NCBI GenBank assembly: GCA_965279515.1
Contig: CBDIID010000003.1
Coordinates: forward strand, 1,984,001 to 2,048,000
Source of the DNA: Turneriella sp.
GTDB lineage: Bacteria; Spirochaetota; Leptospiria; Turneriellales; Turneriellaceae
Direction: 5' to 3'
DNA: 64,000 nt
In this document: positions 1-64,000 of the stretch, one piece after another
Layout of the letters: each line of letters begins with the position of its first letter
How positions within the stretch are numbered: the first letter of the stretch is position 1
Notes under the pieces: generated by a model
The model's input: the letters and a program-made list of their open reading frames with translations, nothing else
What the model was told of the DNA's origin: nothing
Databases searched by the model: none
Position numbers and translations under genes: made by a program

Positions 1-2
1 GT

Positions 3-587
3 GCGGCGCTGAAAGAACGCCTGCAATACGAGGTGACAGGCTTCTACGCCGAAAAGCGCGACGATATTGTCAGCGTCAGCCTTGCCCCCGGTGTCACAGA
101 AACACAAAACGCGGGCACGACTTCGCATAAGGGTATCGAAATTGGCCTCGAAGCCGAGATCTTTAAGAAGCTGCTCTGGTTTGTGGGTAATGTGACTTAC
201 GCCGAACACAAATACGTCACCTGGACGCCATCGTCGACCGCCATTCTCAACAACTATTTTCAACCCCAGGCGCCGACGATATTCGGCACAGTCAGCCTGA
301 AAATTGTGCCGGTAAAAGGTTTACAGATCAGCCCCGAGTGGGTTTATCTGGGGCGTTACTTTATGGATGATTTGAATACGACGGTTTATCCCGGACACAG
401 CATCTTCAACATCCGGGCAAAATATGAAGTCAACGAGCGCATCGGTGTTTTCACACGCATCCATAACCTGACGAATGTGCGTTATGCCGATATTGCTTCA
501 TACAATTCCCTGCAGGCCGGCACATTTCCCGGCTATGTACCGGGCGAACCGTTCTCGGTCATCGCCGGCATGTCTTACAGCCTATGA
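3..587 (+). CDS. TonB-dependent outer membrane receptor, C-terminal part (5' truncated by window)
   Basis: Frame is open from position 3. Beta-barrel motifs NAGTTSHKGIEIGLE and RIHNLTNVRY, ending PGEPFSVIAGMSYSL. Confidence 0.9.
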   Translation, partial: AALKERLQYEVTGFYAEKRDDIVSVSLAPGVTETQNAGTTSHKGIEIGLEAEIFKKLLWFVGNVTYAEHKYVTWTPSSTAILNNYFQPQAPTIFGTVSLKIVPVKGLQISPEWVYLGRYFMDDLNTTVYPGHSIFNIRAKYEVNERIGVFTRIHNLTNVRYADIASYNSLQAGTFPGYVPGEPFSVIAGMSYSL

Positions 588-1741
588 AGCCCAGAAAAGA
601 ACTCATCCTCGCCGTAACGCTCGTCGTTGCGGCGGGCCTTATCGGCATGCGGTTCTTGCGCGGCAAAGCACAGCACCATAGGCATGAAAAAATCACCGGT
701 GATGCGAGCTTCGACGCTTATGCGGATGGCCCGCGTATCCATGTCCTGATTCTCCGGCAGCACGGAGATCACCAGGTATTGCTCTATAAAAAAATTGAGA
801 ACGGCAATGAATCCACCGAAACCGAACTGCCGCATGCCGCCGGTGAGAAAATTATTTCGCGCCGCTCGAACGACGTGCGCGTCGCCGCGCGCGGAAACCA
901 CATTCTCGCTCTTTGGCAAATTGCAGGCACAGGTTACGCGAACCGCGGTCCCCTGCGCGCCGCTGAAAGTACTGACGGCGGCAAAACATGGAAATCGGCA
1001 CCGCAGCCACTTGCCCCAGGGCGTACCGATGACCAGGGTTTTGTCGCCCTAATGGCTGACCGTAATGGAAAATTCCAGGCAGTGTGGCTCGATCTCGACG
1101 CCAAACTCAAGGGTCTGCGCCATGCGTCATATGACAGCGGCGTATGGTCGAAGCCTGCGACGATTGATACGAAAACATGCGAATGCTGCTGGAACACGCT
1201 GAAAGAAAATCCCGCGGGCGATCTGCTTGTGCTCTACCGCAATGCCAAACCACGCGACATGGCACTGGCAAAATTCTCCGCTGGTGCCTGGCAAAAGGCG
1301 GGCATCGTCGACAATTTTGACTGGCGTATCGAAGCCTGCCCGCATGCCGGTGGTGGCCTCGCCTCAGATAATAATTACACGTACGCCGTGACCTGGACAG
1401 GCCACGAGACGGCGCAGGGAGCCTACTTTAACCGCAAGAAGAACAGCGATAACCGCTGGTCGCTGAAGACAAAGCTGGGCGGTAAATCCGCGCGCAATCC
1501 CGATATCGTCGAAAATTCAGGCCGCATTGCAGTAGTGTGGGATGAATTCGAAGGCGAACGCCGGCTGGTAAAAGTGCAGACATCCGCCAATGCCGGCGTC
1601 ACCTGGACGAAAGCAGAGATGCTGACAGGCGCGAATGTCTCAGGCTCATACCCGCGCATTGTCGGCGCGGCGCAGGGTTTCACCGCTTTCTGGTCAGAAA
1701 CACAGAACGGGCGCACGGCAGTGCGCTTCAAAAAGCTGTAA
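584..1741 (+). CDS. BNR/Asp-box (sialidase-like) beta-propeller protein with CECC and CPHxGG motifs
   Basis: N-terminal TM/signal; Asp-boxes STDGGKTW and SANAGVTW; TCECCW and ACPHAGG; ATGA overlap with the receptor gene. Confidence 0.8.
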   Translation: MKPRKELILAVTLVVAAGLIGMRFLRGKAQHHRHEKITGDASFDAYADGPRIHVLILRQHGDHQVLLYKKIENGNESTETELPHAAGEKIISRRSNDVRVAARGNHILALWQIAGTGYANRGPLRAAESTDGGKTWKSAPQPLAPGRTDDQGFVALMADRNGKFQAVWLDLDAKLKGLRHASYDSGVWSKPATIDTKTCECCWNTLKENPAGDLLVLYRNAKPRDMALAKFSAGAWQKAGIVDNFDWRIEACPHAGGGLASDNNYTYAVTWTGHETAQGAYFNRKKNSDNRWSLKTKLGGKSARNPDIVENSGRIAVVWDEFEGERRLVKVQTSANAGVTWTKAEMLTGANVSGSYPRIVGAAQGFTAFWSETQNGRTAVRFKKL

Positions 1742-1742
1742 A

Positions 1743-3239
1743 CTACTCTGTGCTGCTGGTGATGATTTGCACGTTGCGAAACTGCATCAGCTCGGGCAGT
1801 GCGACGGGTAATCCCGCTTTACCAGGTGGGCGTGGGCGAGGTGTCAGAACCATCGCATCGGGCGAGTAGAGCTCGAGCTCATTGTTCGCAACCGGGAACT
1901 CTTTAGGCCTCACGGGATCATATTTACCCGTAATCGTCACCCAGCCCGTCGGCTGTACGAAGACCTGCAGAAACTCCGTGGATTTTTTAGCGTCGAGATC
2001 AAAGAAACGCATGCGCCGGCAGGGAATACCGAGACTGCGGTAAATGCCGCAGCGCACGTCGTTCCTCAGCGTCGCATCTTTCTGCGCCGTCGCAATCGCA
2101 TAGATCGGATGTTTGCCTTCGTTCTGGCCGAGCCACGTCTTGCGGAAAGCTTCGACCGATGCCTGTTCCGCAGGGCTGATGAGCATGTTATCGAGAAACG
2201 GCCGCACGTTGTCAGGCAACTCGGGGCTGCGGAAATACTGCTTGAGCAGGGGACCGTTGAAGATGTGCGTCAGGTTAAAAAGCGTCGCCTGGAACTGTAG
2301 CTTGTACGAGCGCTTGCGCTCGCCGCTTTTCTGCTCGAGCAAAATCTCCGAGGTATGCGCGCCGTCTTCTTGCCTGCCAAACCGTGTCGCGGGATCAGCG
2401 CGCAGGCCTGCGACGCGCTGGTGCGCGGTCACGGGCAACAGGGCATATTTCAGCTGCATCTTCGATTCGCGCGCACGGTCTTCGTCGCCCCAGGGTAAGG
2501 CCAGATCAATTTCACCCGCGATGGTAAAATTGCGCCGGGCCGCCGCCACATAGTTTTCCGTTTCGATGAAGTCGACCGAACGCACCTGGCCGGGGCGCGC
2601 CACGTACATGCCGCCATCTACGAAAGCAATGCCATAACACCCTTCGGGCAGTGGCAAAAAACTCACCTGCTGACCATCGGTCGGCGAAAGCTTATATGCC
2701 TTGCCATCCTTTGCAATGGCCCAGAGAAAACCTTTATAGAAGGTCATGCTGCGGATGTCCGACGTGACTTCCGGGGTAAATGATCCGAATTGCATGCGAT
2801 CCACCATGTGGTAGCGGTAAATCTTCTTGTCTTCCCGGTTATAGATGTATGCCTGGTGCATGTCGAGAGCAATCGCGACCGGGTCAGCGATGCCCTTGAG
2901 TTGTATCTTATCGACGAGATCGCCGTTCAGGGGATTAATGACATAGACGTAATTGGGCCCGACGGTTACAAGATTCGGCGCCCAGTAAGCAATATCGCGC
3001 ACGTCGAATGACATCGTGCGCGGTGCGAGTTTTTTTTTCTGTCCGACGTCGTAGCCGGTCAGCTCACGCGTCTGCGCATCGGCGACCCAGAGTATGGTAC
3101 CATCATGGGCGAGGCCGAGAGGGATTTTTGTTTCCAGTTGAACGTCGTCGGCAGAGAGGGGGGAGATAAGCAAAATGAAACTAAGAAGTATTCCGCGCTT
3201 CGCCCCACCCCCCAGGCTTGGGGGCGAATGGGGCGTCAT
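1743..3239 (-). CDS. Secreted beta-propeller protein with degenerate transglutaminase-like C-terminus
   Basis: Signal peptide; propeller repeats (GLAHDGTILWVAD, SMTFYKGFLW, GIAFVDGGMY); C-terminal RSLGIPCR...VFVQPTGWV pattern. Confidence 0.6.
   Translation of the reverse strand: MTPHSPPSLGGGAKRGILLSFILLISPLSADDVQLETKIPLGLAHDGTILWVADAQTRELTGYDVGQKKKLAPRTMSFDVRDIAYWAPNLVTVGPNYVYVINPLNGDLVDKIQLKGIADPVAIALDMHQAYIYNREDKKIYRYHMVDRMQFGSFTPEVTSDIRSMTFYKGFLWAIAKDGKAYKLSPTDGQQVSFLPLPEGCYGIAFVDGGMYVARPGQVRSVDFIETENYVAAARRNFTIAGEIDLALPWGDEDRARESKMQLKYALLPVTAHQRVAGLRADPATRFGRQEDGAHTSEILLEQKSGERKRSYKLQFQATLFNLTHIFNGPLLKQYFRSPELPDNVRPFLDNMLISPAEQASVEAFRKTWLGQNEGKHPIYAIATAQKDATLRNDVRCGIYRSLGIPCRRMRFFDLDAKKSTEFLQVFVQPTGWVTITGKYDPVRPKEFPVANNELELYSPDAMVLTPRPRPPGKAGLPVALPELMQFRNVQIITSSTE
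3199..3228. repeat. Short GC-rich palindromic element within the first codons of the 1743-3239 gene
   Basis: ttcgcccc...ggggcgaa inverted repeat with inner ccccc-aggctt-ggggg; encodes HSPPSLGGGAK. Confidence 0.5.
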
Positions 3240-4717
3240 TTTTCAATCTCCAAGACAGAAGCCGCTTCGGGCCGCAGAGCCGACTTTTTCTTGTAGATAT
3301 CCGGAGGGCCGCATAAGAGCACGGTGAAATTTTCCGGCCGGTAATATTTTTTCGCCACACGCAGTACATCCGCCTCGGTGACCTGGCTGAGATATTTGGC
3401 ATAGTCAGGCAGATAACTTAACGGCAGGCCATCCCACTTGAGTGTCAGGTAGAGTTTCATGTATTGCGCCGGATTTTCAAAGAGAAAAACAAATTTGTTC
3501 TTCAGGGAAAGTTTGGCTTCTTCGATTTTGTCGCGGCTGACAAAGGCCTCAGGTTTTGCCAGGATCTCGTCCATCACCTCGACGACGTCGGGTAAATTGA
3601 CATTCGCGGTCTGTGTAAAAAGCATGAGCGTACCGGTAAAATCGTCTGTTTCAAACGTCGAATAGGCGCTGTACGCCCAGCCCTTTTCTGTGCGGATCTT
3701 TTGCGTGAGATAAGAGTTGAACGAATCGCCGCCGAGTAAAAAATCGAAGATGCGCAGCGCATAATAATCGGCGTCGGTATGTTTCATGCCCGGCGCCTTA
3801 TAGACCACGGTTGCCTGGGGAATATCGCGCGGTAAAATACGCAGCGCATTCGCCTTCGCCGTCGGCTGCACATGCATCACGGCCAGGTCGGGACGTTTTT
3901 TTTCGTCGCGCGCCATTTTGCCGAATGTGTTTTCGAGCAAAGACTTCAGCGTTTCTTCTTTGATATCGCCCGTAATGGCGAGACTCAGCCGTTCGCCGCG
4001 CCACATGCGCCGCTGCCAGTCAGCGAGGTCTGCCGCTTGCAGGTTCTTCACGGTGCGTATTGTCGCGTAACGCCCGCGCGGCGTGCCGCCCCAGAACATT
4101 TTCGTCATGCCCAGCGACGCCCACTTCGCAGGATTTTCATCGCGGCGCTCAAACTCTTTGAGAACACGCGTGCGGATAATTTCAAAATCCTCAGCGGCAA
4201 GCCGGGGCGATTCGATGACAGAAAAAAGCTTCGTCAGGTCATTGGCAAAATAGTGCGACATCGAGTTGATATTAAAACTCGAGCGCTCCATACCGCTGGA
4301 AAAACTGAACGACGAGGCGCGGTTCTCCAGATATTCCGAAAGTTTATCGCGGTCGAAATCTTTCGAGCCGGAAAATACCACGGTTTCGCCCCAAAGGCCG
4401 TGCAGGCCCAGCTTTTCGTCGGGCACTTCAAAACCGCCGCCTTCCATATAGACCTGCGCGCTCACCAGCGGAACATTTTCAGAGAACAGATAATAGACAG
4501 GAATGCCGTTCGCGAGCTTAAATTCCTTGACCTGCGGAATTTTCGGCCGCGGCATTTCTTCTTTGATGTAATGATACCAGGGACGGCTTGCTGTATCGAC
4601 GCTAGCCTTGGCCGCGGGTTTTGCTCCCACGGGCTTACCCTGTCCTTTGCCGGCGATCGAAAATGTTACGATAAGAAAAATGCCGGCCATCACCGGCTTC
4701 GAAATTTTTCGCGTCAC
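3236..4717 (-). CDS. M16 (pitrilysin/insulinase) family protein, probably the non-catalytic subunit
   Basis: LANGIPV, LLGGDSFNSYL...IRTEKGWAYS and VTEADVLRVAKKY are M16B hallmarks; no HxxEH (GLHGLWGE instead). Confidence 0.85.
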   Translation of the reverse strand: MTRKISKPVMAGIFLIVTFSIAGKGQGKPVGAKPAAKASVDTASRPWYHYIKEEMPRPKIPQVKEFKLANGIPVYYLFSENVPLVSAQVYMEGGGFEVPDEKLGLHGLWGETVVFSGSKDFDRDKLSEYLENRASSFSFSSGMERSSFNINSMSHYFANDLTKLFSVIESPRLAAEDFEIIRTRVLKEFERRDENPAKWASLGMTKMFWGGTPRGRYATIRTVKNLQAADLADWQRRMWRGERLSLAITGDIKEETLKSLLENTFGKMARDEKKRPDLAVMHVQPTAKANALRILPRDIPQATVVYKAPGMKHTDADYYALRIFDFLLGGDSFNSYLTQKIRTEKGWAYSAYSTFETDDFTGTLMLFTQTANVNLPDVVEVMDEILAKPEAFVSRDKIEEAKLSLKNKFVFLFENPAQYMKLYLTLKWDGLPLSYLPDYAKYLSQVTEADVLRVAKKYYRPENFTVLLCGPPDIYKKKSALRPEAASVLEIEK

Positions 4718-5508
4718 TTGTTAAACCGCTGCTCGTTCTTCTTTTTCATCTCTTCGATCGCCGAGCCGGCATCCTGAATCTTTACAGAGTTCTTTACTTT
4801 TTCGAGCAGCTCGATCTGGCGGTTCTTCTCGCGCTCCATGATCTTATACTGCGCCTCGCGCATGCAGTTGAGCTGCTTAAACAGCTTCATCTTTTTCTTG
4901 ATAAAATCTTCCATCACGCCCTTGACGAGGGCGTTATCGACGCCGGTCACCTGTTCGCCTGCAGGGATTTCCTGCTCTTCGTTCTCGCGGCCGGCCGAGG
5001 CCACGGCAACTTTACCGTGGTTCACAAACACACCGGCGGGAATATCTGAATCTTCGGCCCCGGCTTCTTCGGGGGCATCCCCTGCACTGATAATAAATTC
5101 GGTACCGCGCACACCCGCGACAATCGTCGGCGTCTTGATCTGGTATTTCGAGCCCGGCGTCATTTGTTTGGCAAATTTCGTATAACCGCGGCCCGATTCG
5201 AGTTCGAGCGAGATGTTGGTCTTTTTATCCATCTCAAAAAGATCGCTGATCTTCACGGTGCTGTAAGGCGCCAGGTGCAATACCGCGCTCGGCCCGATCT
5301 GGATATCCATCTTGCCTTTTTTGGTGAAAACCCGGTCGTTCTTGAAAAAGATCGTTTTGACCTTCGCGACCTCAGATTTGCCGTCGCGTTCATAATAACA
5401 CTCGCCGCTGGCCACCAAAACCGCAGCGAGCAGCTCTTTAGGCTTTTCCTGGGCATGGGCAAAGCGGATTGCCCCCGTCATGGATAATAAAATGATGAGT
5501 TTGCGCAT
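4714..5508 (-). CDS. FecR-domain protein (LipL45-like)
   Basis: Signal peptide; IKTPTIVAGVRGTEF and VNHGKVAV FecR motifs; C-terminal coiled coil. Confidence 0.8.
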   Translation of the reverse strand: MRKLIILLSMTGAIRFAHAQEKPKELLAAVLVASGECYYERDGKSEVAKVKTIFFKNDRVFTKKGKMDIQIGPSAVLHLAPYSTVKISDLFEMDKKTNISLELESGRGYTKFAKQMTPGSKYQIKTPTIVAGVRGTEFIISAGDAPEEAGAEDSDIPAGVFVNHGKVAVASAGRENEEQEIPAGEQVTGVDNALVKGVMEDFIKKKMKLFKQLNCMREAQYKIMEREKNRQIELLEKVKNSVKIQDAGSAIEEMKKKNEQRFNK

Positions 5509-5555
5509 ATGTCCCCTATTAATGAGACGTTTCTCAGGCCGAAAAGAGGAAAAAA

Positions 5556-6410
5556 TTACAGCGTTATTGAAAAACTTGCGGTTGTAAGTACGGTGGTATT
5601 CCCGTTGTTCACAGTCAAAGTGCCGGTTGCAAGCTTATCCCCCGTATCAAAGTAAACGCTCGCTCCTCCCGCAGCATCCGCGTAACAATAGTACTTGTAG
5701 GTGCCTGCGGGCAGCAGGTTCACCGCAGCGCCATTTCCGGTCATCGTTCCTATACCGGTACGCGTATAGTAAGCCAGCGGGTGTGACGTCGAAGTGAAGG
5801 TTGTCGTATTGGGATCTACAATAAAACAGCGATACGTAGAACCCGGCCCGGACTGAATGTCGAAGGTATGCTTCACGCCAACAGAGGTGTTACCGTTTGT
5901 GATACTGTAAGTGGTATCGCCGTTTATGGTCATGGTCGCATGCGCCGTGAGGAACGTGGCGGTGGCGTCGCTGGATTGAATGTGACCGTTCGCTCCGCAG
6001 CCGGCGATGGCATTATTGGTAAAAGTTACATTCGCGTCGCCGGCAGAGCGGACTGCGAAATAGAGATCATAGTTGCCGTTTGCGAGAGTAGCATTTGAAC
6101 CCGTTAAACAATTCGTACCACTGGGAGAAATGAGCGTTTGCGTTACGGTTGCGCCGCCGGCACCTGTAGTCACGGTCGCGCTGGGTACTCCAGCCACCAA
6201 GCCGCCGTCTTTATAGAGCAAAACCGTGAAAGTCTGGCTTGCGTGCGTTGCGTCACCTGAGGGAAATGTAACGCTCACCGTTGCCGTACCCTGGGTAGGT
6301 GATGTACTCGCAACAGGCGGTTTGTTGACAACCGGGTCAAAGACGACGTTGGACTGCGCGCAGTGTGCCAGGGCAAAAACTACAAAAACCGACAAACCCT
6401 TCTTCAACAT
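5556..6410 (-). CDS. Hypothetical Thr/Gly-rich lipoprotein
   Basis: ATG at 6410 overlaps the upstream stop (TGATG); lipobox-like ALAHC; beta-rich composition. Confidence 0.7.
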   Translation of the reverse strand: MLKKGLSVFVVFALAHCAQSNVVFDPVVNKPPVASTSPTQGTATVSVTFPSGDATHASQTFTVLLYKDGGLVAGVPSATVTTGAGGATVTQTLISPSGTNCLTGSNATLANGNYDLYFAVRSAGDANVTFTNNAIAGCGANGHIQSSDATATFLTAHATMTINGDTTYSITNGNTSVGVKHTFDIQSGPGSTYRCFIVDPNTTTFTSTSHPLAYYTRTGIGTMTGNGAAVNLLPAGTYKYYCYADAAGGASVYFDTGDKLATGTLTVNNGNTTVLTTASFSITL

Positions 6411-8998
6411 CAAGGTAATCCTCTCACGCAACGAATGTTTTTCTTAGGCGGCTTCAGGCCGGCAATGATTGTCGAATTATCTTTTTGTGCAATACTGGGA
6501 AATCCGGCAATGTAGTTGAATCCCCACGCCTGGTTGAAGTTCGGATACTGGAGCGGCGTTGCATCCTGCGGATCATAACCGAACTGACCGTTAAAGTTGT
6601 AGTTTGTTGACGATGCATAATCTTCTGCATAGACATTCGGTGTCGGGAAAATTGCCGTATCAATCGCGACTCCCACTGTGCCAAAGAGCGAACGATTGGC
6701 AATGCTCTTGAGCTCATTGATGGTCGGTGCGCGCCAGGCATAGCGCAGCGAAGTGCTGGTGATCGCCGCATTATCATAACGGATTGCATTCAAACTGTCA
6801 CAATAGTTGAGTGCATCGTTCCAAAGCGCAGAATCATTTGTGGAATCGCCGTCATCGGCGCAGGTAGCATTGTCAAAGGTGCCTTTGCGGCACTGCTGCC
6901 AACGCAATTTGTTCACGGTGTCATCTACGACCTGCGCCCCGGCGAAAGTAATATTCTGCGTTACAACGGAATACGCCGTACCTCCGGTGAGCGCTGCCGT
7001 CAGCGTCGCAGTATACCCGGACAGCGAAACTGCGGTGACGGGCACCGCCGAGGCTGAGGCGAATGTTGCTGCCACAGTCGGTATGCCGCTCACAATTTTG
7101 TAATTGGTAAGGGTCGCTGCCTGGGTCGCATTGGGCAGGCGGTCAAAAACAACCTGCACTGTACTGGTATTGGGCGATGCCGCGCTGACGATATTAAAGG
7201 CTGTGTTCGTTGCGGGGCTGGCTGTTGTCGGAGCGCCTGAAAACAAAACGGTCTTGTTTGTCAGCGCCAGGGTATTCGTGGCATTATCCATAACATTATT
7301 AATGTACAGACGGTAAGGCGTATTCGCTCCAGGCGCGGTGGAAGTGGTTATCTTAACGGTTTTCCCGCTGACGAGCGCAGAGTCAACGACGGGTGCAACC
7401 ACACCGCAATCCGCTGCCGCACCGGCTGGACAGATGTGAAAATTAGCCGGAACCCCCCCGCTGGTGATATGCGGATCGAGGTTAAAGGTAATCAGAATCC
7501 CGTGCTTGTTATTGACAATGTCATAACTTGCTTTTGCCGAGACGATGTTAAAAGTTGCATTGGCGTCATAACCCGAAAAAGTTCCGCCAATAGTCGCCAA
7601 TGCCTGCCCGGCTCCCTGCACGCTCGCCGTATAACTTTGTGTGGGCGGTGCCACTGATGGTCCGGCAACGCAGCGCACCTTCTTCTTATTCGTTGTCTTG
7701 CGGTTAGATTCGAGCAGGGAGCCTGAACCACCGCCAGCGCCCATAGACCCCTTTTTAAACTCAACAACATAGGCCTCGCCGTAATACGTTTGCCCGTTTA
7801 GGCGCGCCGAGAGACCTGTGGCGGTCCAGTAGCCCTTGAGAGGTGTATTGGGAAATGCCCCTTCCCAATAGGGGAAATCGTCAATTTTATTTCCGTCTAT
7901 CGCAGGAATTTCAGGCGCGGCTAAACCTGGCTCTGGTTGACCAACTTCGACACGGGCACCATAATCTACTAAATGCTCCAGCTCGTCGACCGTGGGCAAC
8001 CGCCAGTCCTTGCGGCCACCGTAACCCTGGCCGTTATTTGTTGTATTGAGCGTAGCGCAGGCATTGACCGCCTGCCCCCACGTGAAATCACTTGCGGATG
8101 GTGGTGCACATTTTTGACCTGAAGCCGGCCCATCATTATAATAAGAGCCCTGCGTACACGTTCTCCAAATTAAGGTCGTAACGGCATCGACCGAATACGG
8201 ATAGCAAGCATTGGATGCGCCACCATTGCAGTTTGCTGATACCATATTTAAGGGATTTTCTGAGGCGCTAAAGCGCCGGCCGAATTGATTGCCGCCAGCA
8301 GATGCACCATAAAGCGTCGGGCCGAAATTCGTGTTGCGGGGTTCGATAAAACCATTTTGTCCCGCCGGGTAATTCTGCGAGCCAATCGGATGATCATCAG
8401 TCATCGATCTTGTGCAATCATTTCTGGGAGTCCAGGATTGTGGCGAGCCACTAATCGCGTAAGAATAACAGACATCCTGCCCGGTCGGTACAACCTTGTA
8501 TTTCCCGGGATTCCACCCCACTGTGAATGAAATCTTATTATCGTTCAACAGCGGCATGTCGTCGAGGTTGACCAGCGTGCTATTGTCAAAATCAAAACCG
8601 ATGATGTTGTTCTCAGGCCAGCGCACCCAGCCCAGCTGAATCGTCACAGTGTCGTTCGCGTAGGTGGTTGACGACCAGGTAAAGGTCGCGCCCGAATTCG
8701 CCACCGCATACCAGATAATATCGTTATTCGAGCCGATGTCGCGCACCCAGGTATTGATGACCGGCGTCATGGCTGTCTTCATGCTCATATCAAAGACGAC
8801 TTTAATCTGCGTACCGTTGCTGCCCGTCACCGGCGATACGGTCGAATTATCTGAGGGCGTGGTCGTCAGAATTTTGGGATTCACCTTAGCACCCCGGCCA
8901 GAGATACTATTCTGCGGGGGGGCAAATTTCTCGAAACCAGCGTTGCAGGCAACAGAAAATAGTGCAATGAATACGAAAAGACGGGGTTTTTTTGACAT
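6410..8998 (-). CDS. Surface lipoprotein with two DUF1566 (Lcl C-terminal, CLec-fold) domains and Ig-like domains
   Basis: Lipobox-like SVAC; two copies of the D..T/N.L.W..C...W..A..C..LN...WRxPT..EL...FP...RCV pattern; start placed at MSKK. Confidence 0.85.
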   Translation of the reverse strand: MSKKPRLFVFIALFSVACNAGFEKFAPPQNSISGRGAKVNPKILTTTPSDNSTVSPVTGSNGTQIKVVFDMSMKTAMTPVINTWVRDIGSNNDIIWYAVANSGATFTWSSTTYANDTVTIQLGWVRWPENNIIGFDFDNSTLVNLDDMPLLNDNKISFTVGWNPGKYKVVPTGQDVCYSYAISGSPQSWTPRNDCTRSMTDDHPIGSQNYPAGQNGFIEPRNTNFGPTLYGASAGGNQFGRRFSASENPLNMVSANCNGGASNACYPYSVDAVTTLIWRTCTQGSYYNDGPASGQKCAPPSASDFTWGQAVNACATLNTTNNGQGYGGRKDWRLPTVDELEHLVDYGARVEVGQPEPGLAAPEIPAIDGNKIDDFPYWEGAFPNTPLKGYWTATGLSARLNGQTYYGEAYVVEFKKGSMGAGGGSGSLLESNRKTTNKKKVRCVAGPSVAPPTQSYTASVQGAGQALATIGGTFSGYDANATFNIVSAKASYDIVNNKHGILITFNLDPHITSGGVPANFHICPAGAAADCGVVAPVVDSALVSGKTVKITTSTAPGANTPYRLYINNVMDNATNTLALTNKTVLFSGAPTTASPATNTAFNIVSAASPNTSTVQVVFDRLPNATQAATLTNYKIVSGIPTVAATFASASAVPVTAVSLSGYTATLTAALTGGTAYSVVTQNITFAGAQVVDDTVNKLRWQQCRKGTFDNATCADDGDSTNDSALWNDALNYCDSLNAIRYDNAAITSTSLRYAWRAPTINELKSIANRSLFGTVGVAIDTAIFPTPNVYAEDYASSTNYNFNGQFGYDPQDATPLQYPNFNQAWGFNYIAGFPSIAQKDNSTIIAGLKPPKKNIRCVRGLP

Positions 8999-9072
8999 TA
9001 TGAGGCTAGTGCTCCTTAATGTTATACGAGGCGTTTGCGCCAATGTGCCAAAAAGATAGTGAACAAGTGTAT

Positions 9073-9477
9073 TTACTCGGCAGGAGGCTTTTTTTCGAGC
9101 AAGATCTGCTCTGCCCGCGTGAGGTTATCCACACCACTCTTCAGCAGGTTCAAAAAGAACTGCGGATGCAGCCCGCCTAGAAGATTTATCGCCCTTTTAT
9201 CCATAATCGCCAGGGTCGCAGACATCGATTTCACCTTGAAACTCTGCACCCGCGTCTTCGAGCCCGCCATCACCTCGATATCGCCAAAAAAACCGCCTGC
9301 TTCAATCTCGGTACCGTACTTGAATGCCTCGCTACCGTCGACCTCGATGACGACACCGTCGACCACTACGTAAATGTTGTCGTCATTGTCTTTGCCGATG
9401 CGGTAGATATAGTCGCCGCCGCGCAAATGCCGGTGCGGCATCGCCTCGGCCTGCAGCAGCAGATCAAAGGCCGGCAT
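9073..9477 (-). CDS. Stand-alone cyclic nucleotide-binding domain protein (divergent phosphate-binding cassette)
   Basis: IYVVVDGVV...GGFFGDIEVM...TRVQS; no HTH. Confidence 0.75.
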   Translation of the reverse strand: MPAFDLLLQAEAMPHRHLRGGDYIYRIGKDNDDNIYVVVDGVVIEVDGSEAFKYGTEIEAGGFFGDIEVMAGSKTRVQSFKVKSMSATLAIMDKRAINLLGGLHPQFFLNLLKSGVDNLTRAEQILLEKKPPAE

Positions 9478-9832
9478 CTGCCACCTTCTTCATCACGCGT
9501 GCCGCGCGCTTCGCCACGACACCGATCAGATTTGTCAGAAAAGTAGGATTGCTTTTTGCGAGCCAGGCAAAGGTCTGCAGATCGATTCTACCGAGCTTTG
9601 CGCCGGCAGATGTCACCGTCGCCGAAGCCGAGCGCGGCATCGCGCGTATCAGTGCCATCTCGCCGAAAAAATGCCCCTGCGAGAGCGTGCGCAAAACGCC
9701 GAAACCTTTTTTGCTGATTTCAACTTCTCCGGAAAAAACAAAGTACATGCAGCCATTGGATTTTTCACCTTCGGCGAAAATCACCGCGCCCTTTTCGGCA
9801 TTGAGTGGTTGTATTTTGTATGCGCCGGTCAT
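9464..9832 (-). CDS. Stand-alone cyclic nucleotide-binding domain protein
   Basis: IFAEGE..MYFVFSGEVEI...GHFFGEMALI...PRSASA canonical CNBD; no HTH. Confidence 0.92.
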   Translation of the reverse strand: MTGAYKIQPLNAEKGAVIFAEGEKSNGCMYFVFSGEVEISKKGFGVLRTLSQGHFFGEMALIRAMPRSASATVTSAGAKLGRIDLQTFAWLAKSNPTFLTNLIGVVAKRAARVMKKVADAGL

Positions 9833-10917
9833 GCCTTGAGGCCGAAAAGTCTCACGCTCTCTTGTTTACCCCTGAGCTGTGTGGTTTCGAGTTCGACAAC
9901 AGCGCCGGCGGGTTTGCCTGCGGCGCGCGTCGGTTCGTCGATGATGATGTTGTACGGCGAATCTTTCGTGAGGTCCTGGATGCGCGCTGCGGTATTTACG
10001 GAATCACCCATCACCGCAAACTTGATCAGGCGCTCTGAGCCGATATTGCCGGCGAAAATTTTGCCCGTCGAGATACCCATACCGAACCCGTAAGGCACCT
10101 TGCCGGCGATTTCGCGCAGGCGGTTGATCGAATTCATATGCGCCTCAATGGCGAGTGCCGCCTTCACGGCGTTCTCGGCGTCCTCGGGTTTTGGAAAAGG
10201 ACAGCCGAATGTGGCAAGAATGCCGTCACCCAGCAGCTCGTTGATCGAACCGTGATTGTTAAAGACAATATCCATCAGGTCGGCAAAGAGTTTGGAGATA
10301 CGCTCGGCATAGGCCTGCGGACCAATCTTCTCAGCCATGGTTGTCGAACCGCGGATATCGAAGAACATGATCGATGCCGGCACAATCGTGCCACCCAGTT
10401 CGGTGGAAATTTCTTCGCTGAGAATCTTTTCGACAAGGTCGTCGGAGAAATAACGCTGCAAACTCTTCTTTTCCTTTTCGAGTTTGGTGTTAAGTTCCTG
10501 GATCTGTTTCTTATAACTGACGCGCTCGAATGCCTGCTGTATCTTCATCGAGACATCCGCAAAATTGAGCGGTTTCGGCAAAAAGTCGTCGGCGCCGGTC
10601 GACATACAGACGATGCGTATTTCGGGCGAATCTTCTGCCGACATCATAAAAACCGGCACGGGTATCGAGCCGTCGGTATCGCGGATATGTTTCAGGATTT
10701 CCATGCCGGGGTTATCCGGCAGATGCAGATCGACGATCGCCATATCGACGGTGTTCTGGCTGAGATAGACGATCGCCGCGGTTGCGGTTTCTACGGTAAC
10801 CACTTCATAACCCCAGGCTTGCACAAAGGCCTCAAGAGCCGTGCGCTGCACGACCTCGTCTTCCACAATGAGAATTCTCGGCTGTGCGAAGGCAGGTGCC
10901 GTGGTTTGTACCGACAT
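9829..10917 (-). CDS. Response regulator receiver fused to class III nucleotide cyclase (guanylate-type signature)
   Basis: REC (IVEDE, VDLHLP, FLPKP), coiled coil, then cyclase FFDIRGST...NELLGDG...GDSVNTAARIQ. Confidence 0.92.
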   Translation of the reverse strand: MSVQTTAPAFAQPRILIVEDEVVQRTALEAFVQAWGYEVVTVETATAAIVYLSQNTVDMAIVDLHLPDNPGMEILKHIRDTDGSIPVPVFMMSAEDSPEIRIVCMSTGADDFLPKPLNFADVSMKIQQAFERVSYKKQIQELNTKLEKEKKSLQRYFSDDLVEKILSEEISTELGGTIVPASIMFFDIRGSTTMAEKIGPQAYAERISKLFADLMDIVFNNHGSINELLGDGILATFGCPFPKPEDAENAVKAALAIEAHMNSINRLREIAGKVPYGFGMGISTGKIFAGNIGSERLIKFAVMGDSVNTAARIQDLTKDSPYNIIIDEPTRAAGKPAGAVVELETTQLRGKQESVRLFGLKA

Positions 10918-10919
10918 AA

Positions 10920-11747
10920 CTAGCTGGCGGCGAGCATCGCGAACGGATGCCCTTTGATTTTCGTCAGCGCATCGGGTGAAGCATGACGGATGAGAACATT
11001 CTGCGTACCGCCTAAATCAGTATAACAGCGTTGTACATTTGTCTTTGCGGCTTCAGGCACGGGAATTTCCAGGAGCACCGAGGCGACCACAGCAGCGATG
11101 TAAGTTGACTTCTCCAGCGGGTCGAGCAGATTTGTGTATTCTGTCGTGGGCGAAATCTCCATCAGGCGTTTAAAGATATCGGGGAGTTTCCACGCTTCGG
11201 CGGCGCGTTTGCCGAGCGTCGTATGCGTCGTGCCATACGATTGTTTTTCGAGCTTTGAGAGCTCCCACTTGTTTTTTTCGCAGGCGTCGATCATGTCGCT
11301 GTAATGCCCCTGCTTCTGCAACGCCATGATATTCATGCCAATGCTGTGCAAAAGCGCGGCGAGAAAACTTTCATCCGCCTGCGGCTTCAACGTCGTTTCG
11401 AGGGCGACGTTCTGTGCCACGAGCGCGGCATAAATGGGAAAGCGGTTGAGATATTTCTTAAAAGTCTCGCTTTTATAATTCGCCGCCATCGTCTTCGTGC
11501 TGAGATAAATAACGAGGTTCTTGGTGGCCTTGATGCCGAGCACCGCCAGGGAATCGCGGAGAACTTTCACCTTGCCGGAACGCCCGTAAAATGCCGAGTT
11601 GGCAACGCGCAAAAGTTCGGCGCTGATCGCCTTGTCAGGTATGACAAGTTTTTCAAGGTCGGCAGCGCCGTTCTTGGGGTTATTGGCATCAAACTGGATA
11701 ACCTGGGCAACGATAGTCGGTAACGGTGGGATCGCAATGTCTTCCAT
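10920..11747 (-). CDS. HDOD domain protein
   Basis: IPPLP, DKAISAELLRVANSAFYG, FLAALLHSIG, WKLP. Confidence 0.9.
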   Translation of the reverse strand: MEDIAIPPLPTIVAQVIQFDANNPKNGAADLEKLVIPDKAISAELLRVANSAFYGRSGKVKVLRDSLAVLGIKATKNLVIYLSTKTMAANYKSETFKKYLNRFPIYAALVAQNVALETTLKPQADESFLAALLHSIGMNIMALQKQGHYSDMIDACEKNKWELSKLEKQSYGTTHTTLGKRAAEAWKLPDIFKRLMEISPTTEYTNLLDPLEKSTYIAAVVASVLLEIPVPEAAKTNVQRCYTDLGGTQNVLIRHASPDALTKIKGHPFAMLAAS

Positions 11748-11819
11748 GCCTAAACCGACCTAACCTTGCGGCTGGCACGAAAAGCGATTTTCGGATTCTG
11801 CTGTACCTTGGAGCGTATC

Positions 11820-12263
11820 TTACCAGATACCGCCAAAACGGTGCATAACCCCGGTCAATGCAAACAGGATAGCCAGGATCGTCACAGCCGTGATATGCGC
11901 AGCGAGGCTATTCAGGGATTTCGGCCCCAATGCCGGAAGAATGCGCAGCCGGGCATGCGCCGCGAGAATGACCGTCAGCAAAAGCAGAGATAGCTTGAGT
12001 GTCACCGTCCGCGAGACAGCACTCGAAAACGTAAACCATAGGGATAAATCCGGCAACTGGTGGTAGGCCATCCAAATGCCGGTCGCCACAAGCGTAACCA
12101 GAGCGGGGATGCCGATTTTTTCAAAATGACTTTCGAACTCCGTAATCTTCATAGGATTGCGGCTTTTGAGGGCAGGTAGCAGGATCACGAAAAAAAGCAC
12201 GATATGACCGCCCGTCCAGATAGTGGCGGCGATGAGATGCAGGGCGATGATGGGTGCGTACAT
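11820..12263 (-). CDS. CopD family membrane protein
   Basis: LHLIAATIWTGG, LVATGIW, LKLSL; four TM helices. Confidence 0.8.
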   Translation of the reverse strand: MYAPIIALHLIAATIWTGGHIVLFFVILLPALKSRNPMKITEFESHFEKIGIPALVTLVATGIWMAYHQLPDLSLWFTFSSAVSRTVTLKLSLLLLTVILAAHARLRILPALGPKSLNSLAAHITAVTILAILFALTGVMHRFGGIW

Positions 12264-12268
12264 AAAAT

Positions 12269-13432
12269 TTATCCCGGTTTTCCGTCGCTGCGCGGCCCAA
12301 ACAATATCGGTGTATACATAAAAAGAAAAGCCCCGAAGGCCGTGAGCCAGAAAACGGCCGCGAATATATAAGCCTCGCTCAGCTTACCGGCAAACGGCAT
12401 CAGTACGCGGGCAAGCACAGCCGCATTGATGAAAAAATAGGCGCCCACTACAAGCAGCGACGCCTTGATCGGTCGCCCTGTATGCCCGAGAGCAACCCGC
12501 GTCATCATGCCAAATATAAAAACGCCGGCCGCGCCAATACCGAACACATGCCAGACAGGAGACGACGCAATGAATCCCAGGCCCGCAAGCGGCAGCATAA
12601 CAAAACCAGCAACGAGCCAAAAATAACCGGCGTAAAGAATAACGAGAATGGGGAATCTCGCGGAAGAAAAAGGCCGCCAGAGCCACCAGCGTACCGCATG
12701 CAATAAAGCATTCAAGGCAAAAATCGCCGCTGACCATTTTTCCATCACCGGGTGCAGGGGCTGGACCGCATAAATTATGAGGGCGAGAAAGCCCAGCGGC
12801 AGCACAGCCGCTTCTATCCGAGGAACGATGCGCGGCTTATTATGCTGCATGACGACGCCGGCAAAAAACGGCAAAATGCGCCCGGCAATTACCGCGACGA
12901 AGAGCACAACAACGATGAGACCGAAATGCACTGAGTGGAGAAACAAAGACTGCAGTTGTGGCATGGCATTCGCCGCAAACGCCGCCGCCTGCGCCATCGT
13001 ATAGGTAATAAAAAGAAAAAAAACACCATGATTGGTTTTCTGCCGCGTCCGGATCAAAGGCCGCAGGCAATATAAGGCAAAGAGATTTGCCGCAAGATCG
13101 GCAGTAAAGGCGGCGGATGACAGTATCGGCGGCAGAAAGAAAGCAAACCGCCCCAGCAGCCAAAGGAAAAATAATACAACGAGGGCTTTGCTGCCGGTCA
13201 GTTGCTTACCAGCCCAATGTTGCCCTGCTGTGAACAGGAAGCCGAAGATCGCCGCGCGGCAAAAGCCAAAGACCATCTCGTAGGTGTGCCAGCTGACCGG
13301 AGAGTTATTTATCGGGAATGCGTCGATGCCGCGCAATCTTAAAATCCAGATAGCAATGACCGCCGCTGCATGCACAGCGCAAGCGAAAAAAAAGATGCGG
13401 AAGGCGGTGGCAAATATGGTTAATCTGTGCAT
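12269..13432 (-). CDS. nnrS: NnrS family heme-copper membrane protein
   Basis: AFRIFF, WHTYEMVFGF, GFLFTA, GRILPFF, RVALGHTGR, PRSDGKPG. Confidence 0.92.
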   Translation of the reverse strand: MHRLTIFATAFRIFFFACAVHAAAVIAIWILRLRGIDAFPINNSPVSWHTYEMVFGFCRAAIFGFLFTAGQHWAGKQLTGSKALVVLFFLWLLGRFAFFLPPILSSAAFTADLAANLFALYCLRPLIRTRQKTNHGVFFLFITYTMAQAAAFAANAMPQLQSLFLHSVHFGLIVVVLFVAVIAGRILPFFAGVVMQHNKPRIVPRIEAAVLPLGFLALIIYAVQPLHPVMEKWSAAIFALNALLHAVRWWLWRPFSSARFPILVILYAGYFWLVAGFVMLPLAGLGFIASSPVWHVFGIGAAGVFIFGMMTRVALGHTGRPIKASLLVVGAYFFINAAVLARVLMPFAGKLSEAYIFAAVFWLTAFGAFLFMYTPILFGPRSDGKPG

Positions 13433-13468
13433 GGCATAGTCTACTAAAAAAATCCCACTCTCATTGCG

Positions 13469-14122
13469 CTACTTTCCGATTTTCTCTTTAAACGTCTCGA
13501 TATTGACGCTTAGGCCCGCATGCTGCAGAATAATTTCGCCGCCGGGCGAAAGCAGTGTGAATACAGACGAGTGTGCAAATTCGCCGTTGTCCTGTTTTTT
13601 GTAGTTAATCCCCAGCGCCGCCGCGACTTCGCGGATCGTTTCAGGTTTGCCCGCAAGCAAGGTGAACGAATCCGTCAGCCGCATTTTCGTGATGAATTTG
13701 CGCAATGCGGCCGGATTGTCGCGTTCATGGTCGAAGGAGATCATGACAAAGCGGGTTTTTTCACGCTGCGCTGCAGAGAGACTCTTCTCGAGCCGCAGTA
13801 TTTCGGCCGCGATGCGCGGGCAGATTGCGGTGCAGGTCGCGTAGAACATCGCGACGACCACGTACTTGCCCTGCAACTTATGCAGCATTAGCTCTTTGCC
13901 GTTTTGGTCAGTAAATTTATCGTGAAACTGGTAGAGCGACGCGCCCGAGATGTGCCCCGCCGGCATCGCATGATCGGCATGGGGATTTTTTGGTTTGGAG
14001 CAAGAAATCAGTAAAGTCAGAATCAACAATGGCGCACAGAAGCGGGGATTTTTAAGGGGGCCAAGGCGTTTGCGAGCAAACACCCCGGACCACCCCCTTA
14101 AGCAAAAATACGGTAGTTTCAT
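13469..14122 (-). CDS. SCO family copper chaperone lipoprotein
   Basis: FYATCTAICP (CxxxC), ISFDHERD, FAHS; ATG at 14122 overlaps the upstream stop (ATGA). Confidence 0.9.
   Translation of the reverse strand: MKLPYFCLRGWSGVFARKRLGPLKNPRFCAPLLILTLLISCSKPKNPHADHAMPAGHISGASLYQFHDKFTDQNGKELMLHKLQGKYVVVAMFYATCTAICPRIAAEILRLEKSLSAAQREKTRFVMISFDHERDNPAALRKFITKMRLTDSFTLLAGKPETIREVAAALGINYKKQDNGEFAHSSVFTLLSPGGEIILQHAGLSVNIETFKEKIGK
14052..14101. repeat. Palindromic element inside the SCO N-terminal coding region
   Basis: ttaaggggg (14052-60) pairs with cccccttaa (14093-101); inner gtttgc-ga-gcaaac hairpin. Confidence 0.65.
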
Positions 14123-14823
14123 GATACATCCTTGGCACACCGGAAGCCTAAGTTATGACCGGTATAATTTCCTTTAAGAGAGCTGCGCATGCCATACCGC
14201 ATGTAAGTCGCGTAGTTTCTGAGATCGCTGCCCGAAAGCGCCGTCGCACCGCAGAAGAGATTCGATTCGGTATCGGTGTCGGCGCGCGAATCGCCGGTAA
14301 CGGTCGATGAATTAAAATCCTCAACCCATTCCCAGATCAAGCCATGCAGATCGTGCACACCCTGCGGGCTCACGAGGCCCGTGCCGGTCAGGGCGCCCTG
14401 ACCCATATCATTCGGTTTGCCGAACCAGCTTAAGATACGCGCATTGACCGTGGGTCGCGCATCCCATTTATTATAGGTGGCGACATATTCCCATTCATAG
14501 AGCGTCGGCAAACGTTTGTTCTGCGCCCGGCAATAAGCACGCGCGGCATACCATGAGATCCGCGTCATCACCGTATCACGGGGGGCGCGGGCAAAATCGA
14601 TATTTCTCAGATAACCGGCGTCGGATTTAATGCCCGGCACGTTCTCTTTTTTCCACTGCGGATTACGTTCGAGAAAAGTGGAGAACTGGGCGACCGTAAC
14701 GGGGTAGGCATCGATGTAAAACTTCTGAATGCGGACAGCCTTCTGCTCTTTCTTCAGGTCGAAAGGGCGAAAGCTGCCCGCGGCAATCAATACCATTGTG
14801 GTAAAGATTGCCGTCATCGTCAA
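14119..14823 (-). CDS. Formylglycine-generating enzyme family protein (NirV-like)
   Basis: [38 protein letters not shown]; directly downstream of nirK. Confidence 0.88.
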
Positions 14824-16211
14824 TGCCCTCTCAGGCCGGCCACCTCGCTGGCTGTGACTTCGCCACCCGAGTTACCCCAGGTATTGAGGACGTAGGTCAG
14901 AACGCTGGCGATATCGTCGTCCGATAAACCGAGCCCCGGCATCACGCTGTCGTACTTCTCTTTGTTGACGGTGATCGCGCCGGTCTTGCCTTCGAGCAGA
15001 ATTCTAATCGCGCGCGCTTTATCGGCGTTCAGGTAATCAGATTTCGCGAGAGGAGGGAATGCTTTCGGCACGCCCTGACCTTCGTTCATGTGGCACGCCT
15101 GGCAAGTCGTACCATAGATACGTTTGCCTTCGGCGATGCGCTCGTCTTTGGTTTTCGCGGCGACCTTTTTGTCTTTTTCAGCCGGCATAGTCTGCGTTGC
15201 GCCACCTTCACCCAGATAAACAGTGTCAGCTTGCTTACCCGAATAGATCTTCGCATTGGCTTCGCCCTCGGCCTTAAGCAGGCCCAGCGCGCCCTTGTTA
15301 AAGGTACGGAAAATCGAGTGGTCGACGATCACATAGTTACCGGGTATATCCATCTTAAAATCGACAATCGCTGAACCGCCGGCGGGTACCAGTGTGGTCT
15401 GCACATTCTTCTGATTTCTTTCCGTGCCGCCTTCTGTATAAACAGAGTCAAAGATTTCGCCGATGACGTGGAATGAAGACACGAGGTTCGGACCGCCGTT
15501 GCCGACGAAAAACCGTACCTTGTCGCCGACTTTGGTTTTCAGCGCCTTATCACCCGTCATCGAACCCACAGAACCGTTAAACACAACGTATTCGGGTTTC
15601 TCATCGAGCGCCTTATTCATATCGAAAGGTTGCAGGCCGGTTTGCCCGTTCTTGCCCTTCGTATAAAATTCGGACTGCATGACGTAGAATTCTTTATCCA
15701 CCTTAGGCAATCCGTCTTTGGGTTCGACCAGAATCAAACCATACATGCCGTTCGCGATGTGCATACCCACGGGCGCCGTGGCGCAGTGGTAGACATAGAG
15801 GCCGGGATTCAACGCCTTGAAGGAGAATTTGGAACTGTGGCCAGGAGATGTAAGCGAAGCCGCGGCGCCACCGCCGGGACCCGTGACAGCGTGCAGGTCG
15901 ATGTTATGCGGCATCTTGCTCGTGGGGTGATTATTAAGCGTGAACTCCACATCGTCACCCTCGCGCACGCGCATCATCGGGCCGGGCACAGTGCCGCCGA
16001 ATGTCCAGAAGGTGTATTCGACACCATCGGCTAGACGCCCCTTAAGCTCTTTGGTTTCAAGTTCGATGACCACCTTGGTGTTGCCGCTTCGCGTTAGCTG
16101 CGGCGGTACTTCAGGCGCATAGGTCAGAATAGCTTTCTCTTCTTTAACCCCGCAGGCGGTGACGATGAGGGCTATTGCGAGCCCCAGCCAATATTGCTTT
16201 TTAAATCTCAT
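14820..16211 (-). CDS. nirK: Copper-containing nitrite reductase (AniA-type lipoprotein) fused to C-terminal cytochrome c
   Basis: [33 protein letters not shown] copper motifs; CQACH heme motif; lipobox VTAC; RBS ggagga. Confidence 0.97.
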
Positions 16212-16272
16212 ATCTCCTCCTCTACGACATCACTACTATGCTGTAAACATAAACTAATTTTGGCATATTGCA

Positions 16273-16286
16273 TTGACCTGGATCAA
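16273..16286. promoter_or_regulatory. FNR/DNR/NnrR-type box upstream of nirK
   Basis: TTGAC-CTGG-ATCAA, one mismatch to TTGAT-N4-ATCAA, between nirK and the divergent Crp/Fnr gene. Confidence 0.85.
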
Positions 16287-16347
16287 TTCCATTAGCTTTT
16301 AAAGTTTGTCCGGACAGAATAGGCGTACGAACTTACCGTGAAGAGAC

Positions 16348-16965
16348 ATGACCTCCATCGAATTCAAAGCGCTCAGCCCGGAGAAGGCGGAAAACCTGCG
16401 TTCACTTTCGCATTACCGCCGTTTCAATCGCGGTGGGATGGTCTTTTTACAGGGCGACAGTTACCTGGGCCCGTTTATCGTAGCTGAAGGGCAATTCAAA
16501 GTATACCTCGCTGGTGATGACGGGAAAGAATCTGTTCTGAATATTTTTCGCACCGACGACCTTCTGGCCAGTGGTCCATTGTTTCTCGGTGGCGGATATC
16601 CCGCCTCTTGCTCTGCGGTTACCGACGGTTGTTTGATTTGTTTTGAATACGACCGCCTGTTGAAGCTGCTCAAAGCCGATGAAGCAATCAACGGATATTT
16701 CCTCCAACGCAGTATCCACCTTATCCCGAGACTCAAAGAAAAAATCGAAAATCTCACCTTGAAGAACGCCGAACAGCGGATGATAGCGTATCTGAAATCT
16801 CTGGGGGCCGACAAACAAGCCGTAGCGTTAGAAATACCGAAACATCAAATCGCGGCCCTACTTGATCTTTCACCCGAATCCGTCAGCCGGGTATTGGGAA
16901 AATTAGCCGCGCGAGAAATACTCAGCGTCGAGGGCAAAACGTATAAACTGAATAAACTGGGCTGA
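16348..16965 (+). CDS. Crp/Fnr family transcriptional regulator (DNR/NnrR-like)
   Basis: cNMP-like domain plus HTH with PESVSR (ExxSR FNR-type recognition helix); no N-terminal Cys cluster. Confidence 0.92.
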   Translation: MTSIEFKALSPEKAENLRSLSHYRRFNRGGMVFLQGDSYLGPFIVAEGQFKVYLAGDDGKESVLNIFRTDDLLASGPLFLGGGYPASCSAVTDGCLICFEYDRLLKLLKADEAINGYFLQRSIHLIPRLKEKIENLTLKNAEQRMIAYLKSLGADKQAVALEIPKHQIAALLDLSPESVSRVLGKLAAREILSVEGKTYKLNKLG

Positions 16966-16966
16966 T

Positions 16967-17521
16967 TTAGGGTGCGATCTTAGGCTCAAGCCAACTTGCG
17001 GGGGTTATCGCGGCTTCTTGATTTTCATCGGCCAATGTCATTTCACCATCCTGTATGAGGCAGGTAAACGCCATCGTTCGTTTTACCATAGTCGACAATG
17101 GCCTGATGTTATCATCCTGCAAGAATCGTACATGCAGGTTATCGAAACGGGCCAGTGAAGATTGAATTCCCTGCCACCACGGTTTCGCGCGATGCAGCCC
17201 GTAGCAGTAAATATAGACCTGCCGTGCACGGCCACAGGCTTTGCGGATTCTTTTTTCGTCGGGTTGGCCGATCTCAATCCAATCGAGAATTTCTCCGGAG
17301 AGATTTTTTTTCCAGATCGCGGGTGTGTCGTCGACGCTGACGCCACCAGCAAATTCAAGCGCGGGGTCTGCGTGGATGGCAAATACCAGCAAACGTATCA
17401 TCATACGCTCATCGGTTTCTGATGGATGGCGGGCAAGAGTCAGCTTGTGAGATTGATAATAATCGCGATCGGTATCCGTTATCTGTAGATCGGCTTTGAA
17501 GATAGTTGATTTGATTGCCAT
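16967..17521 (-). CDS. yaeQ: YaeQ family protein
   Basis: MAIKSTIFKA, ARHPSETDERMMIRL, WIEIGQPDEKRIRKACGRA. Confidence 0.93.
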   Translation of the reverse strand: MAIKSTIFKADLQITDTDRDYYQSHKLTLARHPSETDERMMIRLLVFAIHADPALEFAGGVSVDDTPAIWKKNLSGEILDWIEIGQPDEKRIRKACGRARQVYIYCYGLHRAKPWWQGIQSSLARFDNLHVRFLQDDNIRPLSTMVKRTMAFTCLIQDGEMTLADENQEAAITPASWLEPKIAP

Positions 17522-17596
17522 AGAGATTCGGGATGTCCGCTCCCTTTTGCATATGCGGGTTAGCCCGCAAACCCTTTGGCGGCAGATTCCAAAAGG

Positions 17597-19306
17597 CTAC
17601 TTCGCGGCTTCCTGGAAAAAATCCCCAAGGGCTTCCGTTAACCTCGTGGCATCACTCAAGACGCGGTACGAAGCACCTTGCATCATGAGCGGAATCGACG
17701 CTTTGTCGCCTTTACCGATGGCGAGTGCATGCACACGGATACCACTCTGCCTGAGTTCGCGCACCGCATGACGTACATCCTCGATACCATAACGACCTTC
17801 ATAATAATCATAATCGTTGGGTCTGAGATCAGTTAAAAGAATAACCCACTTCTGCCGGGCTGCCACAAACCCCATAAGACTCTCCGCATGGCGCAGTGCC
17901 GGCCCGATACGCGTATAACCGACCGGCTCGAGCGCACCGAGTCGATTGCGCGCTCCTTGCCACGGCGTTAGCTCCTCTTTGACTTTAAGAAAACGACAGT
18001 GATTACGTGTGCGCGAATAGAAGGCCGAAACGGCAAACCGAATATGGTACTTATCAAGACATTCACCGAACGCAATGAGTGCGTCTTTTTCAACTTCAAC
18101 AATCCGTCGCCCGGCGATAAAGGAATCTGTGGAGAGACTGATATCCGTCAGAAGGTGTATGTAGAGATCGGAGAAAGCCCGGGAACGGCGGGCGTAGATA
18201 TTTTCGGAAGGAGTGATACCCGCGGCGAGATCGCCAAAGCTCTCAATTGTGGCATCCAAATCAACCGTATCACCGGCAACTAATCTTCTTTTGACGTTCT
18301 TTTCCTGAATGAGCTTCAGAGTCCGGCGCTCCAATCCGTGCCGGTCGCGCATCGTTCGTCGCAGCGATGCCGCCACGAATGCCTCATCGGCAGCCGTGAA
18401 TTCTTCGACCAATAGCCCGCAATGTTTTTCTCGCAGCGCATTCCGTCTGAAGTCCCATTCGGGATAAAAAAATTCTGCCCGACTATTTTCAACCTCTGCC
18501 ATTTCGCCGCCTGGCGTGGCCCCGGCCTCCGTTTCAATCGTGGCATGCGTTGCATCATCGCTGCGGATAAAATGCTTCAGTTTCAAATCTTGCAGAGCAT
18601 CACGGTGTTCCTGTAGTTCATCGCTGCCGTCGAGATCGCGCCAGACACCATCAAATTCTTCGGCGGTTTCGATTTTTTCAAAGTTGTGCCCCAGCGTATA
18701 CTCTTCAATCTTGGCACGATCGGGTTCAAGCATTTCGGGCGATTCAATCTTTACGGCAATGGAGTGACTGGTCCGCCTGGTCTCAGCAGCCTTTTCTTTT
18801 CTCAGGCCCTGAACCGACTGTAAACCGGCTTTATCTGGCGATCTCTCGGGCGCTTCTGCAGAAATTAAAAGCTTGAGCAGAATTTTGTGCTGCGTAGAAT
18901 GATTTTTCCTGAGCTGGTGCATTTCGGTGCAGATCGGTTGCAGAAATTTCGCGAATGAGCCGTATTCCCTGTGCAGCCAGCGTAGCCTGCGAAATAGATT
19001 CGTCTGTGGTTTTGCGCTGATGAGCAGTATTCCTAACTCAAGGAAGCTCCGGCTCAAATCAGCCGATGTCATGAGGCCTTGCGAAAATGGCAGACACAGT
19101 TTGCCGCCGATAAGCTTGATCTTGCCCGGCTCGTCAATGAGGTCGACCGACACACCCGTTACAAGATCCGCAAAGCGAAGCAGCCGGCCAGCACCACCGC
19201 CTGCACTCCTGAAGGGTAAATGAGATGATCGGCGATCAGCGGCACGCCGGCGCAGCCCGGTCAGCCAGCGCGCTGCTTTCTGAAACAGCCATTGGTCGAG
19301 GTCCAT
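17597..19306 (-). CDS. norD: Nitric oxide reductase activation protein NorD (vWA)
   Basis: YPEWD, DISLST MIDAS, YTRIGPALRHA, YEGRYGIED; first in line after norQ. Confidence 0.92.
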   Translation of the reverse strand: MDLDQWLFQKAARWLTGLRRRAADRRSSHLPFRSAGGGAGRLLRFADLVTGVSVDLIDEPGKIKLIGGKLCLPFSQGLMTSADLSRSFLELGILLISAKPQTNLFRRLRWLHREYGSFAKFLQPICTEMHQLRKNHSTQHKILLKLLISAEAPERSPDKAGLQSVQGLRKEKAAETRRTSHSIAVKIESPEMLEPDRAKIEEYTLGHNFEKIETAEEFDGVWRDLDGSDELQEHRDALQDLKLKHFIRSDDATHATIETEAGATPGGEMAEVENSRAEFFYPEWDFRRNALREKHCGLLVEEFTAADEAFVAASLRRTMRDRHGLERRTLKLIQEKNVKRRLVAGDTVDLDATIESFGDLAAGITPSENIYARRSRAFSDLYIHLLTDISLSTDSFIAGRRIVEVEKDALIAFGECLDKYHIRFAVSAFYSRTRNHCRFLKVKEELTPWQGARNRLGALEPVGYTRIGPALRHAESLMGFVAARQKWVILLTDLRPNDYDYYEGRYGIEDVRHAVRELRQSGIRVHALAIGKGDKASIPLMMQGASYRVLSDATRLTEALGDFFQEAAK

Positions 19307-20085
19307 CAGAATGTCAGATCGGCGAGATCTTGCAGAGCGGCGACAATGTCGCTCTCGTCAGTGAGCGGTAAGATGACTGCCATACGGATGGCCAGCCGGG
19401 GAGGCAGATTTTTCTCCATGAGTTTAGCCGCCATGACCAAAAGGCGGGTTGAAACCGTCTCGGTGAGACCTAGTTCGGGGCGCGAACGTACCAAATTAGC
19501 AAATTTAACGAGTTTTGCTGCAACCGGATTGCCCACCCCAGTCTCCTGTTCCAAAATGCGCGCTTCTACCTCTGGCTTCGGGTAATGAAAATCGAGTGCA
19601 ATAAAACGCTGGCGTGTCGAAGGCTTGAGTTCCTTAAAGCTTTTTTGATATCCTGGATTAAAAGAAGCGACGAGCAGAAAATCCGGATGCGCCGGAAGCA
19701 CTTCATTGAGTCGCTCTATGTAGAGTTCGCGGCGGTGATCAGTCAGCGAATGCAACACGACCATCGTATCGGGCCGGGACTCCGCGATTTCATCAATATA
19801 CACAATCGCACCGGCACGCACCCCGCTGGTGAGTGGGCCATCCTGCCAAACAGTTTCGGAACCCCGAATCAAATGGCGCCCGACCAGGTCTACCGCTGAA
19901 GTCTCATCGTTACAGACAACCGTAATCAGCCGCCGCTTAAGGCGGTATGCCATTGCCTCGAGAAAGCGCGACTTACCCGACCCGGTTGGTCCCTTCAGGA
20001 GCAGCGGTAGTTTCTGGGCCGCCGCCGCTTCGAAGGCTTCAATCTCTTTCCCCGTTGGAAAATAGAACGGAGCTGCGCTACTCAA
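19306..20085 (-). CDS. norQ: MoxR-type AAA ATPase NorQ
   Basis: KGPTGSGKSRF, YIDEIAE, SFNPGYQ, LKPSTRQRF, STRLLV. Confidence 0.95.
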   Translation of the reverse strand: MSSAAPFYFPTGKEIEAFEAAAAQKLPLLLKGPTGSGKSRFLEAMAYRLKRRLITVVCNDETSAVDLVGRHLIRGSETVWQDGPLTSGVRAGAIVYIDEIAESRPDTMVVLHSLTDHRRELYIERLNEVLPAHPDFLLVASFNPGYQKSFKELKPSTRQRFIALDFHYPKPEVEARILEQETGVGNPVAAKLVKFANLVRSRPELGLTETVSTRLLVMAAKLMEKNLPPRLAIRMAVILPLTDESDIVAALQDLADLTF

Positions 20086-21422
20086 TCGGTATTAGCCCCG
20101 ATTGCTTCGTTCGATGGTCTGCCATGCCGCAGGAAATCATAGATAAACAGTAATATCCCGACAGTAAAGACGGTGGCTGCAAGCATCATGCCGATGAAGT
20201 GAACTTGTATCTCTTTCTGGACGGTCAGAAAATCCATCCCGAGCTTACGTTCAAGATAGACTTGGGTAATCCCGGCGACAGCAAGGGCTGAAGTCATTGC
20301 GACCATGCCGATGTTTGTGAACCAGAATGAGAGATAACCGCTGAGCCGATCGAAAAGTTTACGCCCCGTGAGTTGGGGCATTGCATAGATAATGAATGCG
20401 ATCACCAACATACCGTATGCCCCCCAGAACGCCATGTGACCATGCATAGCCGTAATCAGCGTACCGTGCGTCCATTTGTTAACCTGCGGCCATGTATGCG
20501 CAAAGCCCAGAAAACCGGCTCCGACAAAAGACATGATCGCGCAACCGAGGGTCCAGTAAAGTGCCAGTTTATTGGGATGATCTTTGCCTTTTTTCCGGTA
20601 CATATTGATGGCCCAGATTGCCATACCGAGAAACGCCAGCGGCTCCAGAGCTGAAAATATGCCACCGACCATGAGCCAATACTTCGGTGAACCGATCCAG
20701 TAGTAGTGATGTCCGGTTCCCAGAATTCCTGAAAGAAACGTTAAGCCCACAATTACGTAGAGCCATTTCTCTATTACCTCGCGATCGACGCCTGTCAGCT
20801 TGATGAGCAGAAAGGAAAGAATCGCACCCATAATCAGCTCCCACACCCCTTCTACCCAGAGGTGGACGACCCACCAGCGGAAATATGAGTCGAGAGTTTG
20901 ATTATCGAAATAAATCATGCCAGGAAGGTAAAGAAGTGCCGCGGCAAGCAGGCCAAAGAAAAAAACCAGCTGCGTTGTGCTATGCTTCTTAGCGTTCCAA
21001 ACTGTCATGCCGATCAGATAAAGAAATAGCAGTACGTTGGCGACGACGAGATAATCCAGAGGGCGGGGTATCTCAAGAAACTTTCTGCCTTCCCACCAGT
21101 TGAAGTGAAACCCGATAATTGCCGTAACTCCCACCACGACCCACGAAACCAGTTGCACCCAGGCAAGCTGGGGCATGTGCAGCTCGCTGTCCGACTCTTC
21201 TGGAATAATGTAATACGCTGCGCCCATAAAACCTGTGAGCAACCATACCACGAGTAGATTCGTATGTGTGGCACGCGCCGCATTGAAAGGGATATAATCA
21301 TGAAGACCGTCCATACCGATGCGCGCAAATCCCATGATAAAACCATAGGTAATCTGCAATACTATCAGCAATACTACAACGGCGAAAAACCAATACGCAA
21401 TTTTTTGTGATTTGAATTTCAT
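20082..21422 (-). CDS. norB: Cytochrome c-dependent nitric oxide reductase large subunit
   Basis: WWVVHLWVEGVWE, GTGHHYYWIG, HGHMAFWG. Confidence 0.97.
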   Translation of the reverse strand: MKFKSQKIAYWFFAVVVLLIVLQITYGFIMGFARIGMDGLHDYIPFNAARATHTNLLVVWLLTGFMGAAYYIIPEESDSELHMPQLAWVQLVSWVVVGVTAIIGFHFNWWEGRKFLEIPRPLDYLVVANVLLFLYLIGMTVWNAKKHSTTQLVFFFGLLAAALLYLPGMIYFDNQTLDSYFRWWVVHLWVEGVWELIMGAILSFLLIKLTGVDREVIEKWLYVIVGLTFLSGILGTGHHYYWIGSPKYWLMVGGIFSALEPLAFLGMAIWAINMYRKKGKDHPNKLALYWTLGCAIMSFVGAGFLGFAHTWPQVNKWTHGTLITAMHGHMAFWGAYGMLVIAFIIYAMPQLTGRKLFDRLSGYLSFWFTNIGMVAMTSALAVAGITQVYLERKLGMDFLTVQKEIQVHFIGMMLAATVFTVGILLFIYDFLRHGRPSNEAIGANTD

Positions 21423-21430
21423 GGTTCCTC

Positions 21431-22141
21431 CTATTTTTGTTGAACTAAATAACGCACGATACCTGCCCGTTCTACATCATTGAGCGGTAATTTTGGCATG
21501 GTAGTACCAGGCTTAACGCCCTGTGGGTCTTTGAGCCAGCGGTCCAGGTACGCGGCGTCATACTTGCCACCGACGCGGTCGAGCGCAGGCCCAACGACAC
21601 CGCCCTTACCTTGTAGCGAATGGCAGGCCGAACAAATCTCACCGAATTTTTTGGGTTGGCTCGCTGCGGCGAGGGATGCCGGAGTGAGTCCAGTCGCAGT
21701 TGCCTGACTTGCCGCCGAGGGAGCCACAATGTCCGGAGCGGGGGGCCAACCATTGGTATCAACTTCACCAATCCATTTGAAAAATGCGATGATATCGGAG
21801 ATTTCCTCTTCGGAAAAATTATATTTCACCATCTTACGCTCACCCGGGAACATGGCCTGAGGATCCTTTATGAAAGTCCGGATAAAGACTTCTCCCCGCT
21901 TTTGAAAAACCTTGGTGAGCTCGGGTGCGTAATAGGCCCCCTCACCGAGTAGCGTATGGCATCCCATACAATTATTCTTTTCCCAAAGATATTTACCGCG
22001 CTTTACCGCGTCGGACAAATTATGAGCATTTGTGCGCAAGTTATTTTGCCTTACCGTATCAACGGTTAACGCGATAAAAACGCCGCCGAAAAGCAGTGTA
22101 CCGCCCAGGAAAAAAGCCCGCGCCTGTGACTTTGAAAGCAT
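21431..22141 (-). CDS. norC: Nitric oxide reductase small subunit NorC with a second cytochrome c domain
   Basis: TM anchor, NCMGCHTLLGEGAYYAPEL, then Ala/Pro linker and CSACH...MP domain. Confidence 0.93.
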   Translation of the reverse strand: MLSKSQARAFFLGGTLLFGGVFIALTVDTVRQNNLRTNAHNLSDAVKRGKYLWEKNNCMGCHTLLGEGAYYAPELTKVFQKRGEVFIRTFIKDPQAMFPGERKMVKYNFSEEEISDIIAFFKWIGEVDTNGWPPAPDIVAPSAASQATATGLTPASLAAASQPKKFGEICSACHSLQGKGGVVGPALDRVGGKYDAAYLDRWLKDPQGVKPGTTMPKLPLNDVERAGIVRYLVQQK

Positions 22142-22203
22142 GCTAACCCCTTCAATCCAATTTGGATTGCGTCGGCTAATAACATGGTTCCGGCCATTAT
22201 GCC

Positions 22204-22217
22204 TTGATCTGAGTCAA
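22204..22217. promoter_or_regulatory. FNR/DNR/NnrR-type box upstream of norC
   Basis: TTGAT-CTGA-GTCAA, about 60 nt upstream of the norC start, the same spacing as at nirK. Confidence 0.85.
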
Positions 22218-22278
22218 GACAGGATATTTTTTTCAGGACGCCCGAGCACCGCTAGTTTGACAGTTATCTATCTATTTC

Positions 22279-23019
22279 TTAAATTCCAGTAATGCCGACT
22301 CTGGCCACTGTCTGGAGATTGCCAAGTTCGTCGCGACTGAGATATTTTACATAGTCACCGCTTACCCGCGTGTTCAGCCGGGCAAAACGCAGCGATGTCT
22401 GTGCATGCTGCACCACCTGCATGACGAGTTTAAAATGCTGCGGAAAAATTAAAAAATGTTCCGCAATCTGCACCGATAAACTGCGCACCCCCGAAATAAT
22501 TTTCACACCGGCAGAAATCGACGATAACACCTGCGCTGCGCTGGTATTGTTGGGTATGCCCGAAAGGTCGATCTGCAGCGTCGCGTCCTGGTCTTGCCAG
22601 ATGCGTGAGGTAAACGGGTGCTGGCGTTTGTCGATAATTTCTGACACGGGGATGCCCAACGCGCCGCAGATTTTTTCGAGCAGCTGCTGCTCGTTCACCG
22701 GCTTCGTCAGGTACCCCGCCGCCTTGAGTTCTTTCACGCGCAGCACCGCTTCTTTGTCCGTGCGCGCGCTGGCGATGAGTACCGGAATTTTCAGATCAGA
22801 GGTACGCCGCATGCTTTCGAGAATCGTAAAACCGTCGACGTTCGGCATCATCAGATCGAGGATAATCAGGTCGTAGCTATTTTCGCGCAGCTTGACCGGG
22901 GCTTCGCGGCCGTCTTCGATATGCGTGACGGTAAAATTGTAGCGGCCCAGATACTGCGAGACAATCTCGGCAGTGACAGCTTCATCTTCGATAAACAAAA
23001 TGCGATAGACACGGATCAT
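22279..23019 (-). CDS. Response regulator (REC plus unrecognised C-terminal domain)
   Basis: LFIEDE, ILDLMMPNVDG, YLTKP. Confidence 0.88.
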   Translation of the reverse strand: MIRVYRILFIEDEAVTAEIVSQYLGRYNFTVTHIEDGREAPVKLRENSYDLIILDLMMPNVDGFTILESMRRTSDLKIPVLIASARTDKEAVLRVKELKAAGYLTKPVNEQQLLEKICGALGIPVSEIIDKRQHPFTSRIWQDQDATLQIDLSGIPNNTSAAQVLSSISAGVKIISGVRSLSVQIAEHFLIFPQHFKLVMQVVQHAQTSLRFARLNTRVSGDYVKYLSRDELGNLQTVARVGITGI

Positions 23020-23105
23020 GGCTACGCTTTTGGCTGAGCCGGGGCGTTTATAAGGAGGTCAATCTATTTCCGGCACCGCTGCTCGACTCCCTGGATCAGA
23101 GAATT

Positions 23106-24716
23106 TCAACCGCTCTTGTCGTTACTATCCGGGTCAACCCACTGCAGTTTATAGAGGTCAAGCCTGCGGTCGCGCATGTTGCGGACGCTACCCTCGGTGC
23201 GAATCTCTTTCAGCAGCTCGAGGTTGAGGTCGGCAATCAGCGTCATTTCCGTATTCGGTATCGCCTCGGCGATCATCGCGTCCTGAGGGAATGAAATATC
23301 CGACGGCGTAAACACGGCGGATTGCGCGTACTGGATGTCCATGTTTTCGACATTCGGTAAATTACCCACGTTGCCAGAAATCACGACATAACACTCGTTC
23401 TCCACCGCGCGCGCCATCGCGCAGTGCCGCACGCGCAGAAACGCGTTTTTGGTGTCGGTCGAGAATGGCACGAATAAGATATTGATCCCCCTTTCAGCGA
23501 GAATGCGCGGCAGCTCGGGAAACTCCACATCATAGCAGATGAGGATGCCTATTTTACCCGCGTCAGTTTCAAAAACGCTGAGTCTGTTACCGCCGCGGAA
23601 ACCCCAGTAGTCTTCTTCGCTCGGCGTGAGATGAATTTTGTCTTGCTGGTCCCAGGTGCCGTCGCGGCGGCAGAGAATGGAGATATTGTAGAGACTATCA
23701 TCGCGCATTTCGGGCATGCTGCCAGCAATGATGTTGATGTTATACGAAAGGGCAAGACCCATGAATTCCTCGCGCAGCCTGTCGGTTTGCGCCGCGAGCA
23801 TGCGCATCGCGTCCGAGGGTTTTTCTTTGTTGTACGGCGCTAGCAGCGGTGCGTTGAAAAGCTCGGGAAAAACGATAAAATCCGCCTTATACCCTGAAAC
23901 CGCGTCGACAAAAAACTCGACCTGCTTTAAAAACTCCTCCACCGAAGCGACGGTGCGCATCTGCCATTGAACGACGCCGACACGCACCACCGATTTATCC
24001 GCACCGACCAGCGCATCCTTTTCCGTATAATAAATATTAATCCACTCGAGCAGAATGGCAAAGTTTGCCTTCTGCGCAATGCTAGGCCAGTAGTTCGTCA
24101 GTATCTTACGCACGTGAAATCCGTTCGCCATCTGGAATGTCAGAACCGGGTCGTAGATTTTCTTTTCTTTTACTTGCTCGATATAGGCCTGCGGCGGCAT
24201 CTGATCCGATAGCGCCGGAAATCCGGGCATCCAGCCGCCTGCAACGATGCGTTTGAGGTTGAGACTCTGGCAGAGCTCCTTGCGTGCATCGTAGAGACGG
24301 CGCCCTAGCCTCAATCCACGAAAATCGGGGTCGACAAAGACGTCGACGCCATAGAGCGTATCGCCGTCGGCTTCGTGGTTAGTGATAAATCCGCCGTCGG
24401 TAATTTTTTCATACGTGTGTAAATCGGTGTATTTGTCGTAGTTGACGATGAGGGCAAGGGCACACGCGATGACCCTGCCCTTATCCTCAATGCAGAGTTG
24501 TCCCTCGGGGAATTTGGCAAGCATTGAGAGAAATTGTTCCTGACGCCACGCCCCCCCCACGTTATGGTAAACTTTTGCCGACATTTCGCTCACATAGTGA
24601 TAGTCATCGGCCCTTAATTGTCGCAGTTCCAGCTTGTGCTTCCCCGTCCGGGGCTTGCGCTGCACAGCCTTCCGTTGCGACTTCTGTGGTACGTCTGTGG
24701 CGGTAACCTTTTCCAT
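23106..24716 (-). CDS. Bifunctional GNAT acetyltransferase / carbon-nitrogen hydrolase
   Basis: VDPDFRGLRLGRRL (GNAT motif A); FPELF, KIHLTP, ICYDVEFPE (E-K-C triad). Confidence 0.93.
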   Translation of the reverse strand: MEKVTATDVPQKSQRKAVQRKPRTGKHKLELRQLRADDYHYVSEMSAKVYHNVGGAWRQEQFLSMLAKFPEGQLCIEDKGRVIACALALIVNYDKYTDLHTYEKITDGGFITNHEADGDTLYGVDVFVDPDFRGLRLGRRLYDARKELCQSLNLKRIVAGGWMPGFPALSDQMPPQAYIEQVKEKKIYDPVLTFQMANGFHVRKILTNYWPSIAQKANFAILLEWINIYYTEKDALVGADKSVVRVGVVQWQMRTVASVEEFLKQVEFFVDAVSGYKADFIVFPELFNAPLLAPYNKEKPSDAMRMLAAQTDRLREEFMGLALSYNINIIAGSMPEMRDDSLYNISILCRRDGTWDQQDKIHLTPSEEDYWGFRGGNRLSVFETDAGKIGILICYDVEFPELPRILAERGINILFVPFSTDTKNAFLRVRHCAMARAVENECYVVISGNVGNLPNVENMDIQYAQSAVFTPSDISFPQDAMIAEAIPNTEMTLIADLNLELLKEIRTEGSVRNMRDRRLDLYKLQWVDPDSNDKSG

Positions 24717-24825
24717 AAACAGGCTTAATATATGTGAGGCGAGGCCGCCGCCAAGTAATAATTTTAATAGTCTTTGGGGCGGCGCATCCCAACCCGGATA
24801 TTAGGCCCATTACTACTTTACATAG

Positions 24826-26135
<1,310 letters not shown>

Positions 26136-26136
<1 letters not shown>

Positions 26137-26684
26137 TGGACCGCCTGCGCACTATCGTCGGGCAGGTTACCACGCACCGGGCATTTATGCCCGTGGCGAT
26201 TACTGTGATTGCCCTGACGCTCGGTGTGCTCTTTGCCTTCGAACACTCGCGCAACCTGCTCAAGGTGCGCGGGCCATACCTGCTGATACTCGCGGCGATT
26301 ATCACGTTTCCGGTTTTTGCCTTCCGCTTTTTTGATCCGCACGAAGATTCACGGCCGATCGGCAGTTATTTTGTACTCGTCGCGATCTATTACATCATGC
26401 TGGGTTCACCTGATTTTGTGGCATTCTTCCGTATGGTGCTCTTCGAGCGGATGCCCCCCGGTACTATCAAACAGCTGCTCTTCGGGCTGGCGGCGTTTGG
26501 TGCGCTGGCGGGCGGCCTGCATTATGCGCTGAGAATCTGGCTTCCGGATGTCGATTCAGGTAAAAGATTTCTGGCGATTTCCGGGTTGAAGTTTTTTGTC
26601 TACGCGCTACTCCACGTCATTTACCTCAACCTGTTCGTCGCGATTGCGCGCGAGAAGTTCGGGATTACGACGGTGTTTTCATAA
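26136..26684 (+). CDS. Hypothetical integral membrane protein
   Basis: About five hydrophobic helices; start overlaps the eno stop (TAATG). Confidence 0.7.
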
Positions 26685-26845
26685 ACCTCTCCGAAACGGA
26701 GAAGCAGCCATGGGCGTCGGTAATCGAGAGACCAACGACCGCGCTTGATTTTGTGAGCGGTAGCTGCCCAAACATGCCTTTGGCACACTGCCAGAACATA
26801 CTAGCAGCAAAACTGGCCAAAGTTAGTTCGAAGAACACACAAATT

Positions 26846-27340
26846 TCAACGCCATGGCTGAATGTCGCCTGAAGGTTCTATCGCTGAGCCGCCTACGGAT
26901 GTGTAGATCCGTGCGACGTTGCTGTATTCTAGCAGAAAATCGATAGAATAAGATTGAGGCTCATTGGCCACAACGAGTATCGGACAAGCTTGACCTTTCA
27001 GGGAGAGTACCGCGGAACTCTTGAATGTTGGCGCAAGCATATCTGCCGTTTTCATATCCACGTGCGGCGGAAATTTCACTTTCAGCGGCTCTACAGAAAG
27101 GACTATGCCTTGCTTGTCTACGGAAACACGCGTTGCGACGACGGCTTGTTCGACGAAATCTTTTGCAAACTCAGGAAAATTCTGCCGTGCACATTTTGCC
27201 AGGTTCGGAACCAGGTTACCTTTCGTGTCGCGGATGTAGTCAGGGTGGGTTGTTTTGCATGCAATGCTTGCGAAAAACAATACGGCGGTTAATCCGGTTG
27301 CCGTACACACGGCTACGTTTCTTTGATATTTACCTTTCAT
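26846..27340 (-). CDS. Hypothetical lipoprotein, weakly TonB C-terminal-like
   Basis: Lipobox-like SIAC; FPEFAK...VATRVSVDKQGIVLSV resembles the TonB_C pattern. Confidence 0.55.
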   Translation of the reverse strand: MKGKYQRNVAVCTATGLTAVLFFASIACKTTHPDYIRDTKGNLVPNLAKCARQNFPEFAKDFVEQAVVATRVSVDKQGIVLSVEPLKVKFPPHVDMKTADMLAPTFKSSAVLSLKGQACPILVVANEPQSYSIDFLLEYSNVARIYTSVGGSAIEPSGDIQPWR

Positions 27341-27352
27341 TTCTCGCTAAGC

Positions 27353-27574
27353 CTAGCAGTTTTTCTCCAAAGGGTATCCGAACAAAGCATAAACCTCATC
27401 TAATTCGTTTGTACCAATTTTCAGTTTTTCTCTTTTCGAAAAATCATAGTTACCACGATAGTCGCTGAAAGTGCTTATGAACAAATAACCGGATGTTTTT
27501 CCGGTTTTTGCTATGCGCGTGCAAATTGAAAGAGTAATATCGAGAAGCAAGAATTTCTTAGCGTTTTGCCGCAT
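27353..27574 (-). pseudogene. Possible truncated SmpA/BamE-like gene remnant
   Basis: LKIGTNELDEVYALFGYP resembles the l..G.t..eV...lG.P motif but a stop follows five codons later; AT-rich context. Confidence 0.3.
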
Positions 27575-27831
27575 TTTATGCCGTCCTTGAATTTAAGCAT
27601 TTCAAAGTTGATTTAACCCCGCCTCGTTTTCCCTCAATCCAATAACGTTCGCCCTGATGTCGTTTGGTCTACCCCCCAAGATCGGCAATACTGCTCAGCC
27701 GGGTTAGACCAGCTTTCTACCAAAATTCCTTCTCAATGATCTCAGGCACTGTTCCCGTTCCTGAGCGAAGGTCAGAAGCTAGCCCACCCATCATTAACTG
27801 GCTGCATTTTCTCCTCAGTCACTCCGTAAAT

Positions 27832-28491
27832 TCAAAGAGGGGTCTTAAACTTCTCCGCCTCTTCCTTACGCCATTGGGCGATCTTTGCATGATTGCCCGA
27901 TAAGAGAACCTCGGGCACCTTATGCCCACGCCACTCTTCGGGGCGTGTATATTGAGCGTGCTCGAAACTTTCACCGTCGTCGAATGATTCGTGACTCAGC
28001 GAATCGGCATTGCCCATAAAGCCCGGCTGCTTGCGTGCCAGCGCATCAATCACGGTTAAAGCTGCCACTTCGCCGCCTGAGAGCACAAAGTTACCGATGC
28101 GCAGGCTTTCATCGGCGACATGGTGGGCGACGCGTTCGTCGACGCCCTCATAGTGACCGCAGATAAAAGTAAGATTTTGGTGCGCGGTGTATTCGCGCAC
28201 GACATCGCTGTTGAAAAGTCGTCCGCGCGCCGAAAGCAGAACAACCCGCGTCGCTGCGTCTTTTTCTTTTATCGCCTCAACCGCAAGCGCGATGGGTTCG
28301 ACCATCATTACCATGCCGGCACCGCCGCCGTAAGGGCTATCATCTACCTTCTTGTGTTTGCTCAAGGTGTATTCGCGGGGATTGATAAAGTTGACTTTGA
28401 CAATGCCCGCCTGAACCGCCTTGCCTAACAGCGAGGCCCTGAGCGGGCTTTCAAAGAATTCGGGGAACAGCGTGACGACGTTGATCGTCAC
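27832..28491 (-). CDS. trmD: tRNA (guanine37-N1)-methyltransferase
   Basis: VTLFPE, VDDSPYGGGAGMVM, CGHYEGVDER, QYTRP, VPEVLLSGNHA. Confidence 0.98.
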   Translation of the reverse strand: MTINVVTLFPEFFESPLRASLLGKAVQAGIVKVNFINPREYTLSKHKKVDDSPYGGGAGMVMMVEPIALAVEAIKEKDAATRVVLLSARGRLFNSDVVREYTAHQNLTFICGHYEGVDERVAHHVADESLRIGNFVLSGGEVAALTVIDALARKQPGFMGNADSLSHESFDDGESFEHAQYTRPEEWRGHKVPEVLLSGNHAKIAQWRKEEAEKFKTPL

Positions 28492-29366
28492 GCAGCGTGT
28501 GTTGTTTCACGGCGCGCCATGTAGCGGAACAGCAGGCTCACGAGCACCGAGTCAATGACAATGAACACCGCATAGAGCAGGGGGAGCAACAAGGTCTCAC
28601 GCTGCTGCGCCGCGGGGAAGCTGGCAATGATCAGCGCCATCGTCATCGGCGTATTCTGGATACCCGTTTCGAGAGCAACCGTGCGGCTCTGTTTCGGGGT
28701 CAGGCCCGTAAAAAAACCGGCCCAGTAACCAAAAAGAAATCCCACGATACCCAAAAGAACCGCCGAGGCAAAGATGCTGAGCGGTGCTTCTTTGAGTACC
28801 TGCGTGTTACGGTAAAAGAACTCGCCGAGCAGAAAGATGATCACAATCGACCCCGCCCAGCCGCCGATCTTTTCGCAGATCTGCGCGGCGCGGTGGTTCT
28901 TTTTGCGGATATACATGCCGATGATGACGGGAATCAGCATGATAATCAGCGACGACACGATGTTTCCATAAGGCAGCGGAAACTTTGTCTGGCCATAAGC
29001 CGAGCCATAGATCAGCAGCAAGAGCGGCATCATGACAATCGCGCCGAGTGTCGACGCTGTGGTCATGGATATGCTGAGTGCGACATCCCCCTTGGCATAA
29101 TAGCTGAAGAGATTCGATGTCGTGCCCCCGGGCGTGCAACCCACGAGAATCAGCGACATCGCCACGACATCGGGCAGTTGGAAAAGTTTCGCCAGCGCAA
29201 ACGCGAGCGCGGGCATGATACCGAACTGTGAGAGAAAGCCGATGATGAGTGCCTTGGGTTTTTTCAGCGCGCGCGCGAAGTCTGCCCAGGTGAGTGTCGC
29301 GCCCATGCCGAACATGAGCACGAAAATCATAACAGCGAGGCCGATTTTTTCTATGGAGGTCAGCAT
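28488..29366 (-). CDS. Bile acid:sodium symporter family transporter
   Basis: MFGMG, QFGIMP, PGGTTSN, GDVALS, ETGIQN. Confidence 0.93.
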   Translation of the reverse strand: MLTSIEKIGLAVMIFVLMFGMGATLTWADFARALKKPKALIIGFLSQFGIMPALAFALAKLFQLPDVVAMSLILVGCTPGGTTSNLFSYYAKGDVALSISMTTASTLGAIVMMPLLLLIYGSAYGQTKFPLPYGNIVSSLIIMLIPVIIGMYIRKKNHRAAQICEKIGGWAGSIVIIFLLGEFFYRNTQVLKEAPLSIFASAVLLGIVGFLFGYWAGFFTGLTPKQSRTVALETGIQNTPMTMALIIASFPAAQQRETLLLPLLYAVFIVIDSVLVSLLFRYMARRETTHAA

Positions 29367-29367
29367 A

Positions 29368-29865
29368 TTATTTGGGTTTGGTTACGTTCGCGGGAAAGCG
29401 GCCTGAATAGTTGCCGGGCGGCTGGTAGTTACAGACCACATAGGTGCCGCCGTTTGCAGATTTCGCCGAACCGCAGCCGATCTCTTTCGTATCTTTCCAG
29501 ACGACCTGCGTGAAGTGGCCGGTATCCATGCTGAAGCCGGGGCGGTCAAAGTGATAATCTTTGATCTCGTCGTACCATGAATCGGCGACCATAACGCCGG
29601 TCGCTTCCATCCCTGAGATCCAGAAGATGTTCTCGCCATACTTGTTGGGCTGGCGGTGGCGCATGTTGTCTTGCGCGGCGATCGTCTTCGCCCAGTCCTG
29701 AGCGACTTTCTCTACCGCTGCGCTCCACTTCAGCGGTGGCGCATCGTGTTTTGCGCGCAACTCGTTATGGCGCGTCAAAATGCTTTTCTGAAAAGGCGAT
29801 GTGTTTTCGGCGAGAGTAGCCAGCGTCAGAAGCAGCGCCGCGGGAATTAGAATCTTTTTTATCAT
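29368..29865 (-). CDS. CAP (SCP/PR-1) domain secreted protein
   Basis: HNELRAKH, YGENI, TGHFTQVVWK, YVVCNY.PPGN; signal peptide from MIKK. Confidence 0.93.
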   Translation of the reverse strand: MIKKILIPAALLLTLATLAENTSPFQKSILTRHNELRAKHDAPPLKWSAAVEKVAQDWAKTIAAQDNMRHRQPNKYGENIFWISGMEATGVMVADSWYDEIKDYHFDRPGFSMDTGHFTQVVWKDTKEIGCGSAKSANGGTYVVCNYQPPGNYSGRFPANVTKPK

Positions 29866-29928
29866 AGCGTAACCGACAGAACACGTCCGGTCGCGCATGG
29901 TGTAAATCGCCTTTTCGGGCGGGGGAAC

Positions 29929-30534
29929 TTACGCTTCGGTAAAGATGCGCCACTCGGCAAGAGTCACCCGGTTACCGGGTAGATCCAACTGCTGCCAATG
30001 CGGGTATTCGAGGGGGATTTCCAGCGGCGCGGCAAGCATCGCCTCGCCCGCCGCGGGTTCTATGACAACTGTGGTGTTGAGGCCCAGATCTTCGACCGCG
30101 GCGATGTGACCGATATTTTTTTGGGTGTCGGCATCAGTTACGACAAGCCCTAAGAGTTCAAAATACCAAAGGTCGGTCATGGCCGGAACTTTACCGCCGC
30201 GTTCTTTTATGACCAAGGCGCGCAACTCTGCGAGCGGCGCGGCGAGATAAAAGTTGGTGAGGGCAGCCGCGGCATCGCGGTCTTGAATTTCGCTGAATTG
30301 CACACGCGTGATCTCGCCTTTCGCGGGCTCGGTGCGGCTAAGGGTGAAATCCCCCTTTGTTGCATAGTCGGTGAGTGTGCCGCCCGCTTCACCGAGGGGC
30401 TTGCAGACACAGACCTTCTTGCCGGCCCAGTGACGCAAGTGTGCACCGGCCTGGCCAACGGAAAGAGCGCCGCGCACGCCATGCGGCCTGCCTAAACGTG
30501 CGAGAGCAACCAAGGGTTCTTTCGCTTCACTCAT
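29929..30534 (-). CDS. rimM: 16S rRNA processing protein RimM (divergent)
   Basis: RLGRPHGVRG, DRDAAAALT, WYFELLGLVV; position after rpsP-khpA. Confidence 0.85.
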   Translation of the reverse strand: MSEAKEPLVALARLGRPHGVRGALSVGQAGAHLRHWAGKKVCVCKPLGEAGGTLTDYATKGDFTLSRTEPAKGEITRVQFSEIQDRDAAAALTNFYLAAPLAELRALVIKERGGKVPAMTDLWYFELLGLVVTDADTQKNIGHIAAVEDLGLNTTVVIEPAAGEAMLAAPLEIPLEYPHWQQLDLPGNRVTLAEWRIFTEA

Positions 30535-30569
30535 ATGGATTGATTTTTGGGGAAAGCTTCCCCTAGGGA

Positions 30570-30866
30570 CTAGTTTTCGTCTACGATTTCCAGAAGGATC
30601 TTCTGGTAGCGCTCTTCGCGGCCGTCGTCGAGAATGATTTTTTTGATCGAGATGGCGTTCAGGAGCACGCGCACAGCTTTCGCGATGCGGCCGCCTTTGC
30701 CGATGATCATGCCGATATCGTCTTTGTTGACGCGCAGCTCAAGAATCAGCGACGCCGGGCTTTTCACCGGCAGCACCTGCACATCGTCGGGGTTGCGCAC
30801 AAGGCTGCGCGCGATGAACTCGACGAGAGATGCGGGGTCTGAGTTGCGCTCGGCGGTCGTTTCCAT
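30570..30866 (-). CDS. khpA: KH domain RNA-binding protein
   Basis: LVEFIARSLV.NPDDV, DIGMIIGKGGR (GxxG). Confidence 0.92.
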   Translation of the reverse strand: METTAERNSDPASLVEFIARSLVRNPDDVQVLPVKSPASLILELRVNKDDIGMIIGKGGRIAKAVRVLLNAISIKKIILDDGREERYQKILLEIVDEN

Positions 30867-31195
30867 TATTTCGCGCGTTTCGCTTTGGCTTTTTCGTTCA
30901 GGCGTTTTTGTTTCGCGCCGGCTTTAATCGCCTTCGCTTCGGCAAACGGCTTCCAGATGCCGGCTTTAGAGAGAATATTACGCACGGTGTCAGAAGGCTG
31001 TGCGCCTTTTTTCAGCCATGTATCGATTTTATCGTGCTCGAGGCGCACTTGTTGGCCGTCTTTTACGAGGGGGTGGTAGAGACCGACGATGTCGAGAAAC
31101 TGGCCGTCGCGTTTAACGGTGGATGTTGCCGCAACAATGCGGTAATAAGGCCGCTTTTTCGTACCATAGCGTTGCAGCCGGAGCTTAACAGTCAT
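30866..31195 (-). CDS. rpsP: 30S ribosomal protein S16
   Basis: VKLRLQRYG.KKRPYYRIV, WLKKGAQPSDTV. Confidence 0.98.
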   Translation of the reverse strand: MTVKLRLQRYGTKKRPYYRIVAATSTVKRDGQFLDIVGLYHPLVKDGQQVRLEHDKIDTWLKKGAQPSDTVRNILSKAGIWKPFAEAKAIKAGAKQKRLNEKAKAKRAK

Positions 31196-31241
31196 GGGTT
31201 AAAATGGGGGTTTGAGACATACCGTCAAATTAAACTTGGGT

Positions 31242-31721
31242 TTAGGGCACGGCGTCAACGGTATCGACCCGCACATAACAGCCGTCGGCCCACTTGCCGG
31301 GTATGCCACCGGGCGAGACATCGCCGATGATTTTGACCTTGGAGCCATGGCTGAGGGCGACACCGCCATTGCTTTCTATTTTGAGATCAGACTCTTTATA
31401 GCCGCTTTTGAGGCGCTCGACGCGGTTTTTCATCGACCCTACAGTAAATGATGCCAGCAGCTTTTTGCCACCGCGGTTCGGGTTCTGGTACACTTCGACA
31501 AACATGGTATTGCTAATCATCGCGCTTTTGGGGGTCGCGAGATACCCGTCGAAGGAAACCCGGTGATAGCGTGAATGTTTGCGCTCGTCGTAATAGGGGC
31601 CGAAGGCCTCGGTGCAGACTTTTTCGAGCGTCGTCGGCTCAATCGGCCCCTGCTCGCGTTTCCAGCAGGCGGAGTTACACAGTGACAGTACCGGCAGCAG
31701 TACAAGGAGAGTTTTTCGCAT
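31242..31721 (-). CDS. Hypothetical lipoprotein (possible OB-fold)
   Basis: Signal MRKTLLVLL...NSAC; upstream ORF extension overlaps the HAD gene, so start placed at 31721. Confidence 0.6.
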   Translation of the reverse strand: MRKTLLVLLPVLSLCNSACWKREQGPIEPTTLEKVCTEAFGPYYDERKHSRYHRVSFDGYLATPKSAMISNTMFVEVYQNPNRGGKKLLASFTVGSMKNRVERLKSGYKESDLKIESNGGVALSHGSKVKIIGDVSPGGIPGKWADGCYVRVDTVDAVP

Positions 31722-31775
31722 CGGGGCTTGTCGCATAAGGGATTTACCCGGTCTCTCACAAAATTTTCCTGCGGG

Positions 31776-32372
31776 GTGACGGCACCGAAACTTCTGCTTT
31801 TCGATTTGGGCGGGGTAATTCTCGAAGTGGATATACAGGGCCTGCGGGCGCTCGACGGCCATAACAGGTCCGACGCCGAACTTTGGGAAATCTGGCTCAC
31901 CTGCCCCGTTGTACAACAGTATGAATCTGGCAAGATCAGCGACGATGAGTTTGCTAAAGGGGTCATCCGCCACTTTGACTCAACGATGGCACCTGAGGAT
32001 TTTCTGACATCTTTCACGGGCTGGCCGCTGGGTTTTTTCCCGGGCAGCACGGATCTCTTAAAATCGTTGCGGGGTAAATTTAAGCTCGCCTTCCTTTCTA
32101 ACTCGAACCCGCTGCATTACCCGCGCTTTGACCGCGAATGGGGGTTAAAAAAATATTTTGATTATCACTTTGCTTCACATGAGATGGGGTGTGCAAAACC
32201 TGAGGCAAAGATTTTTGATCTGCTCTTAAAAGCCCTGCCCTTTGCGCCCAAAGAGATTCTGTTTTTTGACGATAATCGCCTGAACGTCGAGGCCGCGCTC
32301 AAAGCGGGCATACCCGCACAAATCGTGCGCGGGCACGTGGAACTTAAAATTGCTCTTTCTCCTTATGCTTAG
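31776..32372 (+). CDS. HAD family phosphatase (YihX-like)
   Basis: FDLGGV, LSNSN, SHEMGCAKP, FFDD..N; GTG start inferred. Confidence 0.9.
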   Translation: MTAPKLLLFDLGGVILEVDIQGLRALDGHNRSDAELWEIWLTCPVVQQYESGKISDDEFAKGVIRHFDSTMAPEDFLTSFTGWPLGFFPGSTDLLKSLRGKFKLAFLSNSNPLHYPRFDREWGLKKYFDYHFASHEMGCAKPEAKIFDLLLKALPFAPKEILFFDDNRLNVEAALKAGIPAQIVRGHVELKIALSPYA

Positions 32373-32477
32373 CAAACAGATTTCCGCCAGAACCCCATTT
32401 AGGTAAATGTACCTAGCCCACCTTGTCGTCAGAATGCCCTCCCCAGCCGTCACACCTATTAACCAGCGAGGATAACC

Positions 32478-33614
32478 ATGAACAGCTCCGTTTTAAGCCG
32501 CGTTAAACCCCACCCCGACGGCGGTTTCGCACACGATCTCAAAGATAAACTTCTCACTGGCATCGGCGCCACCGCAGACCATTTTCTGCGCACCTTTCTT
32601 TCCAGCCGCATGCTCGTGAGTAATATTCCCGTAATCCCCGAACTCATCAGCGCCGAATACCGCAAAAAATGGGATTTCTACCGTAACCCGAGCTTTATCT
32701 CGAAACCCGAAACTTTCTTCCAAAAACCGGCGAAAGCAGAACCGCTGATACGGCCGGCAGACCCCATGAACCTGCCGATTCATGACGCGATCTTCGAAGA
32801 CGTTATTTTTCCCAGCGAAATGGAACCGCTGAACCCCGTCTACCACGCGGCTGACATTTTCCCGATGCCGCAGGAATACTCCGTCGCGCGCCATATACGC
32901 CACAAAACCGGCGACAGACCGACACTCATTGTCGTGCACGGTTATGTACTCGACGGTTACGATTTTAACGCGCGACTCTTCGAAGTCGCGAAATTTTTCC
33001 GTCTCGGTTTTAACGTTCTCATGTATACGATGCCCTACCACGGGCCGCGCAAAAAACCCAATGCCGCATTCTCGGGCGACGGCTTTATGTTCTTCGACGC
33101 GGCGCGTATCGCCGAAAACGTACGCTGGTCGATCCACGATCTCACACGTTATGTCGATTTCCTGAGCGCACAATCGAAGCAACCGATCGGCATGATGGGT
33201 TTTTCGCTGGGCGGATTTCACACTGCGCTCATGGCCTCGCTCGACAAACGCCTGGCATTCGCGATTCCCGTCGTGCCCGTCATCACCCTGTTCGATGTCA
33301 TTCTCGACTGGCAGCCGAGCGCGGGCATCATCAAAACATTCATGGGCTTTCTCGGTATGTCGCGCGAGAGTATCAATGAAACTCTCGCCGTGGTCTCACC
33401 CCTTTCGCGACCAACCGCGATTCCGAAAGACAGGATGCTCATTGTCGCAGGCACCGCAGACCGCATGGCGCATCCCAACCATGCCCACAGCCTCTGGCAC
33501 CACTGGAAGCACCCCAAAATCTATTGGTTCCCGGGCAACCACCTGGTTCATTTCGAGAAGACACGTTACATGCGCGAAGTGGTTGCCTTTTTGAGAGGTC
33601 TCGGCCTGTATTGA
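32478..33614 (+). CDS. Alpha/beta hydrolase
   Basis: VVHG, GFSLGG nucleophile, GTADR, FPGNH; RBS gagg. Confidence 0.88.
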   Translation: MNSSVLSRVKPHPDGGFAHDLKDKLLTGIGATADHFLRTFLSSRMLVSNIPVIPELISAEYRKKWDFYRNPSFISKPETFFQKPAKAEPLIRPADPMNLPIHDAIFEDVIFPSEMEPLNPVYHAADIFPMPQEYSVARHIRHKTGDRPTLIVVHGYVLDGYDFNARLFEVAKFFRLGFNVLMYTMPYHGPRKKPNAAFSGDGFMFFDAARIAENVRWSIHDLTRYVDFLSAQSKQPIGMMGFSLGGFHTALMASLDKRLAFAIPVVPVITLFDVILDWQPSAGIIKTFMGFLGMSRESINETLAVVSPLSRPTAIPKDRMLIVAGTADRMAHPNHAHSLWHHWKHPKIYWFPGNHLVHFEKTRYMREVVAFLRGLGLY

Positions 33615-33617
33615 CGG

Positions 33618-34532
33618 GTGCCGCTCAGCGACGCCACCAAGGATATTCTCTCTTTCGGCGCGCATAGCCGTGTCGAAGACAAACGTGCTGAGCTTGTTGG
33701 GTTGCACGATAAACTCAGCGCAGTTTTGGCTGAACGCGATGCGGCGATCGCGCAGGCAAACACGGCGACCCAGCACCTGATCGTCGCCAAGACCCACGCG
33801 GTGGATATCCTGCGTGGTATCAGCAATATCTCAAAACATCTCAAGGCTGCCGACCGCAGTTTCAGTGAACAAAATGCCGCGATGCTGCCCGGGCCTGTGT
33901 TAGCGCGGGTTGAGGCGGTTTTGGGCGAAAGTGAAATTTTCGCCAATGCAAAAAAAGGCATGGCGGCGGGCGCATCGCTGGCGCTCGGCACCTGGGCACT
34001 CGCAGGAACAGCCGGCATCACCAGCGCGGGTGCGGCGCTCAGCGCATCGACCGCAGCGTTCGCTGGCGTAGGCGGTGCTTCGCTGATAGCAGGCGGCGCG
34101 GCTGCCGGGACATTGGCTTTAGGCAGTCTCGTACTTTTACCGGCGGCTGCGATTCTCGCGATCTTCAGCCATAACAGCGCCGACAAGAAAATACGCGAGA
34201 TCGAAACGGAGATTAGCAAGGCCCTCATCGCCATTGAAGAAAGCCGCGGCGCGCTGCTTTCGGTGAATCATCTCGAACGCCGCGCCGCAGAGATAACCCA
34301 GGCCATCGGAAAAACGGCCGCGGTCTTTGAGGCGGAAAAACAGAAATGCCTCGAGCGAATTTATCCCTTTGGAATATTTTCCCGTATGCTGAAAAACATC
34401 CGCAAGTTTCTGGGCGGCAATTTTTTCTCGAAATACGATCTCGTTATGCTGATGCCGCTCCTCAATATGGCGAGAATACTTGCTGAGCTGATCGACCAGA
34501 AGATTCTGGACGAGGAAGGCAACCTGAAATGA
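33618..34532 (+). CDS. Hypothetical coiled-coil protein with long Gly/Ala-rich hydrophobic hairpin
   Basis: Helical N- and C-terminal parts flank about 70 aa of G/A-rich hydrophobic sequence. Confidence 0.65.
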   Translation: MPLSDATKDILSFGAHSRVEDKRAELVGLHDKLSAVLAERDAAIAQANTATQHLIVAKTHAVDILRGISNISKHLKAADRSFSEQNAAMLPGPVLARVEAVLGESEIFANAKKGMAAGASLALGTWALAGTAGITSAGAALSASTAAFAGVGGASLIAGGAAAGTLALGSLVLLPAAAILAIFSHNSADKKIREIETEISKALIAIEESRGALLSVNHLERRAAEITQAIGKTAAVFEAEKQKCLERIYPFGIFSRMLKNIRKFLGGNFFSKYDLVMLMPLLNMARILAELIDQKILDEEGNLK

Positions 34533-34927
34533 GCGCTGTTTCAAAAATCGGCAAACTCGGCGATCTGGCGAAAAAGATTCCCGTACCCGACCTGCTCAAA
34601 TTCTTCAACAACCTGGTCGACGCGTACAAAGAGGGTCAGGTGACCGAGCGAGAAATTGCCAAAATCAACGCCAACAAAGAAGTCATGCTCGCCGAAATTT
34701 CGGGCAAGTATGAAACTTACCGCCTGGTATTTAACCGCATTTTTGACGAGCGCAAAGAAGTGATCGATCGATTTTTCGACGTCATCGACAAGGGTGTAGC
34801 CGCCAACGATACGCAGGTGATCCTCGGTGGCCTCGAGGGACTTAGCCGCATCGTCTCTGCATCACCGTTTGCAAACACAAAAGAATTATCCCGGCTGCTT
34901 GAGTCGGGTAAAACGATCGAGATATGA
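34529..34927 (+). CDS. Hypothetical helical protein
   Basis: ATGA overlaps on both sides; amphipathic helical composition. Confidence 0.65.
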   Translation: MSAVSKIGKLGDLAKKIPVPDLLKFFNNLVDAYKEGQVTEREIAKINANKEVMLAEISGKYETYRLVFNRIFDERKEVIDRFFDVIDKGVAANDTQVILGGLEGLSRIVSASPFANTKELSRLLESGKTIEI

Positions 34928-36336
34928 GAAAGTTCCTGCTGATTCTGATACCTGTATTGTCACTCATCGCCGTGAAATCTCAGGCCGAGCGCATCACCGA
35001 ATACCTGCAGGCGCAGGATTGGGCATCAGCAAACCGCGAGCTTACGGATTATCTTGCGCAAAATCCCGATAAAGCCTGGGCTTATTCTTCCCAGGCATGG
35101 GCACTAGAAAACCTGAAGCGCTACGATGAAGCCGTATCGCTCGCGCGCGCAGGTCTCGACAAATGGCCCACCGAGACGAAACTGCGTACTGCGCTGGGCC
35201 GCCTGCTCATCAAAAAGGCGGAAACTGTCTCCGCTGAAAATGCGCTTCCCTTGTTGAAAGAAGCGGTAGAGATCGACCCGCGCGAATATACCGCCTTTTC
35301 TCTCGCGCGCGCCTACCGCAATGCCGGAAATTTTGCAGAGGCGCTTCTACACATGGAAAAGGGCCTTGTCCAATATCCCGATTCGGCTAACTTTCGCGAA
35401 GGACTGCCGTTCACGCGCTACCAGTATTTCAAAGACCTGCGCACAAGGGGAGACAAGACCGGCATGCGCGCGCAGATCGAAAAAGCGCATAAACAGCTCA
35501 TCGCTGGCAGAACCTATGACCAGTATTATTATAAGTTGATTCTGCGTTTTGGCCTCAGGGAACTCGGCGACCGGAGTTTTTTCCAGACCACGTATGATAA
35601 TCTGCTGGCGGTTTATCCCGAAGAGCCGGCGCTCTATGACGATTACGGATTTCAGCTCTACGCGAATTACAGGCTTCATGACAAAGCGGATAAACAGCTC
35701 AGGGATACTGCAATCTCGTGGCGGCGCAAGGCCTATGAGCTTTACTGGAAAAACCGCGAGCTGCCGAAACCTGTCACAGGCCTCGCCTTTCCCTTAAAAG
35801 GCAGAAACATGATTTGGAGTGCATTCGGCGGCAGCGCGATGACGCACAATGGATTTTCACAGTATTGTTATGATTTTGCGGCAGTCGATGCGCAGCGCAA
35901 CATCGCGAAACCCGGTAGCAAGAAAAAGCGGAACTCCGATTATTTTATGTTTGGCAAACCCGCGTACGCCGTAGCCGACGGGGTGGTTTCAGGTACGATC
36001 ACCGGCTTTCCGGATAATGAACCGGGCGCCTTCAGCGGCGACGCCAATACAATCACCATCCGGCATAAGGGATTTCTTTCTTTCTATGCACACATAAAAG
36101 ACAAGGGAATTCTGGTGCGCGAAGGGCAAAAGGTCCGCAAAGGCGATTTGTTAGGCTATGTCGGAAACAGCGGCATGTCGACCGAATCGCATCTGCATTT
36201 CTGCATCAACGCCGACAACGCGGACGACATCACCATCCCGTTTCAATTCGTGCCGGCGGCGATCGAGAAAAAGGACGGCAAAACAATACGCAGCAGCGAT
36301 TTCTACAAAGAAGACGACGTCGTTATCTTTGAATAA
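34924..36336 (+). CDS. TPR-repeat M23 family metallopeptidase
   Basis: Signal peptide, TPR-like helices, YAVADG, YAHI, GQKVRKGD..GYVGNSG.STESHLHF. Confidence 0.9.
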   Translation: MRKFLLILIPVLSLIAVKSQAERITEYLQAQDWASANRELTDYLAQNPDKAWAYSSQAWALENLKRYDEAVSLARAGLDKWPTETKLRTALGRLLIKKAETVSAENALPLLKEAVEIDPREYTAFSLARAYRNAGNFAEALLHMEKGLVQYPDSANFREGLPFTRYQYFKDLRTRGDKTGMRAQIEKAHKQLIAGRTYDQYYYKLILRFGLRELGDRSFFQTTYDNLLAVYPEEPALYDDYGFQLYANYRLHDKADKQLRDTAISWRRKAYELYWKNRELPKPVTGLAFPLKGRNMIWSAFGGSAMTHNGFSQYCYDFAAVDAQRNIAKPGSKKKRNSDYFMFGKPAYAVADGVVSGTITGFPDNEPGAFSGDANTITIRHKGFLSFYAHIKDKGILVREGQKVRKGDLLGYVGNSGMSTESHLHFCINADNADDITIPFQFVPAAIEKKDGKTIRSSDFYKEDDVVIFE

Positions 36337-36343
36337 ACGGCTC

Positions 36344-36405
36344 AGCCTATCTCAGTAGCCATTCGGCATGGCGTTTTTTCGTACCGCGGCCTACTGAGAT
36401 AGGCT
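36344..36405. repeat. 15-bp perfect inverted repeat between convergent genes (terminator or MITE-like remnant)
   Basis: agcctatctcagtag - 32 nt - ctactgagataggct. Confidence 0.75.
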
Positions 36406-36406
36406 T

Positions 36407-39400
36407 TTAATCCAAATAGGGCCTCAGCCAACGCTCGGCTTCTTCGATCGACATGCCTTTGCGTTTTGCATAATCTTCAAGCTGGTCGCGGTCGATCTTG
36501 CCCACAGCGAAATATTTCGATTCAGGATGAGCAAAGTACAGACCGCTTACCGATGAAGGCGGCGTCATCGCAAAATTTTCGGTGAGCTTGATGCCGGTGT
36601 TTTTCTCCACCGACAACCAGTTGAAAAGGGTCGTTTTCTCCGTATGGTCGGGTGATGCCGGGTAACCCGGCGCGGGACGTATACCGAGATACTCTTCTTT
36701 AATAAGCCCCTCGATATCGAGCTTCTCATCGGCTGCATAACCCCAGGTCAGCTTGCGCACAGTCTCATGCGCATATTCGGCAAAAGCTTCTGCAAAACGA
36801 TCAGCGATAGCTTTCACCATAATGGCCGAATAGTCGTCGTTTTGTTTTTCAAAACGCGCGGCGTATTCCCCCGCCCCGTCGCCGGCAGTTACGGCAAAGC
36901 CACCGATATAGTCGTGTTCACCGATGAAGTCGGCGAGCGAATAATACACCTGTTCGTTTTCTTTCTTTTTCTGTTGCCGCAGAAAGTGCAGCTTATGGAT
37001 GACTTTGTCGCGGTTTTCGTCGGCATAGACAAGCACATCGTCACCGTCGCGTTTTGCCGGAAAGATCCCGACGACGCCGCGCGGCTGAAAGGGTTTGTCT
37101 TTCAGAATCATGTCGAGAATCTTCTGGCCGTCGTGGAAAAGTTTCCGTGCTTCAACGCCGACCACTTCATCGTCGAGAATGCGCGGGTAACGGCCGCGGA
37201 GTTCCCATGCCATAAAGAACGGCGACCAGTCGATGTAAGGCACGAGGTCACCCAGGCGCACTTTATCGAGCAAAGTAATGCCCAGCTTATTGGGAAGTTT
37301 CACAGGAGCAGGTTTCAGCTGCGGAGCCTTGGCAATGGCATCGGGGTATGACAAGAACGCGCGGTCCTTTTTGCCGCTGAGGTAATCCTCACGCAGCTTG
37401 GTCTGCGCGAGCGTGAGTTCTTTCACATAATTGCCGCGCATGTCTTCGCTGAGCAGTTTGCCGAGCACGCCTGTTACCAGCGAAGCGTCGGGTACGTGCA
37501 CGACAGGGTTTTCATACGACGGCACAATCTTGACCGCAGTGTGAGCGGCCGACGTTGTGGCGCCGCCGATCAGCAGCGGTTGTGTAAATCCGCCTTTTTT
37601 CATTTCGCTCGCGACATAGACCATCTCGTCGAGTGACGGCGTGATGAGGCCAGACAGGCCAATGACATCGGCATTGATCTCTTTCGCCATTGCGAGAATT
37701 TTATCGCAGGGCACCATGACCCCCATATCAATGACTTCGTAGTTATTGCAGCTGAGTACCACACCGACAATGTTCTTGCCGATATCGTGCACGTCGCCCT
37801 TGACCGTGGCCATGAGCACCTTCGTGCGCGCTGAAGATTCACCCATGTCAGCTTTCTCCTGCTCCATAAATGGAAGAAGATAGGCGACGGCCTTTTTCAT
37901 GACGCGCGCCGATTTGACGACCTGCGGCAAAAACATCTTGCCCGCGCCGAAAAGCTCGCCGACCACACGCATGCCGCCCATGAGCGGCCCTTCGATGACA
38001 CGAAGCGTGGGGGAATATCTCTTGCGCAGTTCTTCGACGTCCTGTTCGACGAACTGGTCGATGCCTTTGACGAGGGCATGTTTGATGCGCTCTTCCGCGG
38101 TATTCTCGCGCCAGGTGAGATCTTCTTTGATCTGCTCTTTGCCGCCGCTCTTATATTTTTCGGCGATATTCAGCATGCGCTCCGTCGCGTCGGGGCGGCG
38201 GTTCAAAATAATATCTTCGACATGCTCCTTGAGTTCAGGCGGAATGTCTTCGTAGACGGCGAGCATACCCGCATTGACGATACCCATATCGAGACCAGCC
38301 TTGATCGCATGGAACAGGAACACCGAGTGGATCGCTTCACGCACAGCGTTATTGCCGCGAAATGAAAACGATACGTTACTCACGCCACCCGAAACCAGTG
38401 CCCCTGGGCACACTTGTTTGATGCGGCGTGTCGCATTGATGAAGTCGAGAGCATAGTTGTTGTGCTCTTCGATACCCGTCGCGACAGTCAGAATGTTGGG
38501 GTCGAAAATGATATCGCTGGGGTTGACATGCGCCTTTTGCGTCAGCAGATCATAGGCCCGCTTGCAGATGCGCACCTTGTCTTCTTCCGTCGCCGCCTGG
38601 CCCTGCTCATCGAAGGCCATGACGACCATGGCAAAACCGTGCTCTTTAACGATGCGGGCCTGATCTAAAAACTTCTCTTCGCCTTCTTTAAGGCTGATCG
38701 AATTGACGATACCCTTGCCCTGCACACACTTGAGGCCCGCATAGATCACCGACCACTTCGACGAGTCGATCATGATCGGTACGCGCGCGATATCGGGCTC
38801 AGAGGCGATGAGGTTCATGAAACGTGTCATCGACGCTTCACCGTCGAGCAGGGCTTCATCGAAATTGACGTCGATAATGTTGGCGCCGGCAATGACCTGC
38901 TGGCGCGCGACTTCGAGCGCCTGGTCGAATTTGTCTTCGAGAATGAGTTTTTTGAACTTAGGCGAACCCGTCACATTTGTCCGCTCGCCGACCATAAGAA
39001 AACCAGTCGCGCCCGTGACATCGAGCGGCTCGAGGCCCGCGAGATGCAGTCCCTGCGGCTTCCCGAGCCCGGCAGGAATCACGCGCGGCTTTTCAACGGC
39101 GACACGTTTCACCATCTCTTTGATATGATCGGGCGTCGTACCGCAGCAGCCGCCCGCAATGTTGAGCATCCCCTCCTTTGCAAAAACAGCAAGGTCTGAC
39201 GCGAACATCGCCGGTGTTTCGTCGTAACCGCCGAAGGCATTGGGCAGCCCCGCGTTGGGGTAACAGGAAATCATCACATCGGAAACACGCGACAAGGCTG
39301 CGAGGTGCGGCTTCATGTCTTTCGCACCGAGTGCGCAGTTGATACCGATCGAAAGCGGGTTCGCATGGCGCACGGAATTAAAAAACGCTTCGGCAGTCTG

Positions 39401-40123
39401 CCCCGAGAGTGTGCGCCCCGAGGCGTCGGTTATTGTCACTGAAATCGATACCGGAATGCGATAACCCAACTCTTCAAACGCCTCTTCAAACGCGACGATC
39501 GCGGCTTTGACGTTCAGGGTATCGAGGTTGGTTTCCGGCAGCAGCAAGTCTGCGCCGGCTTTCATGAGCGCGATCGTCTGCTCTTTGAAGCAGGCCTTGA
39601 GCTCGTCGAAGGTCGTGGCACGGTAAGCGGGATTATTCACGTCGGGAGAAATAGACCCCGTCTTCGTCGTCGGCCCCAGCGCACCCGCGATAAAAATTTT
39701 GCGCGCGTCTCCATGCTCTTTATAAAAAGCCTCGCGCGCGTCTACGACGCATTTGACCGCGGCTGCGTTGAGTTCTTTCACGAGGTGCTCGAGCTTGTAA
39801 TCCCCCTGCGAAATAAAATTACTGCTGAACGAGTTTGTCTCGATGATGTCGGCGCCGGCGTCGATGTACTCGCGATGGATCTGCGTAATCACATCAGGTC
39901 TGGTCAAACAGAGCAAATCTGAGTTCCCCTTGAGAGGAATTGGATGATTTGTGAGATCAATGGGGGTTTCAAGGGGGGCATCGCCCCCCTTGAAAGAGAC
40001 TACTTTTCTATAATCTTTTTCTTCCAGGTTACGGCGCTGTATCATCGTGCCCATGGCACCGTCGAGAATGAGAATACGCTTGGCGAGAGCCTCGCGGATA
40101 TCAGTTTCACTGTAGCGTGGCAT
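36407..40123 (-). CDS. metH: Cobalamin-dependent methionine synthase
   Basis: [43 protein letters not shown]; start at MPRY (ATG at 40135 also possible). Confidence 0.99.
39967..39995. repeat. Perfect 13-bp-stem hairpin in frame within metH
   Basis: tttcaaggggggc-atc-gccccccttgaaa; encodes FKGGDAPLE. Confidence 0.8.
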
Positions 40124-40131
40124 ATATCGAT

Positions 40132-40151
40132 ACATCTATATACATCGATGC
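40132..40151. promoter_or_regulatory. Candidate operator upstream of metH
   Basis: ACATC-tatatacatc-GATGC imperfect 20-bp palindrome, overlapping a second one (atatcgatacatctatat, 40124-41). Confidence 0.4.
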
Positions 40152-40218
40152 ATCGTCAAGCAGGATCAAAGTCGCGATCAGTGCTTTCCATCAGGTCCGC
40201 TCATTTCCAAGGGTAAGC

Positions 40219-41931
40219 GTGCTTACGAAGCCAGCGCAGGTGCGAAGTTTTTTCCGCGTTTTTTTCAGCAAAGATTACAGCTACATTACCCGCTTTCCCC
40301 GCGGCATCTTTATTTTCGGAGGCATTGGCCATATTGGGTTTTTCCTGATCTGCCGGGACCTCCTTCAATACCGGGAGTCCTGGCTGTTACGCTCGACCGC
40401 CGCCCTCTGGTTCCTTGTTGCTTTTTTCAGCTTCAGGGTGATGAGATCCACTTTTTCAAAAGTGCACCTGGAACTCTTTTTGTTTTTCGTTTTCCCGTTT
40501 TTGTTCTCATACCATGCGGAGATAAATCCGGGGAAAACATACTGGCTCGGCTCGATGGCTTTTTGCGGATTTACCTACGGTTTGGTGTCCCGCGCTTTTT
40601 TCGCTATCCCCGGCTATTGTGCTGCCGTCGCGCTCAGCGTCGTAGCGCACGCAAATGACACCGGCGGCTTCTCGCATGAATTATTCAAGAGCTGGACACT
40701 GCCCACACATATCGTCGGCGGCTTCACGCTGGTGGTCTCTGCAATACTGCGGGTCGTGTACGAAGGCCAGTACAACCAGGTGCTGGAATTAACAAAAAGA
40801 CTGAACGAACGCGATCAGGCAAAATCCTTATTTTTGGCGTCGATGAGTCATGAAATCAGAACTCCGCTGCATGCCGTTATTGGCATCACCCAGCTTTTGG
40901 CAGAGGAAAATCCGCGCGTCGATCAGCAGTCAAAACTGAAGATACTCAAATCTTCTTCGGAACTTCTGTTATCTCAGGTGAATGATATATTGGATTATAA
41001 CCGCATAGAGGCCGGGAAATTAGTGGCAGAAAAAACGCGATTCATTCTGCGCGAAGCGCTCGCCGAATGCACCGATCTTTTCAGGCATGCGGCGCAGGAG
41101 AAAGAAAATGAAATCACCCTGCATGTAGATTCCAATCTGCCGATCGCTGCCCTGGGCGATGTGACCCGCTTCAAACAAATCATCAACAACCTGATCTCGA
41201 ACGCAAATAAATTCACCAATGCCGGAATCGTAAAAATTGAAGCAGGGCTCGCGGCTGTATCAGCAAAGACTTTTAACATGGCTGTCGCCGTCAGCGATAC
41301 CGGAATCGGCATTCCTGCGGACAGGCTTTCGGCGATCTTTGAAGATTTTACGCAGGCTACGCCCGGGACAACCAGGGAATATGGGGGCAGCGGCCTGGGC
41401 CTCGCTATCGTAAAACGTCTGCTGGATCTTTTCGACGGATCTATCGCAGTTACGAGCACACCTTCAGTAGGCTCAAAGTTTGAAATCAGCCTGAATCTCG
41501 AGCCGGCAGACGTCACTTCCGACATGATACCTGATCCGCTCGCGCAGCCCAAAGGCAAGCAGCGAAGCCAGCAAATACTTGTAGTGGATGACAATGAAAT
41601 CAACCGGCTCATCGCAACGCAGTGGCTGCACCGTTGGAAACTGAGTTACGACGTCGCTTCGGGCGGAGAAGAAGCACTGAAGCTGTGCCAGAGATCGCCT
41701 TTTAATGTGATGCTTCTCGATCTGCAAATGCCGGGTATGGACGGCTTTGAGTTATTGGAAAAACTGAAGGACCTTCAGCAACGGACGGGCAGGTCGGTCC
41801 GTTATATCGCCGTAACGGCCGATGCAACAGATACGACACGGCAGAAGGCCTTACTCGCAGGATTCGAAACTGTTCTGGTAAAACCCTTTGCACCCGAGCA
41901 ATTGTTGTTATTGCTGCAAGGCGCTGCATAA
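40219..41931 (+). CDS. Hybrid sensor histidine kinase/response regulator with membrane sensor domain
   Basis: FLASMSHEIRTPL, NLISNANKFT, DTGIGI, GGSGLGL, REC DLQMP; start uncertain. Confidence 0.93.
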   Translation: MLTKPAQVRSFFRVFFSKDYSYITRFPRGIFIFGGIGHIGFFLICRDLLQYRESWLLRSTAALWFLVAFFSFRVMRSTFSKVHLELFLFFVFPFLFSYHAEINPGKTYWLGSMAFCGFTYGLVSRAFFAIPGYCAAVALSVVAHANDTGGFSHELFKSWTLPTHIVGGFTLVVSAILRVVYEGQYNQVLELTKRLNERDQAKSLFLASMSHEIRTPLHAVIGITQLLAEENPRVDQQSKLKILKSSSELLLSQVNDILDYNRIEAGKLVAEKTRFILREALAECTDLFRHAAQEKENEITLHVDSNLPIAALGDVTRFKQIINNLISNANKFTNAGIVKIEAGLAAVSAKTFNMAVAVSDTGIGIPADRLSAIFEDFTQATPGTTREYGGSGLGLAIVKRLLDLFDGSIAVTSTPSVGSKFEISLNLEPADVTSDMIPDPLAQPKGKQRSQQILVVDDNEINRLIATQWLHRWKLSYDVASGGEEALKLCQRSPFNVMLLDLQMPGMDGFELLEKLKDLQQRTGRSVRYIAVTADATDTTRQKALLAGFETVLVKPFAPEQLLLLLQGAA

Positions 41932-41978
41932 TTTTGCTTCCCTAGACGCGAAGAGTTACAATATGCACCGCTTAAGTT

Positions 41979-43691
41979 ATGCGGATTTCGATCGTGCTCT
42001 CGGTGTCTTTGGTGCTGCTCCTGGAATGCCGCAGCTGGGGTAAGTTCTGGCAGGCACCAACATTCAGTGATTTTGCCCCGGCCGTGAGTACGAACTATAC
42101 CGTGCGCAGCGGCTTTCTTGTCGGCAACGTGACCAACGGTGATGGCGCAGAGGGTATTGAGATCGCCTATGACTCCACTGACGACTTCAAGGCAGGCACG
42201 GGATTTCCCGCATTCAAGGTACCATTGCCGACAGGCTCGTCAACCTGGCGCCTCGACAGCCGGCATAAAATCTTCTTACGGCTGAGGTATCCGAACAACG
42301 GCTACTCCGACACCGCCGCGTATACCGTGCGCAAGGGTAATAACCGCGACATCAACGGTGACGGGTATCCTGATTTAGTCGTGGGAGCAGATCAATACAA
42401 TAACAATAACACGGGTCGCGCATATATATTCTTATCCCGGGGTAAAACCGGAATCGCAACTCAAAACGCGGCAGCAGCAAATGCCATAATAACAGGCGAA
42501 AACACCAACCATCAATTTGGGGTTAGTCTTACGCTCGACGATCTCAACGGGGACGGTTATGCGGATCTGGTCGCCGGTGCGTATCAATACAATGCCGGTC
42601 AGGGGAGAGTCTATGCCTTTCACTCGAATGGCATATCGGGCATTGCGACCCAAAGCGCCGCCTCGGCAAACACCAAGATAGACGGCCGTGTTGGAGTAAA
42701 CTGCAATCTGGGTTTTTCTGTCGCAGCGGGAGATATTAACGGCGATGGGTATGCGGATATTGTAGCAGGTGCCTACACTGACGATTATGTAGGACTTGCA
42801 GCAAATAGCGGTCACACATATATCTTTCATTCTTCTGGAAATTCCGGAATTACCATCACTTCTGCTCCGGCCGCGACTACAGATATTAGCGGAGAAAATA
42901 ACGGTTCGAAATTTGGTACGTCAGTCGCTGTCGGAGATTTTAATGCTGACGGCTTTGCCGACCTGGTTGTCGGTGCTCCGTTTTATACATCTAATACCGG
43001 TAGGGTATTTTTATTCAACGGAGCTGCCAACGGTATCACAAGCCAGACTGCTTCACCCGCGCAAAGCATTGCGGGCACGGCAACTTTGATATCGATCGGC
43101 AACTCGGTTGCCACCGGAGATTTTAACGGCGACGGCTATGCCGATATCGCGACCGGGGCGCACGGAACCGCTCCAACGAATACTGGCGCTGCTTTTCTTT
43201 TCCTGTCAAAGCCAAATTTTACCACGGGAGGCTCGATTACAACAACCTCGGCAAATTTCGCCATTAGCGGCCAGGCCACAAGCGATGCTTTTGGTTTTTC
43301 GGTTGCATTCGGCGACATGAATGGAGATGGAAAGCATGACTTATTCGCTCACGCACAGCAGGTAAGCGGCACCAGCCGGGGATATGTTTTTCATTCCCAA
43401 AACGGCGGCATTGCCGGCTCCAATGCCGGCATTGCCAATACCATTATATCCGGTGAGGGAACCCCTGATTTCCTGGGAGCCTTTTCTGGCTCATACGACA
43501 TCAATGCGGACGGCTACGACGACTTGCTCCTCGGCGCACATCAGTACTCAACAGGCGGTAACACAGGTCGCGTGTATATTTTTCTGTCTCCGGGAAACGG
43601 CGGCGTTATTGGTGGTGCCGCCACAAACGCGAATGCAATAATTACCGGAGAAGCAGCGAACAACCGCTTCGGTCGCTCGATGCCCTATTAG
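41979..43691 (+). CDS. FG-GAP repeat (integrin alpha-type beta-propeller) lipoprotein
   Basis: Seven D[I/L/F/M]N[G/A]DG..D repeats with GA/GRVY motifs; lipobox-like LLEC. Confidence 0.92.
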   Translation: MRISIVLSVSLVLLLECRSWGKFWQAPTFSDFAPAVSTNYTVRSGFLVGNVTNGDGAEGIEIAYDSTDDFKAGTGFPAFKVPLPTGSSTWRLDSRHKIFLRLRYPNNGYSDTAAYTVRKGNNRDINGDGYPDLVVGADQYNNNNTGRAYIFLSRGKTGIATQNAAAANAIITGENTNHQFGVSLTLDDLNGDGYADLVAGAYQYNAGQGRVYAFHSNGISGIATQSAASANTKIDGRVGVNCNLGFSVAAGDINGDGYADIVAGAYTDDYVGLAANSGHTYIFHSSGNSGITITSAPAATTDISGENNGSKFGTSVAVGDFNADGFADLVVGAPFYTSNTGRVFLFNGAANGITSQTASPAQSIAGTATLISIGNSVATGDFNGDGYADIATGAHGTAPTNTGAAFLFLSKPNFTTGGSITTTSANFAISGQATSDAFGFSVAFGDMNGDGKHDLFAHAQQVSGTSRGYVFHSQNGGIAGSNAGIANTIISGEGTPDFLGAFSGSYDINADGYDDLLLGAHQYSTGGNTGRVYIFLSPGNGGVIGGAATNANAIITGEAANNRFGRSMPY

Positions 43692-43692
43692 G

Positions 43693-44988
43693 CTATTTTC
43701 TCAAAATCACGTAAAAGTGCGCCCGGCCACGCAGCACGTGCACGAGGTGGGTTGGCTTGTCTACCGTGAACGCCGCCTTCGCCGCGTCGAGTGTATTGAT
43801 CGGCTTACCATCTGCCTCAAGCACAATGTCGCCGAGATTGAGCCCCGCATGCTGTGCCGAGCTGCCCGAATCGATGAAGCTGATGTAGGCGCCCTGCTTC
43901 TGGTCAAGCTGGTAGCGCTCGGCAAGATCATCGGTAACTTCCATGATCACAAAGCCCAGCGGTGATTGCCACTTCTTGCCTTCGACGGGCGGGCGCTCTT
44001 TGACGAGACCCGCGATCTCCTGCGTTTTGCCGCCTCTGAGGATTTCAAGTTTCACATCTTTGCCGATCGGCAGGTCAGACATTTTGCGTATAATCGGGTG
44101 CACGTCTTTTTCTTCGACCGCACTCACCGCCTCGCCATTCACGCGCATGACCACATCAAGCGGTTTCAGCTTGCCGTAAAAATTCGAGGATTTCAGTACC
44201 AGCGAAACCATGACGCCGCCGGTGTTGTTGATCCCCAGTTGCTTGCGCAATTCGAAATCGAGCGGCATGAGCTGAATGCCGAGAAAACCCCGCTTGATAC
44301 CGCCGGACTTCAAGAGCTTGTCTTTGACCTCGAGCGCGGTCTCAATCGGAATCGTGAATGCCAACCCCGAACCGCCGCGCGAATTGATACCGATGACTTC
44401 GCCGCGCATATTGAGGAGCGGTCCGCCGGAGGAACCCGGTGCGATAAATGCATCCGTTTGAATAAAATCATTGAGCACCGGCGCCTGCGGCACGTTGCGC
44501 CCTTTCGCGGAAACGATACCGAAACTCACAGTACGGTCGAGACCATAGGGATTGCCCACCGCAAGCACCCACTGCCCCACCTTGGTGGTTTTGCTGCTGC
44601 CGAGCGTCACAGGCCGCAGATTTTTTGCCAGCGCGGCGTCGACCTGAATCAGCGCGACATCGGTCGGCTCGTCGGAACCCAGAACTTTGGCCTCGTATTC
44701 GCGCGGGTCGTTATTGAATTTCACCAGGACTTTCACGTTGTTGTCAATAACGTGGTGGTTCGTCAGAATCATGCCGTTCTTATCGATGACAAAACCGGAG
44801 CCCATGCCGCTGAACTTCTTGTTGTTCACGCTGCCCTCAACCTTGATATGCACGACGCTGTTCGTAATCTCTTCGCTGACCTGCGTGATGTGATTCTCGA
44901 GCTTCTCGAGGTCGGCGGGTAACGGGGTTGCCAGAAGGGCCGTCGCAAAGGCAAAAATCAGGGGGATGGCTTTCGGTACGGAAATCAT
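43693..44988 (-). CDS. HtrA/DegP family serine protease with two PDZ domains
   Basis: GSGFVI, LTNHHV, TDVALI, PGSSGGPL, GFLGI; signal from MISV. Confidence 0.95.
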   Translation of the reverse strand: MISVPKAIPLIFAFATALLATPLPADLEKLENHITQVSEEITNSVVHIKVEGSVNNKKFSGMGSGFVIDKNGMILTNHHVIDNNVKVLVKFNNDPREYEAKVLGSDEPTDVALIQVDAALAKNLRPVTLGSSKTTKVGQWVLAVGNPYGLDRTVSFGIVSAKGRNVPQAPVLNDFIQTDAFIAPGSSGGPLLNMRGEVIGINSRGGSGLAFTIPIETALEVKDKLLKSGGIKRGFLGIQLMPLDFELRKQLGINNTGGVMVSLVLKSSNFYGKLKPLDVVMRVNGEAVSAVEEKDVHPIIRKMSDLPIGKDVKLEILRGGKTQEIAGLVKERPPVEGKKWQSPLGFVIMEVTDDLAERYQLDQKQGAYISFIDSGSSAQHAGLNLGDIVLEADGKPINTLDAAKAAFTVDKPTHLVHVLRGRAHFYVILRK

Positions 44989-45007
44989 TCTCTCTGCGAT
45001 GTAAATC

Positions 45008-45892
45008 TCACCGTCGGCGTAAACTGCGATTCTGCCAGTAACGGCTGAGCAGTACCGTGACGATGAGCCCCAGAAAAACCAGCGCTGACCCGGCACGCTG
45101 ATAAGCAGACAGGTGTTCGTCCAAAAAGAAAGCATTGCTGGCAAGACCATAGATCGGTACGAGTGTGGCAAACGGCATCACGCGGCTGGCGGGAAATTTC
45201 AGCATCACGGTGCTAAAAAGCGTAAATGAAAGATGGGTCGCGAGGTAGGCCATAAAGAGCAACGACAGCCAGGAGCGCAGCGAGCTGTGCGTGATTTGGG
45301 TCACGATCGACTGCGGCCCGTCGACCACCAGCGCGAGGGCAACGAGCGGTACCGCGGAGATAAAACTCGTCCAGGCGATAAAGCCGGCGAAGTCTGAAAT
45401 TTTGAAAGACTTGATCAGCGTGTTGCCGAATGACCAGAACAGCGCCGAGAGTAAAATAAGGCCAAAGGCAAAAAATTCGGCGCCGAGCATGTATTCATAG
45501 CCAATCACGATAAGGCCAATCGCCGAAAGCAGAAATCCCATGATCTGAAAAAATGTGACCTTCTCGCGGTAAAAGACCCAGGCTAAGAAAATCGTGATAT
45601 AGACCTGAAACTGTATGAGCACCGAGCTCAACCCAGCGGGCAGTTTATAGTGGATTGCGAGAAACATCAGGCCATACTGCAGCACGCCGATCGAAAAACT
45701 ATAAACGACAAGGCGGGCAAATGGAACCGGTGGGCGCCTGTAGATAAGTACCAGCGGAAAACCCGCAATGGCAAAACGGATAGCGACTAAGGTAAAGGGA
45801 GAAAACGATTCGAGACCGAGCTTAATCGCAACAAAGCTGAGACCCCAGAACACCGGAGGCAGCAAAACATAGAGGTAATCTTTAGGTGACAA
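45008..45892 (-). CDS. EamA/DMT family transporter
   Basis: FWGLSFVAIKLGL, AGLSSVLIQ.QV, PFATLVPIYG; ten TM helices. Confidence 0.9.
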   Translation of the reverse strand: MSPKDYLYVLLPPVFWGLSFVAIKLGLESFSPFTLVAIRFAIAGFPLVLIYRRPPVPFARLVVYSFSIGVLQYGLMFLAIHYKLPAGLSSVLIQFQVYITIFLAWVFYREKVTFFQIMGFLLSAIGLIVIGYEYMLGAEFFAFGLILLSALFWSFGNTLIKSFKISDFAGFIAWTSFISAVPLVALALVVDGPQSIVTQITHSSLRSWLSLLFMAYLATHLSFTLFSTVMLKFPASRVMPFATLVPIYGLASNAFFLDEHLSAYQRAGSALVFLGLIVTVLLSRYWQNRSLRRR

Positions 45893-45919
45893 AAGAATGC
45901 AGGGTGTGTAACACCCTGC
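45892..45919 (-). terminator. Intrinsic terminator after the Cys-rich protein gene
   Basis: Stem gcagggtgt/acaccctgc (45899-45919) followed on the minus strand by attctttt. Confidence 0.7.
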
Positions 45920-45937
45920 GGAAACCTTATTGAGCTG

Positions 45938-46255
45938 TCAGGTTGCGCCCTGCGGTTTCGTTTCAGCCGTTTTATCTTTCGGCTTCTTCATGTCGCAGTG
46001 GCCTTTTTTGCATTTGCCGGATTCACAGTTCTTTTTGCATTTTTCGTCTTTGCAATCTTTACAGCAATCCTTCGACATCTTTTTGTCGTCGCAGCAATCA
46101 TGCTTACCATCTTTCTGCTTGCAGTCTTTGCAGCATTCTTTCTGGTCGCAACAGTCTTCGTGACCACCTTTGTGGCCGTCATGCTGATCGGCAAAAACAA
46201 GGTTGGCGGGCAGCACAAAGGCCGCCACAGCAAGTAAATTTAATAATAATTTCAT
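45938..46255 (-). CDS. Exported Cys/His/Lys-rich small protein (metallothionein-like)
   Basis: RBS ggagga, signal peptide ending VFA, 14 Cys and 5 His in the mature part. Confidence 0.75.
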   Translation of the reverse strand: MKLLLNLLAVAAFVLPANLVFADQHDGHKGGHEDCCDQKECCKDCKQKDGKHDCCDDKKMSKDCCKDCKDEKCKKNCESGKCKKGHCDMKKPKDKTAETKPQGAT

Positions 46256-46303
46256 AGATCCTCCGTAGTATTTTTAATGATGAGCCTTAAGGCTCGCGCG
46301 GTA

Positions 46304-46639
46304 TCAGCTGCGCCGCGGCGGAGGTAGTGACGGTAAAATGGTGAGTGAGGTGAATGGAACTTCTTCGTTTTGTAATACGACGCTGGCGACTGCCGGCGGC
46401 ATCATGACAATAAGCGCCTCGATATGCGCGGGGTTAAAACAGTGCAGGTTGCAGCAGGGTTTTTCGCTTTTTTTCTGCTCTTTGTTTCCGTGGTTTTTAT
46501 GCGCCGGTTTCGCGTGGCAGGACTTCTTTGCTGCCTGGGCAGTTTCGGCGCCTGCCGCGCAAGGGTAAAGGTTCACACCGCCAAACACGAAGATGCCGGT
46601 GACGGAACATAGGGAAAAAACCTTAACCCACGGCTTCAC
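46304..46639 (-). CDS. DUF2946/CruR-like small protein
   Basis: Hydrophobic N-terminus, SCH..H..H, CCNLHC, C-terminal PSLPPPRRS; GTG start inferred. Confidence 0.55.
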   Translation of the reverse strand: MKPWVKVFSLCSVTGIFVFGGVNLYPCAAGAETAQAAKKSCHAKPAHKNHGNKEQKKSEKPCCNLHCFNPAHIEALIVMMPPAVASVVLQNEEVPFTSLTILPSLPPPRRS

Positions 46640-46687
46640 TGTCAGAAACCTAATAAATCCGACCGGGGCTGGCAATATATTTACCGG

Positions 46688-47206
46688 TCATTTTTTCTTT
46701 GCTGCCGCTTTTTTCGCAGGTTTGACCTTCGCCGCCGGGGCGGCTTTTTTCGTCGCAACCTTTACCAGCGGCTTTAGCGGGGGCGCCCCGGGTTTGGGGG
46801 GGGCTTTTTTCATCGGCGTCACGGTGCGCGGTGGTTTAACGACGAGCTTCTTTTTCGGTGGCCGTGCTGGCTGTACCTTGTTGTACTCGAGAGTTTTATC
46901 GATCCAGAACTGAAGATCAGCTTCATTCGTATAACCTTCGGCATGGATAAAGACAAAACCCGTCATGGGTTTTCCGACGAAGTCCATCTCGCGTACGCCG
47001 GCGCGTTTTAAGGCCTCGTCGTGGAAGCCGGGACCTACGCGCGCCATGAGACGGTCTTCGCCACTGATTTTGTCGCGGCTGATACCGACGCACATCTTCT
47101 CATCGACCATGAAGGCGACACCGCCAAACATCGGCTTTTCGATGAAGGTCGCCTGCGGCGTAAGGAGCTTTCTGATCCGTACGGCCAACTCTTCGCTATA
47201 TGACAC
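46688..47206 (-). CDS. TfoX/Sxy N-terminal domain protein with Lys/Pro/Ala-rich tail
   Basis: EKPMFGGVAFMV..KMCVG, LMARVG, GKPMTGFV. Confidence 0.88.
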   Translation of the reverse strand: MSYSEELAVRIRKLLTPQATFIEKPMFGGVAFMVDEKMCVGISRDKISGEDRLMARVGPGFHDEALKRAGVREMDFVGKPMTGFVFIHAEGYTNEADLQFWIDKTLEYNKVQPARPPKKKLVVKPPRTVTPMKKAPPKPGAPPLKPLVKVATKKAAPAAKVKPAKKAAAKKK

Positions 47207-47294
47207 AGGTTACTTGATAAGGTGGAGTGACCTTGGCAACGGCCTTTCTTGTTTACATTCAGGAGGCCCGATAAGTGTGGTACTCGTTATTTGC

Positions 47295-47888
47295 ATGCAG
47301 GCGCCTAATATCACAAATCTGCCTTTTCTCCTGTGGGTCGCGCGAAGCGATACCTGGCAGGTCACCGAATGCAGCAATGCACTTCTGCAGGCCTGCGCTT
47401 ACGCCGATGCATCCCCGGTTGGCGGACCGCTTTCGGCCCTGATCGGCACCCGTGGTGCCGATGAAGTAAAAAACTGGTCTGACCTTCAGAACGGCACGGA
47501 TTCACCGCTGCAACTGCGCGCGACGATCCACATGCAGGCCGGCACCGTGTTCAGCGCCGCGGTCAGCGTCGCCCGGATCAAAAACTCTGAACCGGCTAGC
47601 CTGGCATTTTTTGCACTGGCAGATACTCGCGTTGCGGCAGCTGAGCCTCAAATCGCGACGGCGACGGCCGACCAGGCAAAATTCGACGCGCTCGCGATTA
47701 TCGCGCAGGGCATGGGACATGAAATCAATAACCCACTGCAGATTATCCTGGGAAATGCAGAGTACCTGCTCACGCTGAACAAGGATGCTGCGCTCTCGTC
47801 GGCACTGCAGGATATTCTCTCAGCCGGAGAGCGCATCAAATCTGCCGTCGCTAATTTAAAGGATTTTGTGCGAACAGAGGAAAAGTAA
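47295..47888 (+). CDS. PAS-like domain plus HisKA phospho-acceptor domain, no ATPase domain
   Basis: GMGHEINNPLQIILG H-box; ORF ends right after the DHp helices. Confidence 0.7.
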   Translation: MQAPNITNLPFLLWVARSDTWQVTECSNALLQACAYADASPVGGPLSALIGTRGADEVKNWSDLQNGTDSPLQLRATIHMQAGTVFSAAVSVARIKNSEPASLAFFALADTRVAAAEPQIATATADQAKFDALAIIAQGMGHEINNPLQIILGNAEYLLTLNKDAALSSALQDILSAGERIKSAVANLKDFVRTEEK

Positions 47889-47892
47889 TACC

Positions 47893-49053
47893 ATGATCGT
47901 AGTCACCTCAGAGATGCTGGCGGCAAAAATCCGCCCCGCCGCCGAGCTGCTGGGCATAGAGGTCGGTATTGCGACCTCCGCCGGTGCAGTCATGGCCCTG
48001 AACCCCCAGGTCGTCGTAACCGAAGCGGGAAATCCCACCGAACTCAATATCCTCTATAAAATCCGCGAGACAAATCCCACGCTCCCCAGGATCATCGCAT
48101 TTTCCGCGGTGGCGATCCCCATGAATGTCATGATATCGATGCGCCTGGGTCATCGTTTCATCGATCTGAAAGAGGACGCGGCAGCACTCGCCTCTGTCAT
48201 CGGCGATGCGATCAGGCTGACTGGATATTTTATGTCAGAGGACATCCAGAAGTATGTGCGCAATCTTGCGTTTTTACCGCGCCTGCCCGACCTCTACGTG
48301 CGCGTCGAAGAGGCTGTGCATTCGCCGGGCTCTTCGCTCTCGAAAGCCGCCGAGATTATCGGGCACGACCAGACGGTGACGAGCCTCGTGCTGAAGCTCG
48401 TCAACGCAGCTGCCTTTGCCGGTAAAAGACCTGTAACCAAGATCGCTGAAGCCGTAACGCGCATCGGGATTAATAACATCAAGGCCATCATACTCGCAGT
48501 CAGCATTTTTTCCGGCAAGATCGGTTACGGCGGCGGCACGGATTTTAATTCCCTGCACACCCACGCCTTCACTGTCGCGCGCTGCGCGCGACGCATCGCC
48601 GAAAGCGAAGACCTGCCCCCCTGGAGCCAGGATATGATTTTTCTCGCCGGCCTGCTGCACGATATTGGTTCACTGGTGCTCTTAACCTCGGACGGCAAGC
48701 TGTATGAAGACACGCTGGTAAGAGCGCAGACGATGAAACTCAATATGCTCGATCTTGAAAAAGAAGTTTTTGGCGTCGACCATGCCGTGCTGGGCGGCTA
48801 TATCTCACGCCTGTGGGGATTTCCCGATATTATCGCCGAACTCATCATGCACCACCACAGCGCCCCGAAAGAAGACGTGAGCTTTCGTATCATTCAGGCA
48901 GCCGACGCCATGACGCAGAAATTCCTCTACCACGGGCATGGCGAGGCCATACCTATGGCAACCGATGTCAATGAAGAGTGGGTCAAGATCTGCAAACCGA
49001 TTATCCAGGAAGTCGCCGTCGAAAATGCGGCGGCAAATAAGAACAGAAAATAA
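47893..49053 (+). CDS. HDOD domain protein with degenerate receiver-like N-terminus
   Basis: LPRLP, VLKLVNAAAF, AGLLHDIG, GVDHAVLGG...WGFP...HHH. Confidence 0.88.
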   Translation: MIVVTSEMLAAKIRPAAELLGIEVGIATSAGAVMALNPQVVVTEAGNPTELNILYKIRETNPTLPRIIAFSAVAIPMNVMISMRLGHRFIDLKEDAAALASVIGDAIRLTGYFMSEDIQKYVRNLAFLPRLPDLYVRVEEAVHSPGSSLSKAAEIIGHDQTVTSLVLKLVNAAAFAGKRPVTKIAEAVTRIGINNIKAIILAVSIFSGKIGYGGGTDFNSLHTHAFTVARCARRIAESEDLPPWSQDMIFLAGLLHDIGSLVLLTSDGKLYEDTLVRAQTMKLNMLDLEKEVFGVDHAVLGGYISRLWGFPDIIAELIMHHHSAPKEDVSFRIIQAADAMTQKFLYHGHGEAIPMATDVNEEWVKICKPIIQEVAVENAAANKNRK

Positions 49054-49086
49054 CCGGCGGCGGCAAAACCTGGTCGAAACCAGATT

Positions 49087-49335
49087 TTAGAATTTCCCCT
49101 GAAAATATTCCAGCATTCCGCCCAGGGTCAGAATATGGCGGTAATCCGATTCGGGCGTCGTGTAGCCGGTATCGGCCGCGATGGCGCGCAACATGCGCAG
49201 AAGGTCCAGCGAGTCGATACGCAGCTCCTTTTTGAGCGCCCGCGCGGGATTGACTTTTTCGACGTTGATTTCGGGCGCAGCCTTTTTCATTTTTTCCTGT
49301 AAGTATTTCTTCAGCTCATCCGGTGTTTTTGCCAT
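49087..49335 (-). CDS. Acyl carrier protein
   Basis: LRIDSLD phosphopantetheine site; PESDY..I.TL; last gene of the pdh operon. Confidence 0.85.
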   Translation of the reverse strand: MAKTPDELKKYLQEKMKKAAPEINVEKVNPARALKKELRIDSLDLLRMLRAIAADTGYTTPESDYRHILTLGGMLEYFQGKF

Positions 49336-50558
49336 TAGCCTGTTAACTCCCCGACCTGCTCAAGCAGGTCCTTGATTTCCGAAAGAAAGAGCGCTCCGTC
49401 GCGGCCGTCTGACACACGGTGATCGGCGGCCAGCGTCGCACGGATAACCTCACGCACTTCGACTTTGCCCGCCACGACCCAGGGTTTATGCATCAGCATA
49501 CCGAAGCCGATCATAGCCACCTGCGGCGGTGTGATGATGGGGAAAATTTCTTCGACGCCCAGGTCGCCGAGACTCGTGATAGTGATCGTCGGGTCCGCGA
49601 GCTCTGCGGCTTTCAGGCCGCCTGTGCGTGTGCGTTCACCGAGATCAGAGAGTGCCTTCATGAGCTCGCCGATACCCAGGGTATCGGTGTTGTGTATTGC
49701 CGGCGCAATGAGGCCACCTTCGCGCAGCGCAAACGCCATACCGATGTGGATCGCCTCGCTCGGAACGGCGGCGTTATTTACATAGAAGCCATTCAATTGG
49801 GGATAACGCTTCAATGCGAGCGCCACGGCCCTGATGAGAAGCGTTGCGGGTAAAATGCGGTCATCGAGCGAACGTTTTTCATTTTCGCTTCTGAGCCATT
49901 TCAGTGCGTCGCTGAGGTCGATATCGGTCGCGAGATAATAATGGGGGATCTCGCGCTTCGAACGGCTCATCGCCTTGGCGATCTGCCCCCGCATCGTAGT
50001 CCGCCCCAACGACGTCCGGTTGGCTGCGGCTTTTTCGATATCTGCAATCCCAAGCGGCGCATCCCCCGCTGTGAGATCACTCTCCGAGAGACCGAGCTCT
50101 TGCATGCGGCGGCGCGCTGCAGGGCTGATGCGAATGCGGCCCGCACCCCCACCCCACCCCGGCCTTCGGCCACCCCTCCCCATTACATGGAGAGGGGTTT
50201 TGTTCTCCCCCCTCACCGAAGACGGAGACCTACGCGATTGCGCAGCAATCGCTTCGGTCGCCACGTTCGTGGGGAGGGGGGCCGGGGGGGTGGGGTTAAT
50301 CGCCACATCAGTCTTAATACGCGCGAGCGGAGTGCCAACTTTGATCTTGCGGTCTTTGTCTGCAGGAAAAAGCAATTCTTCTACGGTACCATCGACCCAG
50401 ATTTCGGCATCGATCGCCGCTTTTACGGTTTCAAGCACGGCGACGACCTGGCCACGTTTGACTTTATCACCCGGTTTTATCTTCCATTCGATGAGCGCTG
50501 CTTCGTCCATGTCGGCACCGAGCGACGGCAGCACATAGGGAAAATCAGTCGTTTGCAT
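49335..50558 (-). CDS. pdhC: Dihydrolipoamide acyltransferase (E2)
   Basis: PSLGADM, ETVKA lipoyl site, [20 protein letters not shown]; start MQTT. Confidence 0.93.
50151..50296. repeat. Nested palindromic element in frame in the E2 linker
   Basis: Ends accccacccc/ggggtggggt; sub-hairpins ggcc-ttc-ggcc, cccctc..cca/tgg..agagggg and gcgattgc-gca-gcaatcgc. Confidence 0.8.
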
Positions 50559-51531
50559 AGATGACCCCCTCAACAGCCGCGACGATTTTTTCGACCGTCG
50601 GCAAAGCCGCCTCTTCCATATGTTTCGCATAAGGAATCGGTACTTCTTCGCTGCAAACGCGCGCCAGCGGCGCATCGAGATCATAAAATGAAGATTCCAT
50701 AATCGACATACCGATTTCGGCCGCAAGACTGCCGCTGCGCCAGCCCTCGTCGACGATCACGGCGCGGCGCGTCTTTTGCACGCTTGCCGCGATCGCCGCG
50801 CGGTCGAGCGGGCGCAATGAGCGTAAATCGAGAACCTCGGCTGAAATGCCGGCTGCTGCGAGCTTCTCGGCCGCCGCCAGTGTACGCGGCACCATACCCC
50901 CATAAGTGATGAGCGAGATGTCTTCACCGCTACGGCGTATCTCTGCGCGATCTAAATCCACCGCTTCAAATTCGCTGCTCACTTCAGAAGCTTCACCAAA
51001 GAGCAGCGCGTGTTCAAAGATGAGCACGGGGTCAGGGTCTTTGAGCGCCGTCCATAACATACCACGGGCATCGCGCGCATTCGATGGCGCCACAATGCGG
51101 ATACCGGGAATGTGCGCGTACCAGCCCTCGAAGCTGTGCGAGTGTTGCGCTGCGAGTTGCCGGCCGGCGCCTGTCGTCATGCGGATGACCAGCGGTACGC
51201 TGTATTGCCCGCCCGACATGTGCCTGAGCGACGCCGCTGTGTTGATGATCTGGTCAAGCGCGAGGAGTGAAAAGTTGACGGTCATAATTTCGACGATCGG
51301 CAGCATACCGCCGAGCGCCGCGCCGATGCCCGCACCCGTAAAACCCGATTCAGAAAGCGGTGCATCGCGGATGCGATCTTCGCCGAACTCTTCGAAAAAA
51401 CCTTTGGTATGTCCGTAGGGGCCGCCGTACTTGCCGATGTCTTCGCCCATCATGAACACGCGCGGCTCGTTCTTAAACGCATAACGCAAGCCCTCGGTGA
51501 TACCTTCGCGGTATGTGATGTTTTTTTTCAT
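50545..51531 (-). CDS. pdhB: Pyruvate dehydrogenase E1 beta subunit
   Basis: [34 protein letters not shown]. Confidence 0.95.
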
Positions 51532-52577
51532 TCCCCACCCCCGGCCCCTCCCCGTAAACGGGGAGGGGAGCTTAAAACTCCTCCCCCGTTTACGGGGGAG
51601 GTTGGGAGGGGGACAGGAGTCGTCACATCCTTAAGAAGGTCACTGACTTCCTCAACAGGACTTTCCTCGGCAAATTTCACCGCATCTTCAATTTCGGCGC
51701 GCACCGATGCCTCGACCTGCGGCCTGATTTTTTCCGGATCGATGCCTGCTTCGCGCATGTGTTTCTCCAGAATTAAGATAGGGTCGGCTTTCTGGTGCTC
51801 GGCGACCTCGGCTTTGTCACGGTAGAGATCGGGATCGTACATCGAATGCGCCCTGAAGCGATAGGTACGAAACTCGATAAACTGGGGATTGCCGGATTCA
51901 CGCACCTCGTTGATTGTCGCCAAAGATTCCCGCGTCGTCGCCGCAAGGTCCATGCCGTCGACACTGCGTACCTTCATATTGTAACTCGCGGCCTTGACCG
52001 TCAGTTCTTGCTGCGATTCAGAACGCGACAGGGCCGTGCCCATGGCATAATAATTGTTCTCGCAGGCAAAGAGCACGGGGAGCTTCCAGAGTTTTGCCAG
52101 ATTCATCGCTTCGTGGAACTCGCCTTCGGCCATCGCACCTTCGCCGAAAAAGACCACCGTCACGTTTTTGCGTTTCTGCATTTTGTCTGCAAGCGCCAAA
52201 CCCACCGCGAGAGGCAATCCGCCCGCCACGATCGCATTGCCGCCATAGAAGCGCAGACTCTTATCGAAGATATGCATCGAACCGCCACGCCCTTTGCAGC
52301 AGCCCGTCACCTTGCCGAACATTTCGGCCATGATGGCGCGCGCCGAAACCCCGCGCAGCAGCGCATGCGCATGCTCGCGGTAGGTGGCGACGATGGCGTC
52401 GTCGCTTTTGAGATAGGGAATCAGCCCCGTCGCCACAGCCTCTTCACCGATATAGAGATGCAGAAATCCGCGGATCTTCGTTGCATTATAGAGCTCCGCG
52501 CATTTCTCTTCGAAGCGGCGGATGAGCAACATGCGCCGCAGCCACAGGGTTGCTTCCTCCTGGGTAACTTTTATCAT
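51528..52577 (-). CDS. pdhA: Pyruvate dehydrogenase E1 alpha subunit
   Basis: [25 protein letters not shown]...ENN TPP motif, [10 protein letters not shown]. Confidence 0.95.
51533..51612. repeat. Double-hairpin palindromic element forming the pdhA C-terminus
   Basis: cccctccccgt-aa-acggggagggg and ctcccccgt..acgggggag; encodes [26 protein letters not shown]. Confidence 0.85.
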
Positions 52578-54334
52578 ACTTCGCCCCTCCCCCTTGCCCC
52601 CTCCAGCGTCGACAGGTCGCCCTCGGGCAACCCCAACTCGCGCGCCTTGAGTAGCCTGCGCATAATTTTGCCGCTGCGCGTGCGCGGCAGATTTTCCATA
52701 AACTTAATTTCGCGCGGCGCGACAGCGGCGCCGAGGCGCGCCCGCGCATGCCCGCGGATTTCATCGCCGAGATCTTCGCTTGCTGTAAAACCTTTGCGCA
52801 ATGAGATGAAAGCTTTCACCAATTCGCCCGCGACGTCGTCGGGCACGCCGATGACTCCCGCTTCGGCGACTGCCTGGTGTTCCATGAGTACGCTTTCGAC
52901 CTCAAAGGGGCCAATGAGGTGACCCGATGACTTGATGACGTCGTCGGCGCGGCCGATGAACCACAGATAACCATCCGCATCGCGTTTGGCGAGATCGCCG
53001 GCCAGATAATAACCGTCGGCAAAACACTTTTTATAACGCTCTTCTTCATGGATATAGGTATCGAACATCGACGGCCAGGGCGTCTTGATCGCAATCTCAC
53101 CTTCTTCGTTCGCCTCCCTAATAATTTTGAGACCGCTCTCGGTGCGTTTTACGAGTTCAATATCGATGCCAGGTACCGCCTTGCCCATAGAACCCGGGCG
53201 GATGTCCAGCGTCGGAAAATTGGCGATCATAATGGCACCTGTCTCGGTCTGCCACCAGGTATCGTGCGCCGGCAGGCCGATATTTTTTTCCGTCCAGATC
53301 ACGGCTTCGGCGTTGAGGGGTTCGCCGACACTGAGCAGGTGGCGCAGCGCTTTGAAATCAAAACCCTTGAGCTCGTCGGGGCCTGCCTTCATCATCATGC
53401 GGATGGCCGTCGGCGCGGTGTACCACACCGCGACCTTTTCGTTCTGCACAATAGTATACCAGCGGTTCAGATCGAACTCGTCTTCGTCGACGATCAGTGT
53501 CACACCGCAGGAGAGCGGCCCCAGCATACCGTACGACACGCCCGTGACCCAACCGGGGTCCGCAGTGCACCAGAAGATTTCACCGTCATGCAGGTCGAGC
53601 ACCGAGCGTGCGGTGGCGTAGTGCGCGACAATCGCTCCATGCATATGCTGGGCACCCTTGGGTTTACCCGTGGTACCGCTGGTAAAATGCAGCAGCGCCG
53701 GCGTCTGCGCCACAGTGATTTCGGTTGTATAGGTATCCGCCTGCGCTGCGATAAGTTCGTCGAAGTCAAGGGTACCGGGTATATCCGCCTTTACATTATT
53801 CTCACGCAGCAAAATAACATGCCTGAGGTCGGGCAATTTGTCGCGGATACCAGCGACCTTGCTTTCATAGAGATCGGCGGTGGTGACGAGTACCTTCGCC
53901 TTGCCGATGGTCATGCGCGTCGCAATCGGGTCGGGACCAAAGGCCGAGAATAAAGAAGAGAGTACGACGCCGTGACGAAGACTGCCCAACGCGGCAATAT
54001 AGAGACCAGGCAGGCGGCCAGAGAGCGCAAAAACGCTTTCTCCACGTTTGACCCCTAAATGCTCAAGCGCGTTGGCAAAGCGGTTGGTCTGTTTCTGTAA
54101 ATCAGCGTAACTGATGTCGATGCGTGTGTCGTCGACTCCCAGCCAGCGGATCGCCGTAACGTGCCCCTGACCGGCCGTAACATGGCGATCGATCGCGATG
54201 CGTGCCATGTTGAAATCATTTTGTTTTCCCGCGAGCTCGGTCGCAGTGTTTTCCCAGTTAAACGCGGCGCGGTAAGGCGCGTAATCCGCGACGTTAGGTT
54301 TCGTCGTCGCCTCGTCGGCATTTGAGTGCTGCAT
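52574..54334 (-). CDS. acsA: Acetate--CoA ligase
   Basis: [41 protein letters not shown]; start MQHS after a GGAG RBS. Confidence 0.93.
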
Positions 54335-54492
54335 AGGTCTCCCCTTTTCGCAGTAGTGATCCGGGTACAAAATACGGGTGCCGATCCAGCCGACAAGCAG
54401 ATTAATGGATTCTTTTATCTACAATATCGTGCGAGATGAAGCGAAGGTGGCGGCACTGCTAGTCTATTGTAATTGATGGATCGCCAATACTA

Positions 54493-54579
54493 ACCGCAAA
54501 GTACGCAGAGTTACGCAAAGAAGAGGCGCCTAGCTTCATTGCTCGTCTTAACTCTGCGCAACTTTGCGTCCTTTGCGGT
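54493..54579. repeat. Intergenic inverted repeat built from 9-10 nt CGCA(A/G)AG units
   Basis: accgcaaag-tacgcagag-ttacgcaaag ... ctctgcgcaa-ctttgcgtc-ctttgcggt. Confidence 0.75.
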
Positions 54580-54608
54580 GCATGAGGAATTTTCTTAAAT
54601 ACAGGAGA

Positions 54609-55313
54609 CTAGGCCTTTTCGGCGAGATAGAGGTGCCCCACGTAACCGGGAATTTCAGGTAGCATTGCGAGGCCACCCCTGACACTCCCACTGCTACGGA
54701 TTTCCATAGCCCGAGCTAAGTCAGATTTCACAAATCCGGTCCCCTGCGCTTTGAAATAAGCCTCATGTGCAGTAAAATAACGCAAAAATGCCGCGCTCTG
54801 CTCGCTCTCTGGCAGGCTATGGATTTCCATAGCTATGCTATTAGCTAATAAACCCTGGGCTAAACCGCGCCAATCCGGTATCGGGCGAATCTTTTCAAGA
54901 TCGATGCCCAGAGAATGCGAGGTGCTGAAAGCAATCACAACAAAATCCCCTGAATGAGACAGATTAAATTGTATCGATGGAAAATCCACCGCATAGGATT
55001 TGCCGCCATCACGAATGCCGATGCAGATGGCCTGTGGATTTTTCATACCGGTATAACCAGCCAGGAGTCCCCTCAGCCAACCGCGCGAAAGCGCGAACTC
55101 GGCGATTTTGTTCCGCGGATACATGTTTTCCGCACGTGCATTCTCTTCGCTGCTTAACAAAGACCGCAGCCATGCATCTTCAGCCAGCGGGCATAACCAG
55201 GCATGCGCGCCGGATTCAGGAAGCGGCGGCTGACTCATCGTTTCATGAAACTCCCCACCTTCGGGATACGACCAGAGACGCGGCCGAAGCGGGGTATTGA
55301 GCGCCAGGGACAT
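54609..55313 (-). CDS. Sfp-type 4'-phosphopantetheinyl transferase
   Basis: FNLSHSG, LGIDLE, FTAHEAYFKAQGTG; true start may be 55238. Confidence 0.88.
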   Translation of the reverse strand: MSLALNTPLRPRLWSYPEGGEFHETMSQPPLPESGAHAWLCPLAEDAWLRSLLSSEENARAENMYPRNKIAEFALSRGWLRGLLAGYTGMKNPQAICIGIRDGGKSYAVDFPSIQFNLSHSGDFVVIAFSTSHSLGIDLEKIRPIPDWRGLAQGLLANSIAMEIHSLPESEQSAAFLRYFTAHEAYFKAQGTGFVKSDLARAMEIRSSGSVRGGLAMLPEIPGYVGHLYLAEKA

Positions 55314-55316
55314 TGG

Positions 55317-55772
55317 CTAATGCCCAATAACTTTGCGAATCTGTTTATTTTCCGTGAACTGTGTGAGTGTTTCCTGAATTTTCAGATCGAGCAATTCCCG
55401 GTTCCGCGCCAGATCGGCGGCGATGAGATTGGGAAATTCCGCGTCTGCTTCACGGTAAATCAGGTCAAGCCGCGCCCGCATCACGTCCAGATCGCGCCGT
55501 TCGCCGAGCACGTTCTGCAGGCTCACCGCAAGCTCGTAGATCTCCTCAAAGCGCGCAGGCTTGATGATACCGGCATAAAGTTCAAGGACATAACGAAACC
55601 GCCGCAGCGCAATACGCAGATCATGCAGATTCTCTTCCGTGGGTTCGCGGCGGTATTGATCAGAGCGATCATAGACCCGGTCGAAATGGTGCGAAAGCAC
55701 CGGCTGGGTTGAGTCGGCGAAGGATTGTTTCGGCTTCAATCCCCTAAAATGAAATTTTTTTCGATACGACAC
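55317..55772 (-). CDS. Stand-alone CHAD domain protein
   Basis: LHDLRIALRRFRY..E, LQNVLG..RDLDV. Confidence 0.85.
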   Translation of the reverse strand: MSYRKKFHFRGLKPKQSFADSTQPVLSHHFDRVYDRSDQYRREPTEENLHDLRIALRRFRYVLELYAGIIKPARFEEIYELAVSLQNVLGERRDLDVMRARLDLIYREADAEFPNLIAADLARNRELLDLKIQETLTQFTENKQIRKVIGH

Positions 55773-55807
55773 GTTCGGCCCAAATCAGAAAACTGCGGAA
55801 ACGATAC

Positions 55808-57433
55808 TTATACTTGCTTACGCAGTACCTTTTTGTCGAACTTGCCGACGCTGGTTTTCGGTATCGTATCGATGATGCGTATATCCGCCATTTTCGGAAC
55901 CTGCCAGTGTGCAAATTTTTCACCCAGAAAGGCGTGGAGCGCCTTAAGATCAAACTCTGCCTTTTTCTCGGCGACGGGCGTCACAAATAATACCGCCGCC
56001 TCGCCGCGTACATCGTCGGGTCTGCCTACGACCGCGGCCTCGGCGACGCCGGGGAATGCCATTGCGGCATTTTCCATTTCAACACTCGAGAGCCATTCGC
56101 CACGTGTCTTGATGAGGTCTTTTTTACGATCAGTGATTTCCATGAATCCATGTTCGTCGACGCGGGCAACATCGCCCGTACCAAACCAGCCGTCGGCAGT
56201 AAACGCGGCATTCGCGTCTTTGTTTTCCGGTTTGTAGTACGAGGCGGCAATCCATGGGCCCTTGACCTGGAGCTCTCCCGAATTCTTACCATCCCATGCG
56301 AGTTCTTTGCCGGTATCGTCGACGATGCGCGCCTCGACCAGCGGCACAAACGCACCCTGCTTCGTCCGCTGTTTCAGCTGGTCTGCAGCAGGCCACTTCT
56401 GCATCGCCAGTTTCAGGTTCGCAACAGTCCCCAGCGGCGAAGTTTCTGTCATACCCCAGGCATGCAGAATCTGTACACCATGTTCTTTCTGGTACGCCTC
56501 GATCAGCGCCGGCGGCGCGGCCGACCCGCCGACGACCATGGCGCGTAACGACGAGATATCCGCCTTGTCTTTGCGCAGGTGCTGCAGCAGAACATTCCAG
56601 ATGGTTGGCACGCCGGCCGCGAGTGTGACCTTTTCCTGTTCGATGAGCTCGGCGATGGGTTTACCGATCAGCTGGTTACCGGGATAAATCATCTTCGCGC
56701 CCACCATGCAGGCCGCGAAGGGAATTCCCCAGCTCATGACGTGGAACATCGGTACGACGGGTAAAATGACATCGCGGCCCGACACCGCCAGCGAATCGAT
56801 CATCGAGATGCCCATCGCATGCAGAAAAATCGAACGGTGCGAATAGAGCACGCCCTTCGGCTCACCCGTCGTGCCGGATGTATAACACATGCCCGCCGCG
56901 GTATTCTCATCGAACTGCGGAAAATCTTCGACGGCGCTTTCGGCCGCAATAAGTGATTCGTAATCGGTCATACCTTTGAGCTTGAGGTTCTGATCTGGCG
57001 CGAGATCGTCCATCACGACAAATTGTTTTACGGTTTTAAACTGCGGCTCGAGGTCGGCGAGAGGCTTCATCAGCGATTTGTCACAGAAAATGAGGCCATC
57101 CTCAGCGTGATTGACGATGTAGACAAGCTGCTCGGGGAAAAGGCGGATATTGAGCGTGTGCAATACAGCGCCCAGTGCGGGCACGGCGAAGTAAAGTTCC
57201 ATATGGCGGTACGAATTCCATGCGAAGGTCGCGACACGATCGCCGGGCTTCACGCCGAGCTTTCTCAGCGCCTGCATCAGTTTAAGCGTACGCGTATAAA
57301 ATTCACCATAGGTATAGCGGTGAATATTACCGTCGGCAAGGCGCGAGACAATTTCCTGTTCGGGAAAGTTTCGTTTCGCCCGCGCGAGAATGCGATCGAT
57401 TGTCAGGGGGTAGTTCATCATCAGGCCGTTCAT
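55808..57433 (-). CDS. Medium/long-chain fatty acid--CoA ligase (AlkK/DmdB-like)
   Basis: YTSGTTGEPKG, PMFHV..WG, AWGMTETSP, PKTSVGKFDK; start MNGLMM. Confidence 0.93.
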   Translation of the reverse strand: MNGLMMNYPLTIDRILARAKRNFPEQEIVSRLADGNIHRYTYGEFYTRTLKLMQALRKLGVKPGDRVATFAWNSYRHMELYFAVPALGAVLHTLNIRLFPEQLVYIVNHAEDGLIFCDKSLMKPLADLEPQFKTVKQFVVMDDLAPDQNLKLKGMTDYESLIAAESAVEDFPQFDENTAAGMCYTSGTTGEPKGVLYSHRSIFLHAMGISMIDSLAVSGRDVILPVVPMFHVMSWGIPFAACMVGAKMIYPGNQLIGKPIAELIEQEKVTLAAGVPTIWNVLLQHLRKDKADISSLRAMVVGGSAAPPALIEAYQKEHGVQILHAWGMTETSPLGTVANLKLAMQKWPAADQLKQRTKQGAFVPLVEARIVDDTGKELAWDGKNSGELQVKGPWIAASYYKPENKDANAAFTADGWFGTGDVARVDEHGFMEITDRKKDLIKTRGEWLSSVEMENAAMAFPGVAEAAVVGRPDDVRGEAAVLFVTPVAEKKAEFDLKALHAFLGEKFAHWQVPKMADIRIIDTIPKTSVGKFDKKVLRKQV

Positions 57434-57552
57434 AAGAGAGCTATACACCGCCACGGACACCGGCGTCAAGTTTTCACTGAGTCTCAACGCTGGCTTTTAG
57501 GCATAGGGAAACGCTGTTTACAGTCTTCGCCGAATAGGCACGATAGCGTTCG

Positions 57553-58704
57553 ATGAAGTCTGCTTCCAAATTGGTGTCCCTCTGGAACAGGCAGGCAGAA
57601 TGGAGCCAGCGGTTGGCGATGATCGATGCCGCGCGATCCTTCCTTTACCTGACGACTTTTTATGTCGAATACGACGAGTACGGCCTTGAAATGCTCAACG
57701 CCCTATTGGCAGCGCAGAACCGCGGTGTAGCGGTGACGCTGCTGATCGATACCTTCGGGCAGCGTATGGGTGGGGTTCTGATGACGGATGCCCAGCGGGA
57801 TGCACTCCATCGTGAATTCAATATCCTGCGCGCGGCGGGTGCATCTGTTATTATGTATGAGCCGCCGCGTCTGTCGCAACGGCTTTTGGGTGGCGGGCAC
57901 CATGTGAAGATTCAACTGTCTGAAGCGGGCGAAGCAATCTTCGGCAGCGGCAATATCACAAAATCTTCTTTCGAAGGGTGGAACGAGTACTCGGTTGCGC
58001 TACGCGGCCCGATAGCCTGCGCGCTACTCGAAACCGTTGAAGCTTTGGGAGTGAGGGTTGATCCCGAACACACACGACAGCTCGGCGATACTGCATTCGG
58101 TGAAAAAGCAGACATTAAATTCGACTATTGGTTCTGCAACCCGAATACGCACCAGGGATGGCTAGGTCCGTTGGCCTGGCGCTCCCGAAATACAATCACC
58201 GATCATATCATCGTTATGCTCGATTCAGCAAAAAAAAGCATCCGCATTACGAGTTTCTACTTTAAGCCTACGGAAACTCTGATGCAAGCGGTTTTACGCG
58301 CGGCCCGCCGCGGTGTCAATGTCGAAGTATTTCACTCGCACCGCTCGGCGTTACCCAGCACAGATCTCGCGTGGATCGCCGCTGCGACAAACTATTCCCG
58401 ACTTCTCAGAGCCGGCGTTGTGATTTATGAAAACCTCCATGGCGAGCATTCGAAGCTGGTTGTCGTCGACGACGAATGGGCAGCCTTTGGCAGTTATAAT
58501 TTTGAAGATGCGGCGCATGACCGGTTGGCTGAGGCCATGCTTGCCAGCCACGATCCTCACGTCGTTCAACCCCTGTTAGAAATATTCGCTCTGCTGCGTG
58601 ATGATCCGGAAAACTGCCGTGTCACACCAAAAACTATCCACCATCTGCCGATCTCAGAACGAATACGCATTCTTCGCTATGGCCGCTTCAAATGGTGGAT
58701 GTGA
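57553..58704 (+). CDS. Phospholipase D superfamily protein (cardiolipin synthase-like, no TM anchor)
   Basis: HVKIQLSE...GSGN and HSKLVVVD...GSYN motifs. Confidence 0.85.
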   Translation: MKSASKLVSLWNRQAEWSQRLAMIDAARSFLYLTTFYVEYDEYGLEMLNALLAAQNRGVAVTLLIDTFGQRMGGVLMTDAQRDALHREFNILRAAGASVIMYEPPRLSQRLLGGGHHVKIQLSEAGEAIFGSGNITKSSFEGWNEYSVALRGPIACALLETVEALGVRVDPEHTRQLGDTAFGEKADIKFDYWFCNPNTHQGWLGPLAWRSRNTITDHIIVMLDSAKKSIRITSFYFKPTETLMQAVLRAARRGVNVEVFHSHRSALPSTDLAWIAAATNYSRLLRAGVVIYENLHGEHSKLVVVDDEWAAFGSYNFEDAAHDRLAEAMLASHDPHVVQPLLEIFALLRDDPENCRVTPKTIHHLPISERIRILRYGRFKWWM

Positions 58705-58796
58705 TTCAGCCGCTTCAAAAGCGCAAAACCCGTCGGATATGACAGATCCCCGACATAAGTGATTGGCGCAATACGTACAAACTTGCTGTTCGACCT

Positions 58797-59276
58797 GTGT
58801 ACCAAAGACGGCCAAAAAAAACGGAGGGCCAACAACCCCTGCAACAGCGCGCCCTGGCGCTCGCGGCACGTAAATTGCGCAGCGCCCTGGAATTGCGAAA
58901 CAAACTCATCACAGAGGGTTATGCGGAAGACGAGATCGATGCCGCGATTACCCGGCTACGCGAAATACACCTCATCGACGACAACCTCGTGGCACACTCG
59001 ATCAGCCGCCAATATGCCGACCGCGGCAATCGATTCATTGCGCAGAAGATGAAATCTAAGGGCATCTCGAGCGACGAGCATGAATCTGCGATAGAAGAAT
59101 TACCGGAAGAATTCGAAAGGGCCCTCGCGGCAGGCGCCAAGAAACTGAAAAGCCTAAAAGGAATCGAGCCCCGCGCACAAGCGCAAAAGCTTTACCAGCA
59201 TCTGGCACTGCGGGGCTTTTCAGGCTCGCTGGTCGGCAAAGTGGTTCGGCAGCTGACGCGTCACGAAGAAGAATAG
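58797..59276 (+). CDS. recX: Regulatory protein RecX
   Basis: RAL.L.AR..RS..ELR.KL, LIDD, RGNRFI...KGI, L..RGF. Confidence 0.88.
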   Translation: MYQRRPKKTEGQQPLQQRALALAARKLRSALELRNKLITEGYAEDEIDAAITRLREIHLIDDNLVAHSISRQYADRGNRFIAQKMKSKGISSDEHESAIEELPEEFERALAAGAKKLKSLKGIEPRAQAQKLYQHLALRGFSGSLVGKVVRQLTRHEEE

Positions 59277-59333
59277 GCGCCGCAGCGGCTCCGAAAAGGG
59301 TTTTCACCAAGTAAATTTAGTTTCCCGTGGCTT

Positions 59334-60329
59334 ATGGCCTTCCCGATCAAAGTTGCCTTTTTGGGTACGGGGGCGATCGGCGCCTCGCTCGTGCGCGCGC
59401 TGTGGCTCAATAAAATACCGTTCACGATTCTGGTGCGGGACAAAAAGCGTAAGGCGGATTTACTCGCACATGGCATCCGCTATCGTCTGAAAGATCTTAC
59501 CCACGTTCAACTCGGCGAAGAGTTCGAAGTGCGCACTGTTAGCGAAGGCAAGAAGTACGATTTCATCTTTCTGGGTATGAAGACCCCAAACCTCGGCGCA
59601 TCGGCAACGATCGCAAAAAAACACCTCGAAAAAAATGGCCGCATTATCCTTCTGCAAAATGGCCTGCCCGAAACCGCGGTGAAAGGTTATAAAGAAGAAC
59701 AAATCATTTCCGGCATCGTCGGCTACAACACGCAGCTCATGCCCGACGGCAGTTTTTTTCAATCGAACCCCGGGCATTTGATTCTGGGGACATCCGCCGA
59801 ACTGCCGAAAGATCTCAAGACGGCCCTTGAACCGCACCAACCCATTGTGCTGACGCATAACGCCATCGGCTTCCGCTGGAACAAACTCGCGATCAATTCT
59901 GTGATCAATGGCCTGGGTGCAGTAACAGGTCTGGCGCTGGGTCCGTTATTCTCCCGCGGCGATGCACGGCGCGCAGCGATCACTCTGATCCAGGAAGCCG
60001 CCGCCGTCATGAAGGCGCTCCGCATTGAAGAGGGGATTGTTCCCGGTGCAATCTCGGTCTACAAGCTTGCCGGATGGCCGGCGTTTTTGCAACATCTGGT
60101 GATCTACATTCTCGGGCGCAAATACGCGAAAATCAGAACCTCGATGCTGCAGGACATTGATAAGGGCATCAAAACCGAAGTCGATGAAATCCACGGCGCG
60201 ATCGTCGCTGCCGCAAAACGAGCCGGTGCGCCGGTGCCCCTGACAGCCGAGATCGTGCAGCGTGTGCATGCGCTGGAATCGGGAAAAGCAAAATCCAACC
60301 CGGATTATTTTAGGGAGGTAAAACGATGA
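59334..60329 (+). CDS. panE: 2-dehydropantoate 2-reductase
   Basis: GTGAIG, LQNGL, WNKLAINS, TSMLQDI..G.KTEVD.I.G. Confidence 0.9.
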   Translation: MAFPIKVAFLGTGAIGASLVRALWLNKIPFTILVRDKKRKADLLAHGIRYRLKDLTHVQLGEEFEVRTVSEGKKYDFIFLGMKTPNLGASATIAKKHLEKNGRIILLQNGLPETAVKGYKEEQIISGIVGYNTQLMPDGSFFQSNPGHLILGTSAELPKDLKTALEPHQPIVLTHNAIGFRWNKLAINSVINGLGAVTGLALGPLFSRGDARRAAITLIQEAAAVMKALRIEEGIVPGAISVYKLAGWPAFLQHLVIYILGRKYAKIRTSMLQDIDKGIKTEVDEIHGAIVAAAKRAGAPVPLTAEIVQRVHALESGKAKSNPDYFREVKR

Positions 60330-61138
60330 AAGCACTCATTGTCGGTGGCAGCGGCGTGGCCGGTCAGTGTGCGGTACGCGCGCTCAAAGAATTTGATGCC
60401 GGCGCAGAAATCTGGGCAACAAGTTCGCGCGACGGCGATGTGGCAGGCGCCACACACACCATCCGCAACATCGATCTGAATAAACCCGAATCATTGACGC
60501 AGCTAAAAACCTTCAAAGAAAAGTTGGATTACCTCTTTTACACGCCGGCTTTTGGCTCAGTGGGAAATCCCGTTGCCGAGGCGAGCCGCGAAGAGGTAAA
60601 GCAGGCGAATGCGTTTTGCCTCGACCCGATGGTTGTGCTCACAGAGGCAATCCGACCGAAAATGACTGTGGCTTACACCGCGTATTACTTCAAGCCGCAC
60701 CTGCTGGCTTTTTATGGCGCGCTGGCCTATGTTAAATACGCGACGGAAAAGCTCGCGGTGGAAAATCCCGCACAATACAAATGCCTGCGCATCGGTTCTT
60801 TTGTCAGCAAAGCGACGCGCGGCATCGGCCTGCTGCTGCAGCGCATGTCAAAAACCGCCCCGCATCTGAAACCGCTGATGGAACTCTATGCGCAATCGGG
60901 CATGAAATTTTCGGATTTCTTTTTTGATTATATCTCTAAGGAAGAGAAAAAGAATATCGCGGGCGACCGGCCCTACCACATGACGACGGAGGCTGACATC
61001 GTCGCGGCGCACTTGCGGCTGCTGCAAGGCGAAACGGCACCGATTATCAATGTACTGGGTGATCAGATTTGGGCTGAAAAAACTCTGCCCGCTCTGCCGC
61101 CGGAAATGGCGGGCGCTGAAGCGTTACTCGCGAAATAA
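60326..61138 (+). CDS. Atypical SDR oxidoreductase (FabI-like motifs)
   Basis: GGSGVAG Rossmann motif, Y-x6-K (YGALAYVK), SKATRGI. Confidence 0.65.
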   Translation: MKALIVGGSGVAGQCAVRALKEFDAGAEIWATSSRDGDVAGATHTIRNIDLNKPESLTQLKTFKEKLDYLFYTPAFGSVGNPVAEASREEVKQANAFCLDPMVVLTEAIRPKMTVAYTAYYFKPHLLAFYGALAYVKYATEKLAVENPAQYKCLRIGSFVSKATRGIGLLLQRMSKTAPHLKPLMELYAQSGMKFSDFFFDYISKEEKKNIAGDRPYHMTTEADIVAAHLRLLQGETAPIINVLGDQIWAEKTLPALPPEMAGAEALLAK

Positions 61139-61149
61139 CACAAAGCATG

Positions 61150-61177
61150 AACCAGGGAACATCACCGTTCCCTGGTT
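61150..61177. terminator. Hairpin between convergent genes
   Basis: aaccagggaac-atcacc-gttccctggtt, 11-bp perfect stem. Confidence 0.75.
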
Positions 61178-61193
61178 AAGGTTAAATCACCCA

Positions 61194-61799
61194 TCAGAAC
61201 TGGTGATTCCACGCAAATGTGTGGTGGGCGTATTGTTCCTGGCGCGGAATCGGAATGTAGCTGGTTTTTTGCTGTAAGTCCAGCGCACGATAAAGATCTT
61301 GATTGTAGCTCTCTGTCGCCGCAACGAGTTTATTGCTTGAGATTACCGCAAATACAATTCCGACAGCCAAGCTACCGCCGCCGATCCCCCAGAAATAAGC
61401 CGGGCCGAGACTTTCTCTCGTACTTTTGGTGATATTGCCGTTTAACTGTAAACCAATCATCCAACCAAGAAAACCACCGCCAATCGTTGAAAAAATGGTC
61501 GAGCCTGTTTGCCAGCGCGAATGGCTTGAGTACAGAGAACGTGTCGGCTCGCTGGCATAACCAGCAGAAAATAATGGGTCGATTTGGAGAGGGGTAACCT
61601 GTACGGCGTTGATCTTATAACCCCGGCCTGCCGAATCAATTAAGTTTTCCTGGTATTTCTTTTCTCGTTCAGCCTGCGGCTTGCCTTTGTAAGCCTGAAC
61701 GTCTACGGGTGAAGCCGGCACAGGCAGCGACACGCAATTCGCGACGCTCATTGCCGCAAGGGCAATAGCCGCATAAAAAAATAGGTTTCTGTTTTTCAT
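61194..61799 (-). CDS. Hypothetical lipoprotein/membrane protein
   Basis: RBS aggag, lipobox-like VANC, two Gly-rich hydrophobic segments. Confidence 0.7.
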   Translation of the reverse strand: MKNRNLFFYAAIALAAMSVANCVSLPVPASPVDVQAYKGKPQAEREKKYQENLIDSAGRGYKINAVQVTPLQIDPLFSAGYASEPTRSLYSSHSRWQTGSTIFSTIGGGFLGWMIGLQLNGNITKSTRESLGPAYFWGIGGGSLAVGIVFAVISSNKLVAATESYNQDLYRALDLQQKTSYIPIPRQEQYAHHTFAWNHQF

Positions 61800-61936
61800 T
61801 GTTAACTCCTGATAGACAAAACTGTTTCCAAAGCCGCCTGTATTTATTCACAGCTACGGCGAAGCGTGCACATATCTGCTTGCAGACGCTGTGGCAATAA
61901 TTTTTATTATGCATCAAAAAAAGATCTAGCATCAGC

Positions 61937-61965
61937 ATCGATTAAGCCCAGTGCTCTTAATCGAT
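61937..61965. other. Inverted repeat downstream of padR (terminator or operator)
   Basis: atcgattaag-N9-cttaatcgat. Confidence 0.5.
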
Positions 61966-62014
61966 ATCCACTTCCGTATATTTCCGTTTTCTTCGGGCCA
62001 CCGCTCTACATAGA

Positions 62015-62575
62015 CTAATCTGCTTTGCGCAGCGCAGTTATTGCATCGGTAAGCCATTCCTGTTCTGCCTTCACCGCCCGACGGCCGTAATCGAGGGTTA
62101 GTTGCGCATACACCTGGTGCGGCGGTGGATTCTTAACTTCGGAAAGCTGCTTTTGAATCTGCTGAAACGCCCTCTGCAACTCGATACTCTTCTGGCGATG
62201 GCGCTCGAGTTCGGCGACCAGAAATTCAGAAGCGGCTTCTTTGCCGAAAAATACCTTGAGCAGAAGTTCGTTGCGCATGACTTCGGGCTCAGTCTCGCTG
62301 GACAACCATTCGCGCAGCTCTTTGCGGCCTGCGGCGGTGATGCGGTAGGGGGTAGGCTTTGTGCCACGAGCCTTGGTTGTTACCGACACAATCTTGCCTT
62401 GCTTCTCAAGTTCTTTCAAGGTTGGATAAATCTGCCCAAAGCTTTCTTGCCAGAAAAAGCCGATGCTGCTTTCGATATACTTTCGCATCTCGTAGCCGGT
62501 GCATTCGCGTTGCGAGAGAATACCCAGCAGCGCATAACGCGTTTTCTTTTTCCGTTGGGGATTTTTTGTTTTCAT
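62015..62575 (-). CDS. PadR family transcriptional regulator (AphA-like subfamily)
   Basis: ALLGIL, TGYEM, FW.ES.GQIYPTL, Y.IT.AGR.EL..W, ELLLKVFF. Confidence 0.93.
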   Translation of the reverse strand: MKTKNPQRKKKTRYALLGILSQRECTGYEMRKYIESSIGFFWQESFGQIYPTLKELEKQGKIVSVTTKARGTKPTPYRITAAGRKELREWLSSETEPEVMRNELLLKVFFGKEAASEFLVAELERHRQKSIELQRAFQQIQKQLSEVKNPPPHQVYAQLTLDYGRRAVKAEQEWLTDAITALRKAD

Positions 62576-62865
62576 GGCCTATACATGTTCCAAAGGATGA
62601 TGGAGTTTAACCCCGCGAGTAACACAACTATGGGAGTCCACAGCAGGCGTTCGCGTCGGCTCCGTGAAATGGCATTCATGATTGTCCCTAGCGCTGCATA
62701 GACCGTCACAACCCACTGTAAAGTTACCAGGGTGATACCGATAGCAGGAAGTGGGAGAAATCCACCGGAAATAAGATTGATAGCAGCAAAAGCCGTGAGA
62801 ACCATGACGGAGATGGCGCTGCCGAGATGCAGCGCGGCCGAAATGGCAGCGAGTGTTGCAATCAT
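62572..62865 (-). CDS. Small hypothetical membrane protein
   Basis: ATGA overlaps on both sides; hydrophobic; NAISRSRRERLLWTP motif. Confidence 0.65.
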   Translation of the reverse strand: MIATLAAISAALHLGSAISVMVLTAFAAINLISGGFLPLPAIGITLVTLQWVVTVYAALGTIMNAISRSRRERLLWTPIVVLLAGLNSIILWNMYRP

Positions 62866-63563
62866 TGGCCCGCCTCTTGCAAAAACATCGCCCCGATAAT
62901 AACCACGTCTTGCACAAAGTGGATGAGCCATGCCCAAAAAAAACCGCCGGTCTCTTGCATCGATTTCGCGAGTAGCCAGCCTAAGAATCCAGCCATGAAA
63001 ACACCGGGCGCTCCCCCCGGAGCGCCAAAATAATGCGCGGCACCGAAAAGCGCACCTGAAAACAAGGGAGCATAGCGATGCCACCGCGTGCCATCGAGCG
63101 CCGTGACAAGGGTATGGCGGTAGATGAGTTCTTCGGCCAGCGAGTTCGAAAACGACAGTAAGAGGATTGGTATTATCAAAGAAGGAAGAGTGGACAGAGC
63201 AAACTTTTTTACTGGTATCTGCAGCACGATAACGACCGCCGTGATAACCGTGATTACCCCCAGCAGCTGCCATCCCTGCCGGCTCCAGTTATCCCCGTGC
63301 CGCAGACCGAGCCAGCGCACCGGCCGAACATTGCCTGCGATGCTGTTCAATTTCAGATAGCCAAGGCTCGTTTTTGTCAAGAGCGTGAAGCTCAGAAGAC
63401 ATAGGGGCGCCGCTATGAGCCAGGCCGACTGTTGTGCATGAACAAGGCGTGAAAACGCTGATTTTTCACCAGGCGGCATCCATAAAAACGGAAGGCACGG
63501 TAACAACGCACCGCCGAAAAGATTTGCCGCAAGCATGACCCAGGTACGCGCCGGCAGCAACAT
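62862..63563 (-). CDS. CPBP (CAAX/Abi) intramembrane metalloprotease
   Basis: EELIYR, FGAAHY, IHFVQD motifs. Confidence 0.9.
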   Translation of the reverse strand: MLLPARTWVMLAANLFGGALLPCLPFLWMPPGEKSAFSRLVHAQQSAWLIAAPLCLLSFTLLTKTSLGYLKLNSIAGNVRPVRWLGLRHGDNWSRQGWQLLGVITVITAVVIVLQIPVKKFALSTLPSLIIPILLLSFSNSLAEELIYRHTLVTALDGTRWHRYAPLFSGALFGAAHYFGAPGGAPGVFMAGFLGWLLAKSMQETGGFFWAWLIHFVQDVVIIGAMFLQEAGQ

Positions 63564-63590
63564 ATCTACTAGATATATCTTTTAGATATG
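63561..63590. promoter_or_regulatory. Candidate PadR operator overlapping the CPBP start codon
   Basis: catatctactagatatatcttttagatatg: 26/30 palindrome made of two ATATCT-N3-AGATAT units. Confidence 0.65.
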
Positions 63591-63682
63591 GCAACAAGTT
63601 AATTTCTGTTTTCAGGGCTGTCTCGGTGAGCCTTGAAATGGATTTCCTCTTCACCGCCTGTCTTCGCGCCCGATTTTGCCGC

Positions 63683-64000
63683 ATGAAAATCGCAAATCCG
63701 AATATGCAGGAACTCTCTGGCAAGGCGCCGGCAGACGTTTCAAAAGCCAAATACAAACAATACGGCAAATACCTCGGCGACTTCGTGGTCGGTGAAACGT
63801 ACGAGCACCCGCGCGGCATGACTGTTACTCCCGCCTTTATCCAGGACTTCTCAACAACCTTTCTCGAAGCGAACCCTCTTTATTTAAACCTCGAATACGC
63901 CAAAGCGCTCGGCCACCCGGCGATTCCCGCAAGCCCGATGCTCGTCTTTAACCTCTTGCTCTCGCTCGGTGTGCAGAACGATTCTGAAAAGGCCTATGCC
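63683..64000 (+). CDS. MaoC family (hot-dog fold) dehydratase, 3' truncated by window
   Basis: My translation: MKIANPNM...YGKYLGDFVVGETYEHPRGMTV...EANPLYLNLEYAKALGH. Confidence 0.85.
   Translation, partial: MKIANPNMQELSGKAPADVSKAKYKQYGKYLGDFVVGETYEHPRGMTVTPAFIQDFSTTFLEANPLYLNLEYAKALGHPAIPASPMLVFNLLLSLGVQNDSEKAYA

Follow-up and report, generated by a model that had tools for sequence, protein, structure and literature searches.

A predicted receiver-controlled guanylate cyclase with an HDOD partner and a candidate cGMP-binding protein in Turneriella

We propose that a compact locus of Turneriella sp. encodes a class III cyclase that makes cGMP, is switched by its own receiver domain, is tuned by an HDOD-domain protein and is read by a small cyclic-nucleotide-binding protein, CNB1. 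Taken as a whole, this explanation is one to which we give an even chance. To our knowledge, few bacterial cGMP systems have been characterised, and no spirochete cGMP system was found in the literature searched.

Gene layout

The DNA comes from Turneriella sp. assembly GCA_965279515.1, contig CBDIID010000003.1, positions 1,984,001-2,048,000 of the forward strand. This whole stretch of 64,000 nt is called the window, and the locus lies at its positions 9,073-11,747:

10920..11747, minus strand: HDOD-domain protein, 275 aa (PF08668, E 1e-36), with a degenerate HD motif, LLHSIG; likely a non-catalytic partner of the receiver-cyclase
9829..10917, minus strand: receiver, coiled-coil linker and class III cyclase, 362 aa (PF00072 and PF00211); predicted guanylate cyclase
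9464..9832, minus strand: CNB1, stand-alone cyclic-nucleotide-binding protein, 122 aa (PF00027, 60 bits), a CRP-like domain plus C-helix
9073..9477, minus strand: CNB2, stand-alone cNMP-fold protein, 134 aa, with a degenerate pocket (PF00027, 27.0 bits, under the 27.5 cut-off)

The open reading frames bear out the preliminary description of four tightly coupled minus-strand genes: in the order HDOD, cyclase, CNB1, CNB2, the junctions are a 2-nt gap, a 4-nt overlap and a 14-nt overlap. That description had also noted the lack of a kinase or phosphodiesterase in the operon, and the domain search found neither among the four genes; none of the genome's eight metallophosphoesterase matches falls in the window. 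A fixed cognate kinase was rejected, as a histidine kinase stands directly downstream at only one inspected locus (L129).

Base-reading residues of the cyclase

The cyclase belongs to class III (PF00211, 60.4 bits against a cut-off of 21.9; no NCBIfam family above cut-off), and D187, D231, N308, R312 and K351 are all present. The two metal-binding Asp residues and the N..AAR pair reported earlier are thus confirmed, and D187, D231, N308 and R312 are kept in 73/73 homologues of the Glu-Lys type. Also correct, in residue and in numbering, were the Glu at position 227 (NELLGD; minus-strand codon 10239-10237) and the K-F-A at 299-301 (10023-10015). Glu227, which had been placed at the purine-specificity site, pairs in an ungapped alignment with the Glu of Cya2 (PDB 2w01, IDEFMGD). 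K-F-A aligns to the K-Y-G of Cya2, so that Lys299 is a second Cya2-type residue, and the Cya2 combination of Glu with a supporting Lys is complete. The adenylate-cyclase signature, Lys plus Asp/Thr at the base-reading sites, is replaced by Glu227 and Ala301. Among the 50 class III cyclase domains of the genome, the first site is Glu in this one, Lys in 48 and Ala in one; among 121 homologues, 73 are Glu/Lys, 44 are Lys or Arg/Glu and four are other. Ala301 takes the place of the adenine-reading Thr in all 73.

According to the excerpted text of PMC5995499, the E488K exchange turns Cya2 from a guanylate into an adenylate cyclase; its Glu is assisted by Lys (PMC6005667), and the second site acts sterically (PMC7384201). 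Because the equivalent Glu alone sets GTP versus ATP in Cya2, we predict by this comparison that the Turneriella cyclase is likely to prefer GTP. The earlier proposal of a guanylate cyclase is strengthened, at the level of sequence, by the Lys299 match and by the single origin of the Lys/Glu to Glu/Lys swap described below.

It could instead be that the enzyme has relaxed specificity and makes both cGMP and cAMP, or mostly cAMP, the change from Lys227/Glu299 to Glu227/Lys299 preserving a salt bridge and leaving the substrate unchanged. At these two positions the sister enzymes read Lys/Glu, whose charges the swap exactly reverses, and mycobacterial Ma1120 Lys-to-Glu mutants, including K101E/D157G, still prefer ATP (PMC4215837). 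Class III specificity is set in catalysis and is hard to predict (PMC7384201). The second-site Gly of Cya2 is also absent, as is the Tyr before its catalytic Arg, which raises its GTP activity (PMC4215837); the corresponding position 311 is Ala or Ser in the Glu-Lys homologues. Against this stand the natural occurrence of the Glu/Lys pair in Cya2, whose constructs are GTP-specific in the excerpts of PMC5995499, the concurrent replacement of the adenine-reading Thr, and the fixation of the Glu/Lys state across two families. We regard relaxed specificity as unlikely.

We consider it highly improbable that the cyclase acts chiefly as a regulatory subunit, paired in a heterodimer with a Lys-type paralogue, or that its product is a cyclic pyrimidine nucleotide of the Pycsar kind. 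The genome does hold three close Lys-type receiver-cyclase paralogues, but the enzyme retains every residue of both half-sites, a set that a regulatory subunit could do without. The PycC and PycTIR profile matches are weak (61 and 44 bits), those to PycC span only the common class III fold, the cNMP proteins carry no TIR or membrane effector, and the locus is single-copy and vertically conserved. Pycsar was rejected on the lack of an effector domain beside the cyclase, the PADLOC matches covering shared domains only.

On the input side, the receiver retains the complete response-regulator phosphorylation set (E19, D20, D63, S93 and K115), with D63 (minus-strand codon 10731-10729) in 68 of the 73 Glu-Lys homologues. 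This intact site, D63, S93 and K115 in particular, is consistent with the suggestion that phosphorylation controls the cyclase.

Origin of the Glu-Lys-Ala pocket

Phylogenies were quick trees with midpoint rooting, computed with the three specificity columns masked and Cya2 not included. The Glu clade sits on a single branch (SH-aLRT 99; 32 of 70 rows), and it does so also when the cyclase domain is used alone (SH-aLRT 91; 13 of 48 rows). The 73 Glu/Lys homologues are one evolutionary event, not 73. Since the Glu-Lys-Ala clade is nested among Lys-Glu-Thr receiver-cyclases of adenylate type, with Lys-Glu-Ala forms as its sister, the GTP-type pocket probably arose independently in this lineage. 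This nesting among the Lys-type receiver-cyclases of its own class suggests an origin separate from that of Cya2, in trees without Cya2. The clade is separate, too, from five Asp/Lys metagenome cyclases. The adenylate-type ancestors, the intermediate and the switched form agree in domain layout and in partner gene, and a transition from adenylate to guanylate cyclase should therefore be directly testable with natural proteins.

The HDOD partner and the conserved core

The HDOD protein lacks the His-Asp of metal-dependent HD hydrolases: its motif is LLHSIG, and among 38 orthologues the motif matched in 33, where it reads H-S, H-K, H-G or H-R, never H-D. A phosphodiesterase role was ruled out on this loss of the metal motif. 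The subfamily otherwise occurs as receiver-HDOD fusions, and these, together with the lost motif, fit the scaffold or modulator role suggested earlier. Among longer HDOD forms (488-2000 aa) no HDOD-cyclase fusion scored, which is weak evidence.

The HDOD gene is directly upstream of the cyclase in 28/28 other genomes with a Glu-type enzyme. Because Lys-type loci also have it there (9/12), the pairing predates the switch from Lys to Glu. HDOD and cyclase are a conserved two-gene core, common to the adenylate-type sisters, and the pair offers a concrete partner for HDOD, a family of mostly unassigned role. The idea of a conserved, self-contained four-gene operon was not upheld: synteny holds for the order HDOD-cyclase, whereas the cNMP pair lies downstream of the cyclase in 9 of 12 other Turneriella genomes and in none of 16 in the second family. 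Four-gene synteny as the ancestral unit was accordingly dismissed, the cNMP pair being a Turneriella addition.

CNB1 and CNB2 as candidate receptors

The locus had been described as encoding two stand-alone cNMP receptors. This holds for CNB1, whose pocket is canonical, and less well for CNB2, whose pocket is degenerate. The top PDB sequence matches of CNB1 are Plasmodium PKG, and alignment to domain D of that kinase equates Arg48 (strand 5) and Ser68 of CNB1 with PfPKG R473 and T493, the guanine-reading residues defined for protein kinase G in PMC4412288. Both of these PKG-type residues are present in 53 of 55 CNB1 orthologues, and the strand-5 Arg occurs in one of the 23 cNMP domains of the genome. 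V113 and M114 replace the adenine-reading Thr/Ser pair of CRP; with these residues, CNB1 also lacks the C-helix Asn/Glu pair of XC_0249. CNB1 orthologues are confined to those Turneriella genomes in which the Glu-type cyclase occurs (10 of 13 others). On these grounds, the prediction that CNB1 reads cGMP is one we hold at even odds.

The cyclase may be a guanylate cyclase while the cNMP pair is an old, class-wide pair of cAMP type that merely lies downstream of it in Turneriella, cGMP being read elsewhere or acting on the HDOD-cyclase. An unlinked pair is found throughout the class, including genomes that hold only the Lys-type sisters, and the pair is absent beside the cyclase at 16/16 second-family loci and at two Turneriella loci; the best CNB1-like matches in these genomes lack the Arg. 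The strand-5 Arg, for its part, is found without Glu-type cyclases. With or without its partner residue it occurs in 6 of 49 homologues unlinked to the cyclase, once with Thr, and these belong to a family whose two checked genomes have Lys-type cyclases only (30/30 and 21/21). As proof of cGMP binding, the Arg was ruled out for this reason. Arg plus Ser also appears in 8 of 38 distant matches. What speaks against a chance neighbour is that CNB1 is coupled to the cyclase by overlapping frames, and that the combination of Arg with Thr/Ser, fixed in the linked copy, is rare in unlinked homologues (1/49). A bystander pair strikes us as rather unlikely.

CNB2 keeps the cNMP fold (model pLDDT 85.9, matching cNMP-domain folds) without the canonical pocket of Gly-Glu and an Arg-Ser/Thr-Ala cassette: in 16/16 orthologues Gly-Asp replaces Gly-Glu, and the Arg is followed by Leu or Val. 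It is related to CNB1 and to the class-wide pair of small cNMP proteins, and an ESM Atlas search returned generic cNMP clusters only. Its C-helix Glu123 is invariant in the 16-orthologue alignment; since this position is acidic in 49/49 unlinked homologues, the Glu is not a mark of a cGMP system. Neither CNB1 nor CNB2 carries a DNA-binding domain of CRP type, PF00027 being the only domain in their 122 and 134 aa, and by fold comparison the CNB1 model ends at CRP residue 136, where the CRP C-helix ends.

Proposed mechanism

Phosphorylation of D63 by a kinase would turn the coiled-coil linker and close the homodimeric active site. The HDOD protein likely tunes the cyclase and would bind its receiver or linker region, a contact suggested by the lack of metal ligands in HDOD and by the fusion of the HDOD subfamily to receivers elsewhere. 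The cyclase would then make cGMP from GTP, and CNB1, perhaps paired with CNB2, would read it through Arg48 and Ser/Thr68. More speculatively, CNB2 could supply Glu123 from an opposing helix, as XC_0249 does with E146. With no output domain, the CNB pair would act by binding a target. A private cGMP line of this kind would suit a cell with 48 Lys-type cyclases.

Comparison with known systems

The best solved match of the cyclase is Cya2 (Synechocystis PCC 6803; PDB 2w01 and 6fht), with which it has in common the class III catalytic set, the first-site Glu, the supporting Lys and a small second-site residue. It differs in having Ala for Gly and Ala/Ser for the Tyr before the catalytic Arg, in its HDOD partner, and in its input, a soluble receiver where Cya2 has a membrane CHASE2 domain and transmembrane segments. 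The Turneriella enzyme is soluble and accompanied by a candidate receptor.

In the excerpts of PMC3770947, Xanthomonas XC_0250/XC_0249 likewise links a cyclase gene, with Ala at the second substrate site, to a cNMP-domain gene, and XC_0249 E146, the opposing-subunit C-helix Glu that reads guanine, corresponds to CNB2 Glu123. In that same text, XC_0250 lacks the Asn/Arg pair and XC_0249 has a GGDEF output domain, whereas the Turneriella cNMP proteins have no output domain. The gcy-cgrA operon of Rhodospirillum centenum, as described in part of PMC10187061, combines guanylate cyclase genes with a cGMP receptor carrying an Arg-Thr phosphate cassette, a likeness drawn from the operon description; CgrA is a DNA-binding CRP, unlike CNB1. 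CNB1 resembles PKG (PfPKG domain D, human PKG I domain B) in its strand-5 Leu-Arg and its cassette Thr/Ser, and differs in lacking a kinase and in its CRP-like C-helix, with no capping residue found. SadB of Pseudomonas aeruginosa is, in the excerpt of PMC12075610, also an HDOD protein without the metal-binding set that acts by protein contact; it has a YbaK domain, targets AmrZ and, in that excerpt, has no cyclase link.

Genomic context and upstream element

Two further features lie upstream of the cassette:

16273..16286, no strand assigned: FNR/DNR-type box between nirK and a DNR-like regulator; context only
11778..11793, minus strand: conserved upstream element AAAAnnGCTTTTCG, here in a 6-bp inverted repeat and 44 nt upstream of the HDOD start

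Exact matches to the FNR/DNR box number two in the window, against 0.33 expected. The nirK gene was assigned by TIGR02376, and the best solved relative of the adjacent regulator is DNR (3dkw). Headed by this box, a same-strand run from nirK to copD stops 72 nt before the HDOD gene. A broader reading would combine these observations. Spirochete cGMP signalling would have arisen by a stepwise swap from Lys-Glu-Thr through Lys-Glu-Ala to Glu-Lys-Ala in an HDOD-controlled adenylate cyclase; Turneriella would have recruited the old effector-less cNMP pair as a one-pocket cGMP receptor, with the PKG residues reached by convergence and with CNB2 completing the pocket in trans; and it would have placed the cassette as the last genes of a nitric-oxide operon under DNR control, thereby linking NO to cGMP by transcription, not by a haem sensor. 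That all of this holds jointly is improbable.

A promoter scan gave six sites against 6.1 expected. The upstream element occurs twice in the 4.84-Mb contig. Of 13 other Turneriella-type loci, eight have it at -43/-44, as against none of 25 more distant ones; it probably serves the cassette as a promoter or operator of its own.

Organization of the locus

The four minus-strand genes of the preliminary description were confirmed by gene calls, coordinates and domains, and the observation as a whole is real and well described:

11747-10920, minus strand: HDOD gene
10917-9829, minus strand: receiver plus class III cyclase gene
9832-9464, minus strand: CNB1 gene (small stand-alone cNMP-binding protein)
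9477-9073, minus strand: CNB2 gene (likewise)

Along this cassette the junctions are a 2-nt gap, a 4-nt overlap and a 14-nt overlap. The closest named relatives are Turneriella and unclassified spirochete assemblies (68-92% identity), and on this basis the host is treated as a Turneriella. Directly downstream of CNB2 lies the gene for a large Lcl-domain protein (6410-9043), whose place is conserved in Turneriella loci with the cNMP pair; a sigma-70-like site at 9025-8997 suggests that it is transcribed separately.

Predicted substrate of the cyclase

The cyclase retains the full set of class III catalytic residues. Upon alignment to the structure of Cya2, the Synechocystis guanylate cyclase, Glu227 falls on the first base-reading Glu, in agreement with its earlier placement at the purine-specificity site, and Lys299-Phe300-Ala301 falls on Lys-Tyr-Gly. 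The genome encodes 50 class III cyclase domains, of which 48 have Lys at the first site, one has Ala (G000:C3:4017369-4017980, in the window's own genome) and one, the window cyclase, has Glu. This Glu is decisive in Cya2, where E488K yields an ATP-specific enzyme (PMC5995499); a review describes Lys as supporting the Glu and Gly as acting sterically together with Tyr (PMC6005667), and in a GTP-bound fungal cyclase structure Glu is the main contact (PMC7384201). In the window cyclase and its Glu/Lys homologues, Ala or Ser stands where Cya2 has Tyr, and Glu variants engineered in a mycobacterial cyclase still favoured ATP (PMC4215837), both of which weaken the case for a GTP preference that we still judge likely. 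Judged from sequence, the enzyme would work like Cya2, but it lacks Cya2's second-site residue, Tyr and sensor. A search of the open-access literature, for most matches at the level of listings, turned up neither a guanylate cyclase from a spirochete nor a pairing of HDOD with a cyclase; a paper on a leptospiral cyclase reports control of motility by cAMP (PMC9043183). The window system is distinguished by a traceable origin, an HDOD partner and a candidate receptor.

Origin of the pocket and conservation of gene order

Among the best 120 of 636 matches plus the window cyclase (121 sequences), Glu227 and Lys299 occur together in 73, all with Ala301; Lys227 occurs in 41 and Arg227 in three, all 44 with Glu299, and four have other states, two of these being broken or cut. 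A quick, midpoint-rooted receiver-cyclase tree was built from 67 of the 121 and three genome paralogues, with two broken rows and near-duplicates removed and the three specificity columns masked. In this 70-row tree, the 32 Glu-type rows occupy a single branch (SH-aLRT 99), whose sister is five Lys-Glu-Ala rows (support 89) inside Lys-Glu-Thr relatives. The branch recurs in a 48-row cyclase-domain tree (support 91), with five unrelated Asp/Lys metagenome cyclases outside it. Because both trees keep the Glu-type rows on one branch among Lys-type relatives, the pocket probably arose once, within this spirochete class, perhaps with loss of the adenine-reading Thr preceding the Lys/Glu swap. From these trees, built without Cya2, we infer an origin independent of Cya2's. 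Asp occupies the first base-reading site of metagenome class III cyclases unrelated to the clade (L075, L077-L082, L084, L087), and their second site reads Lys-Tyr-Ala or Lys-Tyr-Thr.

Across 190 genomes of the class, strong cyclase matches fall in Turneriella and a second family, f62; Leptonema is among the names on the protein matches listed. Gene order was read at 40 loci. HDOD lies directly upstream of the cyclase at 12/12 other Turneriella, 16/16 Glu-type f62 and 9/12 Lys-type (adenylate-type) loci. The cNMP pair follows the cyclase at nine of the 12 Turneriella loci (one ends at a contig edge, two lack the pair), but at 0/16 Glu-type f62 and 0/12 Lys-type loci. Ten of 13 other Turneriella genomes encode a CNB1 orthologue; none of 42 f62 genomes gave one with window CNB1 as the query and a threshold of E 1e-20. 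Thus, of the expected four-gene synteny, the HDOD-cyclase order stands across families and the remainder does not: HDOD plus receiver-cyclase is the old unit, and the arrangement with all four genes is that of Turneriella.

Candidate receptors

CNB1 has a canonical cassette, and its modeled fold is that of CRP without the DNA-binding domain. Its Arg48 and Ser68 align with the guanine-reading Arg and Thr of Plasmodium PKG (for the Arg, see also PMC8931422). The motif is readable in 55 of 57 orthologue matches (Thr 46, Ser 9), and 53 of the 55 combine Arg with Thr/Ser. Among 23 cNMP domains examined in the genome, CNB1 alone has the strand-5 Arg, and it lacks the Thr/Ser pair with which CRP reads cAMP (PMC10127613). 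CNB1 and CNB2 represent a type of small tandem cNMP pair that is also found across the class at sites unlinked to the cyclase. Of 49 unlinked homologues, six have the Arg and one has Arg plus Thr; since two genomes with Arg forms encode Lys-type cyclases only (30/30 and 21/21), the Arg by itself is no proof of cGMP reading.

Model and fold matches indicate that CNB2 keeps the cNMP fold, and its pocket has Gly-Asp and Arg-Val/Leu in 16/16 orthologues. XC_0249, the Xanthomonas cNMP protein that accompanies cyclase XC_0250, reads guanine with E146 of the opposing subunit (PMC3770947, section 8). This C-helix position is acidic in 49/49 unlinked homologues, kept in CNB2 (Glu123) and lost in CNB1 (Met114), which would fit a speculative CNB1-CNB2 heterodimer in which a single pocket is completed in trans. 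We regard the full reading, a guanylate cyclase with CNB1 as its cGMP receptor, as about evenly balanced. Whereas the receptors described for R. centenum (PMC10187061) and Xanthomonas (PMC3770947) have output domains, CNB1 and CNB2 have none. The effector-less tandem pair (L162-L169, L207-L224) is widespread in the class, with the acidic C-helix residue in all, and could represent cyclic-nucleotide receptors of leptospires.

The HDOD protein

The HD motif is His-Ser in the window protein and His-Asp in none of the 33 orthologues matched (of 38), a degeneracy that argues against a hydrolase role; an HDOD protein that acts as an adaptor without metal has a precedent in SadB (PMC12075610). Because relatives in its subfamily are fused to receivers (12 of 13 longer open frames picked), contact with the cyclase receiver would be a natural inference. 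Such fusions are expanded in several genera of family f2 (L191-L200; up to seven matches per genome). A degenerate EAL-domain gene is divergent from HDOD-cyclase in 9 of 11 f62 Glu-type loci mapped (L122-L135, cluster c0); its orthologue in the window's genome (G000:C3:1470625-1473600, 51% identity) adjoins another HDOD gene.

Upstream region

Both the window and 8 of 13 other Turneriella-type loci carry a 14-nt element 43-44 nt ahead of the HDOD start, and the 4.84-Mb contig contains two occurrences of it, a pattern that makes a separate promoter for the cassette probable. On the same strand, the cassette is preceded by a nitric-oxide cluster with nirK, nnrS and copD, which in relatives includes hemerythrin genes. 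The denitrification cluster directly upstream (11820-22141) also has yaeQ-like and SCO-like genes:

21431-22141, 20082-21422, 19306-20085, 17597-19306: nitric oxide reductase-like genes (names inferred from translations)
16348-16965: DNR-like regulator
14820-16211: nirK with fused cytochrome c
16273 and 22204: exact FNR/DNR boxes (consensus, PMC1274295)

In the window the box is missing at 13432-13469, ahead of nnrS, the nearest lying before nirK, and the gap before nnrS is 36 nt, compared with some 445 nt in L001, the closest relative. Among f62 loci, none carries nnrS within 6 kb. Three Turneriella loci without the 14-nt element have hemerythrin gene-to-HDOD gaps of -8, 15 and 35 nt. An exact box stands 48-51 nt before nnrS in 10/10 Turneriella loci reaching that gene; in nine, HDOD follows within 1.65-2.7 kb, and a crude scan of these nine found no intervening terminator. 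Read-through into the cassette from an NO-responsive promoter is possible.
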